Part shown: positions 1-64,000 of the stretch, piece after piece
Position numbering within the stretch: the stretch's first letter is position 1
How the letters are laid out: every line of letters starts with the position of its first letter
Assembly: GCA_000991245.1 (NCBI GenBank)
Contig: LBRD01000003.1
Span: 6,734-70,733, forward strand
Source: Parcubacteria group bacterium GW2011_GWC1_36_108
GTDB taxonomy: Bacteria; Patescibacteriota; Minisyncoccia; Moranbacterales; GWC2-37-73
Direction: 5' to 3'
DNA length: 64,000 bases
Position numbers and translations under genes: made by a program
The notes under the pieces: generated by a model
Seen by the model: the letters and a program-made list of their open reading frames with translations, nothing else
What the model was told of the DNA's origin: nothing
The model's database searches: none

Positions 1-408
1 ACAAGACCACAATATTGTTTGCAATATTGAATGTCTTCGGCTTCTTCAAAATCCTTGCAACCATTTTTGCAATCGGAAGACAAAATTTCCAAAAAACTGT
101 TGTCTTCAATGATGATTGTGTCATCCAAATCTTCTTCGTCGATATCTTCGTCATCGAAATCTTCCGAATCGTCTTGGGTTTCATCTTCCTCATCTTCAAG
201 ATCGATTGCTTCGTCATCTTCAAATTCAGCTTCGCTTGTTTCGTCAAGAGATTCAGGAGTTGTTGTTTCTTCTGAAATAATTTCATTGGCCTCATTTTTT
301 TGCTCAGCAGGAAAATAGCGAGATTTCAAAACAGGAAATGCCAAAACAGAAAGGATAATAATAGCCAGACCGAAGATGATAAGAGGGGCTTTGGGAGGAA
401 GAGACATT
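1..408 (-). CDS. Partial CDS running off the window start: hypothetical membrane-anchored, highly acidic (D/E-rich) Cys-containing protein
   Basis: Minus-strand reading from ATG (complement of 406-408) gives MSLPPKAPLIIFGLAIIILSVLAFPVLKSRYFPAEQ... (N-terminal TM helix, then an acidic D/E-rich tract) with no stop before position 1. The plus-strand ORFs 15..275 and 31..318 in the track are antisense artefacts of this gene. Confidence 0.5.
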
Positions 409-415
409 GGATAAT

Positions 416-484
416 TTCAAATTAAAAATTAAAAATATCAAATAAATTAAAAACAAATTAAAAATTAAAAATATCAAATAAATT
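416..484. repeat. Tandem direct repeat (~31-34 bp x2) aaattaaaaattaaaaatatcaaataaatt in an AT-rich intergenic spacer
   Basis: Two near-identical copies are visible at 418-448 and 449-482. Confidence 0.6.
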
Positions 485-499
485 TTAAATTACTAAATT

Positions 500-865
500 T
501 CAATTTTGTTTTGTCTTTGTAATTATTGCTGAAAATATTAGCGTAAGTTCTTGGCATTCCCGCCATAATTCTCTAGACTCGTTACTTACTTCCGAGTCTG
601 CAACAGCAATCATTCTGAGCCAATGCTTGGTCTCCTTGCTTTCTTTTTTGCAAATGCCTAATTTGTGGATAAAGTCTTTTCGAGATTCTGCACCGTCAGC
701 TTCCATATAATTTGCGCCAATACTTGTTCCGCTTCTTACAATTTGACTGATCAGTGGTTTTGTTACTTCGCTTTTGGAAATACATTTAGAAAATTTAATA
801 ATTTTTTCTCCAAAAATTGCTGTACGCTCCTCCAAGTCAAATTTTATTGGTTTTTCATTTGTCAT
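500..865 (-). CDS. Four-helix-bundle protein (23S rRNA intervening-sequence protein family, TIGR02436-like)
   Basis: 121 aa. Motif IVRSGTSIGANYMEADGAESRKDFIHKLGICKKESKETKHWLRMI is diagnostic of this family. Flanked by short direct repeats at 416-484 and 866-915. Confidence 0.85.
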   Translation of the reverse strand: MTNEKPIKFDLEERTAIFGEKIIKFSKCISKSEVTKPLISQIVRSGTSIGANYMEADGAESRKDFIHKLGICKKESKETKHWLRMIAVADSEVSNESRELWRECQELTLIFSAIITKTKQN

Positions 866-916
866 TTTTTTGGACTTTTATTTGAAATTTGATATTTGAA
901 ATTTGATATTCTAATA

Positions 917-2377
917 CTAGTATTCTTTGACGATGTTTATACCGGAATAGTAGTAGCTGAGGATGCGGGTCCATTGCCAAGAGTGGTCACTGGCAAGAAC
1001 TCTGGCTCCATTGGCTGAAAGTCCAACCATATGATTGCCAGCGCTAGGATTGGAGATTGCTCCATATGGATCTGCTACTGATTGCAGATATGGATGATTT
1101 GAAAGTCCCCAAGCTTCTTCGGCACTTTTTGTTCGACCGTCAGTGTTGCTGCAATATGCACCCAAAACAATGTCGCTGCCATATTTCATTATAATCCCGT
1201 TGGTTTTTTGCGCTGCATCTGGAATAAAAGAATGTGTCAGTTCATAATCATATCCGTTGTAAATTTGATTAACAGGACTGGCAATCAAATCGAAACCAGC
1301 CATATCCCATTTGGTGGCATATTCAACCCACCAACGAGCATATGAGCGAGCGGCGACCATCATTGTTTTTGCCAAATGCTCAATTCCACCGGTACTCATT
1401 TCTCCATAGCCCCAAAGGTATAATTCCAAAGGCAATTCGTTGATTACCCAAACTCTGCGGCAAGCATTTTCCGGATCCCAAGCTGGGAAAGTTGCATCTT
1501 GATACAAACTGCAATTTGCATTTCCATCATTTGGAAGATTAGGATCAAGACTGTGCTGAATTTTAATCTTGCCTCTATATTGATCATATCCTGATCCTGA
1601 ATCGCCATCATAAAGAAGTGGCCTGTTAACATCAAAAATCATATCCGAATTGTTTCCGTCAACTGCATCAAAACAAATTTTATCCCCAACATTAGCGTTG
1701 GCCAAAATCAAAGGATCTGAATTGTATGCATTTAAAACTCCATCTCCTGCATATGAAACTCTGACATTTTGTCCAATTGCAATTGAAGGAGCAACAACGG
1801 TTGCTGCGCAATTTGTCACGCGGAAAGCCTTGTTGGCTGTTATTTTGAACGGATTGGCAGCAAGATCGATGGTATTTGAACTCCAAAGTCCGACTTTGAT
1901 TTCTGGTCCTCGGTTGGTAGTAACATTATCAATGTCAGCCATAAAAACTTTGTATCGATTGTATCCGTCTTTGTATGCACTTGAGCCATAATTTTTGTAA
2001 TTGTCATATTCCTTCTTGTCATATTTTTTGTATTTGGAATATTTTTTCACAGGCACGTATTTTTCCTTGTAAGTTTTGTATTTTTTGTATTCCTTAAGAA
2101 GCCCAGCATATTTTTGATTTGCGGCTGGATTTTTTTTGTACAATCTGTAATTGTCGTAAGCTTTTTTGTATCTCAGTCTTTCCTCAGTATTCTTAAAGCC
2201 GTATTTTGCTTTTGCTTTCTTGTATTTTGAGTAATCTTTCTTTTTTTCGTATTTACTGTATAAAGGATATTTTTCATAGTAATTAGCATCGTCAGACAAA
2301 GCGGCATCAGCCTTAAAGGTTGGTGTTAACAAGAAAGAGAGGATAATTACTACTAATACTATTTTTATTTTTGACAT
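917..2377 (-). CDS. Secreted SpoIID/LytB-domain protein with N-terminal signal peptide and K/Y-rich repeat region
   Basis: Signal peptide MSKIKIVLVVIILSFLLTPTFKADA. Repeats KYxKYKK/YKKY over ~120 aa. C-terminal LELYLWGYGEMSTGGIEHLAKTMMVAARSYA, SPVNQIYNGYDYE and IIMKYGSDIVLGAYCSNTDGRT match SpoIID/LytB (amidase enhancer) motifs. Confidence 0.7.
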   Translation of the reverse strand: MSKIKIVLVVIILSFLLTPTFKADAALSDDANYYEKYPLYSKYEKKKDYSKYKKAKAKYGFKNTEERLRYKKAYDNYRLYKKNPAANQKYAGLLKEYKKYKTYKEKYVPVKKYSKYKKYDKKEYDNYKNYGSSAYKDGYNRYKVFMADIDNVTTNRGPEIKVGLWSSNTIDLAANPFKITANKAFRVTNCAATVVAPSIAIGQNVRVSYAGDGVLNAYNSDPLILANANVGDKICFDAVDGNNSDMIFDVNRPLLYDGDSGSGYDQYRGKIKIQHSLDPNLPNDGNANCSLYQDATFPAWDPENACRRVWVINELPLELYLWGYGEMSTGGIEHLAKTMMVAARSYARWWVEYATKWDMAGFDLIASPVNQIYNGYDYELTHSFIPDAAQKTNGIIMKYGSDIVLGAYCSNTDGRTKSAEEAWGLSNHPYLQSVADPYGAISNPSAGNHMVGLSANGARVLASDHSWQWTRILSYYYSGINIVKEY

Positions 2378-2467
2378 TATCTTTTATTTTTAAATTTAAA
2401 ATTGCAACAAAAACTGCCACAATACAATTGTAGCAGTTTTCCCAGCTTCTTCCAAGTTTATTTTTTT

Positions 2468-2545
2468 CAGAAGTTACGCATTTCGAAACATTTCTTTTTT
2501 GGCCAATTGTTGGCGACAGCGACTCTTTGAGCTTTTGGATACTCG
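2468..2545. repeat. Partial, inverted copy of the 130-bp palindromic repeat family (MITE-B) seen at 37443-37573 and 49102-49234
   Basis: ttcagaagttacgcatttcgaaacatttcttttttggccaattgttggcgacagcgactctttgag is the reverse complement of 49165-49240 with 2-3 mismatches. Confidence 0.65.
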
Positions 2546-2569
2546 CCCCGTCAAATTGTTCACAGATTT

Positions 2570-3208
2570 TTATTTAAATTTCTTTAAAAGTTTGCCATAT
2601 TTGCTTGATGGGTAATAGCAGTTTGGATTCGGTGTTTCGTCTGGGTCAAGACAACATTCCATATCCATATGTTTCTTTTTGCCCTTGTCACTTTTTTGAG
2701 GTTTGTCGTTTTTATTACTGCAAACTTTTTTGCCATCAGCATTTCTTTTAAAAATATAAGGTTCTGGCGCTTTTTTAATTGAAGGTGGTGCGGGAGTAAT
2801 TTTTTTTGTGTTAATATTTTCTTTGGGTTTGGGAATATCTTTTTTTGGAATTGTTTTTTCTGGGGATGCTATTGTTGGTGGTGTTACTGGTGTAATAATT
2901 TGAGTTTCTTGTGATTGATTTTCTTGTTCAGGTTCAGGCTGAGATTTTTTTTCATCATCAATGGTCGCGACAGGCGTGTTTTCAACTGGAATTTCTTTTT
3001 GCATATTTATGGCTGTTAAAAAAAACCCATTGATTGTCGATTCATTTATAAATTCAAGAAATGGTATAGAAACAGGCTTATCTTCTGAAACCTCAATATT
3101 TTGTGCCAGCAAAACTTTTGTTGGCAAGAAAACAATGAAAGACCCCAAAAAAATAAGTGGTAAAATTAGTGCTTGTTTTTTGATGTAAGATGTAGTCTTC
3201 ATAAACAA
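2570..3208 (-). CDS. Hypothetical membrane-anchored protein with Pro/Glu/Lys-rich linker and C-terminal Cys-rich segment
   Basis: 212-aa ORF. TM helix LILPLIFLGSFIVFLP, low-complexity PEPEQENQSQETQIITPVTPPTIASPEK. The start is TTG at 3208 or ATG at 3202. Confidence 0.5.
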   Translation of the reverse strand: MFMKTTSYIKKQALILPLIFLGSFIVFLPTKVLLAQNIEVSEDKPVSIPFLEFINESTINGFFLTAINMQKEIPVENTPVATIDDEKKSQPEPEQENQSQETQIITPVTPPTIASPEKTIPKKDIPKPKENINTKKITPAPPSIKKAPEPYIFKRNADGKKVCSNKNDKPQKSDKGKKKHMDMECCLDPDETPNPNCYYPSSKYGKLLKKFK

Positions 3209-3246
3209 AAGTTTTAAAGTTTTTAAAGTTATAAAGTTTTTAAAGT
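3209..3246. repeat. YATAAAGTT nonamer array (family R), copy 1
   Basis: aaagttttaaagtttttaaagttataaagtttttaaagt lies immediately upstream of the 2570..3208 gene start. Confidence 0.5.
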
Positions 3247-3434
3247 AAATTTCACACCTTTACCTTATGAACATTACAAACTTTACGAACAAATTAAAGA
3301 TTTAGCTCACCACAACTTCGGCTATGTTATAATTCATCCTCGTTTGTCTTGAAGGTAATACCAATAAAATTAGAAAATAGTTCAAAAAACTGCCACCCTA
3401 TTGGGCGGCAGTTTTTTTGTTTTTGCTATATTTT

Positions 3435-3863
3435 TTATTGTTGTGCTTTTTGAGCTTGCTTCAAGGCTTTTGCTGCGAGTCTGGCAGCTTTTTTGGCTTC
3501 TTTGGCTGCGATTCTTTCTGCTTTGATTTTTTGTCTTTCAGCAATTTTAGCTTCTTTTGCTAGTCTTTTTGCTTCTTGTTTTTTCAAACGCTCAGCTTTT
3601 TTGATTTGCTGTGCTAATCTTTTTTCTTCCTGCTTTTTCAAAAGAGCGGCTTTTTTTGCAATTTGCGCTAGTCTTTTTGCTTCTTGTTTGGCTTTGATTG
3701 CTGCCAATCTTTCTGCTTGGCGTGCTTTGTTTGCTGCGAGTCGTTGTTGTTTTTTTGCTTGCGTGGTTGTTTCGGTTGTTGTTGTCGTTTCGTTTGCGCT
3801 AACAAACGTCACTGGGAAAGCAAATGCAACCATAAGGGCAATTGCCACGAGTTTTTTCTTCAT
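3435..3863 (-). CDS. Secreted A/K/E/Q-rich repeat protein (coiled-coil, KAERLAAK-type repeats)
   Basis: Start chosen at MKKKLVAIALMVAFAFPVTFVSA (signal peptide) at 3863. The rest is a degenerate 11-mer repeat (KRLAQ/IKKAERL...). The antisense ORFs 3493..3984 and 3684..3878 are artefacts. Confidence 0.6.
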   Translation of the reverse strand: MKKKLVAIALMVAFAFPVTFVSANETTTTTETTTQAKKQQRLAANKARQAERLAAIKAKQEAKRLAQIAKKAALLKKQEEKRLAQQIKKAERLKKQEAKRLAKEAKIAERQKIKAERIAAKEAKKAARLAAKALKQAQKAQQ

Positions 3864-4058
3864 TGTTTTTATTTTTAATAAATTACATCTGTTATTATAC
3901 AGCTTTGAAGCGAGAGCCACAAGGGAGTTGTGCACACCCGTCCGCATCGTCACGCGAGCAAGCTCGTTTGCCAGGGTCACATAAAATTTTTTAAATATTG
4001 TCTATAAATCAAATTTGCGCTATACTGGATAGGTAAATATTGAATAAATCAAACAATT

Positions 4059-5000
4059 ATGGAAGGTCAAAAACCGTTTATCTCAGTTGTCGTGCCTTTG
4101 TATAATGAAGAAGGAAATGTGAGGGAATTACACAAGCGTATTTTAGATGCGTGTGAAAAACTGGGAAAACCATTTGAAATTATCTTTATTGATGACGGTT
4201 CTAAGGATGAGACAATCAAAAATGCCCAAGGCTTGACTCCTCTTACTTTAATCAAATTTCGCAAAAATTTTGGACAAACCGCAGCTTTTGATGCTGGTAT
4301 TAAGCAAGCGCAGGGTGAGATTGTGATCACAATGGATGGAGATTTGCAAAATGATCCTGCTGACATCGGGCTGCTGTTATCCAAAATGGAAGAAGGATTC
4401 GATGTTGTTTCGGGTTGGCGTTTCAAGCGAAAAGATTCGTTGAGCAAAAAAATATTTTCACGTACTGCCAATTTGCTGCGAAAAATTCTGATTCAGGACA
4501 CGATTCACGATAGCGGTTGTTCTCTGAAAGCGTATAAACGAAATTGTTTCGAAGACGTTGATCTTTTTGGAGAGATGCATCGTTTTATGCCGGCATTGCT
4601 GGAACTTCAAGGGTATAAAATTGGTGAAGTGAAAGTGAATCATTATCCTCGCGTGCATGGCGTGACCAAATATAATTGGAAACGTGGGATGAAGGGTTTT
4701 GTGGATATGATTTCGATTTGGTTTTGGCGCAAATATTCCAACAGGCCGCTGCATCTTTTTGGTGGAACCGGCATCGTTGTTTCATTTTTGGGGACATTGG
4801 TTCTTGTTTGGATGGTGGTTGAGAAAATTTTCTTTGGCGCATCACTTTCAGAAAAAATATGGCCTTTGGTGGGAATCTTTTTGGTTCTCGTTGGCATTCA
4901 ACTTTTCGTGTTCGGACTTTTGGCCGATATTATGCTTAAGAATTATTACAAAGGACAAAAGAGGATGAATTACAATATCAAAGAAATTAGTCAAAGCTAA
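4059..5000 (+). CDS. GT2 polyprenyl-phosphate glycosyltransferase (DPM1/GtrB/ArnC-like) with C-terminal TM helices
   Basis: ISVVVPLYNEEGNV, IFIDDGSKDET, TMDGDLQNDP (DxD), and two C-terminal TM segments typical of Dol-P/Und-P sugar synthases. Confidence 0.85.
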   Translation: MEGQKPFISVVVPLYNEEGNVRELHKRILDACEKLGKPFEIIFIDDGSKDETIKNAQGLTPLTLIKFRKNFGQTAAFDAGIKQAQGEIVITMDGDLQNDPADIGLLLSKMEEGFDVVSGWRFKRKDSLSKKIFSRTANLLRKILIQDTIHDSGCSLKAYKRNCFEDVDLFGEMHRFMPALLELQGYKIGEVKVNHYPRVHGVTKYNWKRGMKGFVDMISIWFWRKYSNRPLHLFGGTGIVVSFLGTLVLVWMVVEKIFFGASLSEKIWPLVGIFLVLVGIQLFVFGLLADIMLKNYYKGQKRMNYNIKEISQS

Positions 5001-5008
5001 TTTCTTAT

Positions 5009-5092
5009 TGTCATTCCCGTGAAAACGGGAATCCAGGACTGAGCCTAACTTGCGCGCAAACCTGGATCCCGGATCTGCTGTCCGGGACGACA
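5009..5092. mobile_element. MITE-like palindromic element, TGTCATTCC family, copy 1
   Basis: tgtcattcccgtgaaaacgggaatccaggactgag...gtccgggacgaca. The 5' hairpin cccgtgaaaacggg is shared with copies at 40849, 50655 and 53810. Confidence 0.7.
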
Positions 5093-5106
5093 CGAGTACA
5101 TGTCGA

Positions 5107-5175
5107 TTTCTTAACGCTCATCACTCGTTTTTTGCCTACGTACTTCATATGGTGCAAAGGGATGCGGGATACAAG
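5107..5175. repeat. Repeat element C (tttcttaacgctcatcactcg...catatggtgcaaagggatgcgggatacaag)
   Basis: Head repeated at 6672-6728. Tail (ggtgcaaagg[g/a]atgcggga) repeated at 9441-9470. Confidence 0.6.
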
Positions 5176-5203
5176 ATATATAATTAGTATAATATTTTAA
5201 ATT

Positions 5204-6529
5204 ATGAAAATTGGAGTTATTGGAACTGGATATGTGGGTAGTGTGACAGGAGCTTGTTTTGCGGAAATGGGGAACACTGTTATTTGCGTGGACAATGATC
5301 AAAAAAAAGTTGATCAGTTTTCTTCTGGCAAAGTTCCACTTCACGAAAAAGGTTTGGATGAATTGGTTTCTCGAAATTTGAAAAACAAAACTTTGACATT
5401 CACGACTGATCTTGAAGATACTTTGAAAAAATCTGACATTATTTTTATCGCTGTTGGGACACCTCCAAATGAAGATGGAAGCGCCGACCTTTCTCACGTG
5501 CTTGGCGTGGCAACCTCAATCGGGCAAATGATGGATCATAAACTTATCATCGTGGACAAATCAACTGTGCCGGTTGGAACTGCTGAAAAAGTTTCCAAAA
5601 ATATCGCTAAAGAGCTTAAGGATAGAGGGGTCGAGATTCCTTTTTCCGTGGTTAGTAATCCCGAGTTTTTGGCGCAAGGAACTGCTGTCAAAGATTTCTT
5701 GGAACCGAGTCGTATTGTTATTGGCGCAGATGATCCAAAAGTAATTGAAACGATGCGCGAACTGTATGAACCTTTTATGCGTCGTGAAGGACGTTTCTTT
5801 TCAATGGATGCAAAAACAGCCGAGATTGTGAAATATGCTTCAAACTGTTTCTTGGCTGCCAAAATTTCTGTGAACAATGAGTTGGCAAACATTTGCTCAA
5901 AGGCAGGAGCTGATTTTGACAATGTGCGCAAAGCGATGGGCGCCGATCCGCGCATTGGAGAACCTTTTATGTATGCGGGTCCCGGTTTTGGTGGATCTTG
6001 TTTTCCAAAAGATGTGAAAGCACTTGTCAAAACAGCCAAGGATTTTGGATATGACGCTGAAATGTTGAAACAAACACTGGGAACAAACGACAAGCAAAAA
6101 TTTGTGTTGTCTCAAATGGTTATTGATGAGCTTGGGGAGGATTTGAAAAACAAAGTTTTTGGTGTTTGGGGATTGGCTTTCAAAGCGGGAACTGATGATA
6201 TGCGCGAATCTTCAGCGCTTACTATTATCAGTGAACTCATCAAAAGAGGAGCCAAAATTCAAGCGCACGATCCAGAAGCAATGAAAATGGCGCAGCGCGA
6301 GGAATATTTTGGCGAAAATTCAAGCATTACATATTTTGAAAATAAATATGATGCACTTAAGGAAGCGGATGCGATGCTTGTTATTACTGAATGGAAAGAA
6401 TTTCGCACACCAGATTTTGATGAGATTAAAAAACTTTTGAAAACTCCTATGATTTTTGATGGCAGGCTTTTGTATGAACCCAAGAAAATGAAAGAAATGG
6501 GATTTGATTATAAATCGATAGGAAGATAA
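5204..6529 (+). CDS. ugd: UDP-glucose 6-dehydrogenase (UDP-glucose/GDP-mannose dehydrogenase family)
   Basis: N-terminal Rossmann MKIGVIGTGYVGSVTGACFAEMG, catalytic region GGSCFPKD, C-terminal UDP-binding domain. 441 aa. Confidence 0.9.
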   Translation: MKIGVIGTGYVGSVTGACFAEMGNTVICVDNDQKKVDQFSSGKVPLHEKGLDELVSRNLKNKTLTFTTDLEDTLKKSDIIFIAVGTPPNEDGSADLSHVLGVATSIGQMMDHKLIIVDKSTVPVGTAEKVSKNIAKELKDRGVEIPFSVVSNPEFLAQGTAVKDFLEPSRIVIGADDPKVIETMRELYEPFMRREGRFFSMDAKTAEIVKYASNCFLAAKISVNNELANICSKAGADFDNVRKAMGADPRIGEPFMYAGPGFGGSCFPKDVKALVKTAKDFGYDAEMLKQTLGTNDKQKFVLSQMVIDELGEDLKNKVFGVWGLAFKAGTDDMRESSALTIISELIKRGAKIQAHDPEAMKMAQREEYFGENSSITYFENKYDALKEADAMLVITEWKEFRTPDFDEIKKLLKTPMIFDGRLLYEPKKMKEMGFDYKSIGR

Positions 6530-6735
6530 ACTCATTTCCACATTTCTTTTTCCCGCAAAAAGAAACCTGGAGGAAAGAAAAGCTCGCACCTGATGAAGAT
6601 ACTGTGGCAAAAACTTCACTCTTCACTAAAATTTCTAACCGCCTCCGTCATTTTTGAAAATGACTCCGCGAAGAAATTTCTTAACGCTCATCACTCGTTT
6701 TTCGCCTATGTACTTCATATGGTGCAGATAGGCTC
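6530..6735. repeat. Composite repeat D + C-head downstream of ugd; contains terminator-like hairpin tttctttttCCCGCaaaaagaaa
   Basis: actcatttccacatttctttttcccgcaaaaagaaacctggaggaaagaaaagctcgcacc[t/g]gatgaagatactgtggcaaaaacttc... is repeated at 9341-9440 and truncated at 38945-38975. ORF 6593..6841 starts inside the repeat and is rejected. Confidence 0.65.
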
Positions 6736-6823
6736 AAAAAAATACAAACAGTTGCAGAATTTGAATGCAAATAAAAAAGACTTAGCGGGTTTTCTCGCTA
6801 AGCCTTTTGTTTATGTTAGGTCA

Positions 6824-7147
6824 CTAAGTCCATACGATTGAGTGACCTGGGTATATTTTTTGAATTTGTTTGATAAAATCCTCCTTTGAAATCGGAACGC
6901 AGAAGCGTTTGATTTTATCTATACCTCCAGAATAAAGAAGTGAAAATCCTGGAATATCAAACAGCGAAGCTTCGTTATGTTTCGTTGAAACATAAAGAAG
7001 AGGCGATCGTTTTGAGACCACAAAATCGTAGTCTTTTTGAAGTAGCGTTTTTTCTGTTGCTGTATCGGAAGCTTCTTTGATAATAATTGTTTTGCTCCTC
7101 CCGTCCTTCATAATCCTCCTCCTATTTTGTGAGATTTGAAGATACAA
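6824..7147 (-). CDS. Hypothetical small protein
   Basis: 107-aa ORF. No recognisable motifs. Overlaps the next gene by 26 nt (possible two-gene module). Confidence 0.35.
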   Translation of the reverse strand: MYLQISQNRRRIMKDGRSKTIIIKEASDTATEKTLLQKDYDFVVSKRSPLLYVSTKHNEASLFDIPGFSLLYSGGIDKIKRFCVPISKEDFIKQIQKIYPGHSIVWT

Positions 7148-7490
7148 TCATACACACTGCGTTTACGTGCGTGGAAGATACATCAAGGGCAATTTCCTTT
7201 ACTCGCTTGTGTGTTCTGAGTACAAGACTACACGCTCTTTCCTGAACCTTTTTGTCAGAGAGAGCTTTTACGCGCAGAGCCTGCATCATAATTCGTTGAG
7301 CGTGGTCGTCGTCTATCTCTTTCAAGTCGTATTCCTTAAAAGAGGCGATATGTATACTTATGCCAAAGTTAAGTTCAGGATTATCATTCAAAAATTCACC
7401 AACAATTGCGGACACGGATTTAACCGCGGAATCCTTGTTGAAATTTTTGAGTTTTAGCTCCGCTGCTGCGTCAATAGTTGTTCTTTTCAT
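7122..7490 (-). CDS. Hypothetical small protein (start probably MKRTTIDAAAE)
   Basis: ORF 7122..7526. No recognisable motifs. Lies in a repeat-bounded pocket between ugd and the four-helix-bundle gene. Confidence 0.35.
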   Translation of the reverse strand: MKRTTIDAAAELKLKNFNKDSAVKSVSAIVGEFLNDNPELNFGISIHIASFKEYDLKEIDDDHAQRIMMQALRVKALSDKKVQERACSLVLRTHKRVKEIALDVSSTHVNAVCMIVSSNLTK

Positions 7491-7657
7491 CGTATTACCC
7501 CCTAAGTTTTTAAAGTGCATGGGCACTTTTTGGTATTTCAGCTATTATACACCTAAACGGGCAACGTGTCAATATGGGCGCCATTTTGCCCGCCTGCAAC
7601 GCTGTAGCACTGCGGGCAGGCCCTTGAGAAAGCGGAGAAAAGGTGGTAGGATGTAAT

Positions 7658-7785
7658 AGTTCATAAAGTTTTTAAAGTTCTTAAGGTTTATAAAGTAAAA
7701 TGCAAAAAGTTGTAAGGTTTTTAAGGTTTGTAAAGTTTATAATGTAAAATACAAAAAACTCCAAAGTTTATAAAGTTCATAAGGT
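7658..7785. repeat. YATAAAGTT nonamer array, copy 2 (longest; divergent intergenic region)
   Basis: gttcataaagtttttaaagttcttaaggtttataaagt...gtttataaagttcataaggt. About 12 degenerate units in the same orientation. Confidence 0.6.
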
Positions 7786-7793
7786 AAAACAAA

Positions 7794-8144
7794 ATGGCGA
7801 AATTTGAGACATTTGAAGATATTGTTGCTTGGCAAAAATCAAGAATTCTTGTAACTGATATTTATCAAGTATTCAGAAGCAGCAAGGACTATTCTTTTCG
7901 AGATCAAATACAGAGAGCTGCAGTTTCAATTATGAATAATATCGCCGAAGGTTATGAAAGAAAAGGAAATAAGGAATTTGCAAAGTTTTTATATATAGCA
8001 AAAGGTTCTTGCGCAGAGGTTCGTTCAATGCTTTATCTCGCTCTAGATTTAAGATATATTAATAGGGAAGAATTTAATAACTTTTCTGAACAATCACTTG
8101 TAATTTCTAAGATGTTATCAAGTCTCATAAAAACATTGTGTTAG
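7794..8144 (+). CDS. Four-helix-bundle protein (23S rRNA IVS protein family), second copy
   Basis: IAEGYERKGNKEFAKFLYIAKGSCAEVRSMLYLALDLRYI. 116 aa. Paralog of 500..865. Confidence 0.85.
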   Translation: MAKFETFEDIVAWQKSRILVTDIYQVFRSSKDYSFRDQIQRAAVSIMNNIAEGYERKGNKEFAKFLYIAKGSCAEVRSMLYLALDLRYINREEFNNFSEQSLVISKMLSSLIKTLC

Positions 8145-8172
8145 GGACTTTAAAAACTTTAAGAACTATACT

Positions 8173-9339
8173 ATGCGAATTTTATTCTTCAATTATGAAT
8201 TTCCACCGTTGGGTGGGGGAGCGGGAAATGCTTCTTTTTATTTGTTGCGCGAATATGCAAAAAATTCTGATTTGGAAGTTGATTTTGTGACAGCTTCAGT
8301 TGATGGGCAATATCATCTTTTGAAAATGGGAGAGAATGTTAATATTCATCGACTCCCGATTGGAAAAAATGCTGAAAATATTCATTATCAAACAAAGAAA
8401 GACTTGATTTTATACACTTGGAAAGCATATTGGTTTTCCAGAAAGTTGGCCAAGAAAAATCAATATGACTTGTCGCACTCATTTTTTTCTGTGCCTTGCG
8501 GAGCAATTTCATTGTTACTAAAATGGGAGTTCAAATTGCCATATATTGTTTCACTTCGTGGAAGCGACGTTCCTGGTTATAGTGAGCGATTTGTTGGGCT
8601 TTACAGGTGGATCACGCCGACTATTTTGAAAATTTGGAAAAATGCTTTTTTTGTGGTTGCCAACAGCCAAGGACTAAAAGAATTGGCAGTTAAATCTGAG
8701 CCGAAAAAAGAAATAGGTGTTATTTATAACGGCGTTGACGTCAAAGAATTTGTTGCTGATCCAAGCAAGCGCAATCCTGAGCACTTTACTATTATTTGTG
8801 TTTCACGTGTTACGCCGAGAAAAGGTATTCGTTTTTTGATTCAAGCTTTCAAGATGCTCTCTGGACGTTATGATAATGTGCAGCTTTTGATTGTGGGAGA
8901 TGGTAATGAAAAAAAATCACTTGAAGATTTGGTGCGAAGTCTTGAAATTGAAAACAGAGTTGAATTTGCAGGAGCGATTGATCACACAAATGTATTGGCA
9001 TATTATCAGCGAGCTGATGTTTTTGTGCTTCCGTCGCTTAATGAAGGAATGAGTAATGTGATGCTTGAAGCGTTGGCGGTTGGATTGCCAGTGGTTGCAA
9101 CTGATACGGGCGGTACCAAGGAACTTTTGACTGATAATGTGAATGGTTTGGTTGTTAAAATGAAAGATTCAAATGATTTGGCTGAAAAAATTGAAAAATT
9201 AATCGTGAATGATGAACTCAGAAAAACAATGAGTTTGGAGAGTCGCAAATTGGCGGAAAGGATGAGTTGGGAAAAAGTGGCAGGAGAATATGTTGAATTG
9301 TATAAAAAAATAGATAATTCGAGGAAGATGAAGGGGTAA
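8173..9339 (+). CDS. GT4 (group 1) glycosyltransferase
   Basis: RKGIRFLIQAF, GDGNEKKSLEDL, LPSLNEGMSNVMLEALAVGLPVVATDTGGTKELL (EX7E-type GT-B motif). Confidence 0.85.
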   Translation: MRILFFNYEFPPLGGGAGNASFYLLREYAKNSDLEVDFVTASVDGQYHLLKMGENVNIHRLPIGKNAENIHYQTKKDLILYTWKAYWFSRKLAKKNQYDLSHSFFSVPCGAISLLLKWEFKLPYIVSLRGSDVPGYSERFVGLYRWITPTILKIWKNAFFVVANSQGLKELAVKSEPKKEIGVIYNGVDVKEFVADPSKRNPEHFTIICVSRVTPRKGIRFLIQAFKMLSGRYDNVQLLIVGDGNEKKSLEDLVRSLEIENRVEFAGAIDHTNVLAYYQRADVFVLPSLNEGMSNVMLEALAVGLPVVATDTGGTKELLTDNVNGLVVKMKDSNDLAEKIEKLIVNDELRKTMSLESRKLAERMSWEKVAGEYVELYKKIDNSRKMKG

Positions 9340-9340
9340 G

Positions 9341-9470
9341 ACTCATTTCCACATTTCTTTTTCCCGCAAAAAGAAACCTGGAGGAAAGAAAAGCTCGCAC
9401 CGGATGAAGATACTGTGGCAAAAACTTCGTTCTTCACTAAAATTGGTGCAAAGGAATGCGGGATGCGGAA
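9341..9470. repeat. Repeat D (second copy) + C-tail, downstream of GT4 gene
   Basis: Near-identical to 6530-6640 with 3 substitutions. Has the same hairpin tttctttttcccgcaaaaagaaa. Confidence 0.65.
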
Positions 9471-10413
9471 TACAAATCCAATGAAAATATTGAATAATAA
9501 AATTGTGAAGTTTGTTGTAAAGTTAATAATCAGTCTTGCTTTTGTGGCTTGGTTGATTTTTGAGATTGATTGGTTGCAGGTTTGGGGGTATTTGAAAGAG
9601 CTTAGTCTTGTTTCGATTGTTTTATATGTGGCAGTGCTTCTTTTGGGGATGATGATTTCAGCTTGGAAGTGGAAAATGCTTTTGGCGCATAAAAATATTT
9701 CCATTAGTTTGAAGAAAAGTTTTCAACTTTATTTGACAGGCGCCTTCATTAATAATTTTATGCCCTCGACAATTGGAGGGGATACATATCGCGCATATCA
9801 AATTGGCAAAGACTCCAAAAGGTTTTCCGCGGTTAGTTCAAGTGTGGTTTTTGATCGTGTGACAGGACTTTTTGCAGTAATTCTTTTGACTGGGCTGATT
9901 GCGATTTTCCGGTGGAATGAAATTTCCAAATTTGCAGAATTGAAACTTGCTGTTATTGCTGTGCTTATCATTATGCACGCGATTATTTTTTTTGGTATTT
10001 TGACGAAGTTTTCTTTTTGGAAAAAAATTGCCGGCAAATTTCCAAAAATTGTGCAGGATTTTGCAATTGAGCTTGCACATTACAAAGAAGATGGGGCATA
10101 TTTGAGAGCAATTGGAATTTCAATTTTGTTCAGTGTTGTCGGTCTTGGATTGGTCAATTGGATTCTTTTTTCCGGACTTGGAATAACGGTGGGAATTTGG
10201 CAATATCTTTCAGTGATTTTTCTTATAAGCATAATTTCTGCTTTGCCAATCAGTATAAATAACATAGGGCTCAAAGAATGGGCCTATGTGACGTTCTTTG
10301 GTTTCTTTGGTGTTCCGGCCAGTGCTGTGGTTGCTGTGGCACTGATAAGCCGCGTGCTGCAAATGATTGTAAGTTTCACAGCACTGTCGATGTATTTGAG
10401 GAGCAAAAAATAG
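9463..10413 (+). CDS. Flippase-like / lysylphosphatidylglycerol-synthase-TM-region family membrane protein (UPF0104)
   Basis: Start moved to MRNTNPMKILNN because 9415-9462 lies in repeat D. 8 TM helices. YRAYQIGKDSKRFSAVSSSVVFDRVTGL is typical of the TIGR00374 flippase-like family. Confidence 0.65.
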   Translation: MRNTNPMKILNNKIVKFVVKLIISLAFVAWLIFEIDWLQVWGYLKELSLVSIVLYVAVLLLGMMISAWKWKMLLAHKNISISLKKSFQLYLTGAFINNFMPSTIGGDTYRAYQIGKDSKRFSAVSSSVVFDRVTGLFAVILLTGLIAIFRWNEISKFAELKLAVIAVLIIMHAIIFFGILTKFSFWKKIAGKFPKIVQDFAIELAHYKEDGAYLRAIGISILFSVVGLGLVNWILFSGLGITVGIWQYLSVIFLISIISALPISINNIGLKEWAYVTFFGFFGVPASAVVAVALISRVLQMIVSFTALSMYLRSKK

Positions 10414-10432
10414 TTTTGAATCTTTGTTCCTA

Positions 10433-13147
10433 TTAGTGAATTTCTTTTTCCAGATGGAATCCGTCTTTATTCCAAGTGAAATATGCCCAAGAGCCATTTG
10501 ATTTGCGAAATTCATCGATAATGTAATATTGAATGTTTCCTTGTTTTTCTTCGTGCCAAAGATGAGCTTCGCCGGAAATAGCCACGATTTCTTTTCCACT
10601 TTTTTCCAATAACTCTCTTACTTTGTCTCCATTGACGACATCATAAACTTTTTTTTGCGAGGTAAATTTGAACAATGGATGATCACTGAAGATAAGCACG
10701 CGGGAATGTTGCGTTGCGTTTATATCCGCAGAAAGCCAAGCCAATTCTTTTTCTAATATTTGCCCGCGATCACGAATACTCCATGAGCGGGTAATTTTTC
10801 TTGAATTATACATTTCTTGAAAAATAAAATTGAGAGCTTGTTTTTCTTCCGCGAGAGTTTTTTTCGAGTCAGTGTATTTCTGAGTGTATGTTTTAAATGA
10901 GATTTTGTTTAATTCTGAAAGACGATTTTCGATTAGTGTGCAATAAACATCCTCTTGGCAGGAAAGACCCATTGGTTCTCCTCCAAGAACTGTATCTAAA
11001 ATAATAATATGCAAATTTTTCAAATCAAAAGAATAGAATGTTTCATTTCTTTTGGTTGTTTCCAGCCAGTTTCGGTAGGATTTGACATTGCTTTCTATGT
11101 CATGATCTCCAAGAACAAAATGTGTCGGCAAGGCTGAATTTCTCAAATAATCGGCAACAAAGCGCGCATCCATATCTGCAGTTGTCGAGCAGCTTCTGAG
11201 ACGATGACTTGCATTATCTCCGAGACTGATTATAAAATCAGCTTTTTTTTCTCCACTAAAATCAATAAAAGCTTCAAGTTTTTCAGTTGAAACAGCTTCT
11301 CTTGAGGGACAGTGATCGATGTCTGTTATGATTGCAGCGCGCAGTTCATTATCGGAAATTTTTTTTATGTCTGACACCTTATTAAGGAGCGTTGAATTTA
11401 GGAATAAATCTTTCCATGAATGCATTTTTTCTATTGCTGAAAGTTGGCTCCTTTTTTGCATTGTTGTCTTGATATTGGCGTCATCTTCGATAGCAATTTT
11501 TGGTTTCAAATGCGTAACCTTCATTATCCCGAAATCTTTAATTTCAATAACATCAAAAAAATCAGAAAACTTTTCAGAATCGTTCTTTTTTTTGTTAGCA
11601 CTTAATTGTATTGAAAAATATTCTCCATTCTCACGTGGTTTTTCATTGTTAAATTCTTCAAAATAATTGTAGCCTTTATTTTGAAGAATAATCCAATATG
11701 TTGGTTCATATTCTGATTCTGATGAAATGAAAATTTTCGTGTTTTTGTTTGGAACTTGTTGTTCCATATAATCCGAAATTTTCTGATGTATGAATAGCGG
11801 AGTTCTATAATAATTGGGGAAGACATCTTCAGTTTCAATCTTAACCGCAACTTGCTGAGAATTTTTCAGTTGCCAAAAGCTGTCTGATATTTTTGTTGAA
11901 TTTATTATTACAATTAATAATGTAATCGTAATAATAAGGACAGTGTTGGTAAGTTTTTTTCTGAAAATTATTTTTTCAAATATTAGACCCAGAAGTATGA
12001 ACGCAAGTGGTGCAAGCACAAGATAAAACCTTGGGTATATGTACAATTTGTTTAAGGTTAAGGATATAAAATAAGCACTGCCGATGGATAGCCATAGTGC
12101 TGAAAGTATCAAAAAATCTTTTCTCTCTTCATTCTTTTCTTTTTTAATGTTCCACCCAAGAAGAAAAATGGATGTAATATATAAAAATAGTGCTGATAAT
12201 CTCCAGATGCGATCTTCTTTGCACGTGTTGCATAATATCCCCAGCGAATATCCATTTGGACGACTTGTGTTTATTCTGTCTTCTCCTGTGAGTATGAGAA
12301 AAAATTCTCCGGAATTGTAACGCAGATTCTGCACTATTTTTTCTGAAATATTTTTTTCTTCTGACTCTTCTTTTTCTTTCGAATTGCCTGAAATTTTTTC
12401 AATTAATAATTTTGAATTTGAAAAATCATATTTTAATTCATGCAATATAACAGGGGAATAGATGAGAATTGAAAATAAGACTGCATAAGCCCATGTTTTG
12501 ATGGGGAAGTGCGGTCTTTTTATTAGAAGAAAAATTACATATGCAGGGACAATAATAAAAAGACCGTTGAAATGCAATTGACTTATTATTGAAAGAATTG
12601 TTAATGAAGATATGAAAAAAACATCTCGTTTTTTTTCTTCGGGAGAAATGCTTCTTAGCAGTAAATAAAAGGTTGCTAGAACAAAAAAGGGTAAAACATT
12701 TGGATTCCAGGAAAAGCGAGCATATTGAATCAGATAAAATGAAGTGGCATATAAAGCCAGCAGCGATGCGGAAATTATTCGGGAAAAATAAAGACGCGCA
12801 AAAACAAGGAACAATGGCATAGCAGCAATAGCGAGAATTAAGTTTGGCGTGGCATGACCCTGTGGGGTGTTTCCAAAAATTTTTCCACCAAGATATTCAA
12901 TATAATAATATGCTGGTCCTATGCGCAATTCTTCTGCTCCAGCTCTTGGCCCAAGCAGCTTAAGATTTTCTATTCCATTTTGAATTGCGGGAGATGTTAT
13001 GAGATAATCATCTGTTTGATCGGTTTCAAAATGAATCCAATCGTTGAAATGATAAATTCGTAGAAATGAACCGGCAAGAATGATAAAAACTATGACAATA
13101 AGAAACCATTTTTTCTTCGTTAAGTCTAATATTTTTTTTGGGGTCAT
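10433..13147 (-). CDS. Fusion protein: N-terminal ArnT/PMT-like GT-C glycosyltransferase (family 39/83-like) + C-terminal calcineurin-like metallophosphoesterase
   Basis: 904 aa. N-terminus FLRIYHFNDWIHFETDQTDDY and ~11 TM helices, paralogous to 15551..17344. C-terminal ~330 aa has metallophosphoesterase motifs ITDIDHC, GDNASH, VLGDHDIE, ISGEAHLWHEE. Confidence 0.7.
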   Translation of the reverse strand: MTPKKILDLTKKKWFLIVIVFIILAGSFLRIYHFNDWIHFETDQTDDYLITSPAIQNGIENLKLLGPRAGAEELRIGPAYYYIEYLGGKIFGNTPQGHATPNLILAIAAMPLFLVFARLYFSRIISASLLALYATSFYLIQYARFSWNPNVLPFFVLATFYLLLRSISPEEKKRDVFFISSLTILSIISQLHFNGLFIIVPAYVIFLLIKRPHFPIKTWAYAVLFSILIYSPVILHELKYDFSNSKLLIEKISGNSKEKEESEEKNISEKIVQNLRYNSGEFFLILTGEDRINTSRPNGYSLGILCNTCKEDRIWRLSALFLYITSIFLLGWNIKKEKNEERKDFLILSALWLSIGSAYFISLTLNKLYIYPRFYLVLAPLAFILLGLIFEKIIFRKKLTNTVLIITITLLIVIINSTKISDSFWQLKNSQQVAVKIETEDVFPNYYRTPLFIHQKISDYMEQQVPNKNTKIFISSESEYEPTYWIILQNKGYNYFEEFNNEKPRENGEYFSIQLSANKKKNDSEKFSDFFDVIEIKDFGIMKVTHLKPKIAIEDDANIKTTMQKRSQLSAIEKMHSWKDLFLNSTLLNKVSDIKKISDNELRAAIITDIDHCPSREAVSTEKLEAFIDFSGEKKADFIISLGDNASHRLRSCSTTADMDARFVADYLRNSALPTHFVLGDHDIESNVKSYRNWLETTKRNETFYSFDLKNLHIIILDTVLGGEPMGLSCQEDVYCTLIENRLSELNKISFKTYTQKYTDSKKTLAEEKQALNFIFQEMYNSRKITRSWSIRDRGQILEKELAWLSADINATQHSRVLIFSDHPLFKFTSQKKVYDVVNGDKVRELLEKSGKEIVAISGEAHLWHEEKQGNIQYYIIDEFRKSNGSWAYFTWNKDGFHLEKEIH

Positions 13148-13164
13148 AGATAATTTTTAATTCA

Positions 13165-15471
13165 TCAGTTATTTTTGTATAGATCGAAAAATTCTTGATC
13201 AAGCTTGATCACTTTTATGAAATTTCTAGGACGCCCGTTTATTTCCAGTTTGTAGACAACTTTTTCATCATCTCTGTCATAAAGAGTGTCAAAGCGAATC
13301 AAATCTTTTTTGATGGTCAAAGGAGTGACCATTTTTTTTGTTCGGGCAGATCTGCCAGCCGAAACGATTGCATAATCAAGATTGGCAGCTCGCAGTTTTG
13401 GATAGGCAAAACCAGAATAACATTTCGCCTTGAGAAAAGGGCAGACACCTTTTTTATCGGTCCATACTTGCAACTCCTCAGGATTTGGCAGGGAATTGAT
13501 GAATTGCGCAGCCTCGTAACTTCCAGTGCCCATATCCTTAAGGTCCGTGTAATATTTTTCAGGCAAAAGAGGGGAATCATAACTTATGAAAAATGGTTTG
13601 GCAAAATAAAGAGTGCCGATACCTAGGATTAGAAATAGTAATACGGTAATGTTTTTCTTGTCGAGTTTGTTTTTGATGAATTTTTCATAAAAAATACCCA
13701 TACCGATGCCGCCCAATATCATAGCCAATGGAAAGACCATAATTTGATAGCGATTCATTGCCGCAACTTTGTTAACGGTCGTTGCTAAATAATAGAGAAA
13801 GATAAAAAGAGAAAGGGAGAAAATGGTTGAGCTTGTTCTGGTGGGAATATTTTTTCCAAATATACTTATAATGGCGGCGAAAACCAGAAAGATTAGTGAT
13901 AATGGAGCTATGCTGAAAACTAATGGAAAAAAGTTTGCAAAGAACAGTCCATCATATCCACCCGTGGTGTAGGCTGATTTTGGGGAAGATATGATTGCTT
14001 CAAAATCATACCAAGACATATTCGTGTAAGTGTTGGCAAAAGTAAACGCGATAAAAAAAAGAAAAAGAGCTGAAATTGAAATGAGAAAAACTTTGCTGTA
14101 TCTGGAAAGAAAATTTAAAACATATGAAGATATTTTTCCACCTATTGCTGCAATGTCAATCAAGAGGAGTGCAAAAAAACCAGCGAAAATCGGCCAAGTG
14201 CTTTCAAAAGCCTGACTGAGCAATGTTCCCTCGAGAAGTCTTGAGGGCTTTATCCAAACTGCAGGAAACAAGACATAAAAAACCACCAATGAAACAAAAA
14301 AGAGAATGAGATAATCAGTGAGAGATTCTTTAATATATCTTTTGAGTGTCATTTTCGCATAGTTTGCTTTGTGGAAAACATATTCGACGAAAATCAGACC
14401 CAAGAAGAAAACGGAAAGAATATTGGCGACATATTTTGTCAGAAGTGCTAGTCCGAGCAATATTCCTGATAAATACAGATAAAAAGGAGTTCTTCTTTTT
14501 TGATAAACCAAAAAGGATAGCAGTGAAAGAGGTGCAAAAACCCAAAGGATAGCATCAGGATTTATGATGCTTGCCATCCCAATCAAAAGCGGAGAAAGAC
14601 CAATTGAGATATAGGAAAAAAGAGCTGTTTTCTTTCCTAAAAGTCTTTCCATAAGAAAATAGAAAAATGGAAGCATCAAGATGGTAAACAGTAAAATTGG
14701 AAATCTGAAAGTAAAATTCAATTTTTCAAAATCAAAACGATTAAGTTCGGTTCCTATCAATCCTCTGCCATAAGCCGATTTGTATGTTTTTGGACTTTCA
14801 AACAGGAGTCCTGCTCCCGAGATTATTGCTACCGTTATGCCCGGCTTGTCACTGATTTTTGTGTTTCGCCAATCTCTTTCCTTGAGATTTTTCCAATAAC
14901 TTGGAATTCGATCAAATGTCCAAAGTGGTTCATCAACTGCTCCAAATTTTGCCAGATTATATGTTCCAAGCCCCAAATTTGTCAGCATCACAGCAAAAAT
15001 AACAAACCAAGCAACTTTTCCTTGCAGTTTTGCCCATATTTTGAAAGATGAAAATGTGTTTTTGACCTCGTTCTCTTTCCATATGAAATTTCTTCTACCA
15101 ATCAGAAAGAATCCTGCTAGGATTACGTATAGTCCTGATGCGATATAAAAAAGATAATGAAAATCGGTTGATTGACTGAGACCATAAAGCATCACGAATT
15201 CTGCTGGCAAAAAAGTCAGCAACAACTTTTCAATGGTCAGTTTCAAGCTTGTTTCTTTGGTATAAAAAAAAGCGATGATTCCAAACGTCAAAACAATGAG
15301 TATGAAATATGCCAAATAGTGATTTGTCGTGCGGCTGGAAATGTTGAACATTGAAAGATTCTTTACCTCGCGGGAAATGAAAAACAATGTGTTTATAGTG
15401 AAGGCAAAAGACAGAAAAGTCAGCAGCGCATCAAGTGTATTTTTAGGAATATTATTCAAGAAATTTTTCAT
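13165..15471 (-). CDS. Polytopic membrane protein, probable GT-C-fold glycosyltransferase with C-terminal soluble domain
   Basis: ~769 aa from MKNFLNNIP. About 16 TM helices, then a ~130-aa C-terminal soluble domain. Sits in the GT-C paralog row. No diagnostic motif recognised. Confidence 0.5.
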   Translation of the reverse strand: MKNFLNNIPKNTLDALLTFLSFAFTINTLFFISREVKNLSMFNISSRTTNHYLAYFILIVLTFGIIAFFYTKETSLKLTIEKLLLTFLPAEFVMLYGLSQSTDFHYLFYIASGLYVILAGFFLIGRRNFIWKENEVKNTFSSFKIWAKLQGKVAWFVIFAVMLTNLGLGTYNLAKFGAVDEPLWTFDRIPSYWKNLKERDWRNTKISDKPGITVAIISGAGLLFESPKTYKSAYGRGLIGTELNRFDFEKLNFTFRFPILLFTILMLPFFYFLMERLLGKKTALFSYISIGLSPLLIGMASIINPDAILWVFAPLSLLSFLVYQKRRTPFYLYLSGILLGLALLTKYVANILSVFFLGLIFVEYVFHKANYAKMTLKRYIKESLTDYLILFFVSLVVFYVLFPAVWIKPSRLLEGTLLSQAFESTWPIFAGFFALLLIDIAAIGGKISSYVLNFLSRYSKVFLISISALFLFFIAFTFANTYTNMSWYDFEAIISSPKSAYTTGGYDGLFFANFFPLVFSIAPLSLIFLVFAAIISIFGKNIPTRTSSTIFSLSLFIFLYYLATTVNKVAAMNRYQIMVFPLAMILGGIGMGIFYEKFIKNKLDKKNITVLLFLILGIGTLYFAKPFFISYDSPLLPEKYYTDLKDMGTGSYEAAQFINSLPNPEELQVWTDKKGVCPFLKAKCYSGFAYPKLRAANLDYAIVSAGRSARTKKMVTPLTIKKDLIRFDTLYDRDDEKVVYKLEINGRPRNFIKVIKLDQEFFDLYKNN

Positions 15472-15550
15472 ATAAAAATGGTTGATTTCACGGTGCAATT
15501 GTAATATAATACCGGTGTGATCAATTTAATGTTTATACTTATCATTATAC

Positions 15551-17344
15551 ATGAATAATCCAATAGATAAAGAGTCTTTGAAGTCTTTGGTTGGGAGCAG
15601 ATTTTTTGTTGGAGCAATCTTGATTGCGATTTTGGCAGTTGGTGTTTTTTTGCGCGCATATAACTTTTCTGACTGGCAACATTTTGAACTTGATCAATCT
15701 CGCGATGCAAAGGTTATAGATTTGGCGGTGGAAAACGGAGTGGGGGATCTTCCTCTTTTGGGACCAAAGGCAGCGGGGTCATTTTTGCGTCTCGGTCCAA
15801 TATTTTATTATTTCGGTTATGTGAGCGCAAAAGTATTTGGTAACACGCCTTCTGGGATTGCTGTCATTTCACTCATTTTTTCTTGTTTAACGCTGCCCCT
15901 GTTTTATTTGTTTGTCAGAAGATTTTTTTCAAAAAAAATAGGACTTATGCTTCTAGGAGTTTTTTCCGTTTCAATTTTTCTTGTTCTGTACTCACGTTTT
16001 TCATGGAATCCTAATAATTTGCCATTTTTCATTTTGGGTGCACTTTATGGTCTCCTTCGTGCAACGGATGAGAATGAAAAAAGAAAAGGCTGGTGGTTGA
16101 TTGTAGGAGTTGTTTCTTTGACTATTGCAACTCAACTTCACTTTGTGGCTTTTTTGGGCTTGCCGATGATTGCCGTCGCGTATCTTCTAATAAAAAGACC
16201 TTTAATAAACTGGAAATATTGGCTGGCTTCTATCGCATGCATTGTTTTTTTGTATATTCCTTCGATAATAAATGATTTCAAGACAGGTGGTTCAAATATT
16301 ATTGAATTTGAAAAAGTGTTCGCAAAAACATCCACCAAGGGCGAGCATACTCTTGTTGAAAAAATAATAAGAAACATCGACAAGAGTTCGGCTGGATATG
16401 TCTTGCTGATAAGTGGAAATTCACAGGCCGAATTGCCAAAGGTGAAGATTCCAAGAATACGACCAATTTTTACATGTGATGAGGATTGCAAAAAAGGTGT
16501 CCCAATGGGAATTTTTTCACTATTCTTTGCTATTATTGGAAGTGCACTTTTGGGTTGGAATATTTTCAAAACAAAAGAAACTTCGCGCAGAGATTTTTTG
16601 ATCATCGTGGCTATTTGGGTATTGGTTACGCTGGCACTTTTTACTCCGATTTCATATGATATGGCTCCAAGATTCTTTCTGCTGGTTGCTCCGATCCCAT
16701 TTGTTTATTTGGGGCTTATTTTGGATTTTTTTGAAAAAAGAAAAGCCAGTGTTCTTTCTTGGGTTTTCGTTTTGATTCTCTTGGCTTCAAATGGCTGGCT
16801 TGTTAAAGAAAGATTTAGCGAACTTGCAAATGCTCCCGTTAAAGAATTTGAGATATCTTCGGACAAAATTCTCAAAGAAAACGAACGAGTAACCCTTGAG
16901 CAACAGCTTCTGATTACCAAATATATTGAAAGTATTTATAATCAAAACAACTTTCCAGTTTATGTTAATAGTGAGGCATTTTATCGCAGATCATTTTTGT
17001 ATCATCTGGAACAACGTTTGATAGTTCGCGATGATTTTCGCAATACCAGAAGTGTTTATTCTGAGGGAAATTATTTTTTGGTGTATCCATCTTCTTCAAC
17101 TGTGGAAAAAATTTATGAAAATTATCAGGATAAATATGATATTGCTGAAATCAAGGAATTTGGCACGCTTAGAGTTGTGCGCTTGCTTCCAAAATTGCAA
17201 ATGATAACAGCGGTGCGTCAGGAATTTGCTCCAGCAAGAAAACCAATCAGCGCTCCTGGCGTGCCAGTGCGTTGTCGTTGGAATGAAATTTTTTCCCAAT
17301 GTAATAGTGACGGAACGGAGGCGGAGGATGAAAGTAGTTTATAA
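15551..17344 (+). CDS. ArnT/PMT-like GT-C glycosyltransferase (family 39/83-like)
   Basis: FLRAYNFSDWQHFELDQSRD...LLGPKAAGSFLRLGPIFYY parallels the N-terminus of 10433..13147. 597 aa, polytopic. Confidence 0.7.
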   Translation: MNNPIDKESLKSLVGSRFFVGAILIAILAVGVFLRAYNFSDWQHFELDQSRDAKVIDLAVENGVGDLPLLGPKAAGSFLRLGPIFYYFGYVSAKVFGNTPSGIAVISLIFSCLTLPLFYLFVRRFFSKKIGLMLLGVFSVSIFLVLYSRFSWNPNNLPFFILGALYGLLRATDENEKRKGWWLIVGVVSLTIATQLHFVAFLGLPMIAVAYLLIKRPLINWKYWLASIACIVFLYIPSIINDFKTGGSNIIEFEKVFAKTSTKGEHTLVEKIIRNIDKSSAGYVLLISGNSQAELPKVKIPRIRPIFTCDEDCKKGVPMGIFSLFFAIIGSALLGWNIFKTKETSRRDFLIIVAIWVLVTLALFTPISYDMAPRFFLLVAPIPFVYLGLILDFFEKRKASVLSWVFVLILLASNGWLVKERFSELANAPVKEFEISSDKILKENERVTLEQQLLITKYIESIYNQNNFPVYVNSEAFYRRSFLYHLEQRLIVRDDFRNTRSVYSEGNYFLVYPSSSTVEKIYENYQDKYDIAEIKEFGTLRVVRLLPKLQMITAVRQEFAPARKPISAPGVPVRCRWNEIFSQCNSDGTEAEDESSL

Positions 17345-17392
17345 AGTTTGTAAAGTTATAAAGTTCATAAAGTTTATAAAGTTCATAAAGTT
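17338..17392. repeat. YATAAAGTT nonamer array, copy 3
   Basis: gtttataaagtttgtaaagttataaagttcataaagtttataaagttcataaagtt runs up to 8 nt before the ATG at 17400. Confidence 0.6.
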
Positions 17393-17399
17393 AAAAAAT

Positions 17400-18926
17400 A
17401 TGAAAAAGACATTTCTTATCTTGTTTGCCATCATAATTCTGGGTGCTTTTTTGCGCTTTTATAAATTGGGAGAACTTTCTTTTGTGGCGGATGAATTTTT
17501 GGATATGAATTCTTCCTATGCTTATGCTCAAACTGGAACTTGGCAATCCTGGGATTTTAATCGTGGAGTTGTTAATGTGGAAAATGAATTTGCACCGCGC
17601 GATGAAAGAGCATGGCCATATAAGATTCAAGTTGCCAAACTGTTTGGTTTTTTTGCTCCGACTGAAGAGGTGGCAAGGAGTATTAGTGCGGTGTGGGGAA
17701 TCTTGAGTATTATCCTAATTTTTTTCGTGGCAAAATATTTTACTAGGAAAAATTCAATCGGACTTCTCAGTGCATTTTTGTTTGCAATAAGTGTCAGCGG
17801 AATCATTTTTGACAGACGTCTTCGAATGTATGCAATGTTCTTCCCATTTTTTCTGCTTTTCTCTTGGTTGACGTATAAATTTTTTGAGGAATCTTATGGA
17901 GGCAAGCTCAGGGTTTTTAAATATGTAAATGAAAAAATAGGTGTAAATTTGAAATATATCCTGCCAATGCTTCTGTCAGGATCGATGAGTCTGAAGATTC
18001 ATGATTTGACGGTCAGTATGGTTGCTATCTTTACTACATATGTCTTTATTATGACAACCAAGACTTTCTTGGAAAAAAAGACATTCATTTGGAATAAATA
18101 TTCTGTGACATTAAGCGTTGTCTTGGTCGCTGCTGCAGGAATTTTTACTTTTGCATCTGAAAAGATTGGAATGTATGCAGCTGGTATAAAATTTTTCAAC
18201 GACAATTTTAGTTATTTTTCAATAGTTACTTCGGACTATAGCCATCCATTGTTGGCACTTTTGTTTTTTGTTGCCGGTATTTATTATCTGGCGGTGCATA
18301 AAAAACTTTCCAAGGAGGGAATATGGCTGGCAGTTTCTTTTTTGGTTCCGCTTTTAATGGCAGTATTTTTGTGGAGGAGAAATGCGGGCGCCCAATATAT
18401 TTTCTTTGCTCAGTCTTTTGCTATTATCTTGATTGCATCTGGTGTTTACGGTGCAGCAAAATTTTTCAAAAATAATCTCGAGACTTTTTCTGCAAAAAAA
18501 GTATATTTCGTGACCATTGCCTTATCTCTGATGCTTTTGCCAAACTACGCATATTTTTTTCAGGAGAACAACGCTTACAGCCAGACTTCAGCAGCTGAAA
18601 ATCCGAATTATCGAAGCATCTTCACATATTTCAAGAAGAAAAAAATCGATGGCGATGTTCTGATAACAAGAAATTTTCGAAACTATTATTGGAGTGGACA
18701 AAATGTGAAAGTGATTGACTTTGGTGGGGAATTGGCTGAAGAAAAATTTTCATTAGCCCAACTTACAAATGTCGTGAATGAAAATAAGACAGGTTGGGTA
18801 ATTCTTTCCGACAATGATGACCGCTACATTTCAAATGAGGCTTCTGTTTATATGCAAGAAAATATGACCAAGATAAATGATATTGCAGTGCGAGGAAACG
18901 TGCTGGTTTACAGATGGGGGATGTAA
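17400..18926 (+). CDS. ArnT/PMT-like GT-C glycosyltransferase (family 39-like), fourth paralog
   Basis: Start set to MKKTFLILFAIIILGAFLRFYKLGELSFVADEFLD. ORF 17226 begins inside the nonamer array. Polytopic, 508 aa. Confidence 0.65.
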   Translation: MKKTFLILFAIIILGAFLRFYKLGELSFVADEFLDMNSSYAYAQTGTWQSWDFNRGVVNVENEFAPRDERAWPYKIQVAKLFGFFAPTEEVARSISAVWGILSIILIFFVAKYFTRKNSIGLLSAFLFAISVSGIIFDRRLRMYAMFFPFFLLFSWLTYKFFEESYGGKLRVFKYVNEKIGVNLKYILPMLLSGSMSLKIHDLTVSMVAIFTTYVFIMTTKTFLEKKTFIWNKYSVTLSVVLVAAAGIFTFASEKIGMYAAGIKFFNDNFSYFSIVTSDYSHPLLALLFFVAGIYYLAVHKKLSKEGIWLAVSFLVPLLMAVFLWRRNAGAQYIFFAQSFAIILIASGVYGAAKFFKNNLETFSAKKVYFVTIALSLMLLPNYAYFFQENNAYSQTSAAENPNYRSIFTYFKKKKIDGDVLITRNFRNYYWSGQNVKVIDFGGELAEEKFSLAQLTNVVNENKTGWVILSDNDDRYISNEASVYMQENMTKINDIAVRGNVLVYRWGM

Positions 18927-18975
18927 AACAAACAACAATCAACTTACAACAAACAACAAGAATTCATACTATTGG

Positions 18976-19005
18976 ATAACAAAAAAGACTCTTCACGAGT
19001 CTTTT
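18976..19005. terminator. Bidirectional rho-independent terminator between convergent genes
   Basis: aaaaaagactcttcacgagtcttttttt (perfect 8-bp stem, A-run/T-run on both sides). Confidence 0.6.
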
Positions 19006-19053
19006 TTTGGAATGCATTTTTTGCTATATGCTATATGCTATATGTTTTATGAT

Positions 19054-20583
19054 CTATGCGCTTGGTTCGTTACCAGAAAGTTCTTCTTGAATCTCAGTTT
19101 TCTTTTTCTTGGAGATGATGCTTTTTAAATATTCAAAATCTGTCAGCGTGATTTCTTTCAGCAAGATAAGGATAAAAATATAAAGGGAGAGCAGTGCGAC
19201 AGACCAGATTAGGAAGATGAAAGTTCCTTGAGAGAAAAATAGGGAAGCGAAATACATAATAATTCCTGCAAAAATCATTTTGAGCAAGCTTTTAATTTTA
19301 ATCAAAGTTCCGAAATCTTTTTGAATGTAATACAAGATTGCGAGCATTACCACAAAAGAAGTGATTGATGTTGCAATGGCGCTGCCAGCAAGAGCATATT
19401 TTTTGATCAAAATCACATTGAGGACGGTGTTGAGAATGACACCGAAGATTGAAATCCACATTGGAATTTTTGTTTTGCCGGCGCCGTTAGCCACAAAGCT
19501 CATCACATAAAAAATAGTGAGAAATCCCACACCATATGCCAAGATCGACATTGGATATGCTGCATCAAGATACTCAGCGGAATAAAAAAGTTTGATGATT
19601 GGAGCAGAAAATTGTGCCATCAAAATTACAGCTGGAATCAAGAAGATTAACATTAGTCGCAGGGAATGTTGAATGATCTGGTTGGTTTTGGCGCTGTCGT
19701 TTTCAGAAGTGCTTTTTGAAACCACTGGCAAAAGCATTATCGTGAGCGCATAAAAAATGTAATATGGGATGCGTCCAACAGTTAGAGCAGCGTTATAGAT
19801 TCCAGTTAGATGATCATTGTGCAAGATGCCTTTTACGAGGTACAAATCAATGCTGATAAGAAGCTCGTAGGCCAAAAAGAATAATATAACCTGCCAAGCG
19901 TAGTTAAGCAGTTTTTTGGTCTCAAATTCACTCTGTAGGCTCAAATTTTGCACCTTGGCGGCCTTTTTAATTTCTTTGGTATATTTGAGCTGATCAAGAG
20001 AAAAGGCAATTATAAAGACGCTTAATGCGGCTAGGGCATATCCCACAATCGATCCTGGCACTCCAAAAGCGTATGCAAGCCCTACGATTGCCACTACCTT
20101 CAAGATAGAGCGCAGGGTTTTGAGGATTGATTGGACATTGAACTTATGCAGGGCTGTATAGAAGGAAAAATAGAAAGAGGCCGCGGCAAAAGTAGGGATT
20201 ATGAGTGTTGAAATGCGAAATAGTGGCGTAAGCGTCTCATCTCCTAATGCTCTACTTATAAGTGGGGCACAAAAAAAGAAAATGACAGTGATTGATCCAA
20301 TAAGAAGAGATTGCAAAATAAGTGCTTTTCTTTTGATAACCAGCACTAGGCGCGGGTTGGTTTCAAAAATCTCGCTGATATATTTTGCCATCGCAGTCGG
20401 AATGCCATTGCCGATCAAAATAATGATCATTGTAGTCATTGTCACAACCAAACCATAGCGACCATAATCTGCCGGTCCCAAAATGCGCCCAACAAAAGAA
20501 TGGATGATATATCCGGAAAGATTGAAGATTATTTCACTGGCAATAAGCCACATTGTTGATTTTGCGAGATTTTTTGAGGTCAT
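19054..20583 (-). CDS. wzx: Oligosaccharide flippase (Wzx/MOP superfamily polysaccharide biosynthesis protein)
   Basis: 509 aa, 14 TM helices. N-terminus MWLIASEIIFNLSGYIIHSFVGRILGPADYGRYGLV is typical of Wzx/RfbX. Confidence 0.75.
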   Translation of the reverse strand: MTSKNLAKSTMWLIASEIIFNLSGYIIHSFVGRILGPADYGRYGLVVTMTTMIIILIGNGIPTAMAKYISEIFETNPRLVLVIKRKALILQSLLIGSITVIFFFCAPLISRALGDETLTPLFRISTLIIPTFAAASFYFSFYTALHKFNVQSILKTLRSILKVVAIVGLAYAFGVPGSIVGYALAALSVFIIAFSLDQLKYTKEIKKAAKVQNLSLQSEFETKKLLNYAWQVILFFLAYELLISIDLYLVKGILHNDHLTGIYNAALTVGRIPYYIFYALTIMLLPVVSKSTSENDSAKTNQIIQHSLRLMLIFLIPAVILMAQFSAPIIKLFYSAEYLDAAYPMSILAYGVGFLTIFYVMSFVANGAGKTKIPMWISIFGVILNTVLNVILIKKYALAGSAIATSITSFVVMLAILYYIQKDFGTLIKIKSLLKMIFAGIIMYFASLFFSQGTFIFLIWSVALLSLYIFILILLKEITLTDFEYLKSIISKKKKTEIQEELSGNEPSA

Positions 20584-20717
20584 CGAAGATGAAAAATTTT
20601 AAATGTCAAAATTAAAATTTCAAATAAATGACTAAATATTTAATTTATTAAAAAATATTTTTATCATTAAGGAATTTGAAATTTATTTGATATTTGTAAT
20701 TTTTAATTTGAAATTAT

Positions 20718-21305
20718 TTATGCTATCTGGGATTTTATAATGCTAAATATTTCTTCTTTATCTTTATTGCCGTCTACTATTTTTAAATTCCAGACAGTTG
20801 CTGCTTGGTCGAGAAGCGCTTTTTTCTTGTTTAAATATTCCAATCCTTGATCTGGCACGCGGTCACGTTGCATTATTTTTTCTGGAGAGGTGTTGAGATA
20901 AAAAGCAAAATCGGGAGTAGGAATTAGGTGGTAGGAATTAGGTGGTAGGGGGGAATTTTGAAGGTATAAAATATTAATAATGTTGTCGTAGAAATAGCGG
21001 TCGGAAAGAATGTAGTCGTAGCCGGAGTTACGTAGCTTGTTACGTAGCAAAACAAAACGCAGCAGGTCAATGTGCAGCGCAACTTTGCGCAGTTGGATTT
21101 GCAGCCAACCAGCCTTTGTTACACTTTTTGTTTCCTGTTGACCGTTGATTGTTGATTGTTGATTGTTAAGAACATTGGCGATTGAAAACTGGACAGCGTG
21201 AAAATAAAAAACTTTCTTGCCTTGTGATTCAAGATAATTTTTCAATAAATTTATTTGGGTCGATTTGCCGCTGCCGTCTAAACCTGAGATTGAAATTATT
21301 TTCAC
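20718..21305 (-). CDS. tmk: Thymidylate kinase-like (d)NMP kinase with low-complexity insertions
   Basis: P-loop SGLDGSGKSTQ, DRY motif LSDRYFYD. In-frame tandem duplications are visible in DNA (ggaattaggtggtag x2; gttgatt x4 encoding NNQQSTINGQQ). Confidence 0.6.
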   Translation of the reverse strand: MKIISISGLDGSGKSTQINLLKNYLESQGKKVFYFHAVQFSIANVLNNQQSTINGQQETKSVTKAGWLQIQLRKVALHIDLLRFVLLRNKLRNSGYDYILSDRYFYDNIINILYLQNSPLPPNSYHLIPTPDFAFYLNTSPEKIMQRDRVPDQGLEYLNKKKALLDQAATVWNLKIVDGNKDKEEIFSIIKSQIA

Positions 21306-21306
21306 A

Positions 21307-21390
21307 AAAGTTTATAAGGTTCATAAAGTTCTTAAGGTTCATAAAGTGTTTTTGTATTTACTTTATAAACTTTATAACTTTATAACTTTT
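21307..21390. repeat. YATAAAGTT nonamer array, copy 4, palindromic arrangement
   Basis: The left arm has ...ttcataaagt units. The right arm has actttataa units (reverse complement). Predicts a long imperfect hairpin between rtcB stop and tmk start. Confidence 0.6.
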
Positions 21391-21396
21391 TACTAT

Positions 21397-22896
21397 TTAG
21401 TACATTATTACTGCCACTGGTTGCATTTTGGCGACAATATGTGCGACGCCGTTGGCTTCAACTCCTTTGATCACTTCATCAATATTTTTATATTTGGCGC
21501 TGTCTTGGTTGATGACGATTGAGGACTGGGCATTGTAAAGTCTAACACCTTTTTCTTCCATTTTGGCAAAAAGTTCTTCCTTGTTGGAAATGCTTTTTTC
21601 GTTGTTGTTTTTTCCTTTGCCGGTTCCGTGTGGTGCAGAATAAAAACTTTGATCGTTTCTGTCAGTGCCGACACAGATGTATGCATCAGTGCTCATTGAA
21701 GAGGGGATAAATGCTGGTTCTCCTGTTTCTTTATAAATCGGATGGTGCGACATTTTTGCAGGACCAAAGGCGCGCGAAGTGTTGGAACGATGAATCATCA
21801 CATCTTTTCCGAAATGCTCCTCCTTGGTGATGGAAATGTGCGGCAGGTCATAAATTAAATCCATTTCAGGGTCGCGGCCGAGAATTTTTTTGATAGCCTG
21901 CGAAATGTTGTGCGTGATGACAGCTCGGTTGGCTGTTCCAAAATTGCTTGCAGCTGCTCGGGCGTTCATATACATTTCGCCATCTTCTCCGTTGGCATCA
22001 TATTTCAAAAGCGAATCATCTTTGGTCATATGCAGCTTTATTTTTTTCTGCATCTTTTTGTAAACATCTTTTTTGCGAGAACTGAATGTGAGGCGACCAA
22101 GCGCAACCATAAGAGCTTGCGAAAGATGTTCAGCTTTTTTGGCTGTGTGAGTATACATTGTGTATTGGCCAAGAATGCCACTTCCGGTGTGAATCATAAA
22201 AAGATATTGGCCCTTTTTAATTCCAAATTTTTCTGCCATCTCAGCATCAACAATGTCTCCAACTTTCATTAAGTCAAGAAAGTGATTGCCAGCAGCGCCA
22301 AGAACTCCCAATCGATATTTCGCAAAGTTTAAATATAGTTTCGGGATGACATCAAAAATATCTTGTCGGGTCATTTCTTTTTCAAAAAAACTTCCTCCAC
22401 TCTGGGTGTTTTCCAATTCATTTTTGGTGGTAATTCCAAGATGTTTGATGATGGCCTTTGTGCCTTGACGGCAGATGTCCACCACGACATTGAAGGGAAC
22501 TTTTGTGCCGACAAATTTCTTGGTGGGAACAACCGAAACTAATTCTTGAAATAGCTTATGAATTTCTTCCGGCGAAATGTTTTCATCGCTAAGATTTGTT
22601 TTGACAAGTCGCATTCCGCAATTAGGATCAGAGTCATTAACTTGCGGGAGAATATATTTTTCACTGGCGATTGTTGTGCCAGCAGCATTTTTTCTTCCTG
22701 GCTTGGAACAAACATCTGGCATAGCGACGGTGCTTCTAAAAAAAGTGTCTTTATTTGAAGCGATGTCTTCCACTTGAGAGAATGTTTCTTCTTCTGGCAA
22801 AAGATTTTGATTCATAAAAAAAAGTGCCGGCACAGACATTTTGTCGGTTTTAAATTCTTTTATGTTCTCAGAAAGTGATTTCGTTTCGTATTTCAT
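21397..22896 (-). CDS. rtcB: RtcB-family RNA 3'-phosphate ligase
   Basis: VAMPDVCSKPGRKNAAGT (PDxH-like metal site), GAAGNHFLDL (NHF), MIHTGSGILGQ, SAPHGTGK are RtcB motifs. 499 aa. Confidence 0.75.
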   Translation of the reverse strand: MKYETKSLSENIKEFKTDKMSVPALFFMNQNLLPEEETFSQVEDIASNKDTFFRSTVAMPDVCSKPGRKNAAGTTIASEKYILPQVNDSDPNCGMRLVKTNLSDENISPEEIHKLFQELVSVVPTKKFVGTKVPFNVVVDICRQGTKAIIKHLGITTKNELENTQSGGSFFEKEMTRQDIFDVIPKLYLNFAKYRLGVLGAAGNHFLDLMKVGDIVDAEMAEKFGIKKGQYLFMIHTGSGILGQYTMYTHTAKKAEHLSQALMVALGRLTFSSRKKDVYKKMQKKIKLHMTKDDSLLKYDANGEDGEMYMNARAAASNFGTANRAVITHNISQAIKKILGRDPEMDLIYDLPHISITKEEHFGKDVMIHRSNTSRAFGPAKMSHHPIYKETGEPAFIPSSMSTDAYICVGTDRNDQSFYSAPHGTGKGKNNNEKSISNKEELFAKMEEKGVRLYNAQSSIVINQDSAKYKNIDEVIKGVEANGVAHIVAKMQPVAVIMY

Positions 22897-23136
22897 AATT
22901 TTTTATTGTGTCAGGGTTGAGCTTCTTCAGAATTAAATTTTTTAAAAAATATTCTCGACGCTCCTTATTTTTTATCTGCACCCTCCGGGTATATATTATC
23001 CGGACAAAATCACAGATTTTGAAGGATGATTAAAATTTTCCCTCAATCAACACAATTATAGGAAAATTTTAGAAAAAATAAGGGCTTACTCAATCAAAAA
23101 ATATTTTTAAAAAAATTTATTCTTCAGTCGCTCCTC

Positions 23137-24249
23137 CTAGGATTTTAAAAGGTTGTTATAGACTTCTTGATATCTTTTGGCAACATCTTGAATGTCAAAA
23201 TTTTCCGCTACATAATTTCTTGCTACTGCACCTATTTTGGCACATTTTTCCTTATTTTCAAATAGATCAACAATTGCTGCATTAAGCTGGGACGAATCTT
23301 TAGGATTAATAACAATCGAATTTTCTTGAGAGGTAAATTCTTGCAGGATTGGAAGATTTGAGATTATTACGGGTTTGGCACAGGCCATTGCTTCAATGAC
23401 AGCAAGCGGCACGTCAAATTTTCCTTGCATATTTTGAACTGGAAAAATGACAATGTCAGAAAGGTTATATATTTTTGGCATATCAGAAAAAGTGTCTGTG
23501 AAGACAACTTTCTCCAAAATTCCTTTTTCCTTCAGTGTTGCGATAATTTCATCTTTTTTGCGTGCATCTTTTTCATTTTTTATGCGATTTGCAAAAACAA
23601 ATTTGGCGTTGGGAATTTTTGCAAAAAGCTCCGGCAGGGAAGAGACAATGTCATCAGTCGCGCCCAGGCGAGTGTATTCTCCTGGGTAGGAAATTACAAA
23701 ATCGGATTGCTTGATTTTGAAAATTTCCATTGCGGAGAAATCTTTTGGCTTGGGGAAAAATAATTCAATATCGATACCGGGATAAATTCGCACAACATTT
23801 TTAAAACCAATTTTTTCAAGTTTGTTTTTTGCATAGTCGGAATATGTGATAATCAGGTCAGCAAAAATAATTTTTTTGAAATCTTCATCGGAAAAAAGAT
23901 CTTCGCGCAAAGTGGCGATGGTTTGGATCGTCTTTGTTTGTTTGTTTGTTAAAAAAGTTTTGAAAGCCCAGGTGTTGAGTTTGTTGGGCGTGAGCATAAA
24001 GTGGGCGATGTCAAAATTTTTGATCATCGGTGCAATTTTTAGTAGTCGCAAACGCTCGCTCCAATCCAAGTGATTTTTTGAATAAATTGGAATTTGACTT
24101 ATTTTTTCCGGAAAGTCGCTGATAATTTTTGGAGTTAGCAAGCTAAAATCAAAACCGTCAACGCTTTTGGCGAGATAGTATGCGAAATTTTTGGATGCTT
24201 CATCCCACGGTGGAGCGATGGGGCGGGTAATTAGCAGAATTTTTTTCAT
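23137..24249 (-). CDS. GT4 (group 1) glycosyltransferase
   Basis: VIFPVQNMQGKFDVPLAVIEAMACAKPVIISNLPILQEF; GT-B fold C-terminal domain. Confidence 0.8.
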   Translation of the reverse strand: MKKILLITRPIAPPWDEASKNFAYYLAKSVDGFDFSLLTPKIISDFPEKISQIPIYSKNHLDWSERLRLLKIAPMIKNFDIAHFMLTPNKLNTWAFKTFLTNKQTKTIQTIATLREDLFSDEDFKKIIFADLIITYSDYAKNKLEKIGFKNVVRIYPGIDIELFFPKPKDFSAMEIFKIKQSDFVISYPGEYTRLGATDDIVSSLPELFAKIPNAKFVFANRIKNEKDARKKDEIIATLKEKGILEKVVFTDTFSDMPKIYNLSDIVIFPVQNMQGKFDVPLAVIEAMACAKPVIISNLPILQEFTSQENSIVINPKDSSQLNAAIVDLFENKEKCAKIGAVARNYVAENFDIQDVAKRYQEVYNNLLKS

Positions 24250-24259
24250 AAATAGTGTT

Positions 24260-24346
24260 TGTCATTCCGGACTTGATCCGGAATCCCGAGTTTTAGCTTA
24301 TAAGCCGTTCTGCTGCGAGAGATCCTGAAACAAGTTCAGGATGACA
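24260..24346. mobile_element. MITE-like element, TGTCATTCC family, copy 2
   Basis: tgtcattccggacttgatccggaatccc...ggatcctgaaacaagttcaggatgaca. The terminal hairpins are reverse complements of those in copies 4 and 5. Confidence 0.7.
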
Positions 24347-24356
24347 CAATATAAAA

Positions 24357-24710
24357 TTACAAACTCTTATATATTTCCTTAGTGTTTCCGTCACTTGTAA
24401 TAATCACGGTGATTTTTTTGTTTGTGATTCCATCAGAGGAAACGGGAATTGTTTTTTTTGCTCCGTTTGTAATCACGCTGTTGCCTTGGGTGACGCTGTC
24501 CTTGTCTGCCAAAATTTCCCAGTGAAAATTTGTACTGAGTGAATGATTTTCAATGGTAAAATTCAATGATTTGTCTTTAGGGTTTTCAAAATAAATCATC
24601 CACACATTTTTAGTGTTGATGTCTGCTTGTTTTCTTTCAACAAATGACAAAAAAACAAAACTTGTCAGGAGAAAAAAACTTGTTGCTAGGATGATGAGTT
24701 TATTGTTCAT
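24357..24710 (-). CDS. Small membrane-anchored/secreted hypothetical protein
   Basis: 117 aa, N-terminal TM helix LIILATSFFLLTSFVFLSFV. Flanked on both sides by MITE-like elements. Confidence 0.4.
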   Translation of the reverse strand: MNNKLIILATSFFLLTSFVFLSFVERKQADINTKNVWMIYFENPKDKSLNFTIENHSLSTNFHWEILADKDSVTQGNSVITNGAKKTIPVSSDGITNKKITVIITSDGNTKEIYKSL

Positions 24711-24724
24711 GTATGTGTAGTTGT

Positions 24725-24841
24725 TGTCATCCTGAGCGAAATTGAGACTGATAAGTCGAAATGTAGTCGAAGGATCTGAGCCCAGATTTCTCGACTGCGC
24801 TAATCTTCCCCATGGTTAGATTAGCTTCGCTCGAAATGACA
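24725..24841. mobile_element. MITE-like element, TGTCATCC variant, copy 3
   Basis: tgtcatcctgagcgaa...ttcgctcgaaatgaca (16-bp terminal inverted repeat). Confidence 0.65.
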
Positions 24842-24850
24842 TAGTGATGT

Positions 24851-26782
24851 TTAATTTGCTTTATAAAATATGCCAATGTCGTCGGCTGAGTAGACTTGCC
24901 AAAATTCTTTTAGACGAGAAAATTGCGAGCTGTCTATTTTTGGGTTTATCATAATGAAATCAGTGCCAGTGCCGTCGTAACATTGTTTGGCTTCTTTTGC
25001 GGTTGGGGTGGATATCATAAAATTGGTACACTGTTCACGTGGTTTTGTTTCATCTTCATATCGCTTGAAATATCCTCTTGAAAGGGGATAGCTGTAGCCG
25101 CGCATTGTGAAAAGTTTGATCCAAGAATCACCAGCGAGATAGTTGTGATCTTTGAGAATCATATCTTTGGCATCGCTGCGTTTGGTAATATATTCGGAAG
25201 CATTATACGTTTGCAAGGCTTTATTGGCGCTGCTAGCATCATTAAGAGCAAGGGCGTTGTCATAAAGTCCGCTTGTTGCAATGAATGATAAGAAAATAAA
25301 AAAAGTGGCCAATAGAAAAATCGGGTTGAGATAATTTTTTCCTTCTGATTTGAGTGCGGTTAAAATTTTTATCAGTGCATATGCTGCAATGATGGTTATT
25401 GGAAATACAATATAACTGGCGACGCGATTGGAAGGAATGTCCACAAAGAGCCAATTGGGACGAAGCGACATAATGGTCAGTGCGACAATCCATCCAATTA
25501 AAAAAGCTTGATTGTATTTTCCCAAACTGCGAGCAAAAAATAATATTACAATTCCGAGAAGTGCAAATGCAAAACGTGCTTCGCCAGCTGTTGACTTGAA
25601 TTGGTCAAATGTAAGTCCAGTGCGGGTGGCCTTGCTTGGCGCGCCAACTGCAGTGTCGATGGCTGTAGTGTTTAGATAGGTTGGGGTATATAAGAAGAAA
25701 ATAAAAATAATTCCTGCCGTAAGCACACCCAAAACCCAAGGAGAAATTATTAATTTCATCCATCCTTTTGCATCTTGTAAGAGTGTTTTGGGGTTGATTA
25801 TTGCATATGCAATGATTGTGAAAAAGAAAATAAATGCAAAAACAAAAGTGCTGAGATGATGCGTATATGCCAATCCAAAACTTAAAAATAGTGCGTAGGC
25901 AAGAATCTTTGATTTTTTTTCAATAAGCGCTTTCAAAAAAAGTAAGATAATCAAGGGTATTAAAAGGTTGCCAATATTATTTCCAATAACTCCACCGCTG
26001 GCGAATTTTGCTTGAGGCGAAGCAATTGCCCAAAGAGGACCAACGAGAAAAAGGGTCGCAGTAGCAATGGCGTTTTGGTGTTTTGAATTTTTAAACAGAG
26101 CTTGAGTGAGAACAAAAATAGCCAAAACAGACATAAGATGAATCAAAAATAGCGTGATGGCAGGGAATGCAGAAATGACACTGGCGCTTGAGATTATTGC
26201 AATGGCTGCAAATGGCAAGTGTTCGCCAATAATAAAATCAGCAATAGGCGACGGTTCTTCCAATGTGAAATCTTCTTGAATTTCAACCTTTTCATATTTT
26301 GGCAGTTCTCCAGTGACGGCAATAACTTTCGTCCAATACATATGATGTCCAAGATCAGTCGAGGTTGGGAAAATAGCATCTTTGAAATAAATTGTTTTGA
26401 TAAAGATTGTCAAAAGTAAAAGAGTGATGACCAAAATTGTGGAATGTTTTTTTATTCTTGATGATGAAATTGCTGGGGCTGGAATCGAAGGTTCGCTGTT
26501 GTTTTTTTTGTTAAAAATAAAATAAACGGTAAGGCAAATAACACTAAAAAGAACGATTCCACCCACGATGCTATTTCGAGTGATGCCAAGAGGGGATTTG
26601 CCAAGTATGATTACAAGAAAATCAATCAAGGCTATGCTGCTTCCAAATGACAAAACGAACAATTCCAACAGTGAAAATTCCTTGTGCATTCTTGTGCCCA
26701 GAATCAGAAAAAACCCAGGGACAAAAAGCACCAGGATTAGTGTTAAATAAAGTATTGTTTGTGAGAAGATGAAATCGAACAT
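24851..26782 (-). CDS. Large polytopic membrane protein of the glycan locus (possible GT-C glycosyltransferase/polymerase)
   Basis: 643 aa, ~14 TM helices, then a ~140-aa C-terminal soluble domain. No diagnostic motif. Call rests on context. Confidence 0.45.
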   Translation of the reverse strand: MFDFIFSQTILYLTLILVLFVPGFFLILGTRMHKEFSLLELFVLSFGSSIALIDFLVIILGKSPLGITRNSIVGGIVLFSVICLTVYFIFNKKNNSEPSIPAPAISSSRIKKHSTILVITLLLLTIFIKTIYFKDAIFPTSTDLGHHMYWTKVIAVTGELPKYEKVEIQEDFTLEEPSPIADFIIGEHLPFAAIAIISSASVISAFPAITLFLIHLMSVLAIFVLTQALFKNSKHQNAIATATLFLVGPLWAIASPQAKFASGGVIGNNIGNLLIPLIILLFLKALIEKKSKILAYALFLSFGLAYTHHLSTFVFAFIFFFTIIAYAIINPKTLLQDAKGWMKLIISPWVLGVLTAGIIFIFFLYTPTYLNTTAIDTAVGAPSKATRTGLTFDQFKSTAGEARFAFALLGIVILFFARSLGKYNQAFLIGWIVALTIMSLRPNWLFVDIPSNRVASYIVFPITIIAAYALIKILTALKSEGKNYLNPIFLLATFFIFLSFIATSGLYDNALALNDASSANKALQTYNASEYITKRSDAKDMILKDHNYLAGDSWIKLFTMRGYSYPLSRGYFKRYEDETKPREQCTNFMISTPTAKEAKQCYDGTGTDFIMINPKIDSSQFSRLKEFWQVYSADDIGIFYKAN

Positions 26783-26842
26783 TGTTGAAATAATTTTAAG
26801 TTTTAAGTTTTAAATTTAAAATTGAACCATCGTCCTCTGTGC

Positions 26843-27967
26843 TTATGATCGCTTATTATTTATAGCCTTCTCTATCTCACTTAAATATATCTGTGAAATT
26901 CTTTTCCATTGATAATTTTCAATAACGAAATCGCGAACTTTTTGACCATATGTTTCGCGAGGACTTCCATTTGTGAAAAGCTCGTTGATTTTTTGAACAT
27001 AAGCTTCGGCATTTTCTGATTCAACCAAAAATCCATTTTTACCTTCCTTGATGGCATCTTTCAATCCTTCCATATTAGAAGCGAGTACAGGCAGGCGACA
27101 GGCGCCAGCTTCAATAACGGAGATGCCGAATCCTTCCATATCGCCAGCAATTTTGATGTTTGGTTGCACAAAAAGATCTGCAGTTGCCCAAAGAATGTTC
27201 CGATCTTCGTCTGGAATATATCCAAGCATTGCTACACGATTTTCAAGGCGATTGTTTTTAATCGCTTGGCTTATGTTTTCCTTGTCAGGGCCAGCGCCTG
27301 CAACAACGTATAAAAAGTTTTCATCCAGTTTTGGCATCACATTTGAAATAAACCACGCCACACCTTTTCTTTTGGCGAGTCTCCCGGAAGTCATTAAAAC
27401 TTTTTTGTCTGCAGTCGATTTCCCAATGATTTTCTCAAGATCAGTTTGCGTCGCTTGGACAAGATGTTTTTCAGTGTCGACTCCGTTAGGAATGAAAACA
27501 AATTTTTCTGCAGGAATATTTTTTTCTATGCCAACTTTTATAGTCTCATTGCCAACGGCGATTAATTTATCAAAGCTTTTAATGAAAACACCAATCCAAA
27601 AGGTTTGATATAATTTAATAAGAATTTTCTCATACCAGACGCCAAGGGAGGATGATCCATAATTTATATCTAGTCCGTGCACTACACACAATGTTGGTTT
27701 CTTATAAAACAATTTTATAATCCAACTTAAAATTGCTAGGGTACCATCTCCAATGAGCAGTGCATCATATCTTGGCATCAAAAATAATGCCCGTAGTAGT
27801 GCATAGGGTGCAAAAACAGGAAGAAATTTTCGTCCTCTAGTGTTGGCAATAATTTTTATTTCTGCAATTTCTCCTAGCCATGTTGCTAGTTCATAATTTT
27901 GGTTTTCAATGCCGCCAACAGTTGGAGGATAAGCCCTTGAAATGAAGAGTATTTTTAGATTATTCAT
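26843..27967 (-). CDS. GT4 (group 1) glycosyltransferase
   Basis: Start at MNNLKILFISRAYPPTVGGIE. EGFGISVIEAGACRLPVLASNMEGLKDAIKEGKNG. Confidence 0.85.
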   Translation of the reverse strand: MNNLKILFISRAYPPTVGGIENQNYELATWLGEIAEIKIIANTRGRKFLPVFAPYALLRALFLMPRYDALLIGDGTLAILSWIIKLFYKKPTLCVVHGLDINYGSSSLGVWYEKILIKLYQTFWIGVFIKSFDKLIAVGNETIKVGIEKNIPAEKFVFIPNGVDTEKHLVQATQTDLEKIIGKSTADKKVLMTSGRLAKRKGVAWFISNVMPKLDENFLYVVAGAGPDKENISQAIKNNRLENRVAMLGYIPDEDRNILWATADLFVQPNIKIAGDMEGFGISVIEAGACRLPVLASNMEGLKDAIKEGKNGFLVESENAEAYVQKINELFTNGSPRETYGQKVRDFVIENYQWKRISQIYLSEIEKAINNKRS

Positions 27968-28064
27968 ATACCTTATTCTAGCGCAAAAACAAATTAATTT
28001 CAACCTATTATAAAGAAAAAATGTCATAAGACATTTTTTCTAAAAAACGTAATTTTTTGTGTTT

Positions 28065-29015
28065 TTATCTCTTGTATTTTTCGACTTTCATCATATACAT
28101 CTGATCCTCAGTAAGTTTTCTGCTGGATTTGATCATATCAGCGATAAGTGCAAAAACCAAGAACTGAAGGCCAATAAGAAAACTTGAAATTGAAAAAATT
28201 AAATAATTGCGGTAAGGAGATATTTTGAATTCTTGAAAATATAACATTATGAAATATCCAAATACCGCTAAAGAGATGATTATTAAGAATAATCCAGGAA
28301 CACCAAAAAATTTCATTGGGCGCACATCGCGCACAGCCTTGAGAATTATTTTTGCGCTGTTGTTTACATATTTATAAATGCTGCGAACAACGCGAGATTT
28401 TCTTCCTTCAAAGTAAGTAACCTCCACTGGAATCCATTTAATTTTTAAATTTTTTCCAAGCGCATCAATAATAACTTCTTGTGTGTAAGTGAAAGCACCC
28501 GGAAGGTTTAATCGTAGCAATGTCTCTTTGTTATAACCGCGAAAACCACAAGTAAGATCCTTGATTGGATAATTCATAAACCAGCCTATGATCCAAGCGG
28601 CGAAACGGTTTAGATAATATTTGGCAGCCGGCATGTTTTTGGCTTTGTGCTTGCCAAAACGATCAGCGCTGGTCATATCAACCTCGCCATTTAAAATAGG
28701 TTCAATTATTTTTGAAATATCATTGGGATTGAATTGTCCGTCAGCGTCAATATTTACCATTATGTCAGCTCCATTTTCGAGAGCTTTTTCGGTGGCTGTT
28801 CTGAATGTTATGCCTAGTCCACGATTTACTTTATGTGAAAAAACAAAATCAGCTCCAGCTTCTTTTGCCTTTGTGGCTGTTTGATCTTTTGAGCCATCAT
28901 CAATAACCTGAACCAAAACCTCATCGATACCCTTGATTGTGCGTGGAATGCTTTTAATGGTTTCTGCAATTTTTTCTTCTTCATTAAATGCTGGAAGGTT
29001 TACAATCAGTCTCAT
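28065..29015 (-). CDS. GT2 polyprenyl-phosphate glycosyltransferase (DPM1/ArnC-like), second copy
   Basis: LIVNLPAFNEEEKI, VIDDGSKDQT, NIDADGQFNP, and two C-terminal TM helices. Confidence 0.85.
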   Translation of the reverse strand: MRLIVNLPAFNEEEKIAETIKSIPRTIKGIDEVLVQVIDDGSKDQTATKAKEAGADFVFSHKVNRGLGITFRTATEKALENGADIMVNIDADGQFNPNDISKIIEPILNGEVDMTSADRFGKHKAKNMPAAKYYLNRFAAWIIGWFMNYPIKDLTCGFRGYNKETLLRLNLPGAFTYTQEVIIDALGKNLKIKWIPVEVTYFEGRKSRVVRSIYKYVNNSAKIILKAVRDVRPMKFFGVPGLFLIIISLAVFGYFIMLYFQEFKISPYRNYLIFSISSFLIGLQFLVFALIADMIKSSRKLTEDQMYMMKVEKYKR

Positions 29016-29016
29016 A

Positions 29017-29247
29017 CTATTGTTTTTCGATTATTAATTTAGGATCAACACAATTGAGATCACATTTGGCATTCTGAGTTCCTTGTTTGATAAATTCTTT
29101 TGAACAATCGTTTAATTTCTGTTGACAAACAGATTTGCTTTCATTGAAATAATTCAAATTAACTTCATATCCAAAATAGGGAAGCGTGAAATATGCGACA
29201 ACTGCGATTCCTGCGAGCCAGATTGCAAATTTAATGAGATGAAACAT
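29017..29247 (-). CDS. Small membrane protein with Cys-rich C-terminus
   Basis: 76 aa, one TM helix, C-terminal CQQKLNDC...CDLNC. Start overlaps the stop of the GT2 gene (operonic). Confidence 0.45.
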   Translation of the reverse strand: MFHLIKFAIWLAGIAVVAYFTLPYFGYEVNLNYFNESKSVCQQKLNDCSKEFIKQGTQNAKCDLNCVDPKLIIEKQ

Positions 29248-29257
29248 AGAAAAGTCA

Positions 29258-29342
29258 AAAAGTTTTTAAGGTTCTTAAGGTTTTTAAAGTATAAGCAGGT
29301 GTATGCCTTATGAACTTTATAACTTTATGAACTTTATAACTT
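29258..29342. repeat. YATAAAGTT nonamer array, copy 5, palindromic
   Basis: agtttttaaggttcttaaggtttttaaagtataag / cttatgaactttataactttatgaactttataac. Confidence 0.6.
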
Positions 29343-29349
29343 GTTTTTA

Positions 29350-30633
29350 TTATCGTCCGATTCCTTTATAGATTATACCACGTTTTTGAATTTCAGCCTT
29401 ATCGAGACAATTTTTTCCGTCAGTGATAACTTTGATGTTATTTTGTACAAATTTTTCAACAGGAATATCAATAAATTCTTGATGATTGGTAGCAAGTAGG
29501 ACAGCTTCACTTTTTTCCAATAGATCATCAATATTCTTAGCACTTGACATTGCAGGTACGAAAGGATCAAAGGTAACAACCTTGGCTCCATTTTTTTCCA
29601 AAAGCTTAATCAGTTCAAATGAAGGACTTTCTCTGAGGTCTCCAACGTTGGCTTTGTATGATAATCCTAATACTCCAACAGTTGTTCCTTTGAGAGATTT
29701 TTCAATTTCATTAAGTTGATCTTGCAAAAGTTCGATTGTGTATTCCGGCATACTGTTGTTTATTTTTCTGGCAGCTCGCAAAAACACGTGGTCGAAATCG
29801 TTTTCTTTGGCTTTTTCAATTAGGTAATATGGATCAACTGGAATGCAGTGACCACCAACTCCGCAGCTTGGCCAGTGTGCCAAAAATGAAAACGGTTTGG
29901 TGGATGCACCTTTAATCACGTTGGTAACATCTATATCCATTCGCTCAAAAGACCTGGCCAACTCATTTACAAAGGCAATATTGATATCACGGAAAGAGTT
30001 TTCGGTAATTTTCACAGCTTCTGCTTCTCGGATTGTTGCCATTGGCATAATTGGGGCATCCACAATGCTTTCATAAAACTCTTGTGAACGTTTCAAGCCA
30101 ATTTCATCAAAAGATCCAACCACACGCGGAATGTTTGAAACATTCCATTTTGGATCGCCGGGATTAACACGCTCTGGGCAGTGTGAAATAAAAACATCCT
30201 TACCAACTTCATAGCCTGCTTTTTCAAAAATTGGTTTGACGACTTCCTCACTAACTCCGGGATTGACGGTTGATTCAAGAATGACAAGCGAACCCTTCTT
30301 CATATTCTTAGCAACCGTTTCTGATGCACTTATAACTGGACTAAGATCTGGAAAATATTTATCATCTACTGGGGTTGGAACACATATGATATGGATATCA
30401 CACTGCGACATTAATTTTGGATCGCTGAAAACGTTTATTTTGACCTTTGGTAAGAGTTCCTCTAAAAATTCCTCCTTAAAAGGGGATATGCCTTGCTTGA
30501 TTAAATCTAATTTTTTCTGGTCATTATCAAAACCATATACTTCGTAACCCTTATTTGCGGCAACTGCGGCTAATGGTAAGCCCACATACCCCATTCCAAC
30601 AACGCACACTACTGGTTTTTCATTTTGATTCAT
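29350..30633 (-). CDS. Nucleotide-sugar dehydrogenase (UDP-N-acetyl-D-mannosamine/UDP-GlcNAc 6-dehydrogenase-like, WecC/WbpA type)
   Basis: VVCVVGMGYVGLPLAAVAANKGYEVYGFD, GGHCIP, and C-terminal UDP-binding domain. 427 aa. Confidence 0.85.
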   Translation of the reverse strand: MNQNEKPVVCVVGMGYVGLPLAAVAANKGYEVYGFDNDQKKLDLIKQGISPFKEEFLEELLPKVKINVFSDPKLMSQCDIHIICVPTPVDDKYFPDLSPVISASETVAKNMKKGSLVILESTVNPGVSEEVVKPIFEKAGYEVGKDVFISHCPERVNPGDPKWNVSNIPRVVGSFDEIGLKRSQEFYESIVDAPIMPMATIREAEAVKITENSFRDINIAFVNELARSFERMDIDVTNVIKGASTKPFSFLAHWPSCGVGGHCIPVDPYYLIEKAKENDFDHVFLRAARKINNSMPEYTIELLQDQLNEIEKSLKGTTVGVLGLSYKANVGDLRESPSFELIKLLEKNGAKVVTFDPFVPAMSSAKNIDDLLEKSEAVLLATNHQEFIDIPVEKFVQNNIKVITDGKNCLDKAEIQKRGIIYKGIGR

Positions 30634-30727
30634 ATTTTTTTGAAATTAAAAAATTTTTTTATTACATAGGCAAAAAAGCCAATGTGTATAGTATATCTTT
30701 CTATAGAAATTAGGTCAATTGTGATAG

Positions 30728-30839
30728 GGTTGACCCCGTTAGAGATTTCACATTTATTGTTTAGTTTGAATATTGTACTTTATCTCTCAAAATAGACATA
30801 TTATTTGAGTTTACTTTTGAAATCTCTAACGGGGTTGAC
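30728..30839. promoter_or_regulatory. Perfect 22-bp inverted repeat (gttgaccccgttagagatttca ... tgaaatctctaacggggttgac) separated by ~68 bp; right arm overlaps a -35 box
   Basis: Arms at 30728-30749 and 30818-30839, read directly from the sequence. Confidence 0.6.
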
Positions 30840-30863
30840 AAAAGTGCTATTTGGGTGTATAAT
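30835..30863 (+). promoter_or_regulatory. Consensus sigma70-type promoter TTGACA-17-TATAAT
   Basis: ttgaca (30835-30840), 17-bp spacer, tataat (30858-30863). Lies 28 nt upstream of the ATG at 30891. Confidence 0.6.
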
Positions 30864-30890
30864 AGATTGTTAATTTGTAAGTACAAAATT

Positions 30891-31028
30891 ATGCATAGAC
30901 AGCACCATAAAATGCACAAAGAGGAAATTATTTTCCATTTAATAGTCCCTGTGGTTATATTCGCGACAGTTGCGGCAATGGGATATTATGTGGTTATGCT
31001 TGTTACTGATATTATGAAAATGGCATAA
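30891..31028 (+). CDS. Small (45 aa) His-rich/hydrophobic membrane peptide
   Basis: MHRQHHKMHKEEIIFHLIVPVVIFATVAAMGYYVVMLVTDIMKMA. Not in the ORF track (<60 aa). Driven by the consensus promoter, followed by a terminator. Confidence 0.45.
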   Translation: MHRQHHKMHKEEIIFHLIVPVVIFATVAAMGYYVVMLVTDIMKMA

Positions 31029-31045
31029 AGATTCAAAAAATTTAA

Positions 31046-31082
31046 AGACACTGGTTGCTGTTTGGCGATTAGTGTCTTTTTT
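31046..31082 (+). terminator. Rho-independent terminator
   Basis: agacactggttgctgtttggcgattagtgtcttttttgtt (7-bp stem plus T-run). Confidence 0.6.
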
Positions 31083-31096
31083 GTTATACTTACAAC

Positions 31097-32311
31097 ATGA
31101 TTAAAGTAGGAATAAATGCGTCATTTTTGCGCAAACAAAATACGGGGATAGGGCAAGTAAACATCAATTTTATTAAAAAATTGATGGAATTTCGAATTCC
31201 TGCCCGAAATGCTTCGCATAACGAAGCAGGCGGGTCGAATTTTGAATTTCTAAACAATAAGGAAGTTGAGTTTGTTTTGTATCTTGAAGAAGATGTTGAT
31301 TTAGATTTGCCGGATGGGTTCAGTAAAAAAGTTTTTTTGCCTGTATATAAGAGGGATGATTTGATACGTAAAATTTGGTGGGAAATGTTTTCACTCCCGA
31401 GAATTGCAAAAAGGGATAAATGTGATGTTTTTCTTAGTCTTTATCAGTCGCCAACAGTAATGCCAAAGAAAATAAAGCATATTATTGTTGCGCATGATAT
31501 TATTCCAAAACTTTTTCCAGAATATTTAAATAATTGGCGAAAAAAGATTTACCAATGGCTCATAGAACGAGCTATGAAAAAAGCTAATAAAATTATTGCG
31601 GTTTCGCATCGCACAGAAAAAGATTTGATTGCTCACTTAGAAATTGATGCCAAGAAAATTACAGTTTGCCATGTTGATGTGGATGAGATTTATAAAAAAG
31701 AAATTTCAGAAAAAGAAAGTCAGCGCGTTTTGAAAAAATATAATTTAGAAGCGGGATATATTTATTCCGGAGGGGGATTGGAAGTTAGAAAAAACACGGA
31801 GAATGTCCTTAGAGCCTATAAGATTTTGTTTGAAGCCTATGGTCATGCTAGTTGGCTTCCGAAAGTTGTTGTTTCTGGAAAAATGATGCCGCAGCTTGCT
31901 CCGTTGGTTACTGATGTTGAAGCTGTTGTGAAAGGTCTTGAACTCGAAAGCGAAGTTTCCTTATTGGATTTTGTACCGCAGGAAGATTTGCCGGCGCTAT
32001 ATAAAAATGCCAAAGTTTTTGTGTATCCATCATTATATGAGGGATTTGGACTTCCCGTTTTGGAAGCAATGAGTCAGGGCACTCCCGTGATAACATCAAA
32101 AACATCTTCACTGCCTGAGATTGGTAGTGACAGTGTTGTTTATTGCGACCCAAAGAGTGTGGACGACCTGGCGATGGTGATGAAGAATGTTTTGATGAGT
32201 AATCATTTGCTCAGTTCACTTTCAATAAAAGGCAAAGAGCGTGCTACGCATTTTTCATGGGATAAGTTTACTGAAAAGATGATAAATATAATAATTGATT
32301 TGAAAAAATAG
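31097..32311 (+). CDS. GT4 (group 1) glycosyltransferase
   Basis: VFVYPSLYEGFGLPVLEAMSQGTPVITSKTSSLPEIG. Confidence 0.85.
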   Translation: MIKVGINASFLRKQNTGIGQVNINFIKKLMEFRIPARNASHNEAGGSNFEFLNNKEVEFVLYLEEDVDLDLPDGFSKKVFLPVYKRDDLIRKIWWEMFSLPRIAKRDKCDVFLSLYQSPTVMPKKIKHIIVAHDIIPKLFPEYLNNWRKKIYQWLIERAMKKANKIIAVSHRTEKDLIAHLEIDAKKITVCHVDVDEIYKKEISEKESQRVLKKYNLEAGYIYSGGGLEVRKNTENVLRAYKILFEAYGHASWLPKVVVSGKMMPQLAPLVTDVEAVVKGLELESEVSLLDFVPQEDLPALYKNAKVFVYPSLYEGFGLPVLEAMSQGTPVITSKTSSLPEIGSDSVVYCDPKSVDDLAMVMKNVLMSNHLLSSLSIKGKERATHFSWDKFTEKMINIIIDLKK

Positions 32312-32461
32312 TGTTGCGTGTTTAAAATTCCGTACAAATATATATTTTTTGTTTGCCTTTCCCTCGCCAGCCAAGGAAAAAACATGGCATCGGCCGGACT
32401 GCACAAAAAATAATATTTGTACGAAATTTTAAAAGTTATTATCAAGCGACAATAAAAAGAT

Positions 32462-34165
32462 ATGCCAATCATTAAACAAATTTTGGATCAAATTTTTAAA
32501 AATCCAACAAAGCTGTATCTCATTTTGGCCAATGTTGTTTTGGTTTCTTTTGCTATTTGGTTTTCAAATGTTGGACTTTTGCCGTTTAAAAACTTTGGAG
32601 ACTTTGCAGTTTTTGCAGTGTTGACTTTGATTTTGGGATTGTATCGTCCTGGTTGGACATTTCTTTTTTTTGTGGGAGCATTGGCCTTGAAGAATATTAA
32701 TCTTGTGCCAAAGGAGATTGGTTTGTCACTCAGACCATATCAATTTTTTGGGTTCATCACGATAATCGCGCTCTTGGTTCAGACTTTGTCAAAACGTCTT
32801 GCATTTTCATTGCCAAAATTTGCTTGGTATGACGCAATGCCTGTTGTTTTTGCTGTGGCTGGTTTTTTGAGCGCCTTGGGTGCAACAAACAAAGGGATGA
32901 GTTTCAAACAATCAATAATCGCTCTTACATTTGTCGCTTTGTATTTTTTAACCAGGATTTATGTGCAATCTTTTGATGATGCGAAACGCGTTCTGCCATT
33001 TTTTCTGAGCAGTGGATTGGTAGTGATGATATATTCTATTTGGCAAAATATCAGATTTTTAACTGGTGGAAATTCTTTTGAGGTAATGCCCGGCAGACCC
33101 AATGGAACTTTTACCGAGGCTGACTGGCTAGGAATATTTGTCACTTTTATTTTAGCTGTTTTATTAACAATATTGTATGCGCTTAATAGAAATTATATAA
33201 AAGATAGTGCTGGTCAAATTTCCAATTTCCAATTTCCAATTTCCAATAAATTCTTAAATTTACAAATTTTTAAAAAAGTAAGTGCTTATGTTTTTATTAC
33301 ACTTACGTTAATAACACTCATTCTGACTGTTTCTCGTAGTGCTTGGGTGGGGGCGGTGTTTGTGGCGGTTGTTTTTCTTAAATTTGTTCTCCTTGGAAAT
33401 TATGCGGAGCTTGGAGAAGGAGATCGAAGTAAATGGAAAAGATTGCTAAACATTTTGAAAATGCAAAAGTGGCAATGGAAAAAAGCCGGAACTCAGCTGC
33501 TGTTTGTTTTGCTTGCACTTGCTGTTGCACTTGCAATTGCAATGCCTCTGACACGTTTTCAATTGGCAAGCAGAGCAGCGAGCACAGCAGGATTTCAGAA
33601 AATAACGGTTGCGTGTCATAGTAGCGCTGACAATATTGTACCGCAAAAAATTCTCAGTGTTGATGAATTGGGAGGCTATGGTTGCAGACACATTAATCTG
33701 GAAGATATTGAAAAAGAAAAAGCTCTTGGCAATATGGTTATTGAAGTTGACAGGCCTGATCCAAATGTGAACATTCGCGCTGAAATTTATCAAAAATCTT
33801 GGCAGCAAATAAAATCACATCCTGTTTTTGGAATTGGGTGGGGAAGCATCTCGCAAGTTTTAGGCACAGACGAGCGTGGTGCGGGACTTAATGCGAGCAA
33901 TATCTTTTTGGAAGTCTGGCTGGGAAGTGGACTGCTTGGAATATTGTCGTTTGTGGTATTGCTTGGATATATTCTTGTATCATCAATCGGTGTGTTTTTG
34001 GATAATGGTAATAAGAATAAAAATGGTGCAGCACTTCTTTTTGTGATGGCCGGCTGGGCGGCTGTTGTTTTTCCAAATCTTTTTAATTCCGGAATATTCT
34101 TAGGATTCGTCTGGGTGTATTTAGGAGTAGCGGTGAGCTTATTACGAAATCATAAAAACATATAA
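32462..34165 (+). CDS. O-antigen ligase/polymerase-like (Wzy_C domain) polytopic membrane protein
   Basis: 567 aa, ≥12 TM helices. LTVSRSAWVGAVFVAVVFL matches the O-antigen-ligase (Wzy_C) signature, with an extracytoplasmic loop after it. Contains an in-frame tccaatt x3 tandem (ISNFQFPISNK). Confidence 0.65.
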   Translation: MPIIKQILDQIFKNPTKLYLILANVVLVSFAIWFSNVGLLPFKNFGDFAVFAVLTLILGLYRPGWTFLFFVGALALKNINLVPKEIGLSLRPYQFFGFITIIALLVQTLSKRLAFSLPKFAWYDAMPVVFAVAGFLSALGATNKGMSFKQSIIALTFVALYFLTRIYVQSFDDAKRVLPFFLSSGLVVMIYSIWQNIRFLTGGNSFEVMPGRPNGTFTEADWLGIFVTFILAVLLTILYALNRNYIKDSAGQISNFQFPISNKFLNLQIFKKVSAYVFITLTLITLILTVSRSAWVGAVFVAVVFLKFVLLGNYAELGEGDRSKWKRLLNILKMQKWQWKKAGTQLLFVLLALAVALAIAMPLTRFQLASRAASTAGFQKITVACHSSADNIVPQKILSVDELGGYGCRHINLEDIEKEKALGNMVIEVDRPDPNVNIRAEIYQKSWQQIKSHPVFGIGWGSISQVLGTDERGAGLNASNIFLEVWLGSGLLGILSFVVLLGYILVSSIGVFLDNGNKNKNGAALLFVMAGWAAVVFPNLFNSGIFLGFVWVYLGVAVSLLRNHKNI

Positions 34166-34205
34166 TATAACATAAAACATGTAACAATAAATACAAGAAT
34201 GTTAC

Positions 34206-35372
34206 ATGCTATATGCTACATGCTTCATGGATATTGGAATCGACATTAGATTAATAGGGAAGAAGAGGACTGGCGATGAGGTGGTTGTTTTTAATTTGGT
34301 CAAGAACTTCGTACGGATAAATACGGATCACAAATTCAGACTTTTTACGGATGTTACAGATAAGGTGGTGCTTGAGAAAATCAGTGAGCAATTGGGAATT
34401 ATTGAAAGAGAAAATTTTGAAATTATTTCACTTCCAACCAAAAATAAATTCGTTTGGAATTTTTGGACGCTGCCAAAATATCTCAAAAAAAATCCGGTTG
34501 ATGTATATCACACGCAATACATCACACCGTTTTTTGTTTCAAGAAAAGTTAAGATTGTGACGATTGTGCACGACATTTCCTTTAATTTTTTTCCGCAGTT
34601 TATAAAATTTTCAGATTTATTTTTTTTGAAAACATTGATTCCGCTGAGTTTGAAACGCGCAGATAAAATTGTTGGTGTTTCGCAATTTACCAAAGATGAA
34701 ATTATTAAATATTATAAAGTTAATCCTGAAAAAGTTGAGTGGATTCACAATTCGATTAGTGATGAATTTGCAAAAACGATAGAGGCGCAAAATCTTGCGT
34801 CTGTGCGCGAAAAATATCACTTGCCTGAAAAATTCATTTTATATTTGGGCACTTTGCAGCCGCGAAAAAACGTTTCGCACCTAGTTTCCGCCTTTGCTCG
34901 TATTAAAGATAGTCTTGATGGCACAAAGCTTGTTATTTGTGGCAACATTGAAGGACACAATGCTGACAGTCAAATCAAGAAAAACGTGGTTAAGTTCAAT
35001 CTTGAGGAAGATGTGTTGTTTCCTGGTTTTATTGATGAACAAGACAAGGTGGCAGTTTTTGCTTTGGCGCATTCTTTTGTTTTTCCTTCATTGTATGAAG
35101 GATTTGGTATTCCTGTGCTTGAGGCGATGAGTCAAGGTGTGCCAGTGCTTTGCTCTGATATTCCAAGTTTGAAAGAAATTGCCGAGAATGGCGCATTATT
35201 CTTTGATTTGCAAGACCTTGATGATTTTTCAAAAAAGTTGTATGATATATCTATGAATTTGGACCTTCGAAGTGAGCTAATTCGATTGGGAAAACAGCGA
35301 GTTAGCTTTTTTTCTTGGGAAAAATCAGCACATAGGATGCTTGCAATTTATGAAAATATGCGGCATAATTAA
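34206..35372 (+). CDS. GT4 (group 1) glycosyltransferase
   Basis: FVFPSLYEGFGIPVLEAMSQGVPVLCSDIPSLKEIAENG. Confidence 0.85.
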   Translation: MLYATCFMDIGIDIRLIGKKRTGDEVVVFNLVKNFVRINTDHKFRLFTDVTDKVVLEKISEQLGIIERENFEIISLPTKNKFVWNFWTLPKYLKKNPVDVYHTQYITPFFVSRKVKIVTIVHDISFNFFPQFIKFSDLFFLKTLIPLSLKRADKIVGVSQFTKDEIIKYYKVNPEKVEWIHNSISDEFAKTIEAQNLASVREKYHLPEKFILYLGTLQPRKNVSHLVSAFARIKDSLDGTKLVICGNIEGHNADSQIKKNVVKFNLEEDVLFPGFIDEQDKVAVFALAHSFVFPSLYEGFGIPVLEAMSQGVPVLCSDIPSLKEIAENGALFFDLQDLDDFSKKLYDISMNLDLRSELIRLGKQRVSFFSWEKSAHRMLAIYENMRHN

Positions 35373-35419
35373 GCAGATTGTTTAGAAAATTTTAATTAAC
35401 GTAAAAAATAATATTTTGT

Positions 35420-36622
35420 ATGGAAAATGAACAGGGTTTTGGCCGAAATTCAAAGGCTGAATTGAAAAAAACAACTAAAAAAAGGTGGTTAAAGCCACTT
35501 CTTGTTATTATTGTCTTATTATTGCTTATTGGTGGTGTTTTTGCTTGGAAAGCAGGTAGCATTTTTGATAAAATTTCGACAGATGGTAATGTTTTTGGAA
35601 GTCTTACCCGTATGATTCCGGGTGTGGATAATGAATTGATAGGTGAAAAGGAGGGGAGAGTGAATATTTTGCTTTTGGGAATGCGAGGAGAGGAATTGAC
35701 CGGTGGTGGTCTTTTGGCTGACACCATTATGGTTGCAAGCATCGCACCTGCAGAAAACAAAATATCATTGTTTTCTTTGCCGCGAGATTTGTATGTTCAA
35801 AATCCCGGGACGGAATCAAGAAGCAAAATCAACGCCGTATATGCTTATGGCGAAGAAAAAAGAAAAGGAGGAGGAATGGAGGATATGAAAACAGTTGTTA
35901 GTGAGATTGTTGGTCAGCCAATCGGATATGCTTTGGCGATTAACTTTAAAGGCTTCACTGACTTGGTCAATGCTATTGATGGTGTGGAAGTTGATTTGAA
36001 GCAACCGTTTGAAGAGAATATGCAATTCAATGAAGAGCGTGCGTGTGATTCATATACTTTCACTAAGCCAACTGGAAAATTTGAAAATAAATATTACACC
36101 AGAAGTGAGGGAACTAAATATCTCGCAAAAAGTTATCCTCTTTGCACAAATCCAAATGTTGAATGTGGCGGCGATTTCAAATTGCCAGCCGGCAAGCAGA
36201 CTCTAAGTGGAGAGCAAGCTCTTTGCTACGCTCGTTCAAGAAAGACCTCAAGTGATTTTGAACGCGCAAAAAGACAACAACTTGTGATTCAGAAAATAAA
36301 AGAAAAAGCTCTTTCATTGGGAACATTGACTGATTTCAATAAGGTAAATGGAATAATTGATAGTCTTGGTAATAATGTTAGAACCGATATGCAAGCTTGG
36401 GAAATGAAACGTCTCTATGAAATTGAAAGAGGCCTGGAAAATCCGCAAATGGCTCAAAGAGTTTTGGAAAATTCAGAGGAAGGGTTGCTTTATAATCCTG
36501 AACAACGACCAGAAACGGGATACATTTTGCTTCCAATTGGTGATAACTATGACAAAATAAGAGAAGTGTTTAAGAATATTTTCACACTTCCTGCTCAGTC
36601 TGACATTGAACCAAAAGCATAA
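35420..36622 (+). CDS. LytR-CpsA-Psr (LCP) family glycopolymer phosphotransferase
   Basis: N-terminal TM anchor. NILLLGMRGEELTGGGLLADTIMVASIAPAENKISLFSLPRDLYV is the LCP core motif. Confidence 0.85.
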   Translation: MENEQGFGRNSKAELKKTTKKRWLKPLLVIIVLLLLIGGVFAWKAGSIFDKISTDGNVFGSLTRMIPGVDNELIGEKEGRVNILLLGMRGEELTGGGLLADTIMVASIAPAENKISLFSLPRDLYVQNPGTESRSKINAVYAYGEEKRKGGGMEDMKTVVSEIVGQPIGYALAINFKGFTDLVNAIDGVEVDLKQPFEENMQFNEERACDSYTFTKPTGKFENKYYTRSEGTKYLAKSYPLCTNPNVECGGDFKLPAGKQTLSGEQALCYARSRKTSSDFERAKRQQLVIQKIKEKALSLGTLTDFNKVNGIIDSLGNNVRTDMQAWEMKRLYEIERGLENPQMAQRVLENSEEGLLYNPEQRPETGYILLPIGDNYDKIREVFKNIFTLPAQSDIEPKA

Positions 36623-36627
36623 ACTTA

Positions 36628-37437
36628 ATGGAACTTTCTATAATCGTAACAAGTTATCGCAATCCCGAACTCCTACGAGTTTGCTTGGATTCAATCAGAA
36701 AATGCGTCACTGGGATCGCGTATGAGTTAATTGTGGCTGATAGTGCAACCCAGGAGGATATGGAGATGATGATGCGTGAAGATTATGCTGATGTTAAGTT
36801 TTTTTCTTTTGAAAAGAACGTTGGATTTCAAGCTTTGGTAAAAATAGGACTTGATAATTCTGTGGGCAAATATATATTAATGCTTAATGGGGATATTCTT
36901 GTTACGCCAGATTCTGTGACCAAGATGTTAGAATTTTTGAAAACGGATGCTTCAATTGGAATGGTTGGTCCAAAGCTGCTTAATTTTAATGGCACACTTC
37001 AACCTTCCTGTTTTCGTTTTTATAAGCCGATTACAATTGTTTATCGCAGAACATTTTTAAGCAAATTTTCTTTTGCAAAAAAACATTTGGATTGGTTTTT
37101 GATGAAAGACTATGATCACAGTGAGCCAAAGGAAGTTGATTGGATTATGGGAAGTGCGGTTATGATTTCAAGATCTGCTTTGGAAAAAGTAGGGATTATG
37201 GATCCTCGATATTTTATGTATATGGAAGATGTTGATTGGTGTCGCAGGTTTTGGGAGAATGGCTTTAAGGTGATATATTTTCCATTGGTTAGTATGCATC
37301 ATTATCACGGCAAAGGAAGTGCCAAGGGTGGCGTGATAAGATCACTATTGTTTAACAAATATACCTGGATTCATATTGCAAGTGGAATTAAATATTTCAA
37401 AAAGTTTTTAGGAAAACCGCTCCCAATTCATAATTAA
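36628..37437 (+). CDS. GT2 glycosyltransferase (rhamnosyl/galactofuranosyl-transferase-like, soluble)
   Basis: MELSIIVTSYRNPELLRVCLDSI, LNGDILV (DxD region), DWCRRFWENGFKVIY. Confidence 0.8.
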   Translation: MELSIIVTSYRNPELLRVCLDSIRKCVTGIAYELIVADSATQEDMEMMMREDYADVKFFSFEKNVGFQALVKIGLDNSVGKYILMLNGDILVTPDSVTKMLEFLKTDASIGMVGPKLLNFNGTLQPSCFRFYKPITIVYRRTFLSKFSFAKKHLDWFLMKDYDHSEPKEVDWIMGSAVMISRSALEKVGIMDPRYFMYMEDVDWCRRFWENGFKVIYFPLVSMHHYHGKGSAKGGVIRSLLFNKYTWIHIASGIKYFKKFLGKPLPIHN

Positions 37438-37442
37438 TAGGA

Positions 37443-37573
37443 TTAGGACTTACGCATTTTCTCAACGATTTCTTTTTTGGCACGTTTTTGACCCAAGACT
37501 ATGGTTAAAAACTCAAAGAATTGCTGTCGCAATAATTGGCTAAAAAAGAAATGTTTCGAAATGCGTAACCTCT
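37443..37573. mobile_element. 130-bp palindromic repeat element (MITE-B), copy 1
   Basis: ttaggacttacgcattttctcaacgatttcttttttggc ... gccaaaaaagaaatgtttcgaaatgcgtaacctc. The whole element can fold as one long hairpin. ~90% identical to 49102-49234. Confidence 0.65.
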
Positions 37574-37594
37574 AAGTATTACAAAATTAATAAT

Positions 37595-38881
37595 ATGTCA
37601 GATTTTCAGCAGTCGAAAGATTTTCCGGAAGAATTTCAACTTTATAAAAAAAGAATGTTGAAATATTTCGTCCAAATATTTGCAATTATCTTGTTGGGCG
37701 GGGGAGTATTCTGGATGGGTTTTGAAAATGGAAAGAATAGTGGGCAATTAGAAGCTCCAATTTCAATTGAAGGTGCAATGTTTAAAAATAAAGATCAAGG
37801 TGCTGATGGCGCCATCGATTTTTCTTTGTTTTGGAGCGTCTGGGACTTGCTCAAGAGCAAATATGTTGATGCGGGAAGTTTGGATGCGAAAAAGCTATAC
37901 TACGGAGCTATAAAGGGTATGCTTGCAGCCACGGGAGATCCGTATACAACATTTCTTGATCCTATTGAAAATCAAAAATTTGGCGAGGATATTTCCGGAA
38001 ATTTCGAAGGAATTGGAGCTGAACTTGGAATAAAGAGTGGAATCCTTACGGTTATTGCACCACTTCAGGGAACACCAGCGGAAAAAGCGGGGATTCGCAG
38101 TGGTGACAAGATAATAAAAATTGATGGCAAATCTTCTGGCGATATGACAATTGAAGAAGCTGTCGATCATATTCGTGGGAAAAAGGGAACCAGTGTGGTG
38201 CTAACTGTTTATCGAGAAGGAAATGCTGATGCGCAGGATATTACCGTGCAAAGAGGTATAATCAATGTTAAGAGTGTGACTTTTGAGGTTAAAGAAAATA
38301 ATATTGCCTATATAAAAATTACGCGTTTTGGAGATGACACGAACAAGCTTTTTGCAGAAGCTATTAAAAAAGTTTCTACTGCAAAAAATCAGGGACTTGT
38401 GATTGATTTGCGGAATAATCCTGGTGGATATCTTGAAACATCAATAGATGTTGCCAGCAAATTATTGCCAAAAGGTAAAATCGTGGTTATTGAAGAGAGT
38501 GGCAACAAGAGTCAAAAGAAAATGTATACCCGAGGAGGTGATGTGGCCAGCGAGATTGAAACTGTGGTGCTTATCAACGAGGGAAGTGCTAGTGCCTCAG
38601 AAATTTTGGCAGGAGCGCTTAAAAATAATCGCAGCAATATAACCTTGGTTGGAAAAAAATCATTTGGCAAAGGATCGGTGCAGGAATTTATTGAAATGCC
38701 ACAAGGCACAGCTGCCAAAATAACAGTTGCGCGTTGGCTCACACCTGATGGCACGCAAATCAATGAGCAAGGCATCAAACCTGACAATGAAGTTGAGTTT
38801 AGTGACGAAGACTATGAAAATAATCGCGATCCTCAATTGGATGAAGCATTGAAGATATTGAAAGAAAAACTTTCTTTATAA
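37595..38881 (+). CDS. ctpA: Carboxyl-terminal processing protease (S41 family, PDZ domain)
   Basis: N-terminal TM anchor, PDZ domain (GIRSGDKIIKIDGK), S41 catalytic region VLINEGSASASEILAGALK ... GKGSVQ. Confidence 0.85.
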   Translation: MSDFQQSKDFPEEFQLYKKRMLKYFVQIFAIILLGGGVFWMGFENGKNSGQLEAPISIEGAMFKNKDQGADGAIDFSLFWSVWDLLKSKYVDAGSLDAKKLYYGAIKGMLAATGDPYTTFLDPIENQKFGEDISGNFEGIGAELGIKSGILTVIAPLQGTPAEKAGIRSGDKIIKIDGKSSGDMTIEEAVDHIRGKKGTSVVLTVYREGNADAQDITVQRGIINVKSVTFEVKENNIAYIKITRFGDDTNKLFAEAIKKVSTAKNQGLVIDLRNNPGGYLETSIDVASKLLPKGKIVVIEESGNKSQKKMYTRGGDVASEIETVVLINEGSASASEILAGALKNNRSNITLVGKKSFGKGSVQEFIEMPQGTAAKITVARWLTPDGTQINEQGIKPDNEVEFSDEDYENNRDPQLDEALKILKEKLSL

Positions 38882-38944
38882 ATAAGTTACTTGTTTTGTA
38901 AGAGATAAAAACACTCAGTTTCAACTGAGTGTTTTGCGTTTCAA

Positions 38945-38975
38945 ACTCATTTCCACATTTCTTTTTCCCGTAAGC
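38945..38975. repeat. Truncated copy of repeat D
   Basis: actcatttccacatttctttttcccg then diverges. Confidence 0.5.
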
Positions 38976-38987
38976 GGAATATAAATA

Positions 38988-39821
38988 CTATTTTACTAGT
39001 GGGAATCCTTTGTCTTTCCAGCCGGTCATCGCTGTGCGCATTACGTAGGGAGAAACAAGTAGCATATCATACATTTGAACCGAAGCTTGAAATTCCTGCA
39101 GTTCATTTAAGCCGACCACGATAACCTTTTTTTCTGTGATTTCGTTACGTCTTTTTTCAAGTTCTTCGAATGGAATGTTTTTTGCTTCTGCTATATGACC
39201 CTCGGCAAATTGCTCTTTGGAGCGAACGTCTATAATATAGATAGGAACTTTTTGCGTTATTGCATCATTGAGCTCAGCTGGATCAAGATATAAAACCTTT
39301 GCTTGATCCACAAATGATTTTGGATCGCCATAAGTAACAGTTGCTCCGATAATTTGAGTCCAAGAAGACATTCCTCCAGCCAGAACAATAATATTTTTGC
39401 AATCTTCTTCCTTAAGTTTTTCCAGTGCTGTGGAGATGTTTTTATCGGCGCTGTCACTTCCGATGACAACAATAAGATTTTTGGTGTTTATTTTTTCTTT
39501 TACTGGAAATTCATCAAGCGGAATGTTGATTGCGTCCACAATGTGTTCTTGAATGTATTCATTAAAAGGTCTGATGTCCAGCAAAGTAAATTCTTCTTTT
39601 GTTCCAATGCCTAGAATTTTTTTGTTAAGATCTTTTGCGCCGATTGTTTCATACGGCAGTGATGTTGAAAGCTGCGAATTTAAGTTGCTTTGCTTGGAGT
39701 CGGAATTATCTTTTTTTGTAAAATCAGAATTGCGAAGCAGTGTAAAAACAATAACAAAAAGAATCAAACCAAAACCAAGACCGATAATCATTTTTTCTTT
39801 TTTGTCTTTTTCTATTTCCAT
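38988..39821 (-). CDS. Membrane-anchored tandem rhodanese-domain protein
   Basis: TM helix, then two rhodanese-homology domains (LLDIRPFNEYIQEHIVDAINIPLDEF; IIDVRSKEQFAEGHIAEAKNIPFEEL). A Cys lies in the first domain (MSSWTQ region; ...LAGGMSSW). Confidence 0.6.
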   Translation of the reverse strand: MEIEKDKKEKMIIGLGFGLILFVIVFTLLRNSDFTKKDNSDSKQSNLNSQLSTSLPYETIGAKDLNKKILGIGTKEEFTLLDIRPFNEYIQEHIVDAINIPLDEFPVKEKINTKNLIVVIGSDSADKNISTALEKLKEEDCKNIIVLAGGMSSWTQIIGATVTYGDPKSFVDQAKVLYLDPAELNDAITQKVPIYIIDVRSKEQFAEGHIAEAKNIPFEELEKRRNEITEKKVIVVGLNELQEFQASVQMYDMLLVSPYVMRTAMTGWKDKGFPLVK

Positions 39822-39857
39822 ATTTACTTGTGATTATATTCAATTTATAATATTGAA

Positions 39858-40820
39858 TTATTGCAAAATACTGCCGATAAAATTTGGATAACCGTTGATA
39901 AATTCTTTTATGGTTGCAGTTTTTTTGCCTTCTTTTTGAATTTCCTTGAGAATGACGATGCCTTCTTCGGTTTGAATTCCAATATCATCTCCCAATTCGA
40001 AAATCTCGCCAACCTGATGTTTTTCGATCGGATTAATTTTTTGTAGCTCGATGGAAATTAATTTCAGCCTGATGTTTTCCGCAGAGTTTTTCCAAAAAGT
40101 GAAAATGCCCGGCCAAGGAGTGAGGGCGCGATATTTGTTGAAGATATCCTGAGCACTGTCTGTCCAAAATATTCTACCATCTTCGCGTTCAATCAATTGG
40201 CAAAGCGTTGCCTGGCTGTGATCTTGAGCAGTGGGCTGGATTTTGCGTTCAATCCAAAGAGGAATAGTTTTTAACAATAGCGCTGCGCCTATAAAAGACA
40301 ATTTTTCCATTAAAATTGCAGTTGTGTCGTTTTGCTGGATGGTTACTTTTTCCTGAGTCAAAATATCTCCCGTATCAACACCTTCATCCATCAGCATTAT
40401 GGTCACGCCAGTCTCTGTTTCACCTGAAAGCAAAGCATTTTGGATAGGAGATGGACCGCGATATTTTGGCAAGAGCGAAACGTGCACATTGATGCAACCA
40501 AAACCTGGGATTTCCAAGGCTTCCTTGGGGATTATTTTTCCATATGCCGCTACGATAATAAGATCGGGTTTTAGTTTTTTCAATTCCTCAACTGCATCAG
40601 TTTTAAATTTGACAGGTTGAAAAACGGGGATGCTGCTTTGCTCAGCCAGTTGTTTTACCAAAGGTTTTTCAATTTCTTGTTTGCGTCCAACCTTGGTGTC
40701 AGGTTTCGTGAAAACCCCCACGATGTTATATTCATCGTCAATTAAGGCTCTGAGAACTTTTTCCGACAAATCGGAAGTTCCCATAAAAACAACCCGCAGT
40801 TTTATTTTTTTTGAATCCAT
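39858..40820 (-). CDS. fmt: Methionyl-tRNA formyltransferase
   Basis: LRVVFMGTSDLS, INVHVSLLPKYRGPSPIQNALLSGETETGVTIMLMDEGVDTGDIL (formyltransferase SLLP/HxSLLP motif), C-terminal domain. Confidence 0.9.
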   Translation of the reverse strand: MDSKKIKLRVVFMGTSDLSEKVLRALIDDEYNIVGVFTKPDTKVGRKQEIEKPLVKQLAEQSSIPVFQPVKFKTDAVEELKKLKPDLIIVAAYGKIIPKEALEIPGFGCINVHVSLLPKYRGPSPIQNALLSGETETGVTIMLMDEGVDTGDILTQEKVTIQQNDTTAILMEKLSFIGAALLLKTIPLWIERKIQPTAQDHSQATLCQLIEREDGRIFWTDSAQDIFNKYRALTPWPGIFTFWKNSAENIRLKLISIELQKINPIEKHQVGEIFELGDDIGIQTEEGIVILKEIQKEGKKTATIKEFINGYPNFIGSILQ

Positions 40821-40848
40821 TTTATTTTTTATAAAAATATTTTCACAT

Positions 40849-40930
40849 TGTCATTCCCGTGAAAACGGGAATCCAGGACTGAGTCTGACTGAAGAGCTAA
40901 ACTGGATCCTGAAACAAGTTCAGGATGACA
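40849..40930. mobile_element. MITE-like element, TGTCATTCC family, copy 4 (between fmt and def)
   Basis: tgtcattcccgtgaaaacgggaatccaggactgag...ggatcctgaaacaagttcaggatgaca. Confidence 0.7.
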
Positions 40931-40940
40931 AACAATTAAT

Positions 40941-41429
40941 TTATTTTTTATTTTTAACATCATTCGGTTTAATTTTAGGTTGACGTGTTTTTTTCACTCT
41001 ATCAATAATGAGCATACCATCAAGATGATCAAGTTCGTGCTGAATGGCTCTGGCCAGTAAATCGCGACCCTTGAGCTTGCTTGCCTTGCCGTTTTCGTCA
41101 ATATATCTAACTTGCACTTCCTTGTAACGAGAAATCGGAAAAAATTTCCCCGGGAAACTAAGACAACCTTCTTCAGAAACAACCTTAATTTTTGATTTGG
41201 CGGTGATTTGGGGATTAATGAGGACATATTGAACACCTTCCGTTTCAATCACGCACACGCGCAAATTTGAGCCAACCTGCGTCGCTGCCAAGCCAACACC
41301 ATTATTGGCATACATCGTTTCAATCATATTTAAAACAAGCTCCTGCACATCTTTAGCAAGAGGATCTTTAATTTTCACCGTTTTCACCCGCAAAAGGGGA
41401 TTGGGATCTTTTAGGATTTTTAACTTCAT
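40941..41429 (-). CDS. def: Peptide deformylase
   Basis: GVGLAATQVG (motif I), EGCLSFPG (II), HELDHLDG (III). 162 aa. Confidence 0.9.
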   Translation of the reverse strand: MKLKILKDPNPLLRVKTVKIKDPLAKDVQELVLNMIETMYANNGVGLAATQVGSNLRVCVIETEGVQYVLINPQITAKSKIKVVSEEGCLSFPGKFFPISRYKEVQVRYIDENGKASKLKGRDLLARAIQHELDHLDGMLIIDRVKKTRQPKIKPNDVKNKK

Positions 41430-41444
41430 ATTTATAGCTAGTGT

Positions 41445-42263
41445 TTAAAATGGGCTTTTGATGTTTCTAAGCATTGGATTAGTTACTTTCGTGTATATCT
41501 GTGTTGTTCTTATATTAGCATGTCCAAGCAATTCTTGTACATATCGCACATCAACCCCATTTTCAAGCAGATGAGTGGCAAAAGAATGTCTAAGTGAGTG
41601 AAAAGTGGCTTCTTTTTGAACCTCAGCTTTTTGCAGAGCATTTTCAAAAACTTTTTGTGCGCTACGCTCATCTAATTTTCCTCCGCGATTACTGGCAAAA
41701 ACATAATCATTTAAATCTCTAAGCGCAATCATATTAAGCAATTGTGGTTTCAATTTTTCTGAAATTACACTTATTCTATCCTTGTTTCCTTTAGCTCCTT
41801 TTATATGAATTGTTAATTCGTCTAAATTGATGTCTTTAATCTTTAAATTTATTGCTTCACTGACGCGAAAACCTGCGCCATAGGAAAGGGAAATGAGCAG
41901 CTTATGTTTCGGATTGCTTATGGAATCAATCATTCTTCCAATCTCATCCCTAGAAAGTACTACGGGCAATTTGCTGGCAGTTTTGGCAAATTTGATATCA
42001 ATTTCAATATTATTTTTAAAAACTTCTCTATAAAAGTATTTAATAGCTTGAAGATGCACATTCATCGTCTGTGAGGATTGTCCACGAGCTTGTTTTTCTA
42101 ATAAATATTTCTTAATTACTTCAATTTCCGGTTCGCGCTTAATAATTTTAATGTATTTGAAATATTCATTCAGACAAGACAAATAACTCTCAATTGTCCT
42201 TGGACTGTAATTTCGAAGTTTCAGTTCGTTTTTGATTTTTTCCAGCAACTCTTGGAGATTCAT
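41445..42263 (-). CDS. Xer-type tyrosine site-specific recombinase (272 aa; lacks the integron-integrase additional domain)
   Basis: Catalytic residues. R in LSYGAGFRVSEAINLKIKDI. KGAKGNKDRISVISEKL. HSLRHSFATHLLENGVDVRYVQELLGHANIRTTQIYTKV (H-x-x-R ... Y). Only ~45 aa lie between patch III and HSLRHSF, so there is no room for the IntI-specific domain. Transcribed divergently from the downstream cassette-like array. Confidence 0.85.
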   Translation of the reverse strand: MNLQELLEKIKNELKLRNYSPRTIESYLSCLNEYFKYIKIIKREPEIEVIKKYLLEKQARGQSSQTMNVHLQAIKYFYREVFKNNIEIDIKFAKTASKLPVVLSRDEIGRMIDSISNPKHKLLISLSYGAGFRVSEAINLKIKDINLDELTIHIKGAKGNKDRISVISEKLKPQLLNMIALRDLNDYVFASNRGGKLDERSAQKVFENALQKAEVQKEATFHSLRHSFATHLLENGVDVRYVQELLGHANIRTTQIYTKVTNPMLRNIKSPF

Positions 42264-42375
42264 AAAAAATATGCTATATTTTATTCATAAATCAGTGATG
42301 GTTGTATTATACTAAAAGTTCGCATAACCTGCAACTTTCAACATACTATCAAACACTAAGTTCGTATATAAAGGA

Positions 42376-42384
42376 GTTATGTGC
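42376..42384 (+). promoter_or_regulatory. attI-like recombination core site G^TTATGTGC, ~110 bp upstream of the recombinase start codon
   Basis: GTTATGTGC is the exact reverse complement of the inverse core GCACATAAC (43157-43165) of the first attC-like element. Same G^TT context as the three downstream elements. Confidence 0.55.
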
Positions 42385-42489
42385 AATAGCCAGAAATACC
42401 CCATTATCTTTTAGAATTTTTTTTGGCGAAATGCAGGGTCGAATAACTCAAGGTAAAATTAATATTAATTAAATTAAACAACAAACATT

Positions 42490-43110
42490 ATGAAAGAAAT
42501 GTATCAACCATCGCAAGCTGAAATAAAAAAAGCAGAAGATGTCATGACTGAAGAACAAAAACTTGAGAGCATGACGAGAGAAAATGCTGTTCACGCAGGG
42601 GAAGCATCTTTCAGTGATTATGATGAAACAAAAAAAATTAACCCAGAAAAAACCCATAAAATTGAGATAGAACTGCAAGCCACAATTTATAAGGAATTCA
42701 ATGATCGAGTTAAAGAATTAGTTAAATCATATACAGAAAGCCTATCTGCCCTAAAAAGAGAAGCTAACTATGAAGACGACGAGCAGCTTGATGAGATAGA
42801 TAAAAAAATAAATGAATTAACAAAAAAATTATTTGAAGACTTTGGAGAACAGTATATGCGCTTAAGCAAGGTTGTAATAGACACCACAATAACAATATCA
42901 GATTTTGTAATTCATAAAAAAGACATGTTATTACAGCAAGAAGAAGATCAACAAAAAAGACAGGAGTTAGAAGCCAGCATACTTAAAAGCGAAAATGCAA
43001 AAATACAAAGAGCGGAAGCTGTCATAGCAAATCTTGAAAAATATATAAACGATGTTAAAAACAATTTTGAAAAAGGTGCTGAAGAATTAATGAAAGAAAT
43101 AAAGAAATAA
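42490..43110 (+). CDS. Cassette 1 cargo: hypothetical acidic coiled-coil protein
   Basis: 206 aa, E/K-rich, predicted coiled coil. No recognisable domain. Confidence 0.5.
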   Translation: MKEMYQPSQAEIKKAEDVMTEEQKLESMTRENAVHAGEASFSDYDETKKINPEKTHKIEIELQATIYKEFNDRVKELVKSYTESLSALKREANYEDDEQLDEIDKKINELTKKLFEDFGEQYMRLSKVVIDTTITISDFVIHKKDMLLQQEEDQQKRQELEASILKSENAKIQRAEAVIANLEKYINDVKNNFEKGAEELMKEIKK

Positions 43111-43156
43111 GAAAAATTCGCCAAAAAAAATTAAACACAAATAAGGAATGGGTATT

Positions 43157-43364
43157 TCTAGCTACAGCACATAACAGCCCATATCTGGCTACAGGAAATT
43201 GACGCTAGTAAAAACAATATTGAGTGTCAATTTCCCTCCGCCCAAATTTTCATCCCTTGGTTTGATGAAGGTTTAGGCGGAGTGCATTAAAAAAAATATC
43301 AGCCTGTAATTAAAGTTTATCCTGCTAAACGGGATGAAAACTTCAGATATGGGCGACGTTGTGC
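43157..43364 (+). other. attC-like imperfect palindromic recombination element 1 (inverse core GCACATAAC ... core acG^TTGTGCG)
   Basis: 5' cccatatctgg pairs with 3' ccagatatggg. Internal hairpin gaaattgac/gtcaatttc. Conserved cccaaat and aacttcagat. The 3' GTTGTGCG is complementary to the next element's inverse core CGCACAAC. Confidence 0.6.
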
Positions 43365-43527
43365 GAAATAAATTTTTTATCTATACTAATATTAGCGTTT
43401 AGTGATGCTAGTAAGGACAGAAAATTTGATTTTTTAATTATTTTAAGAGGGGTAATATGTGTTTTTCTGCTCTTTGGGGAGCAGAAAAAATTAATTCATT
43501 TGTAATTTATTTTTAAGCAATAAAACT

Positions 43528-44430
43528 ATGAGCATGGAACAACCAAAATTTAATCCACACAATCCTGAATATAAAAAAGTTGAGGATTTACCAAAAGAAG
43601 AACAAGTAAATTATTCTGACGTTGAAGGTGGTTTTGTTCAAAAAGAAGCAGCTGAGTTTTATAAAATAGCGCAGGACATTGAAAGAATTACAGAGCGCGA
43701 AAGTGGCTCAATGAGTGCTGACAAATTCATGATGCTTCTCGCGCAAGATGAGGACACGAAAAGAGAATGGGATGCGCTTACTGGAAAACAAAAGCTCAAT
43801 GTTCTCATGGGAAATCCTAAAAAAGAGGACATGGATTTATCGACTTGGAACACGAATAGGTCTGCGATAGAGAAAACTCTTGAAGAACATCCTGAACTTA
43901 GAGATAACAAGAAGCTTATGCTTAAATTGATTATTTCAGGTACCAGTCAGGCACCAGGGCTTGCTTCTGAAAAAGTGCGTAATGATAAGGGTTACGCTTT
44001 GGAGGCGGTAAAACGAAACGGAATGGCTCTCGGGTATCTTCCAGAGGAGATGCAAGACGATGAAGATGTTGTTATGGCAGCAGTTACTACGCGTGGATTA
44101 GCTCTTAGAGAGGCTTCTCCACGATTGCAGAACAATAGAGAAATTGTTGCTGCAGCAATCACCTCAGAGGATGGAGACTTTGGAGACATAATATATGCCT
44201 CCTCAGATGAGGTAATTGAAAGTTTATTGGATGAAAATAACCCAGCCAATAAGGATATTCTTTTAAAAGCGATGAATAACAAGCATGTCAATGATAATTA
44301 TAAAAGAATTGCCAGCTATAATCCAAATCATCCAGACTACCAGGGTGGGCAGTACGATGAAGTTTTCAAGAGATATGAGCATCTGCACATGCGTGAGAAA
44401 ATAGAGAAAATATTGGGAGAGAATTTATAA
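43528..44430 (+). CDS. Cassette 2 cargo: DUF4116 repeat-containing protein
   Basis: KGYALEAVKRNGMALGYLPEEMQDDEDVVMAAVTTRGLALREASPRLQNNREIVAAAITS is two DUF4116-type repeats (VxxNGxALxYaS). 300 aa. Confidence 0.55.
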   Translation: MSMEQPKFNPHNPEYKKVEDLPKEEQVNYSDVEGGFVQKEAAEFYKIAQDIERITERESGSMSADKFMMLLAQDEDTKREWDALTGKQKLNVLMGNPKKEDMDLSTWNTNRSAIEKTLEEHPELRDNKKLMLKLIISGTSQAPGLASEKVRNDKGYALEAVKRNGMALGYLPEEMQDDEDVVMAAVTTRGLALREASPRLQNNREIVAAAITSEDGDFGDIIYASSDEVIESLLDENNPANKDILLKAMNNKHVNDNYKRIASYNPNHPDYQGGQYDEVFKRYEHLHMREKIEKILGENL

Positions 44431-44572
44431 ATATCCAAAAAAATACCAATAAGGAGTCTTGAAAAAAGGAATTCACCCCTTACCCCTCTTCCTTTTTTCA
44501 AGACAAAAATCAAATTTTCTTAGACGCAACACAACGTTTAGTTTAATAAAAAACGAGATAAAAAATTTACAT

Positions 44573-44701
44573 CGCACAACAACTCATATCTGGCTCAAGA
44601 AATTGACACTTTAATGTTTCAGATGAAAGTCAATTTCTTTCGACCCAAATTTTTGTGCAATTACATTGCGCAAAAACTTCAGATATGAGTAACGTTAGCT
44701 G
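44573..44701 (+). other. attC-like element 2 (inverse core CGCACAAC ... core acG^TTAGCTG)
   Basis: The stem is ctcatatctgg / ccagatatgag. Against element 1 the pairs C:G>T:A co-vary. Same internal hairpin gaaattgac/gtcaatttc. 3' core is complementary to element 3's inverse core CAGCTAAC. Confidence 0.6.
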
Positions 44702-44853
44702 AAATATTTTTTTGTCTTTAGTAGTGATTTTTAGATTTGTGATTTAAATAGGGACAGAAAATTTGATTTTTAATTTATTTAAAGAGGGGTAATGGGATAT
44801 TTTTTTGCTCCTGGAATCGCAAAAAAAAGATTTATTTTATTTTTAAAAACAGT

Positions 44854-46431
44854 ATGGAAAAATATTCATTAGAAAATGCCCAGAGCGAAGCTACTGTTAT
44901 TAGAAATGATGCACAAGAGGCAAAACAAAAAAGAGTGCTAGAGGGCGAAAAAAGCGGTGAGCCAAATAGAGATGATTATGACAAAGCCGACAAAGCGATT
45001 GATAGCATTGGCATAAGTAATAGAAAAGAATTTGAGCAAAAACAAGCTGAGATACAAAATAAATATTCAACCGTATTGGAGGGGTCAAAAAATAGCGGTA
45101 ATCAAGAATCTGTAAAATTGCTTCAAGATAACATGAGTCAAGAACTATCTTTTATTGATAGCCAATCAAAGAAATTTAATAGTTTGGAATTTAAAAAGGG
45201 AGAGAAGGCGACGCGTGAATATATTAAAAAAAATAATCTTGATAAATTAGTAGAAGAATTCGGAATTGAGCCAATGAAAGAGGGTTGTCGTCTTTCATTG
45301 GTCATTCCAGCATGCAACGAGGGGCGTGATATTCAAAAAACATTACAATCCTTAGCAGAGCAGAAAGATGAAAATGGTGAAGGTATTAATCCTGATGAAT
45401 TTGAGGTTTTGATTACAGTCAATCAAAAAGAGCAATCAAGCGAGGAAATAAAAAAATCAAATCAACAAACACTTGAAGCAATAGAAGAATTCAAAAGGAA
45501 TAATCCATCTTTAAATATCCATGCTATTTTAAAAGAATTTACGGGCGAGCAAGGTGGTGTTGGTTGGGCAAGAAAATTAGGAAGTGATTTGGTACTTGCA
45601 AGAAGTTTTAGCAGAAATCAAGAATCTGAACGAGAACCGATGTATATTGCAGGAACTGACGCTGATACAATTGTTGGTGAGCAATATGTATCAGAAATTA
45701 TCAAGGCAGCAAATAAGTATGGCGATGCCGCCTATGGCGGTGGTGTTATTTTTGATGAGAATTGGGAAAAAGCATTGGGAAAAAATGCGTCCGACAAGCT
45801 CAGGGTATTCATGGAAGATATGCGTGGATTTCTATTAAAGGCATTAAATGGCGGTTTGCAAGGTGCAAACTTTGCCATACGCGAAGATATCTATGCTCGC
45901 ATGGAAGGAAGCTCAACAAAAGTACATAGCGAAGATGCGGAAAATGATGAACGATTACGAAGTTTGAAAAAAAATGTAACATTTTTAAATTCTGACCATA
46001 TCACTAGCTCTCGTAGGATGATTGGAGAATTCGAAAACTATATTGCTGGAATGCGAGGGCAAAAAATAGACTGGGAAACACGAAACAAGACTTATGGAAA
46101 GTCTGTCCCTACGGGAGAAAAAATTGACTTTACTGAATCCGAGCTTGATGAGGTAATTGCTTACCACAAATTACATAGATCAGATCTAATTATAGACAGT
46201 ATAACTTCGGAAAACGTAAATAATCCAGAGATGGTGCAATTGATTGGAGAAAAATATCATTCTGATTTTAAAGATTTAAAAACTGAAGAATTTAAGACAC
46301 TATTGAATGATAAAAATTTTAGAAAAAAATTACAAATTGAGATAGCATACAATATGTCTAAATTATTTGCATCGAAAATTTCATATACAGAAAAAGATAA
46401 ATTCATCATCGGAATTCCAGAAAAACAATAA
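44854..46431 (+). CDS. Cassette 3 cargo: GT-A-fold (GT2-like) glycosyltransferase-like protein with long acidic N-terminal extension
   Basis: LSLVIPACNEGRDIQKTLQSLAEQ (GT2 N-terminal signature) and YIAGTDADTIVGEQY (DxD). 525 aa, no TM or signal peptide. Confidence 0.5.
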   Translation: MEKYSLENAQSEATVIRNDAQEAKQKRVLEGEKSGEPNRDDYDKADKAIDSIGISNRKEFEQKQAEIQNKYSTVLEGSKNSGNQESVKLLQDNMSQELSFIDSQSKKFNSLEFKKGEKATREYIKKNNLDKLVEEFGIEPMKEGCRLSLVIPACNEGRDIQKTLQSLAEQKDENGEGINPDEFEVLITVNQKEQSSEEIKKSNQQTLEAIEEFKRNNPSLNIHAILKEFTGEQGGVGWARKLGSDLVLARSFSRNQESEREPMYIAGTDADTIVGEQYVSEIIKAANKYGDAAYGGGVIFDENWEKALGKNASDKLRVFMEDMRGFLLKALNGGLQGANFAIREDIYARMEGSSTKVHSEDAENDERLRSLKKNVTFLNSDHITSSRRMIGEFENYIAGMRGQKIDWETRNKTYGKSVPTGEKIDFTESELDEVIAYHKLHRSDLIIDSITSENVNNPEMVQLIGEKYHSDFKDLKTEEFKTLLNDKNFRKKLQIEIAYNMSKLFASKISYTEKDKFIIGIPEKQ

Positions 46432-46551
46432 GGAGTTTTGTTTCAAAAAAATTCACCCCTACCCCTCTTTTTTTGAAACAAAACGAAAAATCAAATTTTC
46501 TTAGTAATAAAACAAAGTTTGTATTAATAAAATAGAAGACAAAAAAATACA

Positions 46552-46744
46552 TCAGCTAACACGGCATATCTGGTTCAGAAATTTTTCACTTTTATACTTT
46601 TTAACGCCAAGGTTTGAAAAATTTCCTCTCCCAAATTGCGCTGTGATATGGCAAAGTTTAGTGATATAATTAAGGCAGGCAGAAAGTTGAAGTTTTAGCC
46701 AATGAATATGGGCGCAACTTCAGATGATGCCGATACGTTGTCGG
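46552..46744 (+). other. attC-like element 3 (inverse core CAGCTAAC ... core acG^TTGTCGG)
   Basis: The stem is cggcatatctgg / cagatGatgccg, with one extra unpaired G in the 3' arm (an extrahelical base). Conserved cccaaatt and aacttcagat. Confidence 0.55.
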
Positions 46745-46806
46745 AAATATCAAAAAACAAATTCATTAATATTTTTTTCAAGCCCTTTTGAAATTCAGGT
46801 AAAGAA

Positions 46807-46835
46807 AAAACCGCACAGTATTCTGTGCGGTCGTA
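46807..46835 (-). terminator. Rho-independent terminator for the minus-strand small ORF
   Basis: aaaaaaccgcacagtattctgtgcggtcg. On the minus strand this reads as an 8-bp-stem hairpin followed by a T-run. Confidence 0.6.
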
Positions 46836-46848
46836 ATTACATTTGTCA

Positions 46849-47019
46849 TTATATCGCCCTCGACATTTCCTGAATTGAAGCCTCGCTTAGTTTGTTGTGT
46901 TCTTTTTCGTCACAAGAAGCTATCAAGTACGTGCACAAGATTATAGTACCACCAAATCCATTGGGAAAATGTTGGGCATGTCTACAGTCATCATCTTCGT
47001 ATGGACAACGCTTTTCCAT
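46849..47019 (-). CDS. Small (56 aa) Cys/His-rich protein, possible zinc ribbon; inverted relative to the array
   Basis: MEKRCPYEDDDCRHAQHFPNGFGGTIILCTYLIASCDEKEH... Preceded by a strong SD GGAGGTGA at 47024-47031. Not in the ORF track (<60 aa). Confidence 0.45.
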   Translation of the reverse strand: MEKRCPYEDDDCRHAQHFPNGFGGTIILCTYLIASCDEKEHNKLSEASIQEMSRAI

Positions 47020-47105
47020 ATTAATCACCTCCTTGTTTAATGTGCTAGTATACTATTATTAGATAAATTATCAATATTGTCAAGCGGGGAAAAACTTCTC
47101 ATACT

Positions 47106-47120
47106 TAGATATGTTGTGCG
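47106..47120 (+). other. Degenerate attC 3' end / terminal core site tagatatG^TTGTGCG
   Basis: Resembles the 3' end of element 1 (cagatatgggcgacGTTGTGCGaaat) with a 7-nt deletion. Followed by the same gcgaaat(t)tttt context. No matching 5' arm found. Confidence 0.35.
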
Positions 47121-47212
47121 AAATTTTTTAAAAATGCTGTGGATAAGTTACGGTGTACGGTTTTTAATTATAATGATACAATATCACTATAATTAAATAA
47201 AGAATAAAACTT

Positions 47213-48040
47213 ATGCAAAATCCAGAAAGTCACATTGCCATTTTCAAGGGAAAAACTATCAGAAAAATCATTTTTCAAAAGGAATGGTGGTTTTCTGTTG
47301 TGGATATTATACAGGTCATAACGGACAGTCCAACTCCAAGGCAATATTGGGGCAAGGTTAAGCAGCGTGAATTTACTGATCTTCAGTTGTCCCCAATTTG
47401 GGTACAACTGAAATTGGAAGCTTCTGATGGCAAAAAATATGAAACAGATTGTGCAAATACAGAAGGAATGCTTCGTATTATTCAATCAATACCATCTCCT
47501 AGGGTTGAACCATTGAAACGTTGGCTAGCAAAGGTTGGTTATGAGCGCATTCAAGAGGTAGAAAACCCAGAACTTGCCAGCAAACGGACAAGATTATTAT
47601 ATAAACTAAAAGGTTATCCTGAAGATTGGATTGAAATGCGTATGCGTGGTATTGCAATTCGCGAAGAATTGACAGATGAATGGCAAAAAAGAGGTGCAAA
47701 ATATAAACAAGATTACGAAATTTTAACTGCAGAAATATCTGAGGCCACATTTGGACTAAAACCAAATGAATATAAAAAAGTAAAAAGTCTGAAGCGTGAA
47801 AATCTTCGTGACCACATGGATGACTTCGAATTAATTTTGACTATGCTGGGCGAGCGAACCACAAAAGAAATTCATAAAACCAAAGATTCCAAAGGTATAC
47901 AAAGATTGAAAGATGATGCTAGACTTGGCGGAGAAGTAGCAGGAACAGCTAGAAAACAAATTGAAAGAAGAATTGGCAGACCAGTGATTTCAGAAAAGAA
48001 TTTTCTGAAATCTAACAATAGGAAGAAAATTAAAAAATAG
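47213..48040 (+). CDS. Bro-N domain protein (phage antirepressor-like)
   Basis: N-terminal IRKIIFQKEWWFSVVDIIQVITDSPTPRQYWGKVKQRE matches the BRO-N family. The C-terminal half is K/E-rich. Confidence 0.65.
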   Translation: MQNPESHIAIFKGKTIRKIIFQKEWWFSVVDIIQVITDSPTPRQYWGKVKQREFTDLQLSPIWVQLKLEASDGKKYETDCANTEGMLRIIQSIPSPRVEPLKRWLAKVGYERIQEVENPELASKRTRLLYKLKGYPEDWIEMRMRGIAIREELTDEWQKRGAKYKQDYEILTAEISEATFGLKPNEYKKVKSLKRENLRDHMDDFELILTMLGERTTKEIHKTKDSKGIQRLKDDARLGGEVAGTARKQIERRIGRPVISEKNFLKSNNRKKIKK

Positions 48041-48077
48041 AATATTTTCAAAAATAATAATAAGCAATCTTAATCTT

Positions 48078-48539
48078 ATGAAATATAAACACACTCAAAT
48101 TGGTTATCTGATGTTAGTTGTTACGTTGGCTGTGGCGGTGCTTTTCGCACGGATTTATATTATGGCTGCTGCCGAGCCACCTTCGGCTGATTCGGGCACA
48201 AATCTTCTTGTTACTGCTGTAATGTTATTAATCCTGTCTGTTCTTGCTTCCTTCGGGTCACTTCAAGTAATTATTGATGAAGAAAATTTAAGAATAAAAT
48301 TTGGCTACGGTATTTTTAGAAAAAAGTTTTCGCTTGATGATATAATTTCTGCTAAAACAGTGAAGAATCATTGGTATTATGGATGGGGAATAAAGATGTG
48401 GCTCTGGCCAAAAATGTGGATTTACAACGTTTCCGGTTTTGATGCGGTTGAAATAAAAATGAAGAATGGTAAAATGTATAGAATAGGCACGGATGAACCT
48501 GGAAAATTAGAACAAGCAATTTTGCAATCAATTAAATAA
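48078..48539 (+). CDS. Hypothetical membrane protein (2 TM helices)
   Basis: 153-aa ORF, hydrophobic N-terminal segments. Confidence 0.4.
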   Translation: MKYKHTQIGYLMLVVTLAVAVLFARIYIMAAAEPPSADSGTNLLVTAVMLLILSVLASFGSLQVIIDEENLRIKFGYGIFRKKFSLDDIISAKTVKNHWYYGWGIKMWLWPKMWIYNVSGFDAVEIKMKNGKMYRIGTDEPGKLEQAILQSIK

Positions 48540-48574
48540 TTAAGACTAGGTAAAAAAATAAAAAAACAAAAACT

Positions 48575-48781
48575 ATGTTTAAACATCACAAAAAGAAAAA
48601 CCCATTCTTGTATCATTTAATATCAGGAATTGGGCTTATTATTTTTTGGCGAGGAATTTGGGGGATTATGGATCTGTATCTCTTTCCCGGAAATCCAACG
48701 CTGAGTCATTCTTTTGCAATTACACTTGGGCTTGTTATTTTATATTTCAATGATTTTTCAATATCAGAGTTGATCAAATAA
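48575..48781 (+). CDS. Hypothetical small membrane protein
   Basis: 68 aa, two hydrophobic helices. Confidence 0.3.
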   Translation: MFKHHKKKNPFLYHLISGIGLIIFWRGIWGIMDLYLFPGNPTLSHSFAITLGLVILYFNDFSISELIK

Positions 48782-49064
48782 GTGGCTCGGTTTTGACTTT
48801 CGGCGCATCTGATTTCTTGCCAATAATTTTGAAGAAGTAATTCCACTTTTGTCCTGTTTTGCAAAGCTCTTTGGTGTCGTTCATTGCGCGCTCAACGATT
48901 TGTTTGTTGTATTGCTTGCAGACACGAAAGATGGAACCGCGTTTGTCATTGGGAACATCAAAATCTTTGATAATTTTAAGTGCCAGCTCTTGCCACTGAT
49001 AAGCAGGAGCTTTTTGAACAACTCTTTTTTTCATTAATTCTCCAAAGGTTTTTAAATCTTTCAT
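48774..49064 (-). CDS. Hypothetical protein
   Basis: 96-aa ORF, basic. No motif recognised. Confidence 0.35.
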   Translation of the reverse strand: MKDLKTFGELMKKRVVQKAPAYQWQELALKIIKDFDVPNDKRGSIFRVCKQYNKQIVERAMNDTKELCKTGQKWNYFFKIIGKKSDAPKVKTEPLI

Positions 49065-49101
49065 ATGTTTTTGCGGGGATTATCTTAATAATTTTTTATT
49101 G

Positions 49102-49234
49102 TTAGGACTTACGCACTTTCTCAACGATTTCTTTTTTGGCACGCTTTTGGATAAATACTCACTATCCAAAAACTCAAAGAGTCGCTGTCGCCAACAATTG
49201 GCCAAAAAAGAAATGTTTCGAAATGCGTAACTTC
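49102..49234. mobile_element. 130-bp palindromic repeat element (MITE-B), copy 2
   Basis: ~90% identical to 37443-37573. A partial inverted copy lies at 2468-2545. Confidence 0.65.
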
Positions 49235-49326
49235 TGAATTTGTTTATTTTACCAGTAGGGGATGGTAAAAGCAAAGATGTTATTCAAAAAGGTTGATTTA
49301 ACGCTAAAAGCTGTTATAATAGGGCA

Positions 49327-49866
49327 ATGCAAAAGAAAAAAATATTTGTTGAAATAGAGGTTCCCGGACAGTTAAAAAGACGGTTGGCTCAGATTATAGC
49401 CAAGTGGTCTGATTTGCCGATCAAATGGATGAAAGAGGAAAATTTGCACATCACTGTGTCTTTTGTGGGATATGTTGATGAAAGCGTGCTGCCTGAAATT
49501 TGTCAAAAAGTCAGAGTGGCTGTGGAAAACTTTGAAGCTTTTGATTTGGAATTTGACCGCATCGAACTTGGACCAAATCCTGCTGATCCCAAAACAGTTT
49601 GGCTCACGGGACAGCCTTGCAGTGAGCTTGGCGTGCTTAATGAACAAGTCGAGCGAGCTCTTGGAATGAGACCGGAAACACACAAGGAATTTCGACCGCA
49701 CATCACGCTGGGGCGCATTCGCAAGCTGAAATGGGATGAACTTGTCGAAAAGCCTGAAATTTCTGAGAAAATTAATGTTTCAATGACGGTGGACAGTCTT
49801 TCGATTATGGAAAGTAAAGGCGGGGGAGCGGAATATGTTTCGTTGGAAGAATGTTCGCTGGCGTAA
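49327..49866 (+). CDS. thpR: RNA 2',3'-cyclic phosphodiesterase (2H phosphoesterase, LigT/ThpR family)
   Basis: Two H-x-T/S-x motifs: HITVSF and HITLGR. 179 aa. Confidence 0.8.
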   Translation: MQKKKIFVEIEVPGQLKRRLAQIIAKWSDLPIKWMKEENLHITVSFVGYVDESVLPEICQKVRVAVENFEAFDLEFDRIELGPNPADPKTVWLTGQPCSELGVLNEQVERALGMRPETHKEFRPHITLGRIRKLKWDELVEKPEISEKINVSMTVDSLSIMESKGGGAEYVSLEECSLA

Positions 49867-49869
49867 AAT

Positions 49870-49906
49870 AGTTCGTAAGGTTATAAGGTTTGTAAAGTTC
49901 ATAAAG
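49870..49906. repeat. YATAAAGTT nonamer array, copy 6
   Basis: gttcgtaaggttataaggtttgtaaagttcataaagt ends 2 nt before the tagA ATG. Confidence 0.55.
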
Positions 49907-49908
49907 TA

Positions 49909-50646
49909 ATGCAGATACTTGGTGTGAGGATTGATAATTTTTCTAAAAAAGAAATTCTTGAAAAAATAGAATTTTTTTTGAATGAAGAAAATCTTCATCA
50001 AATTGCTACTGTTAATCCGGAGTTTATTTTGAGAGCTCAAAAAGATTTGGAATTTAAAAATATTTTGAATAAATCTGATTTGAATGTGGCTGATGGCGTT
50101 GGAATTTGGTATGCATTTTTGAGGTATGGGGGTCGCCTTAAAAACAGAATCGCGGGAGTTGATCTGATGGATATGATACTTAAAATGGCAGATGAAAAAA
50201 ACCTCAGTTTGTTTTTGGCAATACATAAAAATGGTTTGAGCTCGTTTGATGAGATTAAAAAGGTTTTAAATGAAAAATATCCCAACATTGAAGTTTTTGG
50301 TGGAGATATTGATTCTCGAAGGAATAAAAAGATTATACCTAATGTTGATCAGACATTAGTCCTGTGCAACTTTGGTTTTCCGGCGCAGGAAAAATTTATA
50401 AATTTACTCAAAAACAAACAAAATTCAAGCTTGCAGTTAAATAGCTGTCGGGGTAAAATAAGATTGGCTATAGGAGTTGGTGGCAGTTTTGATTTTGTCA
50501 CTGGAAAAATTTCGCGCGCTCCACATTGGATGCAAAAAATTGGTTTAGAATGGCTATGGAGATTTGCTCAAGAGCCAAAATATAGATTTAAAAGAATTAT
50601 AAACGCAGTTATTGTTTTTCCGATTAGAGTTTTGTTTAATAAGTAG
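49909..50646 (+). CDS. tagA: WecB/TagA/CpsF-family glycosyltransferase (GT26; UDP-ManNAc transferase-like)
   Basis: MQILGVRIDNFSKKEILEKIEFFL...ATVNPEFILRAQKDLEFKNILNKSDLNVADGVGIWYAF is typical of TagA/WecG. Confidence 0.85.
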   Translation: MQILGVRIDNFSKKEILEKIEFFLNEENLHQIATVNPEFILRAQKDLEFKNILNKSDLNVADGVGIWYAFLRYGGRLKNRIAGVDLMDMILKMADEKNLSLFLAIHKNGLSSFDEIKKVLNEKYPNIEVFGGDIDSRRNKKIIPNVDQTLVLCNFGFPAQEKFINLLKNKQNSSLQLNSCRGKIRLAIGVGGSFDFVTGKISRAPHWMQKIGLEWLWRFAQEPKYRFKRIINAVIVFPIRVLFNK

Positions 50647-50654
50647 TTAAAAAA

Positions 50655-50736
50655 TGTCATTCCCGTGAAAACGGGAATCCAGAACCGAGTCTAGCTGAAG
50701 AGCTAAACTAGATTCCGGATCAAGTCCGGAATGACA
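50655..50736. mobile_element. MITE-like element, TGTCATTCC family, copy 5
   Basis: tgtcattcccgtgaaaacgggaatccagaaccgag...ggattccggatcaagtccggaatgaca. The 3' end is the reverse complement of copy 2's 5' end. Confidence 0.7.
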
Positions 50737-50743
50737 ATGAAAT

Positions 50744-52291
50744 ATGACTGAATCAGAAAAAAAAGTTCGTGTGCGTTTTGCGCCATCGCCGACGGGCTAT
50801 ATGCACGTGGGAAATTTCAGGACGGCTTTGTATAATTATTTGTTTGCCAAAAAAACTAGTGGCGACTTTTTGATACGTATTGAGGACACTGATCAAACAC
50901 GGTTTGTTAATGGTGCTGCTGAACAGTTGTTGCAATCTATGAATGAGATGGGAATTATTTGGAGCGAAGGAAATTATTTAAAATCTCAAGTTAAAGATTC
51001 TGAATCTCAAAAATTAGTAGAATCAAAAACATATCCTAATACTGTAGAAATTGGTGAATTTGGACCATATGCTCAGTCAGAAAGAACTGAAATTTACAAG
51101 AAATATGCACAACAACTAGTTAATGATGGTCATGCCTACTATTGTTTTTGTGAGCCAGCTAGATTAAATGAGATGCGTGAGAATCAACAAAAAGAAAAGC
51201 GTGCGCCAATGTATGATCGTTATTGCTTGGCAAATCTTAGTCCTGATCAAATAAATCAAAAATTGAAAGAAAAATGTCCCGCAACTATCAGATTAAAAGT
51301 TCCAAAAGATGAAATTGTGGAATTTGATGATATGATTCGTGGAAAAGTTTCATTTAATACTAGTAATATTGACGATCAAGTTCTCTTAAAATCTGATGGT
51401 TTTCCAACTTATCATTTGGCGAATGTGGTTGACGATCATTTGATGCAAATTACACATGTTATTCGTGGAGAAGATTGGCTTCCTAGTACGCCTAAGCATA
51501 TTTTGTTGTATCGAGCTTTTGGTTGGGAAATTCCTGTTTTTGCACATTTGCCATTATTATTAAATCCGGACAGGTCAAAACTTTCTAAGCGACAAGGAGA
51601 CGTCGCTGTGGAGGATTATTTAGCTAAGGGATATCTTAAGGAGGCAATTTTGAATTTTGTGGCGATGCTTGGTTGGAATCCTGGAGAGGGAAGTGTGCAG
51701 GAAATTTTTTCAATGGAGGAATTGATTGAAAAATTTGAATTGGAAAAAGTGCACAAAGCTGGCGCAGTTTTTGATATTAAAAAATTGGATTGGATTAATG
51801 GGCAATATATTAAAAAACTTTCTGCAGATGATTTGCTTGAAAATGCACTGCCATTTTTTACCGAGAAAGATTTTTTTGCGAAAGCATCTGATGAAAAAAA
51901 AACTGATGATTATTTAAAAAGGGTTTTGACTGTAGAAAAAGAGCGTTTGGCAAAATTTACTGACGTGGGCGAGGAAAACAAATTCTTTTTTCAAGATATT
52001 TCTTATGAAAAAGAAATGTTACACTGGAAAACAAATACGAGTGAGGAAACAATAGCATCATTGAATACTGCGCAAACAGTGCTTGATGAAATTCCTGAAA
52101 ATGATTGGATGCTTGCAAAAATTGAAGAAAAACTATTGGCAGTAGCAGGGGATAAGCGCGGGGACTTGCTTTGGCCACTTCGTATGGCATTAACTGGTGC
52201 GCAAAAATCGCCATCACCATTTGAATGTGCTTGGGTGCTGGGAAAAATTGAAACGTTAAAAAGAATAGCTGAAGCGATAAAAAAGCTTTAA
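50744..52291 (+). CDS. gltX: Glutamate--tRNA ligase
   Basis: RFAPSPTGYMHVGN (HIGH-class motif), KLSKRQ (KMSKS), DHLMQITHVIRGEDWL. 515 aa. Confidence 0.9.
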   Translation: MTESEKKVRVRFAPSPTGYMHVGNFRTALYNYLFAKKTSGDFLIRIEDTDQTRFVNGAAEQLLQSMNEMGIIWSEGNYLKSQVKDSESQKLVESKTYPNTVEIGEFGPYAQSERTEIYKKYAQQLVNDGHAYYCFCEPARLNEMRENQQKEKRAPMYDRYCLANLSPDQINQKLKEKCPATIRLKVPKDEIVEFDDMIRGKVSFNTSNIDDQVLLKSDGFPTYHLANVVDDHLMQITHVIRGEDWLPSTPKHILLYRAFGWEIPVFAHLPLLLNPDRSKLSKRQGDVAVEDYLAKGYLKEAILNFVAMLGWNPGEGSVQEIFSMEELIEKFELEKVHKAGAVFDIKKLDWINGQYIKKLSADDLLENALPFFTEKDFFAKASDEKKTDDYLKRVLTVEKERLAKFTDVGEENKFFFQDISYEKEMLHWKTNTSEETIASLNTAQTVLDEIPENDWMLAKIEEKLLAVAGDKRGDLLWPLRMALTGAQKSPSPFECAWVLGKIETLKRIAEAIKKL

Positions 52292-52300
52292 AACTCGTAG

Positions 52301-53668
52301 GTGGATATGAAAATCAATATAAAACAAAAAAAGAAATATATAAGTTTGTTTTTAATTGCAGCGCTTGGCGTTGGAATATCTTTTTTGTTTTGGCAAAATA
52401 TTAAAGCTGAAACTGATAGCATTGAAAATGAGATTACTGAGGCGCAAGAAGAAACGCAGGAAAAAATAGAGGAATTGGAAAAACGCGCGGATGTCTATCG
52501 CGAGATTATTGATATTAAAAAGAAGCAAGGCGAAACATTGAACAATCAGTTGGCTATAACTGATACTAGTATTCAACAGGTTCAAGCTCAAATAGAAGTC
52601 AGCAAACAACAAATTGATGATTATAACAGCCAAATAACACGCATTGAAGCGCAAATCAAAGAAAAGAGTGAAACAATTTTGTCACAGAAAGAAATGTTGG
52701 CAAATTTGATGCAAGCATATTATGAAGTGAATTTGGCAAGTCCAATTGTTTCATATTTAACTAGTGGTAACATCGCTTCTTTTATTGTTGAAAAAGACAG
52801 GCTTTCGCAGACTGGGGATAAAATCAAGGATTTGGTTGTTTCCGTTAAGGAAATTAGGGATGATCTTGAGGTTCAAAGCAAAGAACTTGATAAGAAAAAA
52901 GGAGAATTCGTGGTAACAAAAGAAAAATTGCAGAATCAAGGTTCTACTCTTGAGTCTGCAAAAAAACAAAAAGAAACTTTGCTAGCACAAACAAAGGGCG
53001 AAGAAGCACGCTATGCACAACTTCTTGAACGTGTTGAACAGCAAAAACAAGATTTGTTGAATATGGATCAACTCTTCTTGAGTGGAAATTTTAGTGTTGG
53101 TGGGCTTTCAGCAGATGAATATATTAAAAAAAATACGCCACCTTCATCAGTATTTGCTTCAACCAGTTGGTTTTTTTCTCAGAAAGATCCAAAATGGGCT
53201 GATGTGAATATTGGAAACTCAACTAGTGATATGAAAAACTGGGGATGCGCAGTGACTTCAGTTGCAATGGTTGCAAAATTTTATGGCGATAGTAAAATAA
53301 CCCCTGGAATATTGGCAAAAAAACCGATTTTTTCATTTGACCTTATGAAATGGCAAATGAATGAATGGTCAGATGCCAAAATAACACTTGTGGATACATA
53401 TGGGTCATCACATAGAAATTTGAGTTGGACAGCAATTGATTCACTTGTGAAAAACAAACAACCCGTAATTGTTTATATTGGAAAATCAGGTGGAAAAGGT
53501 GGTCACTATGTGGTTATTCATACGAAAGAATCTAAAACAGGGAAGTATGTTGTTCATGATCCATATTTTGGTGCTAATTTATATTTGGACACTTCTCGCG
53601 CTTTAGTTGGTGCTATGGGTACAAGCACAAGCACATATCTTGATCAAATGATTGTGTATAATGATTAG
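52301..53668 (+). CDS. Membrane-anchored coiled-coil protein with C-terminal peptidase C39-like (papain-fold) domain
   Basis: TM helix, ~250-aa coiled coil (EnvC-like), then KNWGCAVTSVAMVAKFYG ... GGHYVVIHTKES (Cys/His catalytic pair). Confidence 0.5.
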   Translation: MDMKINIKQKKKYISLFLIAALGVGISFLFWQNIKAETDSIENEITEAQEETQEKIEELEKRADVYREIIDIKKKQGETLNNQLAITDTSIQQVQAQIEVSKQQIDDYNSQITRIEAQIKEKSETILSQKEMLANLMQAYYEVNLASPIVSYLTSGNIASFIVEKDRLSQTGDKIKDLVVSVKEIRDDLEVQSKELDKKKGEFVVTKEKLQNQGSTLESAKKQKETLLAQTKGEEARYAQLLERVEQQKQDLLNMDQLFLSGNFSVGGLSADEYIKKNTPPSSVFASTSWFFSQKDPKWADVNIGNSTSDMKNWGCAVTSVAMVAKFYGDSKITPGILAKKPIFSFDLMKWQMNEWSDAKITLVDTYGSSHRNLSWTAIDSLVKNKQPVIVYIGKSGGKGGHYVVIHTKESKTGKYVVHDPYFGANLYLDTSRALVGAMGTSTSTYLDQMIVYND

Positions 53669-53809
53669 AAATGCAGCTTATTTTTTGTAGCCAAACTAAA
53701 CATATAAATTATTTTGTATTTATATGTTTTTATTTTTTATATACAAAGGGGTTGTGCGACATTAAAAAGGGCGGACCAATCTTAGTAGAGGATTGTTATT
53801 TATCGCCGC

Positions 53810-53879
53810 TGTCATTCCCGTAAAAACGGAAATCTGGAACTAGGCATCACTCTGGATCCCAGTTAAGCCGAAGATGACA
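53810..53879. mobile_element. MITE-like element, TGTCATTCC family, copy 6 (degenerate)
   Basis: tgtcattcccgtaaaaacggaaatctggaac...agccgaagatgaca. Confidence 0.55.
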
Positions 53880-54588
53880 ATGTGCGCTTAGCTCATTATT
53901 CAAATTATTTTTTGTAATTTTTCAAAAAATTTTAAAATTTATTTTTTTTAAATTTTTATAGATAATAACATTTAAATGTATGTCCGTAGTTGGTATATTA
54001 GAGATAGCAAAAAGACCTCTTATTTTGCTCTAGAAGCTTTGTATTTGATTAATCTATATACAGACACTAGAAGTAATAAAATATACAATCCTGGGGCAAA
54101 AACAGCTAAAATACACCCCAAAAAGAGCTTAAAATGACCTCCAAATTATGGCTTAAACAAGCCATAAAACGACGCTCAAAATTGACCTGTAAGGCCCCTT
54201 TGGGTAAAAAGTGGTATACGTATACCTCCTAATATGGCTTATCTTAGGCATTATTTCACGATTATGTTAAAAATGAGATATTATTTAAGAAATCTCAAAA
54301 AAGGAATATGATTATTGAAATTATCAGATATGGTTTTGGAGAGTATTTGATTGGTTGAGCAGAGTAATAGCATCAGTAGATTGATAGTAGGGTTAAATAT
54401 GAATACAAAAGATATTATTGGATAGTTGGTGGTATATGACTAACTGATGTTCTATTTGTATTATATGTCGTAAAAGATATAATGTGCGACATTGTATATA
54501 TTTATAAATAAGGTGTCTTCTACCCTATTTATATATCAAAATGTAGAGATGTGTGCAGATTGAAGTAATTAATTTTTGAATTTAAAAA

Positions 54589-55002
54589 CTAAAAAGTCAT
54601 TCTGAATGTGTCCGTGTTATGCTTAACGAAACCAACTGATTCGTATAACTTCTGCGCAGCAACTCGCATCGGATTACTTGTAAGATTTATTTGTTTTATT
54701 TTCCGCTGCTTTGCAATTTCAATTAATCCTAGGACTAATGCTCGTCCAAGACCTCTTCCTTGGTTATTATCGCCAATAACAATATCTTCAAGTCTAGCCA
54801 CCTCCCCTTTCGTTGGAACTTTGTGAATTATCAGGGACCCAAAGCCGATCAATTCATCTCCTTCTTCAAAAACCAAACAGACAGCATTTGCATCAGCAAC
54901 TAATGACGCATCATCAATAAGGATTTCTTTGCCGGTTAAAATCTTAAACAGTGGTTTTAATTTTTCCGCATCCCCTACTTTTAATTCTCTTAAATTTGGC
55001 AT
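54589..55002 (-). CDS. GNAT family N-acetyltransferase
   Basis: IGDNNQGRGLGRALVLGLIEIAKQ (motif A Q/RxxGxG/A). Confidence 0.8.
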   Translation of the reverse strand: MPNLRELKVGDAEKLKPLFKILTGKEILIDDASLVADANAVCLVFEEGDELIGFGSLIIHKVPTKGEVARLEDIVIGDNNQGRGLGRALVLGLIEIAKQRKIKQINLTSNPMRVAAQKLYESVGFVKHNTDTFRMTF

Positions 55003-55149
55003 AGGATTATTTTTTATTATCTAGTGAAACGAGCGAAATGATTCGTCAGCAGACGAGTATTTCCGAGTGAGCGACGATACCAAAAGGTTTAATACCTTCC
55101 CCGACTTTGTCGGGGTAAGCCCAAAGGGTCCAGGGCTTGCCCTGGGGTG

Positions 55150-55539
55150 TTAATACCTTTTATTTTTATAATTTTTAATAGCAGCGTGAAGCGCATCAGC
55201 AGCTAGGTTTGAACAGTGCATTTTTGCTGTTGGAAGTCCTCCTAGTTCTTCTGCCACACTCTTGTTGGTTATTTCCAAGGCTTGCTTGATGGTTTTCCCT
55301 TTTGCCAAATCAGTGGTCATTGATGATGTTGAAATGGCTGCACCACAACCCAGTGTTTCAAATTTCACATCTTTGATTATTTCTTGACCTTGTTTATCCT
55401 TGGAAACCTTGATGTATAGGCGCATAATGTCGCCACACTTTGGATTGCCAACAGTGCCAACACCGTCTGCATTTTTAATTTTCCCCTGATTATGGGGTTT
55501 GGTAAAGTGTTCTAAAACTTTTTTTGAATATTTTTGCAT
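55150..55539 (-). CDS. iscU: Fe-S cluster assembly scaffold (IscU/NifU N-terminal domain)
   Basis: GNPKCGDIMRL, LGCGAAISTS, KMHCSNLAADAL: the three conserved Cys of U-type scaffolds. Confidence 0.85.
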   Translation of the reverse strand: MQKYSKKVLEHFTKPHNQGKIKNADGVGTVGNPKCGDIMRLYIKVSKDKQGQEIIKDVKFETLGCGAAISTSSMTTDLAKGKTIKQALEITNKSVAEELGGLPTAKMHCSNLAADALHAAIKNYKNKRY

Positions 55540-55705
55540 ATAAATTTCTAATTTTTATAATTACCAAAATAATAAGTAAATTAATTGTGGTGAGAATATT
55601 TTTTATTTTTTCACTTAAAACAAGTCTCATTGGCTGTTAATTTCAAAAGTTGCAATTGTTTTTCTGTGACAAAAATAAAAATATATTCGAACCACAAACT
55701 CAATA

Positions 55706-56926
55706 CTATTGGAAGTCTGCGAGGACGTTGCCGGAAATTTTTCGCAGGCGTTTTACAACTTCTTTTATTTTTTCAATGACAGTGTCTAGTTCTTTTTTGG
55801 TGGTATGTTTTCCTAAGGTTAGTCTGAGACTGCCGTGAGCTTGCTCGTGCTTAAGTCCCAAAGAAAGCAAAACGTGCGATGGATCAAGTGCTCCAGATGA
55901 GCAAGCAGAGCCCGTAGAAGCCGCGATGCCGTCTAAATCAAGTGAGAGTATTAATCCCTCTCCTTCAACATCATCAAAACGAAAATTGGCATTATTTGGA
56001 GATCTTTTTTCTAATGAGCCATTAAGATATGATTTAGGGATTTCTTTTAGTACACGTTTGATAAGATAATCTCGCAGCTTGGTTATTTCAATAATATTTT
56101 TTTGCGCGGCTGGAGTTTTGATCATATTAATTGCTTCTCCAAGACCAACTATTGCTGGAACGTTGTGCGTTCCTGCGCGCAGCCTGAATTCTTGATCGCC
56201 GCCATCTTGCACACGTTTAATCAAAGTGCCTTTTCTAACATACAAAAGTCCAATCCCCTTTGGACCATATATTTTGTGCGCCGACATTGAAAGCAAATCA
56301 ACTCCAAGTTCATTCACATCACAATCAAAATAGTTTATAGCTTGAGTGGCGTCAGTATGAAATGAGATGCGCGGCAGCTTGTTTTCTGCTCGCTCAACAT
56401 TTATTTTTTTTAGCAACTTCCCTATTTCAGCAATCGGCTGAACTGTGCCAATTTCATTATTAACGTACATCACGGAAATTAAAATCGTGTTAGGTTTGAT
56501 GGCTGCTTTGATATCTTTAACTGCGATTAAGCCTTCTTTATTGGGCGCAACGAATGTCACATCAGCAAGTCCATCTTTTTCGGCAAATTTGCAAGCATCT
56601 AAAACGCAATGATGTTCAAATTTGCTGGTAATGATATGTGGTTTTTCTCCTGCTTTTCTGGCAATGGAATAATATGAACGCAAACCTCCCTTTACAACAA
56701 GATTATTACTCTCCGTGGCTCCAGAGGTAAAAATTATTTCAGAAGCATTAGCGCGGAAAAAAAGTGCAGCTTTAGCTCTGGCATCATCAACTGCTTCTAA
56801 GGCTTCTTGACCAAAACTATGCACACTCATTGCATTACCAAAATTCTGCGAAAAATATGGCAACATTTTTTCAAACACTTTAGCATCAACTGGAGTTGTG
56901 GCTGCGTAATCTAAATATATTTTCAT
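55706..56926 (-). CDS. Cysteine desulfurase (NifS/IscS class, PLP-dependent)
   Basis: SAHKIYGPKGIGLLYV (PLP-Lys), SGATESNNL, C-terminal SACSSGA (active-site Cys). 406 aa. Confidence 0.9.
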   Translation of the reverse strand: MKIYLDYAATTPVDAKVFEKMLPYFSQNFGNAMSVHSFGQEALEAVDDARAKAALFFRANASEIIFTSGATESNNLVVKGGLRSYYSIARKAGEKPHIITSKFEHHCVLDACKFAEKDGLADVTFVAPNKEGLIAVKDIKAAIKPNTILISVMYVNNEIGTVQPIAEIGKLLKKINVERAENKLPRISFHTDATQAINYFDCDVNELGVDLLSMSAHKIYGPKGIGLLYVRKGTLIKRVQDGGDQEFRLRAGTHNVPAIVGLGEAINMIKTPAAQKNIIEITKLRDYLIKRVLKEIPKSYLNGSLEKRSPNNANFRFDDVEGEGLILSLDLDGIAASTGSACSSGALDPSHVLLSLGLKHEQAHGSLRLTLGKHTTKKELDTVIEKIKEVVKRLRKISGNVLADFQ

Positions 56927-56992
56927 AATAGGTTTTAGGTATTAGGTTTTAGTTTTTAGGTTGCTCACTCTAAATGCTAATTTCTAATTAAG

Positions 56993-57385
56993 CTAGTTTT
57001 TTATTAGGTCACTTAATTTCATCCCGTACAGTGTTTTTTTAATTTGCACTCCTAATTTATTCCAAACAACACTTGATGGACATTTATGCTCGCTGGAACA
57101 GAATTTTCCTACACAGCGCATTGGCGCAATATCTCCATCCAAAAGTTCTATGATCTCGCCAACCGGAATTTTTTTTGGGTCTTTCGATAACACATAACCA
57201 CCCTGTTTTCCTTTTGAGCTTTGTACCACTTCCCCATTTCGAAGGATTCCCATCAGTCTCTCAAGATATTTTTGAGAAATATTTTCTTGACTGGCAATCT
57301 CGCCTATTGTTTTTTGGGCTGGATAACATTGAGCCAGGTTAGTCATAGCCTTAAGTCCATATTCTGCTTTAGTGGAGAATCTCAT
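56993..57385 (-). CDS. Rrf2-family transcriptional regulator (IscR-like)
   Basis: Start at MRFSTKAEYGLKAM. wHTH region followed by Cys cluster CVGKFCSSEHKC. Heads the iscR-cysteine desulfurase-iscU operon. Confidence 0.85.
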   Translation of the reverse strand: MRFSTKAEYGLKAMTNLAQCYPAQKTIGEIASQENISQKYLERLMGILRNGEVVQSSKGKQGGYVLSKDPKKIPVGEIIELLDGDIAPMRCVGKFCSSEHKCPSSVVWNKLGVQIKKTLYGMKLSDLIKN

Positions 57386-57461
57386 ATTTTTATTAATGTC
57401 TACTAAATTAGTATACATTCATAATAATAGGCTTTATACAAATTGTCAAATCGTATCATTC

Positions 57462-57489
57462 TTGCTTAAAAGTTAACATTTAGTATAAT
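57462..57489 (+). promoter_or_regulatory. Sigma70-like promoter TTGCTT-16-TATAAT
   Basis: Upstream of the small zinc-ribbon ORF, read directly from sequence. Confidence 0.45.
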
Positions 57490-57538
57490 TACAGTAGAAA
57501 AATATCATCATAGTACCTTAGTAAGAAGGAGGAGATGT

Positions 57539-57745
57539 ATGGAAAAAATTTTATTGTGTCCAGATTGTCTGGACAATGATGAAAGAAAAATCATAGGGTG
57601 TGAGGATAGTGGAAGAAAAAAAGAGTGTCTTTGGTGTAGCGCTAAAGACAAGGCAAATTGTCCCCAGCACAAGACACCCCTTATTTTCTTTGCTAATCCA
57701 GGTTTGCGATGTGATCCTTGTGATGAAATAAGGAATATTTGGTAA
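57539..57745 (+). CDS. Small Cys-rich (zinc-ribbon-like) protein
   Basis: 68 aa with CPDC, C-x8-C, CLWC, CPQH, CDPC pairs. SD GGAGGAG 7 nt upstream. Confidence 0.5.
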   Translation: MEKILLCPDCLDNDERKIIGCEDSGRKKECLWCSAKDKANCPQHKTPLIFFANPGLRCDPCDEIRNIW

Positions 57746-57748
57746 AAA

Positions 57749-57776
57749 GGCTGTGCAGCGACACAGCCTTTTTTTC
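57749..57776 (+). terminator. Rho-independent terminator
   Basis: ggctgtgcagcgacacagcctttttttc (9-bp stem plus T7). Confidence 0.7.
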
Positions 57777-57861
57777 TTGCTCAAAAACTCTTATTTGTTA
57801 TAATAAATTAAGTTATCATATCACCTAAAACCTAGCACCTAATCACCTAAAACCTATTCTT

Positions 57862-58992
57862 ATGCGTTTATCATATTCAGCACTCGATAGTTTTCAAAAT
57901 TGTAGTTTGAAATATAAATTTCAAAATATCGACAAAATTAAAGAACCCAAAAGCAAAGAAGCTGTTTTTGGAACGCTTGTTCATGGCACGATGAAATTTA
58001 TTCATAATCCTTCTTTACTACCCCCGAAATTGGAAGATGCTTTGGATTATTTTTCCAAAAATTGGAACAGTGATGTTTTTGAAGATGAACTTGAAGAACG
58101 CAGCGCTTTTTCAATGGGTGTGGCGATGATTCAACAATATTATAAAAATAATATTGTTTCTGAATATAATATTGTTGATTTGGAAAGCAGGTTTGCTATT
58201 GAAATAATAGATCCTAAAAATGGAGCTAACCATACTATTTCCGGTATTATTGACCGTATTGATAAAACAGAAGATGGCTATGAAATTATTGATTATAAGA
58301 CAACCAAAAAAATGCCTTCGCAAGACAAGGTGGATAATGATTTGCAGCTATCAGTTTACTTGAACGCATTTTTGGCTCGCTACCCAAAAGAAGCTGCAAA
58401 TCTGGATAAGATTACCGTTAGCCTTTATTATCTCAAGCACGGCGTAAAATTGAGCTCACAGCGTTCACTTGAACAACTTAAAAATGCAAACCAACTTTTC
58501 CTAGATGTTATTGCGGAAATTGAAAAAGGAATTTTCGTGCCTAATGTTACTCCACTTTGCGATTGGTGTGGTTTTCAAAAGATTTGTCCGATGTGGAAGC
58601 ATAAATTTAAGGAGGAGAGAAAAATTGATAGTGAAGAAATTAATGCTGCCATTGGTGATTATATCAATCTTAAATCAGCTATTGCTTCTACCAAAACTCA
58701 GTTTGCTGAGCTGCAAGAAAAAATTACCAAATATATGGAGCAAGAAGGTGTTGAAAGAGTTTTTTCTGATGAAGGAATCATTGCTCAGACACTGCGCAAG
58801 ACCTATAAATATGATGAAAAACAACTTCGTGAAATTCTGGAGCCTCTGGATAAATGGGAGTCAGTCCTCAAGGTTGATGGCATCGCACTGAAAAATATTA
58901 TGAGTGTGCTGCCGGTCAGCACGCGGCAGGACGTTGAACGCGCCCGCGTTTTAGATAAAGAAAGCAAGAGTTTGACTATCAAGAAGAAATGA
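57862..58992 (+). CDS. PD-(D/E)XK nuclease with Cas4/AddB-type Fe-S cluster cysteines (RecB-family exonuclease)
   Basis: N-terminal SYSALDSFQNCSLKY (first Cys). IIDRIDKTEDGYEIIDYKTTKK (D...E-x-K). C-terminal CDWCGFQKICPMW (three Cys). Confidence 0.7.
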   Translation: MRLSYSALDSFQNCSLKYKFQNIDKIKEPKSKEAVFGTLVHGTMKFIHNPSLLPPKLEDALDYFSKNWNSDVFEDELEERSAFSMGVAMIQQYYKNNIVSEYNIVDLESRFAIEIIDPKNGANHTISGIIDRIDKTEDGYEIIDYKTTKKMPSQDKVDNDLQLSVYLNAFLARYPKEAANLDKITVSLYYLKHGVKLSSQRSLEQLKNANQLFLDVIAEIEKGIFVPNVTPLCDWCGFQKICPMWKHKFKEERKIDSEEINAAIGDYINLKSAIASTKTQFAELQEKITKYMEQEGVERVFSDEGIIAQTLRKTYKYDEKQLREILEPLDKWESVLKVDGIALKNIMSVLPVSTRQDVERARVLDKESKSLTIKKK

Positions 58993-59042
58993 TTTAAGCT
59001 GTATAATCTTCTTTAAAAACTAAATCCAAGGAGGTATTGCAA

Positions 59043-59199
59043 ATGGAAACTGATCCTGTTGTTTGTGAGTATAATTCTAATGACGAAGTTCTAAAAGAAC
59101 TAGTAAGTATTTTCAAAGAAGATCTTTACAATAGTGGTTATATCGATAAAGAAGGAAATATAATTGGCGTTGGATTACAAGGCGAAGACTTTACCTGAT
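59043..59199 (+). CDS. Small acidic hypothetical protein (51 aa)
   Basis: METDPVVCEYNSNDEVLKELVSIFKEDLY... Strong SD ccaaggaggt. Not in track. Confidence 0.3.
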
Positions 59200-59218
59200 C
59201 TCCAAGGAGGTGTTACCA

Positions 59219-59536
59219 ATGGAAAAACAATTCTTTAAGAAATATTTTCTGGATTATTGGTTTGGCTTTTTCGTTTGGATTGTTCTTGCGGTGCTAATTT
59301 TCCTAGTTACTCCAAGCGCAATCATGTTTTTTCTTGTTTTAGTACTTTTAACTTCCGTTTGGTTAATCCCCTATGCGGATTACGTTTCTAAAACCGCAGT
59401 GGAATCGTATATAGAACGTATACGAAGGGAAACATACCCAACAACCAAAGATATCAATGAGGACACAGATCTTATTATTTTAGGATTTGATAATGGACTA
59501 TTAAAGACCAGCAAGCTTAGCAGAAAAATAAAATAA
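59219..59536 (+). CDS. Small membrane protein (2 TM helices)
   Basis: Start at MEKQFFKKYF with SD ccaaggaggtg, nearly identical to the preceding gene's translation-initiation region. Confidence 0.45.
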   Translation: MEKQFFKKYFLDYWFGFFVWIVLAVLIFLVTPSAIMFFLVLVLLTSVWLIPYADYVSKTAVESYIERIRRETYPTTKDINEDTDLIILGFDNGLLKTSKLSRKIK

Positions 59537-59575
59537 TTGAATATATTTCAAAAAAGCCGATCAATTGATCGGCTT

Positions 59576-60286
59576 TTAAAATTTTAAATATTTTTCCCAA
59601 TATTGATACAGCGCCTTGGTGGCTTGCAAGTCCCCTACATTATATTTTGCAATGTCGAGAAATCTTTTTTCCTTGAAAAGTTGACCAACGTCATCGCTGG
59701 AAATCCCTTCTTCTTTGGGACTTTTGATGCCAAAAGCTTTGCTCCAGAGATGCAAGTTTCCTTTGCGACGAACTGCACCATAAAAAGTTAATTGATCGAG
59801 TAAATCGATATGTTTGGCATTTTGCGGCTGGCTTGAGAGATATCGATTAGCCATTAAATTTTTAGTCGGACGTATTTTATTAATAGCACTTCTGACAAAT
59901 AAAAAAGGCACATCGAATGTGCGCCCGTTAAAGCTGACAAATTCATCATACTTTTCAGCCAAGTTCCAAAATTGCGCCAGCATTTCTTTTTCGCCCAAAA
60001 CTCTGAATTTTATATTGCCATCTTCATAATCAGAAACGCCACCATCTGGCGCTTGAAAATACACTGCGCCTTTGTCCTTTTCAACATCATACACTCCAAT
60101 AGCCACAATTTGCCCCGTAAGTGGCGAAAAACAAAGCCCATTTTTCACTTCTGCCAATTCTTTTTCGTATTCTTCATCCGAAGTTGTCTCTTTCTTGATC
60201 CAACGGGTAAGCGCTTCCTGTGAAATTTCATCCAGCAAGTTAAAATCATCCCCGATTGTTTCAATATCAAATACTAATTTCCCCAT
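59576..60286 (-). CDS. Predicted 3'-5' exonuclease, RNase H-like fold (PolB-exonuclease-related, COG3298-like)
   Basis: LVFDIETIG (Exo I D-x-E), later acidic motifs (VSFNGRTFDVPFL). 236 aa. Confidence 0.5.
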   Translation of the reverse strand: MGKLVFDIETIGDDFNLLDEISQEALTRWIKKETTSDEEYEKELAEVKNGLCFSPLTGQIVAIGVYDVEKDKGAVYFQAPDGGVSDYEDGNIKFRVLGEKEMLAQFWNLAEKYDEFVSFNGRTFDVPFLFVRSAINKIRPTKNLMANRYLSSQPQNAKHIDLLDQLTFYGAVRRKGNLHLWSKAFGIKSPKEEGISSDDVGQLFKEKRFLDIAKYNVGDLQATKALYQYWEKYLKF

Positions 60287-60422
60287 ATTGTTTTTCTATA
60301 GCTTAAACATATCAATTAATACCTGCTTGCACAAGTATTGACACAAAATACATAATATGTCACAATACAGCCTTCGCACATTAACAATAAAATATAAAAT
60401 ACATACAGGAAAGGGGTACGAA

Positions 60423-61475
60423 ATGGAAGAAAATAGAATGTTTAATGATTTAATGGGTCACTTATCAGTACTTGTGTTTTTTACTGATGAGCAGCTGTGT
60501 TTCACAAAGGTTAGTCAAGCAATGGCTAATTATTTGAATACAGATATGGAAAGTATGATTGGTAAATCAATCTTTGAATGCTTTCCTGAAAAAGAGGGTG
60601 ACCAAAATTGGTTGGCGCACATTAAGAATACTGGCAAATCCATTCGCGGTAAGCTTAAAAAATTAGCTGATTCTGATGGGAATGAAAGTTATTTAACTAT
60701 GGATATAGACTCAAGATATAATGAGGAACGTAAATTCCTTGGTCTAATGGGTTTTGCCATGGATGTAACAAAAATGATGGAATATGAACAAGCGTTAACA
60801 GATCTCGTGTTAAACGAATCACATGGGATTAAGGAGCCAATCATATCAGCAACAGGTTTTCTTTCAAGAATTATTGAAGGTAAATATGGTACGATGAATG
60901 ATGAAATTTTCAATAGAGTAAAGTTGGTTCATAAGACTAACACTTTTGCTCAGTTGAAAGTTATGAGTTCATTGACTCAATTGGCTATGATCAGTCCTGG
61001 TGAAAATAATTTTTTGATACGCAAAGTTAGAACAAATATTCAGCAAAGCATATTAGGACCTATTTTATATGCTTACTCTGAAAAAATAAAAGAGAGGAAT
61101 ATTAAAGTAGTAAATAAAATTGAGAACCAAGATATTCTTATCAGAACAAATAAGGATTGGATATCTTCTATTTTTGATAATTTTGTAGATAACGAAGTAA
61201 AATATCTTGAATATGGAGGAACGGTCGTAATAGATTCATATATGGAAGATAGTAAGGTTTATTTTTGCGTATCTGATTCCGGAAAACTTCTCGACGAAGA
61301 TTTCGTTCGCAACAGATTGTTTGGAAAATTTCAGCAGGAAAATGAAGACCAAGATGGTAGCGGAATTGGTTTGTATGCTAACAGAAAAACCATTCGTCTA
61401 CTAGGTGGTGATCTTGGTTATCGTATAAACGAAAATGGCCAAAATGAATTTTATTTCTGGCTGCCAATGCAATAA
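60423..61475 (+). CDS. PAS-domain sensor histidine kinase (orphan)
   Basis: PAS region, H-box LNESHGIKEPI, HATPase_c (DNFVDNEVKY...; GSGIGLYANRKTIRLLGGDL). No response regulator within the window. Confidence 0.7.
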   Translation: MEENRMFNDLMGHLSVLVFFTDEQLCFTKVSQAMANYLNTDMESMIGKSIFECFPEKEGDQNWLAHIKNTGKSIRGKLKKLADSDGNESYLTMDIDSRYNEERKFLGLMGFAMDVTKMMEYEQALTDLVLNESHGIKEPIISATGFLSRIIEGKYGTMNDEIFNRVKLVHKTNTFAQLKVMSSLTQLAMISPGENNFLIRKVRTNIQQSILGPILYAYSEKIKERNIKVVNKIENQDILIRTNKDWISSIFDNFVDNEVKYLEYGGTVVIDSYMEDSKVYFCVSDSGKLLDEDFVRNRLFGKFQQENEDQDGSGIGLYANRKTIRLLGGDLGYRINENGQNEFYFWLPMQ

Positions 61476-61493
61476 AAGCAACAACATTAAAAA

Positions 61494-61536
61494 GAGCTCT
61501 GCGCGAGAATCATCGTGCAGAGCTCTTTAATTTTTC
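61494..61536 (+). terminator. Rho-independent terminator
   Basis: gagctctgcgcgagaatcatcgtgcagagctctttaattttt. Confidence 0.6.
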
Positions 61537-61617
61537 AAAAAAAGAAAAAAGGCAACAGAGAAATCTCTATTTGCCTTTTCGTTCGCCTTAGCATAGTTTT
61601 TTGATGAAATCTAGGGT

Positions 61618-61740
61618 GAGATCGCTCAAACCTTAAATTGCGGGTTCAATTGATGCAGGCCGTTCGAATCATGCTTACTATACTGGCTTCCACGTTCGTG
61701 GAAAATACGTTTAATCTCACCCCTATTTTTTATTTTTCCC
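61618..61740. ncRNA. Possible structured non-coding element (long-range stem tagggtgagat / atctcaccccta enclosing internal hairpins)
   Basis: Outer arms at 61612-61627 and 61715-61730. Internal ttccacgttcgtggaa hairpin. Only a low-complexity 98-aa ORF overlaps. Speculative. Confidence 0.2.
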
Positions 61741-61855
61741 CAATACTTGGGCTGGCAGTCCAGTTTCCATCATTCAGGGTGAGTAAGACAGAGTTCGCCA
61801 ACTCGATCGTCTTAAAACGATATTATAACATTACTAGAAAATATGCAAATTTAAT

Positions 61856-62440
61856 TTATTCCCACTTGCCTACCTTAAAAAATGAAAGTCTGAGGGTTTT
61901 ATCGATGCTATCCTCATTGAAAGTTATAATGTAATCAACTTCCACGTTGTTAGGAAAATTTTTCAATGCAAGATTTTCATTTATTGATTTATCCGTATGA
62001 ATCCAGCAATATTGGTAATTCTTTACAACAAGAAGCGCGGCATCTGTTTCTTGTAGTGTTTTAGGATTATCAAAAGCACTAGGCTGAATACCTCCAAATT
62101 TACTTACGCGAATATTTTTCCACTTGGATTTATTTTGCATATCACAAATAGAACTTGCTATGTTAAATGTCAACCCCTGTTTCTTTTTATGATCAACGAT
62201 AGAATTTACACTGTTGCCCCAAAGAAGATCAAAAAAATCCCCGAATTTATTAAGCAGCTCCGGATAATTTCTGCTTAAAAAATAGAAAAATTTAGCTTCC
62301 TCCATGATTTCATACACAAAACATTCCATCCTTTTCATTAACCTTATTCGCATTTTACCTTCCAAGATTATGCCTATTAGTTTTAAAAGAGCCTTTGCCA
62401 ATTTTTCCGAACATCCGTCCATGCGGTTCGTTGTTTCCAT
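61856..62440 (-). CDS. Hypothetical protein
   Basis: 194-aa ORF with SD ccaaggaggca. No motifs recognised. Confidence 0.4.
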   Translation of the reverse strand: METTNRMDGCSEKLAKALLKLIGIILEGKMRIRLMKRMECFVYEIMEEAKFFYFLSRNYPELLNKFGDFFDLLWGNSVNSIVDHKKKQGLTFNIASSICDMQNKSKWKNIRVSKFGGIQPSAFDNPKTLQETDAALLVVKNYQYCWIHTDKSINENLALKNFPNNVEVDYIITFNEDSIDKTLRLSFFKVGKWE

Positions 62441-62558
62441 TTTGTGCCTCCTTGGGCAATGGGATTTTTACTTCTGAATACAAACTAGCATAGATACACA
62501 AAAAAACAACCCTCTTGAGTTGTTTTTCTAGAAAGCTAAGAAGCTAATGCCTAATAAG

Positions 62559-63251
62559 CTATTTTATCATTGTTCCCACAAATTTCTCCCCATCCAAATA
62601 TCTCTGAAAGTTGTTCATTTTTTTGCCGTTTAAAATTGCAACCTCAATCCCCTCTTTGGCTGCCATTTTGGAAGCGATTGGATCAAATGGAACATTGGAG
62701 CCTGGATCCCAAGTTTCGCCGACTATTTTTTGAAAATCATTCCAATTTATTTCTTTGATTCTTTTGGCATCTTTGTGTTTCTTTGGATCTTTGTCACAAA
62801 CGTAATCAATATTGGAAAGGTTGGCAATTTTTTTAACATCAAAATGCTTAGCCAGCAGCACTGCAATATAATCCGTGGAATTTCCAGGTTTATATCCAGC
62901 CGCAACCAAAACTGATTCTTTGGCTTTTAAAAAACTTTCCAAATCATATGGATTTTTGTTAATCGTCGGATGTGCATATTTCTTGAAAATAGTTCGGATG
63001 AAATGTGCATTCATTCTGGTGGCATGAATCCCAATCCAATCCTTGTCTTCATCATCAATATCGCCCACTTTTGCGCCAGCTTCAATATATTTTCTTGCAG
63101 TCTTCCCCCCGCCAGTAATGATAATAAAACGAAAACCTTTGACAATTCCATCCTCAATAACTTTTTTAAATTGCTTAACAAATTTCCAATCAATTTCTTC
63201 CGGTACAATTAATGAACCACCAAGTGAAATAACGATTGTTTTTTTGTTCAT
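62559..63251 (-). CDS. pyrH: UMP kinase, archaeal/eukaryotic-like short form (amino-acid kinase family)
   Basis: TIVISLGGSLIVPEE ... FIIITGGGKTARKYIEAG ... IHATRMNAHF. The GGGKxARKYIE motif matches archaeal-type PyrH rather than the E. coli GGGNLFRG type. Confidence 0.75.
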   Translation of the reverse strand: MNKKTIVISLGGSLIVPEEIDWKFVKQFKKVIEDGIVKGFRFIIITGGGKTARKYIEAGAKVGDIDDEDKDWIGIHATRMNAHFIRTIFKKYAHPTINKNPYDLESFLKAKESVLVAAGYKPGNSTDYIAVLLAKHFDVKKIANLSNIDYVCDKDPKKHKDAKRIKEINWNDFQKIVGETWDPGSNVPFDPIASKMAAKEGIEVAILNGKKMNNFQRYLDGEKFVGTMIK

Positions 63252-63346
63252 AAGGTATAGTTGTAAAGTTCATAAAGTTTGTAAGGTTCATAAAGTATTT
63301 TTGTAATTCCACTTTATAAACTTTTGACTTTATAACTTTATAAACT
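63249..63346. repeat. YATAAAGTT nonamer array, copy 7, palindromic
   Basis: aaagttcataaagtttgtaaggttcataaagt ... actttataaacttttgactttataactttataaactt. Confidence 0.6.
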
Positions 63347-63352
63347 TTTTTA

Positions 63353-63676
63353 TTATTTAATATGCTCGTCGGCTTTGGCTTTTGTTTCAGTAAGCTTGGC
63401 TAAAGTGTTTTCCATCTCTTCCTTGATCCCTAAAAACATTTCCAAGCCCTTTTGCAATTTCTCAATATCATTTTTATACTTAGCAATGATTTCTTCGTTT
63501 TTAACTGGGCTTCCCTCTTGCAGCTTTCTTTCTTTTTCCAAAAGTTCTTCTCCCAATTTCAAAAAATTCTCAATCTCCCCAATCTCCATTCCAATCTGAA
63601 TCAAATTAGTCCTCAAATGCTCCTCAATTTCCTCAAATGTTTTAACCCGTTTATTTTCCATATTATTTTGTTCCAA
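63353..63676 (-). CDS. Hypothetical coiled-coil protein
   Basis: 107 aa, E/K-rich heptad-like repeats. Confidence 0.4.
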   Translation of the reverse strand: MEQNNMENKRVKTFEEIEEHLRTNLIQIGMEIGEIENFLKLGEELLEKERKLQEGSPVKNEEIIAKYKNDIEKLQKGLEMFLGIKEEMENTLAKLTETKAKADEHIK

Positions 63677-64000
63677 TTATTTGCATAAAATATTTCGTAC
63701 CGCCATTACCAAAGTCAAATGGCTCAATTGAATTTATTATTAAACCATTCTCTTTAAATGATTCATCGATTTCCTTCATTGAATGCTTATAAAAAGTGTT
63801 TCTTGTGAGTGGTGTTATAGGGGTATTTGCTTTTCCGATAATTTTTTTACCATTTTCTTCTATATTATCATACGATTTTATCCAGCCCTCATATTCATCG
63901 GGATTTACAGTAATAATCATAAACTTGCCTGCCGGTTTTAATATTCGTGCAAGTTCTTTTGCGGCTTGGTTAAGATTTTCTAAATGAAACCAAACATTAA
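63663..64000 (-). CDS. Class I SAM-dependent methyltransferase, 5'-partial (N-terminus beyond window end)
   Basis: Minus-strand frame open to position 64000: ...VWFHLENLNQAAKELARILKPAGKFMIITVNPDEYEGW (methyltransferase motif post-II/III). Confidence 0.65.
   Translation of the reverse strand, partial: NVWFHLENLNQAAKELARILKPAGKFMIITVNPDEYEGWIKSYDNIEENGKKIIGKANTPITPLTRNTFYKHSMKEIDESFKENGLIINSIEPFDFGNGGTKYFMQIIGTK

Follow-up and report, generated by a model that had tools for sequence, protein, structure and literature searches.

Do three structured repeats in the chromosome of an ultrasmall bacterium mark the ends of mobile gene cassettes, as attC sites do in integrons? The repeats lie in the window (the whole stretch of 64 kb that was analysed) of a Candidatus Moranbacteria (CPR/Patescibacteria) chromosome, and an earlier note on this DNA had called them attC-like. 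It is very probable that they are the attC-equivalent sites of three mobile single-gene cassettes, which form an integron-like array at a dif-like attI beside a divergent Xer/IntI-related recombinase. This would be a gene-capture system that is integron-like in its working and is made of other parts; a literature search yielded no prior description of such a system.

Three elements with one architecture

The elements are indeed found where they had been placed, all on the + strand:

43166..43369, +, element 1 (E1, attC1): R'' AGCACATAAC, L'' GCC-CATATCTG, P2, CCCAAAT, branched P3, L' CAGATATG-GGC, spacer GAC, R' GTTGTGCGAAAT (this R' arm is part of cassette 2)
44571..44705, +, element 2 (E2, attC2), compact class: L stem 44582-44592/44680-44690, P2 44597-44607/44629-44639, P3 44650-44661/44665-44676
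46551..46748, +, element 3 (E3, attC3): R'' ATCAGCTAAC, L'' CGG-CATATCTG, P2, CCCAAAT, P3, L' CAGAT-[G]-ATG-CCG, spacer ATAC, R' GTTGTCGGAAAT

The sites fold into a three-way junction (L stem, P2 and P3) with an R stem of about 25 bp. Each is framed by ...ATC-NNNN-AAC in the 5' arm and GTT-NNNN-GAAAT in the 3' arm, and GGYT, CCCAAAT and AACTTC are the conserved junction bases. The spacers are asymmetric (1 nt versus 3–4 nt), the P2 loop holds a conserved AAGGAG, and the leaders contain GAGGGG. L'' is similar to R', and L' to R'' as well as to the left arm of attI; the R and L boxes are thus a single arm of about 11 nt, present in two inverted copies. The composite motif CATATCTGG..AAATT..CCCAAAT has exactly three matches in the 64 kb window, which are E1–E3 (0 expected from 100 shuffles), and a covariance model made from the copies of other genomes gave strong scores in the window at the same three places only.

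The earlier note had correctly read the internal hairpins, the unpaired CCCAAAT(T) and AACTTCAGAT, the compensatory C>T/G>A change in E2, and the coherent changes in both arms of E3 with its unpaired G, which is position 46726. The outer stems it quoted are right in their 5' arms and misread in their 3' arms, which are tTCAGATATGGG and tTCAGATATGAG rather than CCAGATATGGG; the last G of CTGG therefore faces T in a G.T pair, not C. It should also be noted that this stem pairs as the inner (L) box; the outermost pairing, that of the R boxes AAC...GTT, had been overlooked. When folded as single-stranded DNA, as the note had proposed, E1 (z = −7.1) and E2 (z = −5.8 for the top and −5.5 for the bottom strand) are far more stable than expected, whereas the energy of E3 alone is not significant (z = −1.0), its centroid still showing the outer stem and P2.

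The claim that co-variation preserves pairing, made from three copies, extends to about 90 further copies in CPR genomes, in which the outer stem, P2 and P3 all co-vary. The comparative data are all from MAGs and metagenome contigs. A search of CPR genomes gave about 60 complete elements, and E2 was the seed for model R1. The pairing exceeds chance by far: among 70 copies the covariation score is 0.366 versus 0.153 after shuffling (0/500), 86% of the cells are paired as compared to 36–54% with slid partners, and compensatory changes occur in 8 of the 11 pairs of P2 and 8 of the 9 of P3, G.U pairs being tolerated. The variable triplets of the outer stem are fully complementary in 80/89 copies, with 8 pair types (shuffled mean 20.8; 0/2000). 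One element shows a triple compensatory change in the L box, and in others the L box is wholly different (TGTATGAG/CTCATACA) with pairing kept. The bulged base is present, at one fixed position, in 48 of the 89 copies and is a G in 46 of those. E3 has close homologues in L063, L117 and L049, and the E1 core recurs together with its R'' in L029, L099, L109 and L128, there with other R' arms. Folding does not clearly favour one strand: DNA parameters give the bottom strand a slight advantage in stability in 71 of 93 elements, and under RNA parameters the two strands do not differ significantly.

Cassettes and their ends

The elements divide the array into three cassettes, the ends of which are complementary to each other:

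42377..43358, +, cassette 1, 982 bp: leader, ORF 42490-43110 (206 aa, no family), attC1; 42376-42400 versus 43151-43175 complementary at 22/25
43359..44694, +, cassette 2, 1336 bp: ORF 43528-44430 (300 aa, DUF4116, Pfam), attC2; 43358-43382 versus 44556-44580 complementary at 23/25
44695..46737, +, cassette 3, 2043 bp: ORF 44854-46431 (525 aa, glycosyltransferase family 2, Pfam), attC3; 44694-44718 versus 46536-46560 complementary at 23/25

A cassette begins with TT-NNNN-GAAAT, has one co-oriented ORF and ends with ATC-NNNN-AAC-A-[L''-P2-P3-L']-(N)AAC-G. The 3' arm of an element pairs across the gene with the 5' arm of the element that follows (23/25, and 22/25 for the attI arm with the 5' flank of E1), whereas the two arms of one and the same element match at only 9–13/25; this pattern is characteristic of integron cassettes. 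The R stem is weak in the array context because R' derives from the neighbouring cassette. In other genomes, too, R' of one element and R'' of the next are perfectly complementary (9/9) in 13 of 32 consecutive pairs, as compared to 2 of 93 for own arms. About one third of the adjacent pairs have no perfect match, in part because some sites were missed. The complementarity of the cassette ends extends over about 25 nt, with a profile of 0.62–0.72 at positions 13–25 (shuffled about 0.3) and a conserved 2-nt AA/CA mismatch, which lies at positions 10–11 in 84 of 131 cassettes. In cassette 3, leader and trailer are complementary in blocks across about 115 nt, I15 and I1 being further such blocks.

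Where the junction lies follows from linkage. The class of the core has more mutual information with its own 5' R'' than after shuffling (2.09 versus 1.73, p<0.0005) but not with the 3' R' (2.31 versus 2.36, p=0.76). The core is therefore linked to the upstream cassette, which puts the junction 3' of the core, between L' and R'; BLAST alignments have their ends within about 3 nt of GTT. The median cassette length is 1093 bp, and 25 of 27 ORFs point the same way as the element. Cargo in CPR cassettes includes R-M systems, a SMODS/CBASS-like gene, HicAB, HEPN/MNT, Fic, APH and NUDIX.

The recombinase and attI

At the start of the first cassette and upstream of it lie the following features:

41445..42263, −, tyrosine recombinase of 272 aa, Xer/IntI-related, divergent from the array (Pfam Phage_integrase and SAM-like N domain)
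42319..42327, +, direct repeat of the attI left arm, TTCGCATAA, upstream of attI
42359..42387, +, attI with the dif-like core AGTTCGTATAT/AAAGGAG/TTATGTGCAAT, about 95 nt upstream of the recombinase gene

The recombinase, presumably the cassette integrase, is about equally close to IntI and to archaeal XerA. It passes the cutoff of NCBIfam NF040815 (XerA_Arch/integron integrase; 224.5 bits, cutoff 220) and falls below those of TIGR02249 (IntI; 212.5 bits in two stretches, cutoff 265) and PRK15417 (132.5, cutoff 435). Its best PDB match is VchIntIA (2A3V), again in two stretches, residues 183-196 of the query replacing residues 185-241 of IntI4, and it also resembles the XerA structures 4A8E (E about 1e-43) and 5HXY (E about 1e-42). 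By profile and PDB alignment, the IntI-specific (I2) domain is absent. CPR homologues have 272–280 aa, and in 16 loci besides the window a homologue (44–80% identical) stands divergent from the elements on the same side.

The crossover at attI is at or within G/TT (42376-42378). In 20 other loci attI is conserved at a distance of about 80–100 nt upstream of where the recombinase starts, as it is in 58 metagenome contigs, and arrays start at attI beside the recombinase in every locus having both. Most of the 20 genomes compared have a second TTCG(C/T)ATAA copy about 45 nt upstream of attI; judged by its sequence, the repeat at 42319..42327 is possibly an accessory binding site.

Natural mobility

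Gain or loss involves entire cassettes and takes place within GTTA at attI. For example, the metagenome contig L121 equals L122 plus one cassette of 889 bp at attI, with both junctions within GTTA and flanks of 10.9 kb and 2.2 kb that show 0 mismatches. Arrays are also wholly different between near-identical strains: L140, L143, L181 and L182 differ on the recombinase side by 2–14 mismatches over 3.7–10.9 kb (at least 99.9% identity), their similarity ends exactly at attI, and they are unrelated from TT on. In all, 20 different R' arms were found after one attI left half. A circular cassette intermediate was not seen among these data, the sole candidate, L019, being chromosomal.

Relation to known systems

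The closest known systems are integrons, especially sedentary chromosomal ones, of which the Vibrio superintegron, where the VCR sites are homogeneous, is an example. In both, the integrase gene points away from the array and has attI directly upstream of it. The cassettes are co-oriented, mostly have a single ORF and terminate in R''-L''...L'-R', an imperfect palindrome with AAC...GTT; crossover takes place at or within G/TT, the first bases of a cassette complete the preceding site, and homogeneous sites are combined with very diverse cargo (toxin-antitoxin, R-M, defence) in arrays that are hypervariable between strains. This layout, and an integron integrase as best PDB match, would fit a true IntI acting on standard attC, which is nevertheless very improbable. 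The recombinase without the IntI-specific domain is not that of a canonical integron, and it misses both IntI cutoffs. The CPR sites are three-way junctions with conserved junction bases, their R stem has about 25 bp with an internal AA/CA mismatch rather than 7 bp, it is the top-strand 3' arm that carries the bulged G, the arm opposite to that with the extrahelical bases of canonical attC, and attI is plainly dif-like and has an additional arm repeat upstream. Moreover, the hosts have genomes of about 1 Mb, a size class reported to be integron-free (PMC4889954), and IntegronFinder surveys found integrons neither in CPR bacteria nor in very small genomes (PMC4889954, PMC9024848). The term attC-like thus holds for the function, for which cross-gene flank complementarity, recombinase and attI, linkage, cassette gain and loss and hypervariable arrays all speak, but not in the sense of canonical attC.

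CTXphi and other IMEX, which integrate at dif via XerCD, share with the CPR system a Xer-type recombinase without I2 domain and a dif-like target. CTXphi has two inverted dif-like half-sites about 90 nt apart, and its single-stranded DNA takes the shape of a forked, dif-mimicking hairpin, which integrates through exchange of one strand pair, the only known reaction resembling cassette recombination according to Escudero et al. (PMC4792948). The stem of CTXphi is said to be without extrahelical bases (PMC4792948), whereas the CPR hairpin has a bulged base and a three-way junction. The CPR units are also promoter-poor single-gene cassettes in stacked arrays with turnover rather than phages, and the site adjoins the recombinase gene rather than the GC-skew switch. 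Single-recombinase Xer systems (archaeal XerA/dif, XerS/difSL, XerH/difH) share with the CPR system the type of protein, the CPR recombinase being similar to XerA structures, and a core site with 11-nt arms, but they resolve chromosome dimers at the terminus and have neither cassette arrays nor folded sites. The pdif modules of Acinetobacter plasmids are likewise small gene modules between Xer-type sites; theirs, however, are inverted plain 28-bp sites on plasmids, whereas those of CPR are directly repeated composite hairpins on the chromosome.

Alternative explanations

The recombinase could instead be a housekeeping chromosome-dimer resolvase and attI the chromosomal dif, with the cassettes as small integrative elements of IMEX type that exploit Xer as CTXphi and TLCphi do, a reading which differs from a dedicated cassette system only in the primary role of recombinase and site and which we regard as unlikely, if worth serious consideration. 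The arms of attI are inverted, 11 nt long and similar to E. coli dif, and the site adjoins the recombinase gene, as does difSL that of XerS. The recombinase is above the XerA equivalog cutoff and is 70–89% identical in very many CPR genomes. In the context of simple recombinases that may replace Xer, Smyshlyaev et al. described a subgroup, "Cand", made up of Xer-related recombinases of candidate phyla (PMC8138268), and the protein could belong to such a group. However, the sign of the GC skew is constant across attI in the window, in L120 and in L121/L122, and the orientation of the platform relative to the skew varies between genomes. Furthermore, cassette-side genes are found at attI in 6/6 independently sampled recombinase homologues, which, like the turnover of arrays between near-identical strains, would be risky at an essential dif.

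Readings without site-specific cassette exchange fare worse. That the stems are structured sense-strand RNA, i.e., RNase III-type processing or stabilising signals of a polycistronic mRNA with complementarity from selection on RNA, would agree with elements on the coding strand, stems of about 25 bp with an internal loop around each ORF, the conserved AAGGAG, the GAGGGG of the leaders, and G.U pairs. Yet nothing in Rfam matched at thresholds up to E<=1, the sense strand is not favoured in folding, and the attI identity breakpoints, the strict association of recombinase and attI and the linkage asymmetry are left unaccounted for. As sole explanation it is refuted by whole-cassette insertion within GTTA and is quite improbable; an additional RNA-level role the elements may have. 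Inversion of ORFs between R'/R'' for phase variation, suggested by the inverted repeats of about 25 nt around each ORF and a weak similarity of the recombinase to tyrosine invertases (E about 1e-16), is still less to be expected: 25/27 cassette ORFs have one orientation, the polymorphisms seen are insertions and replacements rather than inversions, and invertase models score far below those of Xer and IntI. Hardly credible is a MITE/REP-type repeat, in which the mobile entity would be the trailer-core-leader unit between resident genes; this intergenic unit of about 400 bp is conserved across genomes and the ORFs are not, but what moves in the natural polymorphism is the leader together with ORF, trailer and core, bounded by GTTA, the innermost 25 nt pair across the gene rather than across the element, and arrays begin at attI. 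A search for plasmid and phage records matching the element found none.

How the sites would recombine

For the cassette system preferred here, R''/R' and L''/L' would pair in the free circular cassette or on a single strand, and this pairing, together with the asymmetric spacer and the bulged G, would rebuild a dif-like core on one folded strand, like integron attC and the attP(+) hairpin of CTXphi. Each arm would be bound by one recombinase monomer, the bottom strand would be cut at 5'-AA^C-3' (top strand G^TT) and exchanged with attI, and the intermediate would be resolved by replication. P2, P3 and the junction bases would set the choice of strand or orientation, replacing the missing I2 domain. 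It is from the covariation that we infer recognition as a folded single strand; since the recombinase lacks the domain which IntI uses for extrahelical bases, homology does not entitle one to assume it. A plain double-stranded reading, with L'-spacer-R' as dif-like site, is also possible.

The distal end of the array

Two features lie at and beyond the last full element:

46738..46748, +, arm TTGTCGGAAAT past the last full element
47094..47123, +, solitary junction-like site ACTTCTCATAC-TTAGATATG-TTGTGCGAAAT, without hairpin partner (fold z = +0.6)

A search of the window for a partner of the first gave chance-level matches only. Its flank is conserved in L010 (95%) and L105 (90%), in the latter following a different element, and the arm is presumably the original right half of attI or the distal boundary. 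The second may be a degenerate continuation of the array; its variant L' arm is that of complete elements in L019 and L121.

The elements and their fold

Three repeated elements (E1–E3) form the ends of three single-gene cassettes, to the right of a dif-like site, attI, and of a divergently transcribed tyrosine recombinase gene:

Features of the array
41445–42263, minus strand: tyrosine recombinase of 272 aa, divergent, directly left of the array
42359–42387, plus strand: attI, conserved site ~80–100 nt upstream of the recombinase gene
43166–43369, plus strand: E1, intergenic
44571–44705, plus strand: E2, intergenic
46551–46748, plus strand: E3, intergenic

A composite motif matched exactly E1, E2 and E3 in the 64 kb (chance expectation 0), and R1, a covariance model seeded on E2, gave strong scores at these three only; a weak R1 match at 22947–23094 (minus strand) contains none of the element motifs and is due to chance. 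Each element has a core that consists of an outer stem, or L box, with the arms L'' (5') and L' (3'), enclosing two internal hairpins, P2 and P3. Since R1 cuts off copies with a large P3, elements in other genomes were listed by half-site matching instead.

The earlier note had described, from the sequence alone, the stems, the internal hairpins, the unpaired motifs, the compensatory changes and an unpaired G in E3. Re-inspection of E1–E3 bears this out, the G being at position 46726; the sole error is in the 3' arms, which start TTCAGAT rather than CCAGAT. The common fold that had been expected was obtained for two of the elements: as single-stranded DNA E1 has z = −7.1 and E2 z = −5.8 and −5.5 (two strands) relative to shuffled sequence, and in both the outer stem closes a junction bearing P2 and P3. 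For E3 the folding energy does not differ significantly from that of shuffled sequence (z = −1.0), although the centroid still has the outer stem and P2. Over the elements compared, the bottom strand is slightly more stable with DNA folding parameters, and a test of RNA-versus-DNA strand asymmetry gave no folding advantage for the sense strand.

Two further observations concern the hairpin regions. In E1 (43240–43345), and also in a 170-nt class elsewhere, TTTTCATCCC pairs either locally with GATGAAGG or long-range with GGGATGAAAA; the two foldings of the P3 region are mutually exclusive and both partners are conserved. The P2 loop (e.g., 44620–44630; columns ~62–68 of A1, an alignment of 70 element copies) has in most copies a conserved A-AGGAG/AGGAA motif, which resembles a Shine-Dalgarno sequence when read on the top strand and an anti-SD sequence when read on the bottom strand.

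Copies in other genomes and covariation

At least 119 loci matched a 21-base pattern in a scan with one genome per species. Of the matches listed, about half are complete elements, and nearly all of the complete ones belong to CPR lineages (Moran-, Magasanik-, Falkow-, Nomura-, Kaiser-, Wolfe- and Peribacteria, and the Parcubacteria group), with a few short contigs binned under non-CPR names; the other half or so, from non-CPR organisms, lack the 3' half of the element and are chance matches. The same is true of the three matches in a scan of viral contigs, and blastn searches in distant mode of phage and plasmid collections found no match to the element. One contig (L019), whose flanks are complementary to each other at 24/30 positions, had been considered as a circular cassette and was rejected, the contig being chromosomal.

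In the 70 aligned copies 86% of the cells in the three helices are paired, as compared with 36–54% when the partners are slid, and the covariation score is 0.366 versus 0.153 for shuffled alignments (0/500). Compensatory changes are found in 8/11 pairs of P2 and in 8/9 pairs of P3. For the outer stem 89 copies were counted with a bulge-aware parser: its three variable pairs, which occur as eight pair types, are fully complementary in 80/89 copies (shuffled mean 20.8; 0/2000), and a single base is bulged at a fixed place in 48/89, being G in 46 of these. The objections foreseen in the earlier note, namely that the copies share no common fold or that paired positions mutate independently, find no support in this comparison, because the helices co-vary across copies, even the supposedly invariant part of the L box changing on both sides together (CACATGCG/CGCATGTG and TGTATGAG/CTCATACA).

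The core is 100–175 nt long and has its bulged G in the L' arm, and the stem formed by the outermost arms, R'' (5', ending in AAC) and R' (3', starting with GTT), has ~25 bp. One locus (L132) has, between +1706 and +1790 relative to the start of the recombinase, a minimal element (~70 nt) with R and L boxes and without P2 and P3; not all sites, therefore, contain the three-way junction. In three aligned copies (L110, L073 and L038) the 5' and 3' L-box triplets are of different classes and unpaired, and these hybrid elements may be products of recombination inside the conserved core.

Cassette anatomy and crossover point

Beyond the stem described in the earlier note, all copies in the 70-copy alignment have further arms, which read ...ATC-NNNN-AAC (5') and GTT-NNNN-GAAAT (3'). 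Within the window, an element's 3' arm pairs across the gene with the element that follows, namely with its 5' arm, in 22, 23 and 23 of 25 positions, own-arm complementarity being only 9–13/25. For the 5' arm of E1 the partner is the site at 42376, in the same role as the 3' arm of an element; the arm following E3 has no partner within the window. Likewise, in other loci, R' of one element and R'' of the next are perfectly complementary over 9 nt in 13/32 consecutive pairs as compared with 2/93 for own arms. The complementarity of cassette ends reaches to about position 25 (0.62–0.72 versus ~0.3 shuffled), at positions that are not conserved in sequence, and is interrupted by a conserved AA/CA mismatch at positions 10–11. 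Such pairing across genes is the classical signature of integron cassettes. The bases after G/TT belong to the next cassette and, in its circular form, would have faced that cassette's own R''.

L'' (CATATCTGG) is similar to R' variants such as GTTATCTGA, and L' (ACTTCAGATAT) to R'' and to the left arm of attI; the R and L boxes therefore represent a single binding arm in two inverted copies. When folded, the element is predicted to rebuild a dif-like core site with an asymmetric centre (1 nt versus 3–4 nt unpaired).

Core class and the R'' on the 5' side of the same element are linked (mutual information 2.09 versus 1.73 shuffled, p<0.0005), with no such linkage between core class and the 3' R' (p=0.76), and many BLAST alignments between genomes begin or end within ~3 nt of GTT. 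From this linkage and these alignment ends it follows that the junction is between L' and R', as in integrons. The order R''(..AAC)-L''...L'-R'(GTT..) with a G/TT crossover is that of attC sites, as found both in the 70-copy alignment and in the GTTA microhomology at the junction. As in integrons, too, each unit is, for the most part, one co-oriented ORF followed by a site that the first bases of the next cassette complete: the ORF has the orientation of the site in 25/27 cases, and the median cassette has 1093 bp. A scan of 42200–47200 for promoters and terminators gave counts at chance level, and no tRNA or tmRNA was found in the window.

The attI site

The consensus of attI from 20 loci consists of three parts, A-R-TTCGYATA(T/A), (A)AACGAG and TT-NNNN-GAAAT, and the site was also found upstream of the recombinase in 58 metagenome contigs. 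Empty attI would read AGTTCGTATATAAAGGAG/TTGTCGGAAAT. The two arms are mutually inverted copies, and a second copy of the left arm is present ~45 nt further upstream. With a core of ~28–30 bp, two inverted arms of ~11 bp and a short centre, attI has the build of a dif-type site, and its arms resemble E. coli dif. It is also, as is attI in integrons, the insertion point of cassettes beside a divergent integrase gene. That it is the dif of the chromosomal terminus was considered, and strong conservation of the recombinase is compatible with, and no proof of, a housekeeping role in chromosome-dimer resolution, which is usually FtsK-dependent. No sign change of the GC skew was found at attI in local windows of 16–64 kb (this window, L120 and the pair L121/L122). 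Because the skew keeps its sign at the site in these four loci, attI is probably not simply the chromosomal dif.

The recombinase

The recombinase is 100% identical to a protein from the MAG of the CPR/Patescibacteria organism Candidatus Moranbacteria GW2011_GWC2_37_73. Homologues are 272–280 aa long. In 16 further loci where recombinase and elements occur together, a homologue (44–80% identical) lies on the same side of the elements and in the same orientation to them. The alignment with VchIntIA (2A3V; E 1e-45) is split, residues 7–183 aligning with 6–185 and residues 196–271 with 241–316. Query 183–196 thus stands for 185–241 of IntI4, ~43 residues of which have no counterpart, and the IntI-specific domain is therefore missing. 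An additional domain near patch III, the I2 helix, is treated in published work as the defining characteristic of IntI (PMC4889954; PMC9668308). The scores with integron-integrase models are below cutoff (TIGR02249, 212.5 bits versus 265; PRK15417, 132.5 versus 435), and that with NF040815 (recomb_XerA_Arch), a model itself named "tyrosine recombinase/integron integrase", is just above it (224.5 bits versus 220). Archaeal XerA structures (E about 1e-43 and 1e-42) are about as similar as VchIntIA. The enzyme is a member of the Xer family.

Cassette gain and loss, and cargo

In L121 and L122, two loci from different samples, 10.9 kb on the recombinase side and 2.2 kb beyond are identical; the difference is one 889-bp unit, which consists of a leader, an ORF of 179 aa, a trailer and an element and is bounded, at attI, by GTTA. 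In metagenomes, four contigs (L140, L143, L181 and L182) have 2–14 mismatches over 3.7–10.9 kb on the recombinase side and are unrelated from exactly the TT of attI onward. Twenty different first-cassette arms were found after one identical left half of attI. L131 and L132, with a glycosyltransferase, a DNA polymerase III delta' and a POTRA gene on the recombinase side, encode an identical recombinase and carry entirely different arrays. Variation was not seen beside the recombinase of the window, where 24 contigs (2 displayed, 22 grouped as similar) appear to carry one array. L143, L182 and several other metagenome contigs end ~100–600 nt past attI, as assemblies do at a region that is hypervariable in the population, and arrays are therefore probably under-represented in MAGs.

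Among the cargo are restriction-modification systems, a SMODS/CBASS-like gene, HicAB, HEPN/MNT, Fic, APH and NUDIX; that of the window encodes a 206-aa protein of no assigned family, a DUF4116 protein and a family-2 glycosyltransferase. None of the window's cassette proteins was found in other arrays, with one exception: at the N-terminus of the DUF4116 protein, ~50 residues (43528–43680) are 56–60% identical to otherwise unrelated cassette ORFs in two loci (L115 and L016). This match suggests an N-terminal module common to cassette proteins.

Comparison with known systems

The polymorphisms seen fit neither a MITE-like repeat nor an inversion switch. A known RNA family was not recognized either, Rfam 15 having no match over the whole window at gathering thresholds, nor any at E<=1 in 42250–46900. 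The system shares with integrons the junction between L' and R', the divergent recombinase, attI and the co-oriented cassettes. This does not make it a canonical integron, which we reject, the IntI-specific domain being missing, the IntI cutoffs failed and the sites apparently atypical: a canonical attC is a simple hairpin of 57–141 nt with a 7-bp R box and with extrahelical bases on the L'' side, whereas the sites here are three-way junctions with an R stem of ~25 bp and the bulge on the opposite arm.

We lean towards the view that the system is an undescribed integron analogue, widespread in CPR/Patescibacteria, in which a Xer-type recombinase without the I2 domain of IntI (never gained, or lost) captures and shuffles cassettes at a dif-like attI via folded three-way-junction sites with a bulged base. 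It would then stand, as a living intermediate, between Xer/dif (or CTXphi-like) recombination and integrons, or else have arrived at the same solution independently.

The full-text literature searched, the coverage of which is incomplete so that earlier work may exist, gave no description of an integron-like cassette system in CPR. Integron surveys have reported none in very small genomes, and IntegronFinder demands PF00589 plus intI_Cterm (PMC4889954). The recombinase group is mentioned only as Xer-related enzymes from candidate phyla (PMC8138268). Escudero et al. name CTXphi as the only reaction resembling cassette recombination (PMC4792948). In the current view IntI arose from a Xer-like ancestor, and gain of the I2 helix enabled recombination of single-stranded attC (PMC4792948; PMC7790495). 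If our reading is true, an I2-less, Xer-like cassette system with a dif-like attI and bulged hairpin sites would make this evolutionary step directly testable. Symbiotic CPR with genomes of ~1 Mb, a size class reported to be without integrons, would gain a dedicated platform for gene capture, which holds restriction-modification, CBASS-like and toxin-antitoxin genes and escapes searches of the IntegronFinder type. The high conservation of the sites across several named candidate CPR lineages suggests a common cassette pool, and the sites are candidate tools for structure-specific recombination.

Proposed mechanism

Starting from what the comparisons have established, which is the anatomy, the covariation, the position of the junction, cassette gain and loss at attI, and the link with the recombinase, the reaction can be pictured on the model of integrons and of XerCD-mediated CTXphi integration (PMC4792948). 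The site of a free cassette would fold, the R and the L duplex would each be bound by one recombinase monomer, the bottom strand would be cut at AA^C (top strand G^TT) and exchanged with attI, and the intermediate would be resolved by replication. In IntI the choice of strand and orientation comes from the I2 domain, in place of which the hairpins P2 and P3, together with the bulged G, the AA/CA mismatch and the conserved bases of the junction, may here provide it. Alternatively, L'-spacer-R' could be used in double-stranded form, as an ordinary dif-like site, against which speaks that the spacer varies, with 10 versus 12 nt between GAT and GTT. The covariation and the slightly stabler bottom strand are no more than indirect hints at recombination of a folded bottom strand.

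Surroundings of the array and conserved modules

Beyond E3 there is a solitary attI-like junction at 47094–47123, ACTTCTCATAC-TTAGATATG-TTGTGCGAAAT, without a hairpin partner. The segment before it (46738–47116) contains a small minus-strand gene with a strong promoter-like site at 47083–47055 (11/12 matches) and a terminator-like hairpin at 46832–46809. The array may thus go on beyond E3 in degenerate form. Just past the array is a gene for a Bro-N domain protein (47213–48040). At the nucleotide level it has homologues in L073 and, with an element on either side, within the L101 array; the gene may be former cassette cargo.

Cassettes 2 and 3 have common modules, the leaders at 43399–43456 and 44736–44793 and the trailers at 44442–44565 and 46421–46546, which are conserved in many other genomes and are mutually complementary over ~115 nt; the loop of the trailer hairpin, CACCCCTTACCCCTC, is complementary to GAGGGGTAATGGG of the leader. 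The modules may have a role in the DNA hairpin, in mRNA processing or in translation control. Short ORFs follow the leader's GAGGGG (44793–44873 and 43457–43516 in the window, and one in L059), encoding MGYFFAPGIAKKRFILFLK... in the window and MFFAPGIAKKMITLF in L059. They overlap a T-rich/A-rich hairpin and could be a conserved leader peptide or merely a conserved DNA/RNA hairpin. Finally, the fmt-def spacer (40840–40935) contains two G+C-rich hairpins, TCCCGTGAAAACGGGA and ATCCTGAAACAAGTTCAGGAT, and in other assemblies (L123) a 44-aa ORF is annotated there.
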